Source: Candidatus Komeilibacteria bacterium (GTDB lineage Bacteria; Patescibacteriota; Patescibacteriia; UBA1558; 2-01-FULL-52-15). Taken from it: DNA of 28,410 bases. The stretch is from assembly GCA_016204595.1 (NCBI GenBank), contig JACQKJ010000066.1, positions 1 through 28,410 on the forward strand, given 5' to 3'. The position numbers and the translations under genes were made by a program. The notes under the pieces were generated by a model that saw nothing but the letters and a program-made list of their open reading frames with translations, ran no database searches and was not told where the DNA came from. Positions 1-28,410 of the stretch are shown in pieces. Numbering within the stretch: the stretch's first letter is position 1; each line of letters starts with the position of its first letter.

Positions 1-26
1 GCCTTCAACCACTCGGCCATCCCACC
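1..26 (-). tRNA. tRNA 5' end (partial; probably tRNA-Ser, anticodon outside window)
   Basis: Reverse complement reads GGTGGGATGGCCGAGTGGTTGAAGGC: acceptor 5' strand, T8, and D-arm GCC-GAGTGGTTGAA-GGC typical of class II/Ser tRNAs. The anticodon is not visible. Confidence 0.8.
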
Positions 27-57
27 GTTATTGTTACAATCCTAACTTCCTTTTTGC

Positions 58-114
58 GTCATGCCTGCGAAAGCAGGCATCCAGGTCTGGACGCCGCATC
101 TTGTGCGGCGTGAC
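58..114. repeat. REP/dRS3-like composite palindromic element
   Basis: GTC-ATGCCTGC-GAAA-GCAGGCAT-CCAG-GT-CTGG-ACGCCGCA-TCTTG-TGCGGCGT-GAC: two perfect 8-bp hairpins, a CCAG/CTGG spacer and GTCA...TGAC ends. This layout matches GTCAT...TGAC-type intergenic repeats. Confidence 0.8.
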
Positions 115-135
115 AGATTCTTTCAAATCGCATCA

Positions 136-163
136 ATCATAGCCCTTTTTCGCATTTACGCAA
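136..163 (-). promoter_or_regulatory. putative sigma70 promoter for the tRNA
   Basis: Minus strand TTGCGT-16 nt-TATGAT. Confidence 0.35.
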
Positions 164-190
164 ACGTCTGACGCAAGTTTTTGCGTTGTA

Positions 191-199
191 TGCTATACT
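191..199 (+). promoter_or_regulatory. extended -10 promoter (TGCTATACT)
   Basis: TGnTATACT 24 nt upstream of the ATG at 224. The same motif recurs upstream of other genes in the window. Confidence 0.6.
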
Positions 200-223
200 A
201 CATATGCGTAAAATGAGCAAGCG

Positions 224-1033
224 ATGAAAATAAGCTATACATCCAGATCGCGGCTGACCGACATGCCGCCGTCACGCAGGCGAGGTTCGTCAAGACACTT
301 AGACGTGGTCGCAGGGATCGTGGTCGCGGTCATTTTGATCGGCGGAGCTTTTTTTTGGTTCATCTATGCGCAGTCGCTGAACGTTGAGACCGTACCCGCG
401 CCCGCACCGGTGCCGCTGCCCAAGGAACTGGTTGAGCGTCCGTTCAATGCGGCTGACGGACTGAAGCAGTGCGAGAAACTGACGCCAACACTCGTGACGC
501 AGGCGGAAAAGGATAAACGCATAAAATGCTATGCCGCGGTGATGACCGTATTCGGCACGACCGATATTTGCTCGGCAGCACAACTGGACGCCACCAGCGC
601 TTCATTGTGCGCATCTGCCCAGACTACCTATGAACAGACGCGTCCGCTCCTGCCGACCGGCATGGGAAGCCCGCAGGGCGCGAACGGCCTTTCAGCGATC
701 GAGTTGCTCTTGCAGCAGCGAAATACGAACACCTCTTCGGGGGGTGCTGCGGCCGGTTCTTCAGGGTCTGCTCAACAACCGGGTACGCAGACAGGACAAA
801 CGCCGCCGCCCTCGGGCACGCAATCGCCGACTACATCGACGAGCACAACCCCACCTCCCGGAACAGTTGCGACGAATACGCAGCCTTCGACCGGATCTGA
901 TCCTGGTACCACGTCCTCGAATGGTACAACACCCGGTGATCCTTCAGGAGGAAGCACCAGTACACCGGCGGATTTGTGCATTCTTGATCCGGGCCAGCTG
1001 GTGCTGCTCCAACATACCAATGAGTGCCAGTAA
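224..1033 (+). CDS. hypothetical membrane-anchored surface protein with Cys-containing helical domain and S/T/P/G-rich stalk
   Basis: Basic N-terminus, one hydrophobic helix (VVAGIVVAVILIGGAFFWFIY), four Cys in residues ~80-130, a long low-complexity S/T/G/P/Q tract and a C-terminal Cys pair. An alternative start at M14 (263) is possible. Confidence 0.75.
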   Translation: MKISYTSRSRLTDMPPSRRRGSSRHLDVVAGIVVAVILIGGAFFWFIYAQSLNVETVPAPAPVPLPKELVERPFNAADGLKQCEKLTPTLVTQAEKDKRIKCYAAVMTVFGTTDICSAAQLDATSASLCASAQTTYEQTRPLLPTGMGSPQGANGLSAIELLLQQRNTNTSSGGAAAGSSGSAQQPGTQTGQTPPPSGTQSPTTSTSTTPPPGTVATNTQPSTGSDPGTTSSNGTTPGDPSGGSTSTPADLCILDPGQLVLLQHTNECQ

Positions 1034-1101
1034 TGGCATAGACTAAATACTACGCACCGGTGAGGACTCATTGAGTTGAGTTCTCGTTTGGCGCGGAAAT
1101 A

Positions 1102-1110
1102 TGTTATACT
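1102..1110 (+). promoter_or_regulatory. extended -10 promoter (TGTTATACT) for pilB-pilC
   Basis: TGnTATACT 26 nt upstream of the ATG at 1137. Confidence 0.6.
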
Positions 1111-1136
1111 AGAGAGCGTTTAGCGACGATATTTCT

Positions 1137-2873
1137 ATGCGTTTACCGATTTCATACGATGACGTCAAAAGGCTCCTGCTCGGCCGCAAGCTGATCACCG
1201 AGGAAGACTGGGCCAGCGCGGAAAAAAACGCGAGTCGGCGCCGGCGCGGAATCGAAGAGGTGCTCATCGAGCGTGGGTTTTTCACGGAATCGTATCTCTA
1301 TGAGATGATCGCGGCGGAATTGAAAATTCCGTACGTCAATCTCCGCATGATAAAGATTGAAGACGCGATCATGCGTATGCTTCCTGAAGAAATCGCTCAG
1401 GAGACGCGCAGCATTGCCTTTGGTCAGGAAAAAGCGCACGGCTTGATCAAAGTTGCCTGCATGAACCCGCTTGACCAGGAAATACTCGCCAAGGTTCAGC
1501 AAACGCTGGGTCAGCAGATCGAAGTGTATTTGACCGGAGAGAAAAGTTTCCGTTATGCTGCCCGGCTCTACAATACGAACGTCAAGGAAGAGCTGCTGCA
1601 GGTCATCAATGAGCATTTACACGTTCCGACTGACAGGGATGAAGCAGCCGAATTTGAGCTGCCGGTGGTAAAGATTTTCGATATCATGCTGGAATACGCA
1701 TTTCTCGAGCAGGCGTCCGATATCCACGTTGAACCGCTATCCGATGCGGTGTTGGTGCGGTTCCGCATTGATGGAGATCTTCAGGATAAGATCGAATTAC
1801 CGCTCGCGATCCGCGAAGGGCTTATTGCGCGCATCAAAATTCTCGCGAATCTGAAGATCGACGAGCACCGCGTCCCGCAGGACGGGCGTTTGAGTTTCAA
1901 GATCGATGAGGACGAGGAATCGGCCCGCGTCTCCATCATTCCCACGCTGTACGGCGAAAAAGCAGTGCTGCGTTTGTTGTCCGAGGAAACCGAAAACCTC
2001 AGCCTGCAGGATATTGGTTTGACGAAGGCGAACTTGGACATCGTGATCCACAATGTGGGTAAACCGTACGGCATGGTCTTGGTTGTCGGCCCGACCGGAT
2101 CGGGAAAAACGACAACCCTGTACGCGATCCTGAACTTTTTGAATACGGAAGACGTGAATATCTCCACGATTGAAGATCCGGTGGAGTACGGCATTCGTCG
2201 CGTTAATCAGACGCAGGTCAATACGACGGCCGGTTATACGTTTGCTTCGGGGCTGCGGTCGCTCTTGCGGCAAGATCCGGACATCATCATGATCGGAGAA
2301 ATCCGTGACGGGGAGACGGCGCAGATAGCGGTGCGCGCAGCACTGACCGGGCACCTCATGCTCTCAACGCTCCATACCAATAATGCAGCCGCGGCACCGG
2401 CCAGACTTTTGGACATGGGCGTCGAGCCGTTCCTGGTGTCCTCGACTTTGAACGTGGTTATCGCACAGCGATTAGTTCGGCGCGTTTGCATCGAATGCAT
2501 TGTGACGTACAAATTGTCCGCGGCGGAGATCAAATCACTTTCGGGCGAATATGATCTGCGCGCGATCGTTGTGCGCATGCAAAAATTGGGAGCGCTGGAT
2601 AAAACCATTACCGGATTCTCCCAGCTCCATTTTTATCGGGGGAAGGGCTGTGCCCGTTGCCACCACACCGGCTATGTGGGACGGTTGGGTGTGATGGAAG
2701 TTTTGGGGAATACGCACGCGATTCAGCAGGCCACCATCAAGCATATGTCCTCAGAAGACCTGGAAGTTATTGCGCTCCAGGAAGGAATGGTTCCTATTTT
2801 TGACGATGCAATGCAAAAGGCATTGCTCGGACAGACTACCTTAGAAGAAGTATTGCGTATTTCCAGAGAATAA
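1137..2873 (+). CDS. pilB: type IV pilus / T2SS assembly ATPase (GspE/PulE/PilB family)
   Basis: Walker A GPTGSGKTT, TIEDPVEY, LRQDPDIIMIGEIRD, TGHLMLSTLHTN, Zn-binding CIEC...CARC and an N-terminal MshEN-like domain. Confidence 0.95.
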   Translation: MRLPISYDDVKRLLLGRKLITEEDWASAEKNASRRRRGIEEVLIERGFFTESYLYEMIAAELKIPYVNLRMIKIEDAIMRMLPEEIAQETRSIAFGQEKAHGLIKVACMNPLDQEILAKVQQTLGQQIEVYLTGEKSFRYAARLYNTNVKEELLQVINEHLHVPTDRDEAAEFELPVVKIFDIMLEYAFLEQASDIHVEPLSDAVLVRFRIDGDLQDKIELPLAIREGLIARIKILANLKIDEHRVPQDGRLSFKIDEDEESARVSIIPTLYGEKAVLRLLSEETENLSLQDIGLTKANLDIVIHNVGKPYGMVLVVGPTGSGKTTTLYAILNFLNTEDVNISTIEDPVEYGIRRVNQTQVNTTAGYTFASGLRSLLRQDPDIIMIGEIRDGETAQIAVRAALTGHLMLSTLHTNNAAAAPARLLDMGVEPFLVSSTLNVVIAQRLVRRVCIECIVTYKLSAAEIKSLSGEYDLRAIVVRMQKLGALDKTITGFSQLHFYRGKGCARCHHTGYVGRLGVMEVLGNTHAIQQATIKHMSSEDLEVIALQEGMVPIFDDAMQKALLGQTTLEEVLRISRE

Positions 2874-2878
2874 TACCT

Positions 2879-4069
2879 ATGGCATCCACTGCTTCCGCAT
2901 CAGTTGTGCAACCGCTCTCGCTGCGTCAGGACCAGGCAGCGCCTTCATCGCCGCTTACTCACGAAGAGCACGGTAAAGCGAAGAAGGCAGCGCAACGCGC
3001 AACTCGGCCTCACAATTCCCATACCCTCTCGTTCGGCGTATCCATGAATGAAAAGATTTTTTTTATAGACAATCTGGCGACGATGCTGACCGCAGGTCTT
3101 TCCATTGCCGATTCCCTGCAGACCCTCATGACGGAGGTACGAGGACGCACCATGAAGCGCGCGATCAGGGCTGTCCTTTTCCAGATCGAGAACGGCGGTC
3201 AGCTTTCCGAAGGCCTTATGCAGCATCCGGAAGTCTTCCCGTCGCATTTTATCTCGGTGATTCAGGTCGGTGAAGCCAGCGGCGCATTGAGCGACGTGCT
3301 GACACGGCTTGCACAGATCCTCAAAAAAGACAAAGCGCTCAGGTCAAAGGTGATCACGGCTATGATCTATCCGAGCATCGTGGTAGTCGCGATGATCGCG
3401 ATCGTCATTATCCTCATGATCTATGTGTTTCCGCAGCTCATCAGCATTTTTGAAGAGGTGGAAGTAGAGCTTCCGCTCCAGACCCGGGTGCTTATCGGTG
3501 TGGTGCGATTCATGCAGTCCAATGGGCTGTATGTGGGGAGCGGTCTCATCGTTCTGGCGGCGTTACTTATTTTCGGCAGGAAAATACGCCGCGTCCGCTA
3601 TGTTTATGATTCCATTTTTTTGCGGCTGCCGTTCGTAGGAAATATCGCCCGTGAAGTAGTGCTGGTCCGGGTGATGGGCAATCTGCAGATGTTGCTCGTC
3701 AGCGGCGTTCCCATTCTGGACGCGTTTCATATCGTTTCACGCACCGCAAACAACCTGGTCTATGAAGGGGCGCTGATCGAGATGGCGAATGAGCTGGAGG
3801 TCGGCAAATCTCTCCATGAAACCATGGCCACGAGGCGGAGTTTGTTTCCCACGCTCGCGGTCACTATGGTGAAGGTCGGAGAAGAGACCGGGAAGATCGA
3901 CGAGGTCATGAGTAAACTGCACCTGTTCTATGAGGGGAGAGTTGATACGGTATTTGGAAATCTGTCCACGATCATTGAGCCGGTGTTGCTGCTTGCCATC
4001 GGCGTCGCAGTCGGTTTTATAGCTGTTTCGGTCATCATGCCGATCTACAATCTCACGCAAGCGTTTTAG
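2879..4069 (+). CDS. pilC: type II secretion system F family platform protein (PilC/GspF)
   Basis: Two T2SSF repeats (LATMLTAGLSI...GEASGAL; LLVSGVPI...GEETGKID), YPSIVV and IEPVLLL...MPIY motifs. Starts 5 nt after pilB. Confidence 0.95.
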   Translation: MASTASASVVQPLSLRQDQAAPSSPLTHEEHGKAKKAAQRATRPHNSHTLSFGVSMNEKIFFIDNLATMLTAGLSIADSLQTLMTEVRGRTMKRAIRAVLFQIENGGQLSEGLMQHPEVFPSHFISVIQVGEASGALSDVLTRLAQILKKDKALRSKVITAMIYPSIVVVAMIAIVIILMIYVFPQLISIFEEVEVELPLQTRVLIGVVRFMQSNGLYVGSGLIVLAALLIFGRKIRRVRYVYDSIFLRLPFVGNIAREVVLVRVMGNLQMLLVSGVPILDAFHIVSRTANNLVYEGALIEMANELEVGKSLHETMATRRSLFPTLAVTMVKVGEETGKIDEVMSKLHLFYEGRVDTVFGNLSTIIEPVLLLAIGVAVGFIAVSVIMPIYNLTQAF

Positions 4070-4083
4070 CGGCTGCGGAAAGA

Positions 4084-4181
4084 AATCAGTTACTCGGAAA
4101 CCCGAAGTCGGTTAGAAAAATAAGGAGTCGGTTATTCGGTAATCGGAAGTCGGTTAGAGAAATAGGAAATCAGATATCCGG
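4084..4181. repeat. degenerate heptamer tandem array (14 units)
   Basis: Unbroken 7-nt register: aatcagt tactcgg aaacccg aagtcgg ttagaaa aataagg agtcggt tattcgg taatcgg aagtcgg ttagaga aatagga aatcaga tatccgg. Confidence 0.7.
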
Positions 4182-4226
4182 TCTCCTTAACTGTTTTTTC
4201 ATATCTGAATAATTTATTTCTTACTT

Positions 4227-4265
4227 ACCCATGTACCAGTCGCCCCGTGGGCGACGGTACAGGGT
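4227..4265. terminator. long interrupted hairpin between convergent pilC and pilX-like genes
   Basis: ACCC-a-TGTACC-a-GTCGCCC-cgt-GGGCGAC-GGTACA-GGGT, directly after the stop codon at 4267. REP-like or bidirectional terminator. Confidence 0.65.
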
Positions 4266-4266
4266 T

Positions 4267-5697
4267 TCACCGTATTTCCCGCCACTGCACCAGATCATAC
4301 GCGGTTTCGGTCGACGGAAAATACGGCGGGGCCGCATAGAGCAGGTTCGCATCGTAGCTTATGGACCGGTTCTGGTAGCCGTTTCCGTCATTGTATCTGG
4401 TGCCGTAAATGCCGTTGGAAGCGATGAGACCGAAGAGCGTGAGCGACAGCCGCGTGTCGTACGGGCTGCAGTAGGGGGCGGGATAATAGTAGCGACCGAC
4501 TCGTCCTTTTTTTGCGACCAGCGCCGCATCAATGTGCAGAACATCTGCGCTGACGAGACCGGTATGTATATTGTTCTGGGCAATGATGCCGATGATATCG
4601 GACCCGTTATAGTTGGTATAGAGAAGATCGCTATTGATGGTCACATTCGCGTACGTAGTTGGGTTTTCCGGAAAACGCGCAGCTCCGATGGTGAGTTGAG
4701 CGGTATCGATCTGTCCGTCTATCCAGAGATCATCCTCAATGAAGAGAGCGCCGTTCGCGGGCAGAGGAATAGTTGACGAAAGAGTCTCGGTTGCAATGCT
4801 CCACGTGCCCCAACCGGACTGACCCAGCGTGTCGGCGCAGTCAACCGATGGGGGCGGAACCAGCGAGGTTACTGCATAGACATCGATCGTATCGTTTTTT
4901 TTGAGAATCAGGTGGTAGCCTAACGATCCGGAATTCGGCAGATAGGTCCCGCTCAATTGGGCTTGCGCCTTGATATTTGCAAGGTCTTCCGTGATTCCGT
5001 CAAAATCAAAGGCCGGAGCCGGGAATTGGCGGCCGCCGGCAAACACGTCGGCGCGAGTCGGAACGGCGGCTGGCGGCGAGGGGTCGATGGGGGGTACGTG
5101 CGTATGTACGGCAAATTCATTTTCACCGGTATGACTCGGGTCCGCATAGCTTGAGAGGGCGCTTGTGACAAGGCCGTTTGCGACGCCGTCGAAGCGGATC
5201 CCCCCGTTCGCGTGTACCCGGCCATTCACGGTGACATTTTCCGCGAAATACAGATCGGTATTGCCGATGACCGCATACGAAGCGAGCGAAGGTTGGCTCA
5301 GTACGACCTCGATCGTTCGGTTTGCTGCAGGCGCTCCATCAAGTATGCCGGTCGAGCGCACGATGGCCGTATTTGATCCGCCTGCAGGCGGAGTGATGGT
5401 GAGCGAAAATTCGCCGATGCGGTTTCCGCCCACATCATCGTATTGGTGGACGTACGGACCGGGCTGGTTGGTCCCGTCCTGAAAATCAGTCGGATCGTGC
5501 ACGAGTCGCCAGCGATAATACTCAATGCCTGCTTCGGCGATCTCTATGGTCACTTCCCGCTGGTACCCGAGTTTGGAGAGGCGGATATTGGAACCTGCCC
5601 AGGCTATGATCCCGCCCAAAAAGACCAAGGCGATGACGCCGAACGTGAGAACCTGGATCAGTATCGTTCCTGCATTGTTTGTGCGGAGGGGTTTCAT
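4267..5697 (-). CDS. PilX/GspK-like minor pilin with large C-terminal domain
   Basis: Prepilin-like N-terminus G|TILIQV lacking Glu5, then AEAGIEYYRWRL (PilX N-terminal signature) and a beta-rich C-terminal domain. Confidence 0.85.
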   Translation of the reverse strand: MKPLRTNNAGTILIQVLTFGVIALVFLGGIIAWAGSNIRLSKLGYQREVTIEIAEAGIEYYRWRLVHDPTDFQDGTNQPGPYVHQYDDVGGNRIGEFSLTITPPAGGSNTAIVRSTGILDGAPAANRTIEVVLSQPSLASYAVIGNTDLYFAENVTVNGRVHANGGIRFDGVANGLVTSALSSYADPSHTGENEFAVHTHVPPIDPSPPAAVPTRADVFAGGRQFPAPAFDFDGITEDLANIKAQAQLSGTYLPNSGSLGYHLILKKNDTIDVYAVTSLVPPPSVDCADTLGQSGWGTWSIATETLSSTIPLPANGALFIEDDLWIDGQIDTAQLTIGAARFPENPTTYANVTINSDLLYTNYNGSDIIGIIAQNNIHTGLVSADVLHIDAALVAKKGRVGRYYYPAPYCSPYDTRLSLTLFGLIASNGIYGTRYNDGNGYQNRSISYDANLLYAAPPYFPSTETAYDLVQWREIR

Positions 5698-5701
5698 TGT
5701 T

Positions 5702-6301
5702 TCATTTGTTTTTCAGCGACCGTATCATGGCGCGCGTCTCGAGCATTCTGGCGGTCTGACCTGATACTCCCGGATTGATCTGCAGCCGCATCTCGACCAG
5801 GCGGACATCGGAGGGGGATACGGGCTGCGTCAGAGCAGGGGATGTTGTCGAGCCGTCGAATGCAGCCCCGTAGTAGATGAAGTACGGCGGTGCCGCGATG
5901 ATATTGTCGATGAGCGATGCAACCGATTCATTCGCGGGGTCATACGTCAGCGGCTCGCCACTGGGAGGTATGACGCCCCGATACAGAATCCCGCTTTCGA
6001 CCGAATACCGTATGCGCTCGATCGCAGAATCCCCGTTAATGTCCGCGTAGAACAATACACTGTCATCATCCGTGTTAGCCAGAGCAAAACTCCCGTCATA
6101 GGGAGTTTGTGCCGCTCTCAGTTCTGTTGCGAAGTTGCGAAGAATGATGAGTGATTTCTGATCGATGGATGACCGTGATTCGGCAAGCTTGCTATTCTGC
6201 AATATCGATAATTGAAATACAGCTATGCCCCCCAGTATCAATGCAAAGATGGCCAATGATGTGATAATTTCGAGAATGCTGAAGCCGGGGCGTTGGTTCA
6301 T
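5702..6301 (-). CDS. minor pilin, prepilin-type N-terminal cleavage/methylation domain (PilW/GspJ-like)
   Basis: MNQRPG|FSILEII (Glu5 present). Start re-assigned to the ATG at 6301, which overlaps the upstream stop as TAATG. Confidence 0.88.
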   Translation of the reverse strand: MNQRPGFSILEIITSLAIFALILGGIAVFQLSILQNSKLAESRSSIDQKSLIILRNFATELRAAQTPYDGSFALANTDDDSVLFYADINGDSAIERIRYSVESGILYRGVIPPSGEPLTYDPANESVASLIDNIIAAPPYFIYYGAAFDGSTTSPALTQPVSPSDVRLVEMRLQINPGVSGQTARMLETRAMIRSLKNK

Positions 6302-9000
6302 TAGTTCGGCGTCAATGGTATGGTAACGGTCTGCCACCCTGCCTGCAGCGTTTTGGGAAGCACGGATGTCGTATATCCTGCTTTGGAGGTCGTAATGGTG
6401 TTCGACCCGCTGATCACGTCGTTGAAGTATACCTGGCCGGATGGCGTGCAGGCATCGGCAAAACTGATCGCACTATCCGAAACATTCGGCGTGAATGCCG
6501 TATTTGCCGTGAATAGCTGAATGCGATAGCGGATATACCGGTCTCCGTTATGGACCGAATTGAGCGTCGTATTGTTCGGCGTGTAATAGGTGTTGGTTGT
6601 GCCGTCCGGTCCCAGGTAATTCCAGGTGGTTGTCGGGGTATTGGTCAAAGAGCTTGCCACCTGAAGGCGCACGGGATCGGTCCCGGTTTGTATCGGTTGG
6701 TCCGATGGCCGCATGACCAGGTGATAAAAATTCGTCGGAGCCGTATTGTCGAATATGGAGGATGTCAGAATGCCCGATGAAGGGTATTGTGAGCCGTTCC
6801 ATTGGAGCCGCAGCTCGCCTGCCGGGTTGTTGATATCGAGGCCGCTTCCGTCGTAGAAACGGGTCGCATCGCTCCAGTCGCTCTGGCCAGCTCCGCCTGA
6901 CCAGTTGGTCTGCTGCCAGTATCCTTCGCCCGTTTGGAGTGTTTTCGTATAACCCGACCCCACAACTTGCACACTTGCATCCTGGACCGGCTGTTGAGTG
7001 ACAGCATCAATAACTTTCACCAATAGTGCATTCGTTGTGAGCGGCTCCATGATCATCGAGATCGTTTCAATCGTATTCGGAGATACCTGCATGGGCAATG
7101 ATGGCAGGCTGCCGCCGAGGTAATAGTTCGGATCCGTGAGAGAAATGTCATAGGTGTCCCACTCAAGGTTTTGCAGCGTCAATGCCCCCAGTACATCGGT
7201 TTGCTGGCTGAGGCTGTATTTTAGAATGTCCGGACTCTGGCCTATCAATTTCGCCCCGTTCAGATCAAAGATAACGCCGCCGCGGGGGCTACAGACTGCA
7301 TTGACCGTATTGATATTCAATGTGCTTAATGCGTCTATTGCGAAACTAACCTGGGTGACCGCATCAGCGATAACGGTCGCATGGGGTTTGAGCGGGCTGG
7401 GATTTGCCGGATCGCCGATCGCATAGGTCCGATCGGTCGAATGATCGGATTTTGTCACGGTTATTTGATACGACTGATCGGCAGGAGGGGCGTCAACCAC
7501 GGTAAGCCTTCCTTGCGCATCGGTCGTGTCAGTGAAGTTGATCAGAGGCGATGTCGTGGTGTTCACGATGGTGACGCTCGCGTCGGGTACAGGCTGGCCG
7601 ACCGCGTTATACACTTGTATGAGCAGGGCGCCGTTTCCGCCGCTCGTCTCAAGCCGTTTCGGTGCTATCGTCGTCGTCGCTTTGATGTTTGTTCTGAACT
7701 CGCAGGTCTGGCAGGTAACCTGCACTTCAGCGAGCTTATAATCCGCGGATGACGTATCGCCGACCGTGGGATTGCCGGTTATCAGCAGATTAAAAATGCC
7801 GGTGCCGTACGTAATGCTCGAATGGTTGTCAATGCGGACCGCATAGCCGGTCGCTTCGACGACCTCGGCACCGTTCTCGATGCTGATGAGGCCGGTGTTC
7901 GAGTATACTATTCCGCGAAAGCCGGTCGAGTTCCGGATCTTGATAGCCGGATTTGAAACGCTCGTTGATGCATTCGTCGTGATGAAGACGGAGTAGCTTC
8001 CCGCGAACGGGTTGCATTCGTTCTTGGATGCATTGTAGCCCTCGGAGCCGCAGGCAGCCGTATTGTTGTCGATAGAAATGATACCATCGGCGATGACCAC
8101 GCCTGAGGCGCTCGAATAACTCGAATCCAGATAAATACTCGCGGTGTTTCGCAGATCGATAGTGCCGCTGACCCAAATAGTGCCGGTAACATTCAGCTCG
8201 GCATTTCCCGTGAGCGTCAGGTTGCCGTTGATCTTTGCTGGTCCCAGTGAAAGTGTCTGGCCGTTTCCGAGCGTGACGGGCCCGACCGTCGAGACGGCGG
8301 CAGCTTCGTTTTTCCATGTGGTGATCTGAGCATCAGTGATAGGGAGGGTTTGCGACGACGAATCAGGCGAATTGGGATACGATTGGCCGCCGACCGTTGA
8401 GTTCTGGATCGTTTGATAATACGCGCTGCCGGTAATAGTTGCGTTTTGGATGGTGTGCGCATGCGCATCGCCGCCGATCTTGATGGAGTTGATGGTATTC
8501 GCGTTCGCCACCCAGGCGTCCCCGGTGATTATCGCTTTGTTGTCTCCGATCGCGTTTCCGTTCGAAAAAATCCTGCCATAGATCGTCGCTGTGTTCGACA
8601 TGGTCAATCCGCCGTCACCGACCTGCGAGCTGAATGAGAAACGGACGTCCTCGAGATCATTGCCGATCACCCCGTCAAAGGGATCATCAATATTGCGGAT
8701 GATGGTTCGTACCTCATAGGTTTGGTTATTTCTGACCACGGTCTTTAACGGCTCCAGTGATCCGGCAGGGATGCTGTCGCGCAAACCAAGGCTGGTGAAG
8801 GGGATGGCATGAATACTCTCCATTTCCTCCTGCAATATTGAATTCGCTGCAGTTCGTTCCGACGATACGCGGACAAGACGCAGCAACTGCAGGTATGCCG
8901 TGAAGATCGATACGGTAACCAGCGCAAAAACCGCGATCCCGACGATCACCTCGATCAAATTAAAACCGCGACCCCTTGGTACTGGTATACCTTTGCGCAT
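6301..9000 (-). CDS. large multidomain minor pilin (PilV-like N-terminus, inserted beta-solenoid-like domain, carboxypeptidase-regulatory-like Ig domains)
   Basis: G|FNLIEVIVGIAVF prepilin motif. Repeats such as ALLIQVYNAVGQPVPDASVTI...TDAQG and ALLVKVIDAVTQQPVQDASVQV...SKAGY resemble CarboxypepD_reg-like domains. Confidence 0.88.
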   Translation of the reverse strand: MRKGIPVPRGRGFNLIEVIVGIAVFALVTVSIFTAYLQLLRLVRVSSERTAANSILQEEMESIHAIPFTSLGLRDSIPAGSLEPLKTVVRNNQTYEVRTIIRNIDDPFDGVIGNDLEDVRFSFSSQVGDGGLTMSNTATIYGRIFSNGNAIGDNKAIITGDAWVANANTINSIKIGGDAHAHTIQNATITGSAYYQTIQNSTVGGQSYPNSPDSSSQTLPITDAQITTWKNEAAAVSTVGPVTLGNGQTLSLGPAKINGNLTLTGNAELNVTGTIWVSGTIDLRNTASIYLDSSYSSASGVVIADGIISIDNNTAACGSEGYNASKNECNPFAGSYSVFITTNASTSVSNPAIKIRNSTGFRGIVYSNTGLISIENGAEVVEATGYAVRIDNHSSITYGTGIFNLLITGNPTVGDTSSADYKLAEVQVTCQTCEFRTNIKATTTIAPKRLETSGGNGALLIQVYNAVGQPVPDASVTIVNTTTSPLINFTDTTDAQGRLTVVDAPPADQSYQITVTKSDHSTDRTYAIGDPANPSPLKPHATVIADAVTQVSFAIDALSTLNINTVNAVCSPRGGVIFDLNGAKLIGQSPDILKYSLSQQTDVLGALTLQNLEWDTYDISLTDPNYYLGGSLPSLPMQVSPNTIETISMIMEPLTTNALLVKVIDAVTQQPVQDASVQVVGSGYTKTLQTGEGYWQQTNWSGGAGQSDWSDATRFYDGSGLDINNPAGELRLQWNGSQYPSSGILTSSIFDNTAPTNFYHLVMRPSDQPIQTGTDPVRLQVASSLTNTPTTTWNYLGPDGTTNTYYTPNNTTLNSVHNGDRYIRYRIQLFTANTAFTPNVSDSAISFADACTPSGQVYFNDVISGSNTITTSKAGYTTSVLPKTLQAGWQTVTIPLTPN

Positions 9001-9010
9001 GTATGGTATC

Positions 9011-9019
9011 AGTATACCA
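9011..9019 (-). promoter_or_regulatory. extended -10 promoter (TGGTATACT) for minor-pilin operon; near-leaderless mRNA
   Basis: TGnTATACT ends 10 nt before the ATG at 9000. No SD site. Confidence 0.6.
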
Positions 9020-9027
9020 AGTTTGCA

Positions 9028-10383
9028 TTACGCATGGTAGGCATCATCTGAAGTATGCGGCAGCGCTTGTACCCGATTATTCGTAGCCGCAACCGTCAAT
9101 CCCACGAGCAGCATCCAGAGAACGCTCAGATCATTCTTGAAATAAGGGACGTCGACAAGACCATGCACGAGCACGACGCTCCAGGCAAGGATAAGAGACG
9201 CACTGAGCCAGGACGACTGCTGAGATCGATTTGCCGCGAGCAACAGTCTGCCGACGCTGACGAGCAGCCAGCCGATCGCCAGAAGACCCGCGATGCCGAT
9301 CTCAGACCAAAAATTCAGAATCAGAGTATGCGGGTAGAGATAAATTTCCAGAAACTCATATGCATGGTACGGCTCAAGCGCCTGCCGGTAATTGGCAAGC
9401 CCGCCGCCTCGTATGGGATGGTCAGAAAGCATCGCAAGCGTTTCACGCCACTGGTTTGCTCTGATCTCAAGCGAGCTTGACGCCAAGTCAAGTGTATTGT
9501 CGCTGATCCGGCTGAGCACGTTAGAAAATCGCTCCGGCGCAGGTGTGAATGTCAGACCGAGAACGATGAGAAGCGTTAGCGCAAGCAGGGTCGTCCGGTA
9601 TTTTTTTTGCAGCGAGCCGAATATCCAGAGAGCAGCGCCAATCCCTACCAGCGCACCGGTCGTTTTTGCCGCGATGATGGCAGTAAGCCCCAATGCTATG
9701 ACGATGATTTTCCACGCCAACATGCGGCGATCTGATTTCCTGAACAGATACCCCATATAGAGCGCCACAATGGGCCCGAGCAGCAGGCCATGGGCGTTCG
9801 GATATCCGAATATCGTCGTCACGCGCCGATACGCAGGGTCTGCCCAGGTGGGATTGGCGATCCCGATCCCCGTCGCGTATTGCCACGCAGCCGCACAACC
9901 GATAGAGACCGCAAGAATGCCGAGCGCATAGAAAACCCGCTCAATATGTTTTTCATTCTTGATCTCATATACGAATACGACAAAAAACAACATCGGATCG
10001 ATAAAATATGCTTTCAAAATCCCGAACGCCGCTGCCTGGCTCGGTGACAGAAGAGCTGCGATAAAGGCTGTCGCCAGCAACAGCGTTAGAGGAAGCTTGA
10101 GAATTGAGAGGATGGGATTTGCAGTATTCCGCTGCCAGAAGCGAAGGTTGATTTTCTTCCATCGGCCGTTGTTCGCCAACCACGTGAAGAACAGGATCAG
10201 TATGCTTACTTCAAGCACGGTCGTCGGTATCTCGAATATCGTGAATCGGATGAGATAACTGGGAAGTGTCGCTGCGATGGCGTAGATTCCCCAGCGGGGG
10301 CGCGAGTAGATGATGCATGCGAACAGGAATAACAGTCCGATCACGCACCACACCGGCAGCCATACTGGAGAGATCATAGACAT
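9028..10383 (-). CDS. O-antigen ligase (WaaL/Wzy_C) family protein, possible protein O-oligosaccharyltransferase
   Basis: Polytopic membrane protein with RRVTTIFGYPNAHG, S...R...W...HPIRGGG..NY and YPH.L.LNFWSEIGIAG motifs. Confidence 0.88.
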   Translation of the reverse strand: MSMISPVWLPVWCVIGLLFLFACIIYSRPRWGIYAIAATLPSYLIRFTIFEIPTTVLEVSILILFFTWLANNGRWKKINLRFWQRNTANPILSILKLPLTLLLATAFIAALLSPSQAAAFGILKAYFIDPMLFFVVFVYEIKNEKHIERVFYALGILAVSIGCAAAWQYATGIGIANPTWADPAYRRVTTIFGYPNAHGLLLGPIVALYMGYLFRKSDRRMLAWKIIVIALGLTAIIAAKTTGALVGIGAALWIFGSLQKKYRTTLLALTLLIVLGLTFTPAPERFSNVLSRISDNTLDLASSSLEIRANQWRETLAMLSDHPIRGGGLANYRQALEPYHAYEFLEIYLYPHTLILNFWSEIGIAGLLAIGWLLVSVGRLLLAANRSQQSSWLSASLILAWSVVLVHGLVDVPYFKNDLSVLWMLLVGLTVAATNNRVQALPHTSDDAYHA

Positions 10384-10384
10384 G

Positions 10385-11818
10385 CTAGGGGCGTATCATG
10401 CTTTTCAGCTCGCTGAAGGAAACCGCACGAAATGCGAGAAGGAGTGCCCCATAGAGAGTAGCGCAGACGATGAGCAAGGGGATGAGCGGTAGGGCGCTCT
10501 GGGCGAAATAAGCAAAAACCGCCATGAATACGCTTGCGAGAGCGATCTTGGCGGTAGCGCCCCACGGCACGGTCAGTTTCAGATGGGGGCGGATCACGAT
10601 CCATGCCGCCAATACGATGAAACATTCGCTGCCAACGGTTATCCATGCCGCGCCCCAGTAGGAGTATTTCGGAATGAAGATGAGGTAACCTGCCAGCGAG
10701 AGGGCCGCGTTGAGCAGGAAAAATTTGATGAGCTTGCGCTGCTGCTCGAGTACCAGCACGATGTAATTGCCCAGCGTGCCGAAGAAAATCGCTGCCGTAG
10801 CCAACACGAGCACTTTAAGCACGTTCCCGGACTCCGCAAACTCGGAGCCGGCGATGAGCTTCATAACCGGTACGCCGAGTATCAGAGCGCCGGTCATGAG
10901 CGGGAACGTCATCAGCGTAAAAAACAGAAATGCCCGCTGCCAGATGCGATCCACCCGCGAGCCGTCTCGCGCTATCCATGCCGCGGTCAGCACCGGCAAG
11001 ACCAGCCCCATGAACATATGCGGGAAGCTGACCATGATCTCGAGCACGCGGTAGCCGGCGCCGTACAGGCCGACCTCTTCCGGGCCTCGGAACATCGACA
11101 GTACGATAGTGTCGGCTTTGAAGTAAATAAGGTTGAGCGCTGTCGTGGCGGCAATAGGCCATGCTTTGGAAATGATTTCGCGCCAGTAGGGCAGGTCAAT
11201 ATGGATCCGCAGATGCAGGTTTCCGGGCAAACGGCGGACCAGATACCAGAGGATGCCGAACGCGATGGCTGCGACGATGGATGAGCCTACGAGGATGCTT
11301 TGCAGGCCGCCATGCAGCCAGATGACAACGCTTACCATGCCCAGCATAAGCACTTTCGTACCCGCATTGAGGGCGGCTACCTTGACCATCTGCAGATATT
11401 TTTGAAATAGCGCCGTCAACGTTGCAGTCAGCGAAACAGATAAATAGGCGAACGACAGCGAGAGAACGCCCCATTTGATCTCCGCAGGGTAGGGAGTGAA
11501 CGAAATGCTTACGATGGCGAGCAACAGGAGCGCTGCAGAGCTCATCAAACGCATCGTGAAAATATTATTGGTGATGTATTCCGTGCGTTCGACTGGGTTG
11601 GCCGAAATTTCGCGCAGCAATGTCAGGTAGAGCCCGAAATCGATGATAACGATGAAGAGCTGCAGGATCGCATTGATCGTCGTGTACTGCCCAAAGCCGC
11701 TCTGCCCCAGATACCGCGTGATAAGCCCGAGGGTGACAACGCCGAGCAGCACCTCGATGAAGCGAAGAACCGCCTGGCCCATGGTATTGGTGAATATTTT
11801 ACGAGCAGTATGTTCCAT
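10385..11818 (-). CDS. Wzx-type oligosaccharide flippase (polysaccharide biosynthesis, MOP family)
   Basis: LITRYLGQSGFGQY, DFGLY, YFKADTIVLSMFRGPEEVGLYGAGYR and LIFIPKYSYWGAAWIT motifs. Start re-assigned to MEHTARK at 11818. Confidence 0.9.
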   Translation of the reverse strand: MEHTARKIFTNTMGQAVLRFIEVLLGVVTLGLITRYLGQSGFGQYTTINAILQLFIVIIDFGLYLTLLREISANPVERTEYITNNIFTMRLMSSAALLLLAIVSISFTPYPAEIKWGVLSLSFAYLSVSLTATLTALFQKYLQMVKVAALNAGTKVLMLGMVSVVIWLHGGLQSILVGSSIVAAIAFGILWYLVRRLPGNLHLRIHIDLPYWREIISKAWPIAATTALNLIYFKADTIVLSMFRGPEEVGLYGAGYRVLEIMVSFPHMFMGLVLPVLTAAWIARDGSRVDRIWQRAFLFFTLMTFPLMTGALILGVPVMKLIAGSEFAESGNVLKVLVLATAAIFFGTLGNYIVLVLEQQRKLIKFFLLNAALSLAGYLIFIPKYSYWGAAWITVGSECFIVLAAWIVIRPHLKLTVPWGATAKIALASVFMAVFAYFAQSALPLIPLLIVCATLYGALLLAFRAVSFSELKSMIRP

Positions 11819-11828
11819 GTGATACGAC

Positions 11829-11857
11829 AATGTGCCCCCGCGTTGCGGGGGCACATT
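11829..11857. terminator. perfect 13-bp hairpin between recA and flippase
   Basis: AATGTGCCCCCGC-gtt-GCGGGGGCACATT. Confidence 0.7.
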
Positions 11858-11884
11858 TTGTTATAACACAGTTCTGAATTTGTG

Positions 11885-12886
11885 TTAATCCTTTTTGAGG
11901 GCCGCTGCCAGAACCTTTGTACGGATCTCGCCGATCAGTTTCTGATTGTCCTGCAGGAATGTACGAGCGGTCTCTCGTCCGACGCCGAGTTTTGTTTCAC
12001 CGTAGGTATATGAATTTCCGCTCTTCGTGATGATGCCATAGAGTACGCCCTGGTCCAGCAGATCGCCTGCCACGGAAATCCCTTCATTATACATAATGTC
12101 GAATTCGCATGTCTTGAAGGGGGGTGCGACCTTATTTTTCACGATCTTTACTTTAACCCGGTTACCGACGATCTTTTCGCCCTGTTTTATGGTTGCGGCG
12201 CGGCGTACCTCAATTCGCACTGACGCATAAAATTTCAGCGCATTGCCGCCGGTGGTCGTTTCCGGATTTCCGAAGAAGACCCCGATCTTCATGCGTATCT
12301 GGTTGATAAAGATGACGGTTGTTTTCGTTTTGCTGATGATGCCGGCAAGCTTGCGGAGGGCCTGGCTCATCAACCGGGCTTGCAACCCCATATGGCTGTC
12401 GCCCATGTCTCCTTCAAGTTCGGCCTTGGGAACGAGAGCTGCGACGGAATCGATAACGATCACGTCAATGGCATTTGAACGGACGAGCGTTTCCACGATC
12501 TCCAGTGCCTGTTCGCCCGTGTCAGGCTGCGCGATGAAGAGGTCCTTGGTTTTGACCCCGATCATTTTTGCATACTCCGGGTCGAGCGCGTGTTCAGCGT
12601 CGATGAACGCCGCAAGGCCGCCGCGTTTCTGGACCTCAGCGACGATATGCTGCGCGAGCGTCGTCTTACCTGACGATTCCGGACCGTAGATCTCGATGAT
12701 CCTTCCGAGCGGCACGCCGCCGATGCCGAGGGCCACGTCGAGCGAGATGCAGCCGGTCGGTATCGCATCGAGGTTCAGAGCTTTGCTGTCCCCGAGCTTC
12801 ATGATAGAGCCCTCGCCGAAGCGCTCCTTGATTTGATTGATCGCTTCGGTCGCTGCGGTAAGCTTCCCCTGTACGTTGTCTGACAT
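11885..12886 (-). CDS. recA: recombinase RecA
   Basis: [57 protein letters not shown]. Confidence 0.99.
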
Positions 12887-12889
12887 ACG

Positions 12890-13612
12890 TTATTCGTTAC
12901 TTATTAAGGGCCCTGTTGTACTGGGAGTTAGTATGGCTGGAGGGGGTGTTTTGACGATAACCACCGATGCGGAGAACGGTAGACTGTGTTTTTTACGTGC
13001 ACTCAGGGTAATGGTATTTAGGCCGTTCGTCAATGTTATTTCCTGCGAAAAATGGCGGCCCGCACCCAGGGTAATAAGCTGATGATTGATGCGGACCTCC
13101 GCTCCGTCTTCTGTCTGGCCTTTCAGTATAATACTATTCTCATACGTCCGGAAGCCGTTCATCGGCACATTGAGGGCAACGCGCGGCGGCCTGAGCGTTT
13201 GGTAACCCAGATAGCCGCTGTAGGAGAAAAAAATGAGCACCAACGCCGCATAGGCGAGACGCCGAAGGGTGATCAGTTCCCATACGTTCCCATATCGCGG
13301 TTTTCGAGAATATACTTTTTTTTCCTGGAGCTTCGATCTGATGCGTAATTCCTTTTCGTACGAGATCATGCACTCTTTCGGGGATAAGCCCACAAAGGAC
13401 GCATATTTTTGTATCCATGTTCGAGCATAGAGTTCACCCGGCAGACGGTGATACTCCGATTCTTCAATCGCACTGAGATATTTTTCCTGAATCGCAAGGT
13501 ACCGAGCGCACTCGGCAAGGGTAAGGCCTTTGGCCTCGCGGGCTTTTTTGAGTTGTTCGCTGACCGTCGAGTACATTCCGAGTTCCGATCGCTTGAATGA
13601 TGGAGAAGGCAT
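12890..13612 (-). CDS. rodZ: RodZ-like protein (HTH_25 domain, transmembrane helix, Ig-like extracellular domain)
   Basis: QLKKAREAKGLTL...YLSAIEESEYHRLPGELYARTWIQKYASFVGL is the RodZ HTH. It is followed by a TM helix and a GQTEDGAEVRIN...LTNGLNTITLSA Ig-like domain. Confidence 0.75.
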   Translation of the reverse strand: MPSPSFKRSELGMYSTVSEQLKKAREAKGLTLAECARYLAIQEKYLSAIEESEYHRLPGELYARTWIQKYASFVGLSPKECMISYEKELRIRSKLQEKKVYSRKPRYGNVWELITLRRLAYAALVLIFFSYSGYLGYQTLRPPRVALNVPMNGFRTYENSIILKGQTEDGAEVRINHQLITLGAGRHFSQEITLTNGLNTITLSARKKHSLPFSASVVIVKTPPPAILTPSTTGPLISNE

Positions 13613-13615
13613 GGC

Positions 13616-15910
13616 TTAGGTCAGGTTCGGGTCTTCATCCTCCTCATCCTCGGACGATGCATCGGGAACTTCGTTATGTGCATTGATCTCGGAGGCGGCA
13701 TCGTCGTGTGACGGCTCGCTGCTTTCGCTTTCAATGAATGTGCGATCGAACTCTTCTTTCGTCATCAGCACTTCCCGCGGTTTTGAACTGTTCTGCGGAC
13801 CGATAATGCCTCGCTCCTCCAGAATATCCAGCATGCGGGATGCCTTGGCAAATCCCATCCTGAGGCGGCTCTGCAACAGCGTTGCCGATGCGCGACCCGC
13901 CCTGATGACCGATTCCGCTGCCGCGATAACATCGCGCTCTTCGGTATCAGATTCAAATCCCCCGGAAACGCCGGTGTGGCTCTGACGGCGTTCCGTGACG
14001 GCCATTTCGTATTCCGGTTCCCCGTGTTTTTTGAGATAGTCGGTGACCGCCGTAATTTCGGTGTCGCTTATGAAAGCTCCCTGGATTCGTTTCGGTTTTG
14101 TAAGTTCCGCGCTGATGTAGAGCATGTCGCCGTTGCCGAGGAGCTTTTCCGCACCGGATGAATCAAGTATCGTGCGGGAATCGGTTGAAGACGCTACCGC
14201 GAATGCGATGCGGGAGGTGATATTCGCTTTGATGAGCCCGGTAATGACGTTCACTGACGGGCGCTGCGTGGCAAGCACCAAGTGGATCCCGACGGCTCGC
14301 GCCATCTGCGCCAGGCGAATGATCGCGCTCTCCACCTCTTTTGCCGCAACCATCATGAGGTCCGCGAGTTCGTCGATGATGATGACGATATAGGGAAGCT
14401 TTTCAACCAGCCGCGCTTCGTTGAATGCCTCGATGTTTTTCTTGCCTGAGGCGGACAGCAGTTTGTAGCGTTCATCCATCTGCTGCACGGTCCAGCGGAG
14501 TGCGTTGATGGTTTTTTCAATGTCGATGATGACCGGAGCTAAGAGGTGCGGGACACTGTCATATGAGGTGAGTTCCACCCGCTTCGGATCGACCAGAATG
14601 ATCTTGAGCAGATCGGGCGAATTTTGGTACAAAAGACTTATGAGCATACTGTTGATGCAGACGGATTTTCCGCTGCCGGTCGCTCCCGCGATCAGGAGAT
14701 GGGGCATTTTCCCGAGGTCGGCCATCATGACCTTACCCGATACGTCTTTGCCGAGAGCGACCATGAGGTTGGTGCGGCGGTTCGTGTATACCTGGCTTTG
14801 AAGAATCTCTTTGAGCTTCACGATGGATGCCGTCTGATTCGGCACTTCGATACCGACCAGGGATTTACCGGGTATCGGCGCTTCGATGCGTATGGGGTGG
14901 GCGGCAAGGGCCAAGGCCAGATCGTTCTGCAGCGCCGTGATCTGGTTCAGTTTCACGCCTTCGGTCGGCTTGAGGGTATATTGCGTGACGGTCGGCCCCA
15001 CATTCACCTCACCCATCGTCACCTCGATGCCGAAGTTTTTGAGCGTGGTCTCGATCTTTCGCATCGTGGCGTTGATGTCGCCGCTTGTCGGCACCGCGGC
15101 GTTTGCCGTCAGAAGATCTATTGGAATATCAATCTTCGGTTGGGGAAGCCGTTTTGACCGCTGCTGAAAGACGCCAACAGGGCGTCCAGTTGCGGATGAC
15201 GATCTTGATCCGGGCTCTGTATCCTCGGCAAGCCCCGCTTCAAGGGCGGTCTCTTCGTCGGATTCATCGGAAAGCTCGCTCGTTTTGAAATGCGCATTGT
15301 ATACCGGAGGCGCTTCAGCGCTTTTCGGACGACGTTCAGGCAAGGCCGCGCGCAGATGAAAGAGCAGCCGCTGGATTGCCATGAGCAAGCTCGAAAATGA
15401 GGTGTTCAAAAAAATGAACAAACCGATACAGAGCATGGCGACAAGGATCGAGAGCGCTCCCCAGAATTCAAAACCGCGATAGAGCGCAGTACCTACCGCG
15501 TAACCGACATAGCCGCCGCCGCTTCCTGCTGCTACGATATCAGAAATATCTTGGTCACGTACCAGGAGATGCAAGAGTCCGCTGTATCCGGCGACCGTCA
15601 AAAGGAGACCGATGTAGTTAACGAGCTTGATATCGTGCTGCGCCGGACGCAGCAAGAGATAGGAAAGCAGGAGCAGGACGATGGGAAACAGCCAATCGCC
15701 CCACCCGAACGCAAGCCCCAGGAATTTAAGCAGATAAACTCCGGCCGTACCTGTCGCCTGGAAGAATGAAAGCAACGTCAGAAAAGCAACGGTGAATAGG
15801 ATCACTATCGCGATGCCTCGTTTTGTTTCGGAGGCAAGTGTCCAGTGGCCCGTGGTCGAAAAGCTCCTCCCTTGGGCTATTTTTTGTCGGCGAGTATAAC
15901 GTTTGAGCAT
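13616..15910 (-). CDS. ftsK: DNA translocase FtsK/SpoIIIE (4TM type)
   Basis: N-terminal TM domain, PHLLIAGATGSGKS, IDELADLMM, LATQRPS and a gamma domain (ASATLLQSRLRMGFAKASR). Start re-assigned to the ATG at 15910 because a -10 box overlaps the ATG at 15937. Confidence 0.97.
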   Translation of the reverse strand: MLKRYTRRQKIAQGRSFSTTGHWTLASETKRGIAIVILFTVAFLTLLSFFQATGTAGVYLLKFLGLAFGWGDWLFPIVLLLLSYLLLRPAQHDIKLVNYIGLLLTVAGYSGLLHLLVRDQDISDIVAAGSGGGYVGYAVGTALYRGFEFWGALSILVAMLCIGLFIFLNTSFSSLLMAIQRLLFHLRAALPERRPKSAEAPPVYNAHFKTSELSDESDEETALEAGLAEDTEPGSRSSSATGRPVGVFQQRSKRLPQPKIDIPIDLLTANAAVPTSGDINATMRKIETTLKNFGIEVTMGEVNVGPTVTQYTLKPTEGVKLNQITALQNDLALALAAHPIRIEAPIPGKSLVGIEVPNQTASIVKLKEILQSQVYTNRRTNLMVALGKDVSGKVMMADLGKMPHLLIAGATGSGKSVCINSMLISLLYQNSPDLLKIILVDPKRVELTSYDSVPHLLAPVIIDIEKTINALRWTVQQMDERYKLLSASGKKNIEAFNEARLVEKLPYIVIIIDELADLMMVAAKEVESAIIRLAQMARAVGIHLVLATQRPSVNVITGLIKANITSRIAFAVASSTDSRTILDSSGAEKLLGNGDMLYISAELTKPKRIQGAFISDTEITAVTDYLKKHGEPEYEMAVTERRQSHTGVSGGFESDTEERDVIAAAESVIRAGRASATLLQSRLRMGFAKASRMLDILEERGIIGPQNSSKPREVLMTKEEFDRTFIESESSEPSHDDAASEINAHNEVPDASSEDEEDEDPNLT

Positions 15911-15923
15911 AGTGAATAGGGAT

Positions 15924-15932
15924 AGTGTAGCA
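15924..15932 (-). promoter_or_regulatory. extended -10 promoter (TGCTACACT) for ftsK-rodZ-recA
   Basis: TGnTACACT ends 13 nt before the ATG at 15910. Confidence 0.6.
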
Positions 15933-15996
15933 TACAATTGTGCTTATTTCTAGGCCTTTTTGAGCTAATAGGCAGCGCCCGGGCTTGATTATTATT

Positions 15997-16024
15997 TTGA
16001 CATTTCAAGGAATGCTGCTATTAT
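15997..16024 (+). promoter_or_regulatory. strong sigma70 promoter for the two-gene cassette
   Basis: TTGACA (15997-16002), 16 nt spacer, TATTAT (16019-16024), with an extended TG at 16016-16017. Confidence 0.65.
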
Positions 16025-16088
16025 ATTTGGTCAGTCGAAATCTTGAATTTTGCTGAACCTTTTGTTCATTCTAAGTGAGGTGGCGGAT

Positions 16089-16559
16089 ATGAAGGTCACG
16101 GACTCCGAGCTTCGACAAGCAAAGTGGTACCTCGCGAAACCAGTTTTGGTTGGTGCTTCAATAGCGGTCTTTGAGTGTATCCGTGACAAAGGCTACGATG
16201 TACGACGGGTCGAGCCGATTGTAACAAGCCAAGCTTCCAGGCATCGCTTCGACCTGTTTCTGCCTTTCTTGGACAAGGTGCTGCATGGCTACATGCCTGA
16301 AGACAGCGAGTTCGAGCAAAAGGTCTCATGGCATGTGTACATTTTGGTCGGTGTGATCCTTCATGAGGTCGGAGGGGTCTGGAACTTCCTGCAGTCGGAC
16401 AGCTGGCATGATCGCAATCTTACGGCCAAAGTCGCAGCGCAACTGTCGGAAGGTGGGTTGCCACAAAATTGGTTGTTGGATAAGACACTACGATATGTCC
16501 CGCTTGTCCAGGAAGCGATTCGGCAATTCGTGTCAGAAGCTCTTGAGCGACGTAGATAA
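16089..16559 (+). CDS. hypothetical protein (156 aa), no recognised family
   Basis: SD-like GAGGTG 6 nt before the ATG at 16089, downstream of a strong promoter. Globular, protein-like composition. The TTG start at 16050 is the alternative. Confidence 0.65.
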   Translation: MKVTDSELRQAKWYLAKPVLVGASIAVFECIRDKGYDVRRVEPIVTSQASRHRFDLFLPFLDKVLHGYMPEDSEFEQKVSWHVYILVGVILHEVGGVWNFLQSDSWHDRNLTAKVAAQLSEGGLPQNWLLDKTLRYVPLVQEAIRQFVSEALERRR

Positions 16560-16589
16560 TTTGTTAGTGGGTGATCTTTCAATAGCAAC

Positions 16590-16611
16590 GCCGGTTGTAT
16601 CCGGCCTTTTT
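16590..16611 (+). terminator. short hairpin plus U-tract between cassette genes
   Basis: GCCGG-ttgtat-CCGGC-C-TTTTT. Confidence 0.4.
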
Positions 16612-16626
16612 CCGGGGAGGATCCGT

Positions 16627-16935
16627 ATGCCTGCAATAGATAAGCAGTTGGCACGAGAGGCACACGTGGTGGCTTATCAGTTCAGACGGCTCTCGAGGTT
16701 GGTTCCTCGTCTACTCACGGCAGTGGTTGCTTCTCAAGAGAAGGCGACTCCAGCGACTAAGGACAAGCGCCGCAGTCCGCGGCTTTCACCGTCGGTTCGC
16801 CGTGCTCTCAAGCTGCAGGGCCAGTACATGGGCGGGATGCGGGGCATGTCCGTCAGAGGACGTGCCCGGATCAAGAAGATTCGCAGGCAGAGGGGCATCA
16901 GGGCTGCGATCGCTGCGATCAAGCGAGCGCGCTAA
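16627..16935 (+). CDS. small, highly basic hypothetical protein (102 aa), candidate nucleic-acid-binding protein
   Basis: SD GGGGAGG 6 nt before the ATG at 16627. 20 Arg + 8 Lys versus 4 acidic residues. C-terminal ALKLQGQYMG...R.MS.R.RARIKKIR...GIRAAIAAIKR. Confidence 0.75.
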   Translation: MPAIDKQLAREAHVVAYQFRRLSRLVPRLLTAVVASQEKATPATKDKRRSPRLSPSVRRALKLQGQYMGGMRGMSVRGRARIKKIRRQRGIRAAIAAIKRAR

Positions 16936-16950
16936 GTAGGGGGGTATAGA

Positions 16951-16997
16951 AAAACCGCCCGCTCACCGAGAGAAACTCGGATGGAGCGGGCGGTTTT
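16951..16997. terminator. bidirectional terminator (long interrupted hairpin) between cassette and rpoC
   Basis: AAAACCGCCCGCTC / GAGCGGGCGGTTTT (14 bp) enclosing CCGAG-agaaa-CTCGG, with A/T tracts on both sides. Confidence 0.8.
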
Positions 16998-17016
16998 CCA
17001 TTTGTATAAGGGAGCA

Positions 17017-20000
17017 TTATTCCTTAAACCCTGTCCCTGCCGGAATGAGACGTCCTATGATGACATTCTCCTTTAAGCCGCGGAGCTTGTCCCGCTTGCC
17101 GGTGATGGCCGCGTCAATAAGTACGCGGGCGGTTTCCTGGAAGGAAGCAGAGGCCAGAAATGAGTCTGATGCGAGCGAAGCCTTCGTGATACCCATGAGC
17201 AGGTACTCTCCGGTTGCTTTGGCGCCTTCGGTCGCATTGTTCGCTTCTTTGAATTGCGTATGCGTGACGATCTCGCCGGGCAGCAGTTCCGTGTCCCCTG
17301 CATCTTTCACGTAAATGCGCGAGAACATCTGGCGCGCGATAAGCTCGATGTGCTTGTCGTTCAGTTTCTGACCCTGCGATGAATAGATGTATTTGATTTC
17401 CCTGATGATGTATCGCTGCACGGCGAGCTTGCCCTGGAGACGATAGAGTTCGTGCAGGTCGATGGAGCCTTCGGTCAGCTGCTGCCCCGAGGTTACGAGT
17501 TCTCCGTTCTTTACCCAGAGATTGTATCCGGCGGGTATGATTACTTCCAGCATTTCATTTTTTTCACCGGTGAGCTGTACGGAGGTCTTGGTCACCTTCG
17601 CGGTGCCATTGTACGGAGCGCGTATTTCTTCAGAATCATTTTTTACCAGGATCAGATGGTTGCGCTGGACCGCTTCTCCGTTCTTCACGCTGAGCTTGTC
17701 ATGTTCCGCGCTGTATTCGTACGTCGCTGTCGACACTTCGCCGCTTTTGATTTTGAGAAGGCGGTTTTTATTCGTGCCGAGATTCTCATTTTCGACGATG
17801 ACTTGTCCGGCAATAGGCGCAATGATTGATTTCTTTTTCGGCGGTCGCGCTTCGAATAATTCCTCTACGCGCGGAAGACCCTGGGTGATGTCCCCGCCGG
17901 CAACGCCTCCGGTATGGAAGGTACGCATGGTGAGCTGGGTGCCGGGCTCGCCGATTGACTGTGCGCCAATGATGCCGACCGCGGTTCCTTTGGTCGTCAG
18001 TTGATTGTGCCCAAGTTCAAAACCATAGCATTTTTGGCAGATGCCTCTCACGGATGTGCAGGTGAGCACCGAACGGATCACAACGTTCTTCGGAGCCGCT
18101 TTGGTGATTTTTTCTCCCAGCTCGATGGTGATAAGCGTGTTCTTTTTGACGATAACCTTGCCTTTTGCGTCCGTTACGTCCGCAGCGAGGTAGCGTCCGA
18201 TAATGCGTCCGCCGATGGTTTCATTCATGTCCTCGGTTTCGGCGAGATTAATGCTCAATCCCTCGGCGTCTTTACAGTCCTCATCGATGATGATGAGATC
18301 CTGCGCAACGTCAATAAGGCGGCGGGTCAGGTAGCCGGCGTTGGCTGTCCTCAGAGCTGTATCGGAAAGTCCTTTGCGCGCTCCGTGAGTCGAAATGAAA
18401 TATTCGAGCACATCGAGGCCTTCCTGGAAACTTGCCTTGACCGGCAGCTCGATGATGTCGCCCGCAGGGCTTGTGACGAGCCCTTTCATTCCCATGATCT
18501 GAATCATCTGCGCCCAGGAACCTCGTGCTCCCGATTGAATGATGGTTGCGATGGAGTTCAGCGGGTCAAATTGTTTCTTGGATTCTTCGGTAATCCGATT
18601 CTTGATATCGGTCCAGGTCTCGATGACCTTGATGTATCGTTCGTGATCGGTCAGCCAGCCGTTGTTATATTGTTCCCGGATCTCATTCACCGTGTCCTCA
18701 CCTTCCTTGATCAGCGTGCCTTTGATGTCGAGTGTTGGAATGTCATCCATGCCCCATGAAAGACCGGAACGGGTGATATATTGGTAGGCAAGATCCTTAA
18801 TGCTGTCGAGGAATTGCACCGCTTCTTCCTTTGATTGGGACATGATCGACTCCGCGACGATCTGCTTGAGCGCAGCCTTATCGAGCTGCTTATTGATAAA
18901 ACCGCGTCCCTTCGGGAGAATTTTGCTGAAGATAATGCGTCCGACAGACGTTTCTTCCCGTTTTCCGTTGACGTTCACGAGGATCGGTTGCTGGAGAGGC
19001 AAATACCCGAGCTTATAGGCCAGTTCGGCCTCATCGAAGTTTGCATACAACTTCGGCCGCTCATTTTTTTTGACCGGTTTGAGCGAGGTGAGATAATATA
19101 CGCCCCAGACAATGTCGAGGACGGGGAGCGTGATCGGCTCTCCGGTCGCTGGTTTCAACAGATTGCGGTCGGCAGCCATAATTTCTTCCGCTTCTCGTTT
19201 CGCTTCATCGGTCAGGGGAAGATGCACAGCCATCTGGTCACCGTCGAAGTCAGCGTTGAACGCGGTGCAGACCAGGGGATGGAGCTGGATAGCTTTTCCT
19301 TCTATGAGTATCGGGTGGAATGCCTGAATGCCCAAGCGGTGCAGGGTCGGCGCGCGGTTCAGAAGAACCCGTGTTCCTTTCGTTATTTCATCCAAAATGT
19401 CCCACACTTCGATGTGGCCCTCGTCAATATAGCGGTTCGCGCTTCTGACATTGTGCACCAGGTCGCGCTCGATGAGTTTCGAAATGACGAACGGCCGATA
19501 TAACTCGAGAGCCATTTGTTTCGGCAAACCGCACTGGTCAAGTTTCAGATGCGGGCCCGCGACGATCACGGAACGCCCGGAATAATCCACGCGCTTGCCC
19601 AGCAGATTCTGACGGAAACGGCCCTGCTTTCCTTTCAGAAGATCCGCGATGCTCTTGAGCATGCGTTTTTGCCCGGTTGAAGCCGTTACTGTTTTGCCGT
19701 GGCGCGCGTTATTGTCGATGAGCGCGTCAACTGCTTCCTGCAACATGCGTTTTTCGTTGCGTTGGATGACCTCGGGAGCCTTCAGTTCTTTCAGGCGCTT
19801 GAGGCGGTTGTTCCGGTTGATGACGCGCCGGTAGAGATCGTTCAGATCGGAGGTTGCGAACCGTCCGCCGTCGAGCTGCACCATGGGCCGGAGGTCCGGA
19901 GGGATGACGGGCAGTACCGTCAGGATCATCCACTCAGGCTTGATCTTGTTGGTGATCAGGGTTTTCAGAAGCCGTGATCGCCGGATCAGCTTTTTCTTTT

Positions 20001-20895
20001 TTGAAGGGATGCACGTCAGTATTTCTTTATCAAGATCCCTGGTCATCTGTTTGAGGTCGGTGCGTGTCAGGAGATACCTGATGGCGTCAGCGCCGATACG
20101 CGCCTCGAACACATGACCATATTTGAGCGACAGGTCCTGATAGACATTCTCAGAAATGATTGCCTGTACCTGTAAGCTGCGAAGTTCTTTTTTGGCGGTG
20201 TCGGCAGCAGCGTCCAGATGCGAGAGTTTTTCAAGTTTTTGAGCGTTGAGCTGCATGACGAGCTCCGCAGCAGCGGTCTTGACCTTCTCGGCGTCTTTCC
20301 CCGCCTGCAGCTGCGCAGATTTCTTTCCCTGCGTCTCGCTGATCTTATGATCGAACTCGGCCTCGATCTGTTTTCGTTTCGATTTCAGCTCATCAGCGAC
20401 CTGCTGCAGCGTTTCCTGGCGTGCAGCTTCATCAACATCGGTCACGATAAAATTGGCGAAATAGATGACCTTTTCCAGATCCTGAACTGATAAGTCGAGT
20501 ACGAGGCCTATCTTTGACGGAATGCCGCGGAGAAACCAGATATGGGACACCGGCGTTGCCAGGTCGATATGGCCCATCCGTTCGCGGCGGACAATGGAGC
20601 GCGTTACCTCGACCCCGCATTTGTCGCAGATAATGCCTTTGTAGCGGATTTTTTTGTACTTGCCGCAATAGCATTCCCAATCTTTCGACGGTCCGAAGAT
20701 GCGCTCGCAAAACAAACCGTCGCGTTCCGGTTTCTGGGTACGGTAGTTGATGGTTTCAGGCGACAGTACCTCGCCGTGCGACCATTTATGGACGACCTCA
20801 GGCGATGCGAGCTTGAGTCGAATGCTGTCGAACTCGATCGTCTTCTGCATCTCGGTCGGCATGAACGTTGTTTTTGTCGATGATGGCGTTGACAT
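17017..20895 (-). CDS. rpoC: DNA-directed RNA polymerase subunit beta'
   Basis: Catalytic NADFDGD, Zn ribbon CYCGKYKKIRYKGIICDKCG, EPGTQLTMRTFHTGG, ENVIIGRLIPAGTG. Confidence 0.99.
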   Translation of the reverse strand: MSTPSSTKTTFMPTEMQKTIEFDSIRLKLASPEVVHKWSHGEVLSPETINYRTQKPERDGLFCERIFGPSKDWECYCGKYKKIRYKGIICDKCGVEVTRSIVRRERMGHIDLATPVSHIWFLRGIPSKIGLVLDLSVQDLEKVIYFANFIVTDVDEAARQETLQQVADELKSKRKQIEAEFDHKISETQGKKSAQLQAGKDAEKVKTAAAELVMQLNAQKLEKLSHLDAAADTAKKELRSLQVQAIISENVYQDLSLKYGHVFEARIGADAIRYLLTRTDLKQMTRDLDKEILTCIPSKKKKLIRRSRLLKTLITNKIKPEWMILTVLPVIPPDLRPMVQLDGGRFATSDLNDLYRRVINRNNRLKRLKELKAPEVIQRNEKRMLQEAVDALIDNNARHGKTVTASTGQKRMLKSIADLLKGKQGRFRQNLLGKRVDYSGRSVIVAGPHLKLDQCGLPKQMALELYRPFVISKLIERDLVHNVRSANRYIDEGHIEVWDILDEITKGTRVLLNRAPTLHRLGIQAFHPILIEGKAIQLHPLVCTAFNADFDGDQMAVHLPLTDEAKREAEEIMAADRNLLKPATGEPITLPVLDIVWGVYYLTSLKPVKKNERPKLYANFDEAELAYKLGYLPLQQPILVNVNGKREETSVGRIIFSKILPKGRGFINKQLDKAALKQIVAESIMSQSKEEAVQFLDSIKDLAYQYITRSGLSWGMDDIPTLDIKGTLIKEGEDTVNEIREQYNNGWLTDHERYIKVIETWTDIKNRITEESKKQFDPLNSIATIIQSGARGSWAQMIQIMGMKGLVTSPAGDIIELPVKASFQEGLDVLEYFISTHGARKGLSDTALRTANAGYLTRRLIDVAQDLIIIDEDCKDAEGLSINLAETEDMNETIGGRIIGRYLAADVTDAKGKVIVKKNTLITIELGEKITKAAPKNVVIRSVLTCTSVRGICQKCYGFELGHNQLTTKGTAVGIIGAQSIGEPGTQLTMRTFHTGGVAGGDITQGLPRVEELFEARPPKKKSIIAPIAGQVIVENENLGTNKNRLLKIKSGEVSTATYEYSAEHDKLSVKNGEAVQRNHLILVKNDSEEIRAPYNGTAKVTKTSVQLTGEKNEMLEVIIPAGYNLWVKNGELVTSGQQLTEGSIDLHELYRLQGKLAVQRYIIREIKYIYSSQGQKLNDKHIELIARQMFSRIYVKDAGDTELLPGEIVTHTQFKEANNATEGAKATGEYLLMGITKASLASDSFLASASFQETARVLIDAAITGKRDKLRGLKENVIIGRLIPAGTGFKE

Positions 20896-20916
20896 AGGCA
20901 GAGTGTATTCTGGGGA

Positions 20917-23900
20917 TTATTCTTCCTTCGGCTGGATCGACTTCTTGTCTTTCAGGAGCTCGACATCAAGCACCAGCCCTTTCAGTTCTTTCACCAGCAC
21001 GTTGAACGATTCAGGGATATTGAGCTTGTCGATCTTCTCCCCTTTGATAATGGATTCATATGCCTTCGACCTGCCTGGCACGTCATCCGATTTAATGGTC
21101 AGAATTTCTTGTAAGGTGTGCGCAGCGCCGTACGCTTCGAGAGCCCAGACTTCCATTTCGCCGAAACGCTGTCCGCCGAATTGCGCCTTGCCTCCCAGCG
21201 GCTGCTGAGTAACCAGCGAATACGGCCCGATGGAACGCTGATGTATTTTGTCCTCGACGAGATGATTCAGTTTGAGGATATAGGAATAACCCACGGTCGT
21301 TTTGGCGTCGAACGGTTCACCGGTCTTTCCGTCAAAAAGCTGGACCTTTCCGTTCTCTGGCCAGCCCGCTTTCTTGAGTTCCGCTTTGATGACGTCAGAA
21401 GGGACGCCGTCAAGCGCCGGGCTCGCTACTTTGTAGCCGAGGGTATGCGCTGCCAGGCCAAGATGCGTTTCCAGCAGCTGCCCAAGGTTCATGCGGGAAA
21501 TAACCCCCAGGGGATTCAAGATAACGTCCACCGGCGTGCCGTCCGCGAGGAATGGCATATCCTCCTGTTGCACGATGCGCGAGATGACGCCTTTGTTCCC
21601 GTGTCGTCCGGCAAGCTTGTCCCCGACCTGTACCTTGCGGGTCTGCGCGACGGTCACCTGGATGGTCTTGATGACACCGGCCGGGAGCTTGTCGCCGTTA
21701 TCACGCGAGAAGATCTTGATATCCACTACTTTCCCGTGTTCGCCGTGCTCAAGGTAGAGCGAGGAGTCGCGCACGTCTTTTGCTTTTTCGCCGAAGATCG
21801 CGCGCAGAAGCTTTTCTTCGGCAGAAAGCTCGGTTTCTCCTTTTGGCGTGATCTTGCCCACAAGTATGTCGCCTGACGCTACTTCTGCGCCGATGCGGAT
21901 GATGCCCTCGGTGTCCAGGTTACGCAACTTCTCCTCTGAAATATTCGGAATATCGCGCGTGACGATCTCGGGTCCGAGCTTCGTATCGCGGACATCAATT
22001 GAGAAATCTTCAATATGAATAGAGGAGTAGCGGTCTTCGTGGACCAGGCGGCTTGAAAGCAGAATTGCGTCTTCGAAGTTGCCGCCTTCCCAGGACATGT
22101 ACGCGACCAGCACATTCTGTCCGAGAGCTAATTCTCCCTGATCAGTGGCTGCCCCGTCCGCGATGGGTCTGCCTGCTTTGACCGTATCGCCCTTAGAGAC
22201 GATAGGCCGCTGGTTCATGGAGGTGAACGCGTTCGATCGTTCGAATTTCATCAGGTCAAAACTATGTGTCTTTGATTTCGACTTGATCTGGATCTTGTCC
22301 GATTGGACCGAGATAACCTCGCCGTCTTCCGGGGCCAGGATGACCTGTCCAGAATCCTGTGCAGCGCGCGCTTCCATGCCCGTACCGACGATCGGAGCCT
22401 GCGGCTGTACCACACAGACGGCTTGCCGCTGCATGTTCGTGCCCATGAGGGCGCGGACCGCATCATCGTGTTCGAGGAACGGAATGAGCGATGTCGAAAT
22501 GGAAATGATCTGGTTGGGAGCCACATCCATGAAATCGATCTTTTCGACGCGGTCGTATTTCGGATTTCCATGGTTTCTGATCTCCGCGAAATCAGCGGTA
22601 AAGTAGCCCTTCTCGTCAATACGAGTCGTTGCGGCGGTCGTATTGTGTTTTTCTTCCACAAAAGCGTCGAGCCACATGATCTCATCCGTCACGCGAGGAC
22701 GCACCGGAATAGTCGTCAGTTCCTTATGCGACGCAAGTTTTTTTGCCTGTGCTTCCGAGATGGTCTCGTCTTTTTCCACGAGAGTGCGGTCGTTGATCAT
22801 GAGGTCTTCGCGCGCTATTTCACCGGCCGTAGCTTTCGGTTCATTCGGCACGTCATGCAGCACCTTTCGGAACGGCGTTTCGATAAGGCCGTACTCGTTG
22901 ACGCGGGCGTAGGATGCCAGATGTCCCACCAGGCCGATGTTGGGCCCTTCTGGTGTTGCGATAGGGCAGATGCGACCGTAGTGCGTACGATGCACGTCGC
23001 GGACCTCGAATCCCGCGCGCTCGCGGGAGAGCCCGCCGGGACCCATTGCTGACAAACGGCGTTTGTGGTCGAGTTCCGACAGCGGGTTGGTCTGGTCCAT
23101 GAATTGCGAAAGCTGGGAGCTCATGAAAAATTCCTTGATGGATCCGATGACCGGACGCGCGTTGATGAGCTGATTCGGGGTCAGTGTATTGATATCGAGC
23201 GTTGACATGCGGTCCTTGACGATCCGCTCCATACGGGCAAGACCGATGCGAAATTTGTTCTGAACAAGTTCACCGACCGCGCGGATGCGCCGGTTGCCCA
23301 AGTGGTCGATATCGTCAGCCTGCTCTTGGGTCAGGTTGAGCCGGATGATCTCGCGGATGATCGCGACCAGATCTTCGCGCCGCAGAATGCGCGTTGTTTT
23401 ATTGTTCGGAATGTCAAAATTGAACCTGCTGTTCAATTTATGTCGCCCGACCCGTCCGAAATCATAGCGGTCGAAATTGAAGAACATCGAGTGAATGAGG
23501 TTGCGGGCATTATCGGTCGTCGCAAGATCACCGGGCCTGATGCGCTTGTATACTTCACGCAAACCTTCGGCTTCATCTTTTGCGATGTCCTTATCGAGCG
23601 TGGATTGAATGAAATGCACCTCCGGATGCTTGTCGATGTCTTTGAAGTGCGCGAGGATTTCTTCGTTGGACGCATATCCAAAAGCGCGCAAGAGCGAAGT
23701 GATCGGCACTTTGCGCTTTCGATCGATCTTGACGTAGATGACATTATTCGCGTCGGTTTCCAGCTCCAACCACGCGCCGCGATTCGGGATTATTTTAGCC
23801 CCATAGTAGTTGCGGCCACGGAGAAGTTCTGAAGTGAAGAAAACACCCGCGCTTCGTATCAGCTGCGACACGACAACGCGTTCGACGCCGTTTATGACGA

Positions 23901-24264
23901 AGGTGCCGCGATCGGTCATGACGGGCATATCGCCGAGATAGATCTCCTGCTCCTTGATCTCTCCGGTTTTTTGATTGACCAGCGTTACTTTGACCTTGAG
24001 CGGCGCTTCGAAGGTCGTGTTGCGCGACTTCGCTTCCTTCTCATTGAATTTCGGCTCGTCAAGATAATGATCTTCAAAATATAATTCAAGATCGCGTCCG
24101 ATGAAATCTTTGATCGGAGAAACTTCCTCGAAAAGCTCTTTGAGGCCTTCCTGAAAAAACCAGCGGTATGAATCCTGCTGGATCTCGACAAGATTCGGCA
24201 GCGGGATCGCTTCGCGTCGAGAGGTAAAATAGGTGCGCTCAGGAGCTGTCATGGTGTGGGACAT
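20917..24264 (-). CDS. rpoB: DNA-directed RNA polymerase subunit beta
   Basis: GTFVINGVERVVVSQL, SSQLSQFMDQTNPLSEL..KRRLSA.GPGGL, GDKLAGRHGNKG, GGQRFGEMEVWALEAYGAA. Confidence 0.99.
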   Translation of the reverse strand: MSHTMTAPERTYFTSRREAIPLPNLVEIQQDSYRWFFQEGLKELFEEVSPIKDFIGRDLELYFEDHYLDEPKFNEKEAKSRNTTFEAPLKVKVTLVNQKTGEIKEQEIYLGDMPVMTDRGTFVINGVERVVVSQLIRSAGVFFTSELLRGRNYYGAKIIPNRGAWLELETDANNVIYVKIDRKRKVPITSLLRAFGYASNEEILAHFKDIDKHPEVHFIQSTLDKDIAKDEAEGLREVYKRIRPGDLATTDNARNLIHSMFFNFDRYDFGRVGRHKLNSRFNFDIPNNKTTRILRREDLVAIIREIIRLNLTQEQADDIDHLGNRRIRAVGELVQNKFRIGLARMERIVKDRMSTLDINTLTPNQLINARPVIGSIKEFFMSSQLSQFMDQTNPLSELDHKRRLSAMGPGGLSRERAGFEVRDVHRTHYGRICPIATPEGPNIGLVGHLASYARVNEYGLIETPFRKVLHDVPNEPKATAGEIAREDLMINDRTLVEKDETISEAQAKKLASHKELTTIPVRPRVTDEIMWLDAFVEEKHNTTAATTRIDEKGYFTADFAEIRNHGNPKYDRVEKIDFMDVAPNQIISISTSLIPFLEHDDAVRALMGTNMQRQAVCVVQPQAPIVGTGMEARAAQDSGQVILAPEDGEVISVQSDKIQIKSKSKTHSFDLMKFERSNAFTSMNQRPIVSKGDTVKAGRPIADGAATDQGELALGQNVLVAYMSWEGGNFEDAILLSSRLVHEDRYSSIHIEDFSIDVRDTKLGPEIVTRDIPNISEEKLRNLDTEGIIRIGAEVASGDILVGKITPKGETELSAEEKLLRAIFGEKAKDVRDSSLYLEHGEHGKVVDIKIFSRDNGDKLPAGVIKTIQVTVAQTRKVQVGDKLAGRHGNKGVISRIVQQEDMPFLADGTPVDVILNPLGVISRMNLGQLLETHLGLAAHTLGYKVASPALDGVPSDVIKAELKKAGWPENGKVQLFDGKTGEPFDAKTTVGYSYILKLNHLVEDKIHQRSIGPYSLVTQQPLGGKAQFGGQRFGEMEVWALEAYGAAHTLQEILTIKSDDVPGRSKAYESIIKGEKIDKLNIPESFNVLVKELKGLVLDVELLKDKKSIQPKEE

Positions 24265-24382
24265 AGAGGCTCGTTAGTTATTAGCAGGCTGCTGTTCTGC
24301 CGGTCGCATGCGTATGAGCAGACAGGAGAGCGCGGCCGTCAGCTTTTGACGTCAGCAATAAAGAGCGCGTTTTTTTACGTAA

Positions 24383-24428
24383 CAAAATAACCTTTGCCCG
24401 CGTGGGGTAAGGATTTTTGTTTATTTTG
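24383..24428 (-). promoter_or_regulatory. structured element / terminator-like hairpin in the ~210-nt rpoB leader
   Basis: Minus-strand RNA: CAAAAUAA-acaaaaau-CCUUaCCCC-acgc-GGGCaAAGG-UUAUUUUG. Confidence 0.45.
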
Positions 24429-24433
24429 GGTTG

Positions 24434-24472
24434 CTATACACCGGCAAAGTTCACACTTGCGGTTTTCAACAT
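24434..24472 (-). CDS. putative leaderless leader peptide MLKTASVNFAGV upstream of rpoB
   Basis: The ATG lies 7 nt downstream of the predicted -10 hexamer, i.e. at the expected TSS. The stop TAG lies 5 nt before the leader hairpin. Confidence 0.35.
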   Translation of the reverse strand: MLKTASVNFAGV

Positions 24473-24478
24473 GCGGAT

Positions 24479-24507
24479 ATATTACTAGCTCTCAACACAC
24501 TTGTCAA
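24479..24507 (-). promoter_or_regulatory. sigma70 promoter of rpoBC
   Basis: TTGACA-17 nt-TAATAT. Confidence 0.7.
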
Positions 24508-24637
24508 TAGCTGGGCACAGACGCGGGTAAATCGTGTTATTGTAAGAGCAAAATTTGCTATGATTAGCTGAAAATTTGATATACGTTTTGTTACATATCT
24601 GTCAAATAAGTCTAGCATTAGCTAAAAAGTATCCAGT

Positions 24638-24646
24638 TTATCCACA
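24638..24646 (+). promoter_or_regulatory. consensus DnaA box TTATCCACA
   Basis: Exact 9-mer match next to an AT-rich intergenic tract. Confidence 0.5.
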
Positions 24647-24664
24647 GGGCCACTCCTAAAAGAA

Positions 24665-25408
24665 TTAACGGTCTGCGGTAAATTCTACAAAAAGATGAGT
24701 GCCGTCCGCTGCTAGAACAGGCTTGTCAGGCTCATTAAAGATGCCATCACCCGAGTCTGTGATGAGTTCTGCTCGATAGATTGCCCCTTCCTGCAAACGG
24801 ACCGGAATGGCGATCGATACTATGTCATGGATCCCTGCCGGGAGCAGATTGGAGTTGGCGAGTGATGATTCGCCTGTTTTTGGATATATGACAATAAAGC
24901 TTGAGTCGGTCAGGATGACGCGATCAACTATAACCGCGGGTCCTGCTGGTTGTGTTTTGAGCATGACCCCATTGTCTCCTGACACTGCTGCATTGAAAGT
25001 GATAGGCGGACAGGCATATACGGTTACAAAATTGCCGTCAGTTGCGGCGACGCAATTTTCTTTTTGATCGGCATTGGGGCACGTGAAGATTTTTCCCTCA
25101 CGTTCATAACGGATCGGAGTGCTGCCTGCGGATCGCACGATGCGGAGAATATCTCCTGACCGGTCAATGCGCACGACCGATGCGGTGCAGTATGATTGAT
25201 AGTTCTGCACGGCCGCAAGATCACTGAGCGCTTGCGTTCTCTTCTCTTCTTCCTTCTGGAGTTGTGCCGCGCGCTCTTCCTGAAGCACGCGCTCCCGATC
25301 GCGGGCTGACGAGAACGCTAGGAGCAGACCGATGACCGCAAGTACTGCAAGTGCCCCGATGAGAAGGTAGATCGAAGTTGTTTTCTTTTTTTGGTGTATG
25401 AACCACAT
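24665..25408 (-). CDS. membrane-anchored hypothetical protein with DUF7282-like C-terminal domain
   Basis: N-terminal TM helix, coiled coil and Cys pairs. C-terminal QPAGPAVIVDRVIL..SFIVIY...S.LLPAG.H..VSI...AEL..DSGDG.F...DKPV resembles the DUF7282 beta-sandwich (from recall). Confidence 0.7.
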   Translation of the reverse strand: MWFIHQKKKTTSIYLLIGALAVLAVIGLLLAFSSARDRERVLQEERAAQLQKEEEKRTQALSDLAAVQNYQSYCTASVVRIDRSGDILRIVRSAGSTPIRYEREGKIFTCPNADQKENCVAATDGNFVTVYACPPITFNAAVSGDNGVMLKTQPAGPAVIVDRVILTDSSFIVIYPKTGESSLANSNLLPAGIHDIVSIAIPVRLQEGAIYRAELITDSGDGIFNEPDKPVLAADGTHLFVEFTADR

Positions 25409-25419
25409 AGTCTATTGGA

Positions 25420-26436
25420 TTAAATTCGTAGTGACCGCCGTACCGAACGGGCTTTTTCATAGAATCCATACCAGAGTGGATTGTATATGAAATCGAAGGC
25501 GCCGGGACTTTCAACGACGCGGCCGCTGAATCCTTGTTTGAAACGACTTACGTTCGCAAGAGACGGTTTTGATCCGTCGCTTGGCTCGTATCCCCAGAAG
25601 TCATAGTATCCCAGTTTGAGCTCGTATGCTTTTTGCATCGCGTTCCATTGGAGCAGATGCGGAGCCATGAGTTCGCGGTTGCTGTAGTCGAAACCGCCGT
25701 GCACATAGGTCATGGTCGGATACTGGACGATATACAGATTGGCAGCGATGGTTTTTCCCTGGTAGACCGCGTAATTCATATATACTGTGTCCTTTTTCTC
25801 ATCCGCTTTCAGAAGCAGCTTATAATATCGCGCGTCATGCGATCTGATCCGGTTCCTGCGTTTTGATTTGCCGAGCATGGAAAGAAAGTGTTTCAGATCC
25901 GCTTCCTCTTGTGACCACAGAACCGTCACGCCTTTTTTTTCTGCGAGGCGTATGTTATAGCGGGTTTTCTCCTTGAAGCTCGCGAAGAGCTCATCGACCG
26001 GGACATCAAGCGAACGGTAGATCGTCGCTTTGGGCTGTATCGCGACCGAGGGCTTCATGGGTATGTTCGTGAGTTCGGGAAGCGTGATGTTCGGTTCGAT
26101 CCGACAGAAGAGTTCCTCCCGCCTACGCGTCGCGACCGTAACATCGCGGATCTGGCTGAGGATAAGCTCCAGAGCCTCCTTACGCTCCTCGGGGTCCAGT
26201 GTCGGGAGAAAGATAGGCCCCTTCGGGGCATAGAGGTAACTTTTTCCGAAAGATAGTTTCGTGGTGTACAGCAGGCAGTGCGCGACCAGCCGCTGCCCGT
26301 CATAGACGTTGAGCTGCCAATTCTTTTTTTTCTGCAGGTTCAAAAAACGTTTCCAAAATCTGCTTTGCAAAAAAGAGCCCAGAGGGAACTGCTCCAGGAA
26401 CTGATCGTAGTTATGTGCGTTGAGCGAGACGTCCAT
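25420..26436 (-). CDS. femX: peptidoglycan bridge formation glycyltransferase FemA/FemB/FemX family
   Basis: GSFLQS.FW, YLYAPKGP, KTRYNIRLAEKKGV, APHLLQW.AM..A, YYDFWG and FKQGFSG motifs. The start overlaps the ruvA stop (TAATG). Confidence 0.9.
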   Translation of the reverse strand: MDVSLNAHNYDQFLEQFPLGSFLQSRFWKRFLNLQKKKNWQLNVYDGQRLVAHCLLYTTKLSFGKSYLYAPKGPIFLPTLDPEERKEALELILSQIRDVTVATRRREELFCRIEPNITLPELTNIPMKPSVAIQPKATIYRSLDVPVDELFASFKEKTRYNIRLAEKKGVTVLWSQEEADLKHFLSMLGKSKRRNRIRSHDARYYKLLLKADEKKDTVYMNYAVYQGKTIAANLYIVQYPTMTYVHGGFDYSNRELMAPHLLQWNAMQKAYELKLGYYDFWGYEPSDGSKPSLANVSRFKQGFSGRVVESPGAFDFIYNPLWYGFYEKARSVRRSLRI

Positions 26437-27026
26437 TATGCTGGTTTTCCGCCGCTAAGGATTTTTAACGCCTCCTTGATCTTGTCCGATAGTTCTTTTG
26501 TTTCCGGAGGTATCTGCCGGAGCGCTTTCCTGACCTCCCCTTCTTTATAGCCGAGCGATTGTAATGCCTCCATGAGCTGAATGTTCTCAGTGATGCTCAT
26601 GGTCGCTGTTTCTTCCTGCGCGCTGACGGTTATCTTTTCCTTCAATTCAACGATGATACGCTCCGCGGTCTTTTTGCCGATCGACGTCACTTTCTGCAGC
26701 AGGGCCGGGTCGCCGTGGATGATCGCTTTTTTGATGTCAGCGAGCGGGGCTACTGAGAGCACGCCAAGGGCGATGCGGGGGCCCACACCCGAAATGGTAA
26801 TGAGTTTCTCGAAGAAATCAAGCTCGTCAATGTTCGGGAATCCGTAGAGTTCGATCGTGTCTTCTTTGACGTTCGTATAGACGAAAAACGACACGTCCCC
26901 GGACGGATTGAGCTGTTCCAGCAGCTGCTGCGTCACATAGATCCGGTATCCGGTGTTCTCGCCCACAACAAGAATGATATATCTGTCCTTCTTTGCCAGA
27001 ACTGAACCGCGTAAAAAGTTGAGCAT
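26436..27026 (-). CDS. ruvA: Holliday junction branch migration protein RuvA
   Basis: VKEDTIELYGF, LITISGVGPRIAL, IGKKTAERIIVELKEK, EALQSLGY. Confidence 0.97.
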   Translation of the reverse strand: MLNFLRGSVLAKKDRYIILVVGENTGYRIYVTQQLLEQLNPSGDVSFFVYTNVKEDTIELYGFPNIDELDFFEKLITISGVGPRIALGVLSVAPLADIKKAIIHGDPALLQKVTSIGKKTAERIIVELKEKITVSAQEETATMSITENIQLMEALQSLGYKEGEVRKALRQIPPETKELSDKIKEALKILSGGKPA

Positions 27027-27087
27027 TGTAAGGCTATTTAAGCACTAGTTGGTTAAAAAATCAACAAAAAAAAGCCGTCCGATCTCG

Positions 27088-27116
27088 TTGACTATTGGGG
27101 CATGCAAGATTAGTAT
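27088..27116 (+). promoter_or_regulatory. sigma70 promoter upstream of uvrB region
   Basis: TTGACT-17 nt-TAGTAT. Predicted TSS ~27123, about 6 nt before the uORF ATG at 27129. Confidence 0.55.
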
Positions 27117-27128
27117 TACACAACTACT

Positions 27129-27227
27129 ATGCCGGCATCGCCATTTACTTTAGTTTCAAAATTTAAACCCACGGGAGACCCCGTACTATTCGCAGTGCCT
27201 CAAGTACGGGGCAGGCCAACCGTATGA
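27129..27227 (+). pseudogene. 32-aa uORF encoding a second, disrupted UvrB N-terminus (MPASPFTLVSKFKPTGD + element-derived tail)
   Basis: FTLVSKFKPTGD aligns with FQLISKFKPAGD of the downstream uvrB. It is interrupted right after the Asp codon by a palindrome and stops 4 nt before the uvrB ATG. Confidence 0.75.
27179..27216. repeat. REP-like palindrome inserted in the uvrB-like uORF
   Basis: CCCCGTACT-15 nt-AGTACGGGG-CAGGC (9-bp perfect stem). Confidence 0.7.
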
Positions 27228-27231
27228 ATAC

Positions 27232-28410
27232 ATGACACACGATACTTTTCAGCTCATTTCGAAATTTAAACCTGCTGGTGATCAAGGACAGGCGATCCGG
27301 AAATTGGCCTCGGGTATTTCGCAGGGTTTCGAAAAACAGACCTTGAAGGGCGTGACCGGGTCGGGTAAGACGTTCACCATCGCGAATGTGATCGCGCAAG
27401 CCGGAAGACCGACGCTTTTGATATCGCACAACAAAACACTAGCGGCGCAGCTTGCGTCCGAGCTGCAGGATTTTTTTCCGAAGAATGCGGTGCACTATTT
27501 CGTATCGTACTACGATTACTACCAGCCTGAAGCGTACATCCCTACGACCGACACGCATATCGACAAGGAAACGCAAATTAACGAAGAGATAGACCGGCTC
27601 CGGCACGCGGCAACGCAGGCTGTGCTTACGCGGCGCGATGTCATCGTGGTCGCTTCGGTATCGTGCATCTATGGCCTGGGTTCACCGGTCGAGTATGCCA
27701 AGGTGACCATCGATCTGGAGAAGGGAAAGGAATATTCGATGCAGCAGTTGCTCAAACGTTTGCATCACGTGCAGTATGAACGCAATGATGTGAGCTTGGT
27801 GCGCGGCACGTACAGCGTGAAAGGTGAAGTGATGGAGATATTCCCTTCAGGAGAACTGGACATCTTTTACCGGCTCGAGTTCGATCATGCCCACCTTCAT
27901 CGCATCAAACGCGTGCAGTATCTGACCCGCGACGTGCTCGACGCGGACGTGGAACGGCTATCGTTGTTCCCCGCGAAGCATTATGTCGCTCCAGAGGAGA
28001 ATATGCCGGATATCATCGAACAGATCCGCAAGGACCTTGCCGAGCGAATTACCGTATTCAAAAAGGAAAACAAGCTTATCGAGGCGCAGCGTATCGAGGA
28101 GCGCGTGAATTTCGATCTGGAGATGATCCAGACCATGGGGTACTGTAGTGGTATCGAGAACTATTCGCGGTATTTCGACCGCCGACATGAAGGCGAGCCG
28201 CCGGCAACCTTGCTCGAGTATTTTCCAAAAGATTTTCTGCTGGTGGTCGACGAATCGCACATGACCTTGCCGCAGATCCGGGGCATGTACCACGGTGATC
28301 GGTCACGCAAGGAAGTGCTGGTCGACTATGGCTGGCGGTTGCCGGCGGCCATTGATAACAGGCCTCTCAACTGGGACGAATTCCTGGCGCGCACCGGTGT
28401 TACGTTATAC
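27232..28410 (+). CDS. uvrB: excinuclease ABC subunit UvrB (partial, runs off window end)
   Basis: MTHDTFQLISKFKPAGDQGQAI, Walker A GVTGSGKTFT, HNKTLAAQL, FVSYYDYYQPEAY, VASVSCIYGLGSP, GIENYSR, DESH. Not in the ORF track because there is no stop within the window. Confidence 0.98.
   Translation, partial: MTHDTFQLISKFKPAGDQGQAIRKLASGISQGFEKQTLKGVTGSGKTFTIANVIAQAGRPTLLISHNKTLAAQLASELQDFFPKNAVHYFVSYYDYYQPEAYIPTTDTHIDKETQINEEIDRLRHAATQAVLTRRDVIVVASVSCIYGLGSPVEYAKVTIDLEKGKEYSMQQLLKRLHHVQYERNDVSLVRGTYSVKGEVMEIFPSGELDIFYRLEFDHAHLHRIKRVQYLTRDVLDADVERLSLFPAKHYVAPEENMPDIIEQIRKDLAERITVFKKENKLIEAQRIEERVNFDLEMIQTMGYCSGIENYSRYFDRRHEGEPPATLLEYFPKDFLLVVDESHMTLPQIRGMYHGDRSRKEVLVDYGWRLPAAIDNRPLNWDEFLARTGVTLY

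Follow-up and report, generated by a model that had tools for sequence, protein, structure and literature searches.

Small two-gene units that lie between core genes can be compared with several kinds of described system. Type II toxin-antitoxin systems are compact two-gene units with one promoter, in which the antitoxin gene usually comes first and the two genes overlap or abut. Accessory islets in conserved intergenic hotspots are bordered by conserved core genes, vary in length and content from genus to genus, may carry RM or nuclease genes, and can have a promoter and a terminator of their own. At the level of single proteins, members of the H-NS, Lsr2 and MvaT families are small and basic, with an oligomerization helix at the N-terminus that a flexible basic linker joins to a small C-terminal domain; they occur as several paralogues per genome, and their genes are horizontally transferable. 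The DinB/YfiT-like proteins are all-helical, metal-binding four-helix bundles of ~150-170 aa with a His triad.

Here we describe a two-gene cassette, ORF1 and ORF2, found between ftsK and rpoC in the window, that is, the whole stretch of 28,410 nucleotides that was analysed (contig C36; the genome to which it belongs measures 0.72 Mb and is 67% complete). The cassette shares with accessory hotspot islets its conserved flanking core genes (rpoC and ftsK), a spacer whose length and content vary by genus, RM or nuclease cargo at the same site in some relatives, and its own promoter and terminator. It differs from them in being very small (1.08 kb, two genes), in the absence of an integrase, transposase, tRNA or direct repeats, and in encoding proteins that belong to no described family. 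With type II toxin-antitoxin systems it has in common a compact two-gene unit behind one promoter and a small basic protein, ORF2, which could bind DNA. Unlike in those systems, the ORF1-ORF2 pair is conserved nowhere else, no known toxin or antitoxin domain was recognized in either protein, and the small basic ORF2 comes second, behind 67 nt that contain a hairpin, with homologues that are stand-alone genes.

ORF2 resembles H-NS, Lsr2 and MvaT in size and charge, in its predicted N-terminal oligomerization helix, flexible basic linker and small C-terminal domain, in the several paralogues of its family per genome and in being a horizontally transferable gene; its C-terminal domain is an all-helical three-helix bundle, which is another fold. 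ORF1 has the size and all-helical character of the DinB/YfiT-like proteins together with an invariant His (H92), but this is its only invariant His and there is no His triad. The cassette is a genus-specific, acquired islet whose two intact genes each have an evolutionary history of their own. We consider it likely that the two are unrelated accessory genes lodged in an insertion-tolerant slot and that they do not constitute a conserved functional pair.

Organization and expression signals of the cassette

The features of the locus are listed in Table 1. The original prediction had described two ORFs on the strand opposite to ftsK and rpoC, with a consensus promoter that includes an extended TG, canonical SD sites at 6-nt spacing and a long bidirectional terminator, and had seen no integrase, transposase or flanking direct repeat. 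All of these features were found as described: both ORFs lie on the plus strand in the 1.08-kb stretch between the minus-strand core genes, whose identity Pfam confirmed, and no transposase, integrase or meaningful flanking direct repeat was found at the locus. Additionally, an Rfam scan of 15700-17200 returned nothing above noise.

Table 1. Features of the ftsK-rpoC interval and its borders, in window coordinates.
Feature	Position	Strand	Remarks
ftsK	13616-15937	-	left border of slot, core gene; Pfam FtsK_SpoIIIE, E = 5e-61
Promoter TTGACA-16-TATTAT, extended TG, sigma-70-type	15997-16024	+	in divergent ftsK/ORF1 spacer
SD GAGGTG	16077-16082	+	6 nt before ORF1 ATG; direct sequence reading
ORF1 (P0001)	16089-16559	+	156 aa, all-alpha, very rare unnamed family
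Hairpin GCCGG-6-CCGGC, then T-run	16590-16611	+	just before ORF2 SD; terminator-like in scan
SD GGGGAGG	16614-16620	+	6 nt before ORF2 ATG; direct sequence reading
ORF2 (P0002)	16627-16935	+	102 aa, very basic, helical
Bidirectional intrinsic terminator	16951-16997	both	common to ORF2 (+) and rpoC (-)
rpoC	17017-20895	-	right border of slot, core gene; Pfam match

The promoter agrees with the consensus at 11 of 12 positions, in addition to the TG, and is the sole sigma-70-like site in 15700-17200. A scan at a lenient threshold gave one site against a mean of 1.0 in shuffled sequences; as this count is not above chance, it is the quality of the match and its placement 65 nt before the ORF1 ATG that carry weight. 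The terminator consists of 14-bp perfect arms (16951-16964 and 16984-16997) with an inner hairpin and with an A-run and a T-run on its flanks, and its free energy of -38.4 kcal/mol lies well below that of shuffled sequences (z = -4.7). ORF1 and ORF2 are separated by a 67-nt gap that includes the small hairpin. A separate ORF2 promoter (GATAAT, 16555-16560) was considered and rejected, as it has no good -35 element and the promoter scan found none. The elements from promoter to terminator appear to constitute one opposite-strand transcription unit, in which transcription would proceed from the promoter through ORF1, the small hairpin and ORF2 to the terminator shared with rpoC.

The translation signals of the cassette had been called foreign-looking, with the remark that the core genes nearby lack clear SD sites. 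The remark holds for every other gene of the window, 17 of 17 having no SD at the predicted start. Genome-wide, an SD of at least 5 nt was present at 4.9% of first starts vs. 4.6% of internal control codons. A lenient scan placed an SD of at least 5 nt at 93 of 709 ORFs, tuf and ribosomal-protein genes among them, which indicates that the host genome uses SD sites for a minority of its genes. The signals are thus locally unusual, but foreign-looking overstates the case, as tuf and ribosomal-protein genes carry SD sites too and the codon usage of both ORFs is ordinary (18th-30th percentile). Their GC3 is ordinary as well, and their codon usage is better than that of the shifted frames on the same strand. 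The sole compositional outlier is the total GC of ORF2, which at 60.8% lies in the 99th percentile; its product has a high content of Arg, Ala and Gly. An SD such as that of ORF2 is normal for the ORF2 family: a GAGG or GGAGG motif precedes the start by 6-9 nt in most of the Acidobacteriota homologues shown, and several also have a TGnTATAGT -10 box ~60 nt upstream. The 16S rRNA is missing from this genome's assembly, which hence offers no readable anti-SD tail, and a search of the literature for SD use among Patescibacteria returned nothing relevant.

A variable slot downstream of rpoC

In order to place the cassette in its genomic context, 24 relatives were searched with the C-terminus of rpoC and the region downstream was inspected. 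At least 20 of the 24 have ftsK following rpoC on the same strand, so that the adjacency of the two genes, whose conservation the original prediction had left as a point to be checked, extends co-directionally across the order, with a spacer that varies from ~0.04 to 2.6 kb. Short spacers (~0.04-0.1 kb) occur in G008, a genus of the host genome's own family, and in several further families of the order. In other relatives the spacer measures 0.5-2.6 kb and its gene content differs by genus. The cargo includes a DUF6629 membrane protein (G004, G006, G011, and G013), an unknown protein of 227-234 aa (G002, G005, G010, and G012), a Cys-rich unknown protein of 100-114 aa (G003 and G009), a 291-aa membrane protein in the closest relative (G001), an NYN nuclease (G018), a SnoaL-like protein (G014), and an N6_Mtase/Eco57I fragment with an unknown protein (G023). 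The ORF1-ORF2 cassette is one more, unique filling of this insertion-tolerant slot. The locus itself is in this respect ordinary, consisting of accessory genes in a variable slot between core genes. The genomes of the relatives are all ~1 Mb, a size typical of CPR/Patescibacteria, and even 1-Mb CPR genomes thus keep variable slots directly downstream of rpoBC that are filled with foreign genes.

Neither ORF1 nor ORF2 was found in any of 40 relatives, and profiles of the two families each found 0 of 400 further genomes of the phylum, which represent 320 genera. Together with the variability of the slot and the nesting of ORF2 in an Acidobacteriota family, these counts bear out the proposal that the cassette was horizontally acquired, a conclusion that is well supported. 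In a maximum-likelihood tree rooted at the midpoint, the window ORF2 and a copy from a Candidatus Komeilibacteria genome form a clade (100/99) on a long stem, and this CPR clade is nested in a clade (99/99) that otherwise consists of Acidobacteriota. ORF2 most likely reached CPR bacteria from Acidobacteriota together with its leader and SD; given that the tree is unrooted save for the midpoint and that a long stem leads to the CPR clade, this direction is to be taken as the parsimonious reading of the sequences.

Comparison of the window with the Komeilibacteria locus (L004/L006) showed DNA similarity that begins ~60 nt upstream of the ORF2 ATG and does not include ORF1. The similar region spans the SD and the stem of the hairpin, which both loci have in common although their loops differ. 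An RNA hairpin upstream of ORF2 homologues was found in this CPR pair only and not across Acidobacteriota. Because the similarity takes in the leader and excludes ORF1, ORF2 appears to travel as a unit of its own.

Do ORF1 and ORF2 belong together?

When every retrieved locus was searched with HMMs in six frames, 33 loci contained the ORF2 family and 5 the ORF1 family, with no locus shared; the search covered 4-6 kb around the 33 ORF2-family loci and the interior of 5-7 ORF1-family loci. Two further ORF1-family loci that were read by eye contain no ORF2-family gene, and two large Acidobacteriota-type genomes with 2-4 ORF2 paralogues contain no ORF1 relative. As the ORF1 sample is small (6 lineages), the statement that the families never co-occur rests mainly on the ORF2 side. 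A structure-based test of binding between the two proteins gave a score of 0.00, which carries no weight for or against binding.

The original prediction had proposed a two-component module (toxin-antitoxin, anti-phage, or effector plus regulator), and this claim is not supported: the two families were nowhere else found together, an outcome that the prediction itself had named as refuting it. One could still suppose a genuine pair of one of these kinds, a recent assembly of this lineage in which ORF2 would regulate ORF1 by binding DNA or would neutralize it. A strong promoter and a strong terminator common to both genes, the 67 nt between them, the SD at each and sizes that fit the pair pattern (156 aa plus a small basic protein) would all suit such a module. 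So would the neighbors of ORF1 relatives, which include a PemK/RHH pair, a DDE transposase and a minimal nucleotidyltransferase, and the RM fragment and NYN nuclease that occupy the rpoC-ftsK slot in other genera. As to a defense-island context, the flanks of the window cassette are core genes, and two relatives have the NYN nuclease or the N6_Mtase/Eco57I fragment in the slot.

Against a pair, apart from the separate distribution of the two families, stand the gene order and spacing, which are not those usual for type II systems, the lack of a match between ORF1 and any known toxin fold, and the Acidobacteriota homologues of ORF2, which are stand-alone genes with their own promoters, present in 1-4 copies per genome. 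Furthermore, neither protein matched Pfam, NCBIfam, PADLOC (0 families at E <= 10 for either protein) or PHROGs, and structure searches yielded no informative fold. We therefore regard a recently assembled pair as improbable, and on present evidence neither gene is a recognizable defense or toxin system. Under the preferred reading of two unrelated accessory genes, genes of separate origin would have come to lie as one opposite-strand unit in the rpoC-ftsK slot.

The ORF2 family

The proteins of the ORF2 family are strongly basic and ~100 aa long. A first search with ORF2 returned 9 near-length relatives. In species genomes the family was found at 25 loci, almost all of them in Acidobacteriota (Vicinamibacteria, Polarisedimenticolia, and Terriglobia), where the neighbors of the homologues are metabolic and membrane genes. 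The three ORF2 clusters of the ESM Atlas that were shown are mostly Acidobacteriota (scores 0.94-0.96), and all 100 of the 100 nearest clusters, each with at least 50 members, are without a Pfam family. The family was not found in viral contigs. The closest relative, at 63-66% identity, is the hypothetical protein of the Candidatus Komeilibacteria genome, whose gene lies beside pyrimidine-biosynthesis genes and not at rpoC-ftsK. Two family loci carry the label 'Patescibacteria group bacterium'; they belong to a 3.2-Mb MAG with Acidobacteriota-type synteny, and the label is probably wrong.

The structural model of ORF2 starts with a long amphipathic helix (residues 3-38), continues through a basic linker (39-54) that is modeled with low confidence and read as disordered, and ends in a compact domain of three helices (55-101) with a pLDDT of ~95-97. 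In the family alignment (A1), 31 columns are invariant and cluster in RRxPRL...ALKLQGxYxGxMRG...GI.AAI. Matches to the N-terminal helix are coiled coils, and searches against PDB sequence profiles returned designed coiled coils only. For the C-terminal domain, nothing rose above noise in Foldseek searches of PDB and AFDB, in VIA-align wide, or in ESM Atlas searches by shape and by features. A weak, recurrent resemblance of this domain to Transposase_20 (HhH-type) and to pieces of phage GPA was noted as a lead and not accepted. Membership of ORF2 in the H-NS, Lsr2 or MvaT families was also rejected, as there was no Pfam match and no such fold among the PDB and AFDB matches.

This layout suggests that ORF2 may be an oligomerizing nucleic-acid-binding protein, either similar to nucleoid-associated proteins or a small regulator, an assignment that we offer tentatively. 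A broader proposal, which we hold to be rather unlikely as it stands, is that the family represents an undescribed and widespread Acidobacteriota class of nucleoid-associated or global nucleic-acid-binding proteins, with an H-NS-like layout and an all-helical candidate DNA-binding domain, that was transferred into genome-reduced CPR bacteria. If this were true, a member of the class would be expressed in CPR beside the RNA polymerase genes, under the control of a consensus promoter. To our knowledge, no nucleoid-associated proteins have been characterized in Acidobacteriota, a major soil phylum, and a large, well conserved and unnamed family of small basic proteins in that phylum merits follow-up.

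It is quite improbable that ORF2 is instead a ribosome-associated small basic protein, such as a divergent bS20-like or bS21-like accessory. The idea draws on the AFDB cluster of the closest relative (A0A1G2BSX8, 64% identical), which was automatically named '30S ribosomal protein S20', on the very basic, helical character and suitable size of ORF2, and on its strong SD in an SD-poor genome. Strong SD sites in SD-poor genomes are seen for some autoregulated ribosomal-protein genes. NCBI and UniRef, however, call the A0A1G2BSX8 protein hypothetical or uncharacterized. The cluster name was tested further and rejected: at E <= 1, PF01649 (Ribosomal_S20p) matched neither ORF2 nor the 10 family members examined, hhalign of the ORF2 family against the host genome's own bS20 gave a probability of 0.1%, and the canonical bS20 gene is present in the host genome (C79:16302-16550, 53.5 bits). 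Moreover, the family was not found in 440 other genomes of the phylum and has 2-4 copies per Acidobacteriota genome, which is unlike a core ribosomal protein. Least probable of all is that one or both ORFs are non-functional, decaying remnants of transferred DNA: although both are unique to the host genome among its kin and the ORF1 cluster consists of one sequence from one contig, both frames are intact and of full length relative to their homologues, both keep all family-invariant columns and the codon usage within the genome's range noted above, and the expression signals (promoter, SD sites and terminator) are undamaged.

The ORF1 family

ORF1 had no relatives in a word index of 5.8 billion proteins. 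An exhaustive HMMER scan of 1.8 billion representatives yielded three true relatives at 27-36% identity, a fourth match being discarded as low-complexity noise; a profile search added none, and a scan of metagenomes contributed one further lineage. In total, 6 lineages of the family are known, at 25-36% identity, from CPR bacteria and a DPANN archaeon. The relatives are P0012, P0013, and P0015 together with two further metagenome loci, and their sources include a Pacearchaeota archaeon and groundwater contigs. No member was found in viral contigs. A five-member alignment (A4) shows eight invariant residues, W81, Y84, G88, I90, H92, W128, D131, and E150.

The best AlphaFold model of ORF1 has a pLDDT of 90.5 and a pTM of 0.89, obtained from an alignment of 4 rows only, and the other four models reach a pLDDT of only 67-77. 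The model is all-alpha, with seven helices. Foldseek found no fold match in PDB or AFDB (E > 0.7), VIA-align wide and the ESM Atlas were likewise uninformative, and PDB sequence profiles gave no match. The nearest ESM Atlas shapes are DinB-like, with a TM of 0.38-0.39 over ~100 residues and an rmsd of ~5 A. Placement in the DinB superfamily was rejected on the grounds that the TM is below 0.4, there is no Pfam match to DinB or DinB_2, the His triad is lacking, and the top PDB matches include no DinB protein. A bolder version of the broader proposal made above for ORF2 would add that ORF1, of a rare family found in both CPR bacteria and DPANN archaea, represents a new fold. In any case, an all-alpha family so rare, which occurs in ultra-small bacteria and archaea and has a confident model with no known-fold match, is worth following up.

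The members of the ORF1 family lie in differing contexts. The gene of the Pacearchaeota (DPANN) archaeon adjoins the PemK/RHH pair, that on a groundwater bacterial contig adjoins the DDE transposase, and another is divergent from the minimal nucleotidyltransferase. Our best guess, a doubtful one, is that ORF1 serves as a small accessory protein that binds a metal or ligand, perhaps through its invariant His, Asp and Glu, and that may have a tie to protein homeostasis. The suggestion of such a tie comes from one member on an AT-rich contig, which lies inside a grpE-dnaK-dnaJ operon, where it overlaps its neighbors grpE and dnaK by 8 nt each and dnaJ comes next.

Genomic context of the ORF1 and ORF2 families

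Across the order, the spacer between rpoC and ftsK, which holds ORF1 and ORF2 in the window, ranged from about 0.04 to 2.6 kb and its cargo varied from genus to genus (loci L042-L064 and L079-L084 of relatives), including DUF6629, an NYN nuclease, an N6_Mtase/Eco57I fragment, a SnoaL-like protein and several unknown proteins. Genome-wide, the genome carrying the window has few Shine-Dalgarno (SD) sites overall; tuf and some of the genes for ribosomal proteins belong to the minority that retain clear AAGGAG-type sites (Table). Within the window we also observed a 19-nt direct repeat (79% identity), with one copy inside ORF1 and the other immediately 5' of the ORF2 hairpin, which is probably due to chance.

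An ORF1-family gene on an AT-rich metagenome contig (L068) lies between grpE and dnaK, overlapping each by 8 nt, with dnaJ downstream, an unusual insertion into a chaperone operon.

In one Acidobacteriota subgroup, which carries 2-4 ORF2-family paralogues per genome, the neighbours of the ORF2-family gene are conserved on both sides (L015, L016, L020, L021, L025), with an unknown protein of 300-440 aa upstream and an LPG_synthase_TM protein downstream; in L003 and L008, the two loci with Pfam annotation, a PilZ-like protein comes next. The MAG "Patescibacteria group bacterium SMAG_U10265" (G041; L018, L025) measures ~3.2 Mb, and the synteny around its ORF2-family genes is shared with Acidobacteriota MAGs; its Patescibacteria label is therefore probably wrong.

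The closest ORF2 relative, from Komeilibacteria (OGY92006.1; AFDB cluster A0A1G2BSX8), was automatically named "30S ribosomal protein S20", an identity unsupported by profile comparison; NCBI and UniRef enter it as hypothetical.

Table. Positions of individual features
Source	Positions	Feature	Detail
Contig C63, window genome	738-1922	tuf	SD site
Contig C63, window genome	4471-5313		SD site
Window	16147-16165	Direct repeat copy	TGGGTGATCTTTCAATAGC
Window	16568-16586	Direct repeat copy	TGGTTGGTGCTTCAATAGC
L068	4343-8558	Region around the ORF1-family gene	
L068	4878-5342	ORF1-family gene	154 aa

Follow-up and report, generated by a model that had tools for sequence, protein, structure and literature searches.

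The window analysed here is a stretch of 28,410 nucleotides from a Candidatus Komeilibacteria bacterium, an ultra-small groundwater organism. It ends within uvrB, a DNA-repair gene whose first 393 codons (27232..28410, + strand) are included and which continues beyond the window; the gene was assigned from the ORF list and from the 76% identity of its product to Komeilibacteria UvrB proteins with the full UvrB Pfam architecture. The divergent upstream neighbour is ruvA (26436..27026, - strand), identified in the ORF list and by the Pfam domains RuvA_N, HHH_5 and RuvA_C on its orthologues in L122-L130. The synteny, with femAB and ruvA pointing away from uvrB, was kept in all relatives, and at all loci examined ruvA was found directly upstream and uvrB-truB downstream.

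A sigma-70-type, promoter-like site (TTGACT-17-TAGTAT) was predicted at 27088..27116 (+ strand). It is followed by an upstream open reading frame (uORF) of 32 codons (27129..27227, + strand, from the ORF list), which consists of a first copy of the uvrB start (c1) and a tail encoded by a hairpin. The ATG of c1 begins 13 nt past the -10 hexamer, with 12 nt between them, and the mRNA leader should therefore be very short or missing. The same kind of promoter was located 8-14 nt ahead of the uvrB or c1 ATG in the relatives, and these promoter positions predict that uvrB mRNAs throughout the family have little leader, if any. The c1 segment (27129..27179, + strand) comprises 17 codons, MPASPFTLVSKFKPTGD, and is regarded as the displaced native start of uvrB, since it forms the N-terminus in the alleles that lack the insert described below. 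The hairpin (27179..27211, + strand) has a 9-bp stem, CCCCGTACT/AGTACGGGG, and a 15-nt loop, and its first C occupies the third position of the c1 Asp codon. The first-pass annotation had described a 32-nt palindrome placed exactly after that codon; a hairpin is indeed located there, but it is an inverted repeat with a long loop and starts inside the Asp codon. The linker between the hairpin and the uvrB ATG (27212..27231, + strand), as delimited by alignments, starts with CAGGCC, the conserved 3' flank of the element in these alignments, and holds the TGA stop of the uORF, 4 nt ahead of the uvrB ATG (27232). The gene itself opens with c2 (27232..27282, + strand), 17 codons, MTHDTFQLISKFKPAGD, which would be a replacement start borne by the insert. 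Hairpin, linker (~20 nt) and second start codon with its 17 codons amount to a block of 103 nt. The promoter, the uORF and both copies were thus confirmed where they had first been placed.

The duplicated start of uvrB

The cores of c1 (PFTLVSKFKPTGD, 27141-27179) and c2 (TFQLISKFKPAGD, 27244-27282) lie 103 nt apart. Identities at the first, second and third codon positions were found in 8, 12 and 5 of the 13 codons, respectively, which indicates that the divergence between both copies is mainly synonymous. The whole genome (723 kb) yields 1.44 million 13-mers in six frames, and among them c1 was the best non-self match to c2, with a BLOSUM62 score of 50 (next best, 34; mean, -14; sd, 7.4). 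The match is far beyond chance, which settles the earlier doubt about the 12 matching codons. The c1 copy always ends in GAC and c2 in GAT. Similarity to uvrB may extend past the hairpin in another frame (27209-27223, GQANR vs GQAIR), an extension that is ambiguous because GGGGCAGGC is also the conserved 3' flank of the hairpin at loci without c1.

Between deep lineages, c1 showed pS values of 0.5-0.9 against pN values of 0.15-0.29 (pN/pS about 0.2-0.3); in simulations this constraint was significant (P = 1.5e-4 and P < 5e-5) and its level equalled that of c2. Across hairpin and linker pS was about equal to pN (~0.2), so the hairpin-encoded half of the uORF carries no peptide-level constraint, and the base of the stem was invariant in five lineages, with one covarying pair. 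As judged from these substitution patterns, protein-level selection acts on c1 and c2, as had been proposed for both copies, and nucleotide-level selection acts on the hairpin.

Filled and empty alleles

Near-identical strains without the block were found in two populations, and in these empty alleles c1 is the true N-terminus of UvrB. In the window, the presence/absence segment measures 114 nt (27176..27289, + strand), and the block-less allele has 11 nt, TGATCAACCGG, in its place. The groundwater study that yielded the window also has contigs in which 27175 is linked to 27290 by these 11 nt, giving ...KPTGDQPEAIR, in runs X2 (depth 3.4) and X3 (depth 4.3), this empty allele of the window's genome (G000) being represented by short Logan contigs (157 nt, with sides of 56 and 30 nt) and not by raw reads. 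The filled form was present in runs X1 and X2. An independent X2 contig covers 27146-27319, spans the junction and has zero differences from the window, and the same layout was assembled independently in three other genomes, which disposes of a chimeric assembly as the source of the structure. In the second population, L122 and L123 match G001 at 100% of positions across ~1.4 kb of upstream sequence and almost completely on the downstream side, and the 104-nt block is missing from them. Their UvrB starts with MPDVFKLQSKFRPTGD followed by QPQAI, and the former is the c1 of G001; c1 is also the real N-terminus in P0010 and P0013 of this population. The use of c1 as N-terminus by the empty alleles can explain its coding-like evolution.

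Homology at the junctions of the block was limited to 2 nt in G000 and 9 nt in G001, and no identical core bounds it. Filled and empty alleles also differ in the two codons that follow Gly-Asp-Gln. The window has the non-consensus GGA CAG (Gly-Gln; 27286..27291, + strand), which resembles the hairpin's own 3' flank, vs CCG GAG (Pro-Glu) in the block-less allele, and G001 has Pro-Val vs Pro-Gln in L122/L123. In both populations the difference amounts to a 4-nt patch, which would fit co-conversion or immunity at a cleavage site. The Gly-Asp codons of the empty alleles match those of c2, not c1, again in both populations; this looks more like a deletion by recombination between c1 and c2 than like an allele that was never invaded. 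Such a deletion leaves the extra 4-nt patch unexplained. Mosaics of SNPs were found just downstream of the block in G001, L122 and L123, pointing to active recombination at the uvrB locus.

The c1-hairpin-c2 layout was found in three Komeilibacteria genera, and both N-terminal variants are carried by relatives. This distribution, together with the segregation of the structure as a presence/absence allele, gives no support to the earlier proposal of a private event in which the gene was rescued after being hit by a mini-repeat. Four filled alleles were seen. In G008, L125 and G001, as in the window (G000), promoter, c1, hairpin, a stop adjoining the ATG and c2 follow one another, with c1 and c2 spaced by 103-104 nt; the uORF stop is at the same 4 nt from the ATG in G008 and L125 and overlaps it (ATGA) in G001. 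L125 keeps the block, and its c1 has no ATG, GTG or TTG. L130 has promoter, hairpin and uvrB, with c1 wholly absent. N-termini of the c2 type (Phe at residue 6) occur alone in L009, L011, L124, L127 and L129. A search of metagenome contigs with a UvrB fragment found the second N-terminal motif in 0 of 80 loci; its matches were relatives with up to 62% identity, dominated by the universal YYDYYQPE motif, and it serves as a negative control only. A frameshift from the uORF into the uvrB frame was rejected, since the upstream frame is not conserved open and has stops in G001 and L125.

Of the two copies, c1 is similar to outgroup-type starts and c2 to those of genus g4. In the UvrB tree about 11 lineages radiate as a star, which gives no order for gain, loss or direction of the block. 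The nucleotide divergence of the block between genera was about as high as that of the host gene, which points to old vertical inheritance and argues against recent spread between genera.

A role of the uORF as leader peptide is possible, and none of the above requires it; the idea is weakened by the alleles without a c1 start codon (L125) or without c1 (L130) and by the unconstrained uORF tail. Translational coupling of the uORF to uvrB is likewise possible. An attenuator was discarded: the uvrB hairpin has no T-run, the folding stability of the whole leader is not unusual (z = -0.07), no RNA family was found over the leader in Rfam at E values up to 10, and L125 and L130 lack the c1 start and c1, respectively.

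The hairpin and its relatives at other loci

Hairpins of the form CCCCG..CGGGG are dispersed in the genome, 22 being found in G000 vs 3 in the reversed control; the palindrome is therefore a member of a repeat family, the mini-repeat that the first-pass annotation had supposed. Duplicated flanks were detected in just 2 of the 21 testable hairpins in G000, those at uvrB and at a tRNA-Asn gene (z = 6.5-7.4 and 4.2-4.3). These are also the two copies of the CCCCGTACT stem in that genome, both flanked by gene fragments. They have in common the whole stem and the flanks AGA(A)C..C, and their loops are unrelated (15 vs 19 nt). Hence, the possibility that all CCCCG..CGGGG hairpins mark gene-fragment duplications was rejected, only these two qualifying in G000, and in G001 and G007 most CCCG[CT]AC hairpins are simple repeats between genes, with no gene fragment beside them. 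G007 holds a related copy with the same GGGGCAGGC 3' flank, which is not the leftover of a lost uvrB locus, since neither ruvA, femAB nor uvrB is located nearby. An operator for a dimeric repressor was also rejected, on account of the different loop lengths and of the copy at a tRNA gene. Around the uvrB hairpin, no larger repeat unit emerged when the leader was compared with the genome by sensitive BLAST, and the sequence downstream of uvrB in G008, G001 and L125 contained no lone inverted arm.

The tRNA-Asn locus (C44) has the same design as uvrB. The hairpin lies there between the 5' half of a tRNA and an intact, diverged tRNA-Asn, an arrangement kept in G008, where the native 3' half follows an inverted arm and can pair perfectly, through its acceptor strand, with the fragment upstream. 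The two tRNA-Asn copies show the same split between outgroup-type and g4-type as c1 and c2. With E values up to 10, Rfam returned no family over the tRNA-Asn insert except tRNA itself.

At two further loci a nuclease gene accompanies the hairpin elements. In contig C37 of G000, a pilin start fragment is followed by an arm, a GIY-YIG gene, a second arm and the resumed pilin gene. In G007, a 28-nt fragment of tRNA-Lys is followed by a CCCCG hairpin, a GIY-YIG gene and the intact tRNA, and a uvrB-type hairpin with the GGGGCAGGC flank lies ~200 nt upstream. The nucleases of these sister cassettes are proteins of 84-100 aa of the UPF0213 type (PDB 1ZG2 match); the local GIY-YIG proteins match Pfam PF01541 and the UPF0213 structures 1ZG2 and 1YWL. 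In G000, UPF0213 nucleases are encoded at C37:8000-8250 and C19:26310-26561. Small GIY-YIG genes numbered 6 to 19 per genome in G001, G003, G007 and G008, and 2 in G009. No nuclease gene, ORF or remnant was found in the uvrB block of the four filled alleles, and none of the uvrB loci seen had a full nuclease-bearing cassette. Since such cassettes occur at other loci only, the uvrB block can be at most a nuclease-less derivative.

Origin of the block

A close parallel is provided by the mORFs of fungal mitochondria, in which a synonymously diverged terminus is inserted and the native one displaced, as in the hybrid atp6, atp9, cox2 and nad3 genes of Glomus and Allomyces (PMC3630166). As in the uvrB block, the insert lies within a conserved gene, the replacement end is synonymously diverged and encodes a near-identical protein, the native end is displaced, and presence or absence varies among close relatives; at uvrB, filled and empty alleles share identical or nearly identical flanks. 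The end that mORFs replace is the 3' one, and they carry a gene for a LAGLIDADG or GIY-YIG enzyme, whereas the block replaces the 5' end and, in its four filled alleles, has no endonuclease gene. It also differs from mORFs in its bacterial host, its length of 103 nt and the conserved hairpin at its upstream edge. Intronless homing by a GIY-YIG enzyme is known from SegB of phage T4, which is associated with the T4 tRNA gene cluster (PMC2330249). Free-standing enzymes of this kind in T-even phages resemble the proposed cassette in spreading without an intron, together with their flanks, by cleavage of the empty allele, in co-conversion and in the neighbourhood of tRNA genes; seg genes sit between genes and are not known to carry a replacement gene end or a terminal hairpin, and the uvrB block, for its part, has no nuclease.

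To recognise their hairpin repeats, Ssn GIY-YIG nucleases rely on the stem and the flanks and not on the loop (PMC11893778). The features of the Ssn/NTS repeats, that is, dispersed hairpins with a conserved stem, oriented flanks and a free loop, were also found here, as were small single-domain GIY-YIG proteins and repeat-gene-repeat layouts (NTS/SRM). The Ssn nucleases are specific for single strands. Their repeats differ from the uvrB hairpin in being intergenic, with no gene-end duplicates reported (PMC11893778). The best solved relatives of the Komeilibacteria nucleases are UPF0213 proteins, and their membership of the Ssn family (cd10448) would be hypothetical. REP/BIME elements with RAYT transposases and MITEs resemble the uvrB hairpin as short dispersed palindromes, often enzyme-less and presumably mobilised in trans, that occur in host mRNAs; unlike the uvrB block, they bring no diverged copy of the end of the interrupted gene.

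Taken with the conserved layout, the empty alleles, the selection patterns and the tRNA-Asn, pilin and tRNA-Lys loci, these comparisons led us to infer that the uvrB block descends from a homing-type cassette that replaces gene starts, and it is probably, at slightly better than even confidence, a nuclease-less relic or a trans-mobilised miniature of such a cassette. The lack of a nuclease in the four filled alleles, the host-like divergence of the block, the c2-like Gly-Asp codons of the empty alleles and the many members of the wider hairpin family in G001 and G007 without gene fragments tell against this reading. The cassette would insert a short distance into a conserved gene and keep that gene functional by supplying the interrupted end anew, in a copy diverged at synonymous sites, and the native end, c1, would be left stranded upstream. 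The first-pass annotation had put forward the same logic of a mobile insert with a replacement 5' fragment and a displaced one, and this part of it fits. Full members would carry a small UPF0213-type GIY-YIG gene, absent at uvrB, beside the hairpin or between its arms. The uvrB block would spread, or would once have spread, by nuclease cleavage of the empty allele and recombinational copying. The c1 copy may be kept intact because empty alleles, in which it is the working N-terminus, keep recombining with filled ones. At present, the ancestral promoter would give an mRNA with little or no leader, ribosomes would read the c1 uORF across the hairpin and terminate 4 nt short of the uvrB ATG, and re-initiation, or else an independent initiation without a Shine-Dalgarno sequence, would give UvrB its c2 N-terminus. 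The further proposal of a mini-cassette that is still alive, cycling in and out at the uvrB start in natural Komeilibacteria populations, mobilised in trans by UPF0213 GIY-YIG nucleases that recognise the hairpin, such cassettes in time overwriting the 5' ends of core genes and entire tRNA genes, is tentative, and we consider it rather doubtful; c2-type starts that stand alone in several genera would in that case be overwritten ones.

An ancient tandem duplication in a Komeilibacteria ancestor, covering ~23 codons at the beginning of uvrB, with a REP-like hairpin landing later in the upstream copy, a uORF maintained for reinitiation and recurrent deletions, is an unlikely origin. The uORF would here feed ribosomes to the Shine-Dalgarno-less start of uvrB, and the hairpin would help deletions between the repeats. 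The position of the uORF stop, 4 nt before the uvrB ATG or overlapping it in 4/4 filled alleles, and the scarcity of leader across the family agree with this, as do the c2-like Gly-Asp codons of the empty alleles, which a c1/c2 crossover predicts, the divergence of the block in step with that of its host and the possible homology after the hairpin. Two independent coincidences are needed, though, because at both genome copies the hairpin lies between a 5' gene fragment and an intact gene, and the native tRNA-Asn gene is split, with its 3' half downstream, as results from insertion and not from tandem duplication. Coupling selects for an open frame and not for a UvrB-like peptide, yet c1 is constrained at the protein level. 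Neither the L125 allele without a c1 start codon nor the L130 allele without c1 is expected from a duplication kept for reinitiation, and in both populations the 4-nt patch separates the empty alleles from the product of a simple deletion.

Recombination alone, without a nuclease, might have replaced the 5' end of uvrB by that of a relative with a hairpin leader, the donor leader and start being stacked behind the recipient start through homology within uvrB at the right end and illegitimate joining to the base of the hairpin at the left end. L130 has the layout proposed for the donor, the SNP mosaics attest to recombination, and the outgroup-like and g4-like characters are distributed between c1 and c2, and likewise between the two tRNA-Asn copies, as a xenologous replacement would have them. 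We regard this as quite unlikely, since three genera share a join at exactly the same codon, behind Gly-Asp, and a second locus again has it at the base of the hairpin, which is unlike one-off joins, and since the nuclease-bearing cassettes of identical design and the long persistence of both alleles are left unexplained.

The integrase att scar of the first-pass annotation, a remnant of attL/attR at the 5' end of uvrB from which the element was later deleted, is now largely refuted and very improbable. A duplicated, diverged gene end is the expected leftover of elements that carry an att site, tRNA genes are classical integration targets and tRNA-Asn shares the design, and the logic of a replacement and a displaced fragment is common to both. 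Such elements nevertheless depend on a recombinase and on a core that is identical in both copies, it is mostly the 3' end that they replace, and the whole element separates the copies. No integrase or element gene was found at or near the locus in any genome, ruvA being directly upstream, the copies keep their spacing of 103-104 nt in four genomes, no identical core bounds the block, and the enzymes at the sister loci are GIY-YIG nucleases, not recombinases.

Recoding by ribosome bypass from GAC to GAT, or removal of the block from the RNA, so that c1 is the N-terminus even in filled alleles, is scarcely credible: the protein-level selection on c1, the start of the hairpin within the Asp codon, as in known bypass elements, and the invariable GAC and GAT ends agree with it, but the DNA-level empty allele already accounts for that selection, no stop codon follows the take-off codon and the gap is ~100 nt, in contrast to programmed bypass in T4 gene 60 and mitochondrial byp, c2 retains its own conserved ATG and is likewise under selection, a start codon on c1 is missing from L125, and no known ribozyme or intron family matches.

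We found no published description of gene-start-replacement cassettes for bacterial protein genes in the literature. If the uvrB block derives from one, core genes of reduced genomes could be invaded a few codons in and not be inactivated, because the invader brings a spare gene start, and otherwise puzzling upstream pseudo-starts and uORFs would be explained. There would also be a route by which foreign versions replace gene 5' ends and tRNA genes, and the small GIY-YIG genes and GC-rich hairpins that abound in Patescibacteria might thereby find a role. A mini-cassette that still moves would be a bacterial counterpart of the mitochondrial mORFs that acts on gene starts and persists as a non-autonomous form of 100 nt, and in the natural population with its two alleles, homing or balanced polymorphism could be put to the test in uncultured bacteria. 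Annotators would have to reckon with a true uvrB start that differs between alleles of one species. As for the protein, the two N-terminal strands of UvrB would be interchangeable, and the two residues after Gly-Asp-Gln would tolerate change.

Two diverged uvrB starts

A sigma-70-type promoter (27088-27116, forward strand), assigned by sequence, precedes a 32-codon uORF (27129-27227, forward strand) whose ATG begins 13 nt past the -10 hexamer and whose stop codon lies 4 nt ahead of the uvrB ATG. As the first-pass annotation had noted, this uORF parallels the uvrB N-terminus: its codons 5-17 (PFTLVSKFKPTGD), at the end of the displaced start c1 (27129-27179), match uvrB codons 5-17 (TFQLISKFKPAGD), at the end of the start of the intact gene, c2 (27232-27282), 103 nt apart, with identities of 8, 12 and 5 out of 13 at the first, second and third codon positions. 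Among the 1.44 million six-frame 13-mers of the whole 723-kb genome, c1 was the best non-self match of c2 (score 50, the next being 34), which excludes resemblance by chance. The same annotation had placed a 32-nt palindrome after the Asp codon; a repeat is present there, but it is a hairpin (27179-27211, forward strand) with 9-bp inverted arms and a 15-nt loop, directly after the c1 Asp codon and overlapping it.

The c1-hairpin-c2 structure is neither private to the window genome nor an artefact. A contig obtained independently, from a public sequencing run on groundwater, covers 27146-27319 with no differences, so that the junction is not a chimeric assembly. The host group is Candidatus Komeilibacteria, and the closest UvrB proteins are 70-77% identical. 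When uvrB was compared across 30 genomes of related species, both N-termini were found in the same layout in two further genera (genomes G008 and G001), and also in L125, a metagenomic relative of G008; the c1-c2 spacing across the four loci is 103, 103, 103 and 104 nt. In L125 the start codon of c1 has been lost, and a further relative's locus, L130, contains the promoter, the hairpin, 12 nt and then uvrB, with c1 absent. None of the 80 more distant uvrB loci contained a second N-terminal motif. The 93% complete relative G007 gave no uvrB match to a UvrB fragment query, while the other members of its family have uvrB; two further genomes of the order sample likewise gave no match. At position 27053 the window carries T and all three runs holding that stretch carry C.

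Alleles lacking the block and selection on c1 and c2

Two database UvrB proteins, P0010 and P0013, have as their N-terminus the exact uORF peptide of G001, fused to the UvrB body. Their contigs (L122 and L123), from other samples, show 100% identity to G001 across ~1.4 kb of upstream sequence and are almost identical downstream; they do not contain a 104-nt block that extends from the third base of the c1 Gly codon to the second base of the c2 Gly codon. Similarly, contigs from two sequencing runs of the window's own groundwater study (X2 and X3) link 27175 to 27290 via 11 letters, in frame, reading ...KPTGDQPEAIRKL. The filled form was found in runs X1 and X2, and X3 contained the empty form only. 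Therefore, near-identical strains in two genera differ by the block, and c1 is the working N-terminus where the block is absent.

In both populations, the two codons past Gly-Asp-Gln encode Gly-Gln or Pro-Val in filled alleles and Pro-Glu or Pro-Gln, the family consensus, in empty ones, the Gly-Asp codons of which agree with c2, not c1. On this basis the empty alleles are not just a fresh deletion of the known filled allele, nor do they obviously represent one that was never invaded. The filled-allele codons past the c2 Gly-Asp-Gln (GGA CAG GCG, GGG CAG GCC, GGG CGG GCG) replicate the 3' flank of the hairpin itself, GGGGCAGGCC (27286-27294 and 27208-27217 in the window; equivalents in L008 and L125), so that linker and c2 are bounded by a short direct repeat (12/13 with one indel in G008). 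In L122 (1600-2100), the first ~500 nt of uvrB are just 88-98% identical to G001 (L010) and L123, strains otherwise identical; this is a recombination mosaic limited to the 5' part of the gene.

Between deep lineages, synonymous differences in c1 are saturated (pS 0.5-0.9) and replacements are few (pN 0.15-0.29). With an equal number of randomly placed substitutions, so few c1 replacements have P = 1.5e-4 (window genome, G000, vs G008) or P < 5e-5 (G000 vs G001). The pattern in c2 is the same, which bears out the earlier proposal that both copies are under protein-level selection. In the hairpin-plus-linker part of the uORF, pS ~ pN ~ 0.2: what is conserved there is the nucleic acid and not a peptide. 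Five lineages share the stem base ACCCCG.A...T.CGGGGCA without change, and one pair covaries. In the recent pair G008/L125 three replacements fall in c1 and none in c2, and L125 has also lost the c1 start codon; small as these numbers are, they hint at a decay of c1 in the absence of empty alleles.

The tRNA-Asn twin and GIY-YIG cassettes

The only other site in the window genome with the uvrB-leader stem (contig C44:10980-11016) lies immediately upstream of tRNA-Asn (split locus: L002 1414-1700 in G000 C44; L134 in G008 C25) and is preceded by a 17-nt tRNA-Asn 5' fragment, 15 nt of which are identical. Another small repeat sits in the D-loop of this fragment. Among 21 testable CCCCG..CGGGG hairpins in this genome, only those at uvrB and tRNA-Asn have duplicated flanks. 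The arrangement is kept, and is clearer, in G008. There the 5' half of a tRNA is complete, comprising acceptor strand and D-arm (with a D-stem compensatory change relative to the intact gene), and is followed by the hairpin, ~25 nt and the intact tRNA-Asn. Next come the hairpin arm in inverted orientation and the 3' half of the split native tRNA; the acceptor strand of this half and the upstream fragment pair perfectly. The locus thus holds an arm-bounded insert with a whole, diverged replacement gene inside a split native tRNA. An older 3' fragment follows, and G008 also has a second spacer copy, which suggests repeated rounds. The 5' fragment is similar to the tRNA-Asn found in genus g6 and the intact copy to that of genus g4, whose tRNA-Asn has neither fragment nor hairpin; in parallel, c1 is like the starts of outgroups, with Phe at residue 5, and c2 like g4 starts, with Phe at residue 6.

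A full cassette was found at tRNA-Lys of G007, where 28 nt from the tRNA 5' end are followed by a CCCCG..CGGGG hairpin, then a GIY-YIG gene and finally the intact tRNA; its junction falls at the same tRNA position as in tRNA-Asn. A hairpin almost identical to that of the uvrB leader, GGGGCAGGC flank included, lies ~200 nt upstream; this site is no remnant of a uvrB locus, as ruvA, femAB and uvrB are all absent nearby. Small GIY-YIG genes of the UPF0213/YhbQ type (PDB 1ZG2, E = 1.7e-11) number three in the window genome and 2 to 19 in relatives. Two of them belong to cassettes directly 3' of tRNA-Gly(GCC) and tRNA-Gly(TCC) (C19:26270-26648 and C5:3800-4200, reverse strand; same type in G008, L165), with the inverted repeat AAATTTTCAGC/GCTGAAAATTT on either side and, after it, a second copy of the tRNA 3' end; at C5 the cassette has decayed and has an in-frame TAG. 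The C37 gene has 15-nt inverted arms on both sides, starting CCCCGTTAGAG and also present in solo hairpins elsewhere, and has a truncated pilin start on one side and the continuation of the pilin on the other. Its reading frame continues into a type IV pilin-like protein (C37:7630-8300, reverse strand; also L161 in G008 and L149 in G001). This fusion, found in three genera, ends ...G|FTL(I/V)E; the nuclease thus stands where the leader peptide of a prepilin would be, and the two might in principle be cleaved apart by prepilin peptidase. In G000 the original start of the pilin (MGIGRKKDHQDRSGFTPLEI*) lies stranded upstream. Many hairpins of the wider family are plain intergenic repeats, and not all mark gene fragments.

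Origin of the uvrB block

The best-supported reading, towards which we lean, is that the block derives from a gene-start replacement cassette and lacks the nuclease. This would account for the diverged copy of the gene start, for insertion at one fixed site in three genera, for a hairpin at the block's upstream edge, for the tRNA-Asn twin, for alleles with and without the block, for the differing codons next to the junction and, via the empty alleles, for selection on c1. It does not explain why block divergence tracks host divergence, why empty alleles share the Gly-Asp codons of c2, or why the codons past the c2 Gly-Asp-Gln imitate the hairpin flank. An old tandem duplication combined with a REP insertion and a coupling uORF seems unlikely beside the cassette reading, and a foreign leader stacked by recombination is somewhat less likely again. 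An integrase scar is highly improbable, and recoding or RNA-level removal slightly more so. Today, the ancestral promoter would transcribe the leader and uvrB, the c1 uORF would be translated through the hairpin, and UvrB would then be made from the c2 ATG by re-initiation or independent initiation.

The closest described system is that of fungal mitochondrial mORFs, which replace 3' ends and carry their own nuclease (PMC3630166); intronless homing by the T4 Seg GIY-YIG nucleases (PMC2330249) comes next. Ssn nucleases with hairpin repeats offer a mechanistic parallel in stem-and-flank recognition (PMC11893778), and GIY-YIG genes within non-intron insertions are on record in CPR rRNA genes (PMC11270868). 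Our literature search found no account of cassettes like these at the starts of bacterial protein genes, and none of a 100-nt form that lacks the nuclease and segregates in populations.

Other repeats were also observed. A separate small dispersed family, TTTTTCGCCCACGGGGCGACC(G/A)CCCT, itself a short hairpin, occurs in the window (4239-4254) and elsewhere in its genome (C44:10907-10939, C49:8690-8722, C79:16579-16602). Between genes, several Komeilibacteria genomes (L296-L308 in G001 and G007; C47:10926-10955 in G000) also contain recurring copies of a nested palindromic unit of ~75 nt, GGGATCCCTCG..GGAGTTTA - CCCCG hairpin - CTCGGGATGA. Inside ruvA (26924-26981), a weak Rfam match to the 'COG2827 RNA' motif (14.7 bits, E = 6.8) is probably due to chance; COG2827 is presumably the small GIY-YIG family of these cassettes, and the motif might merit comparison with their hairpins.
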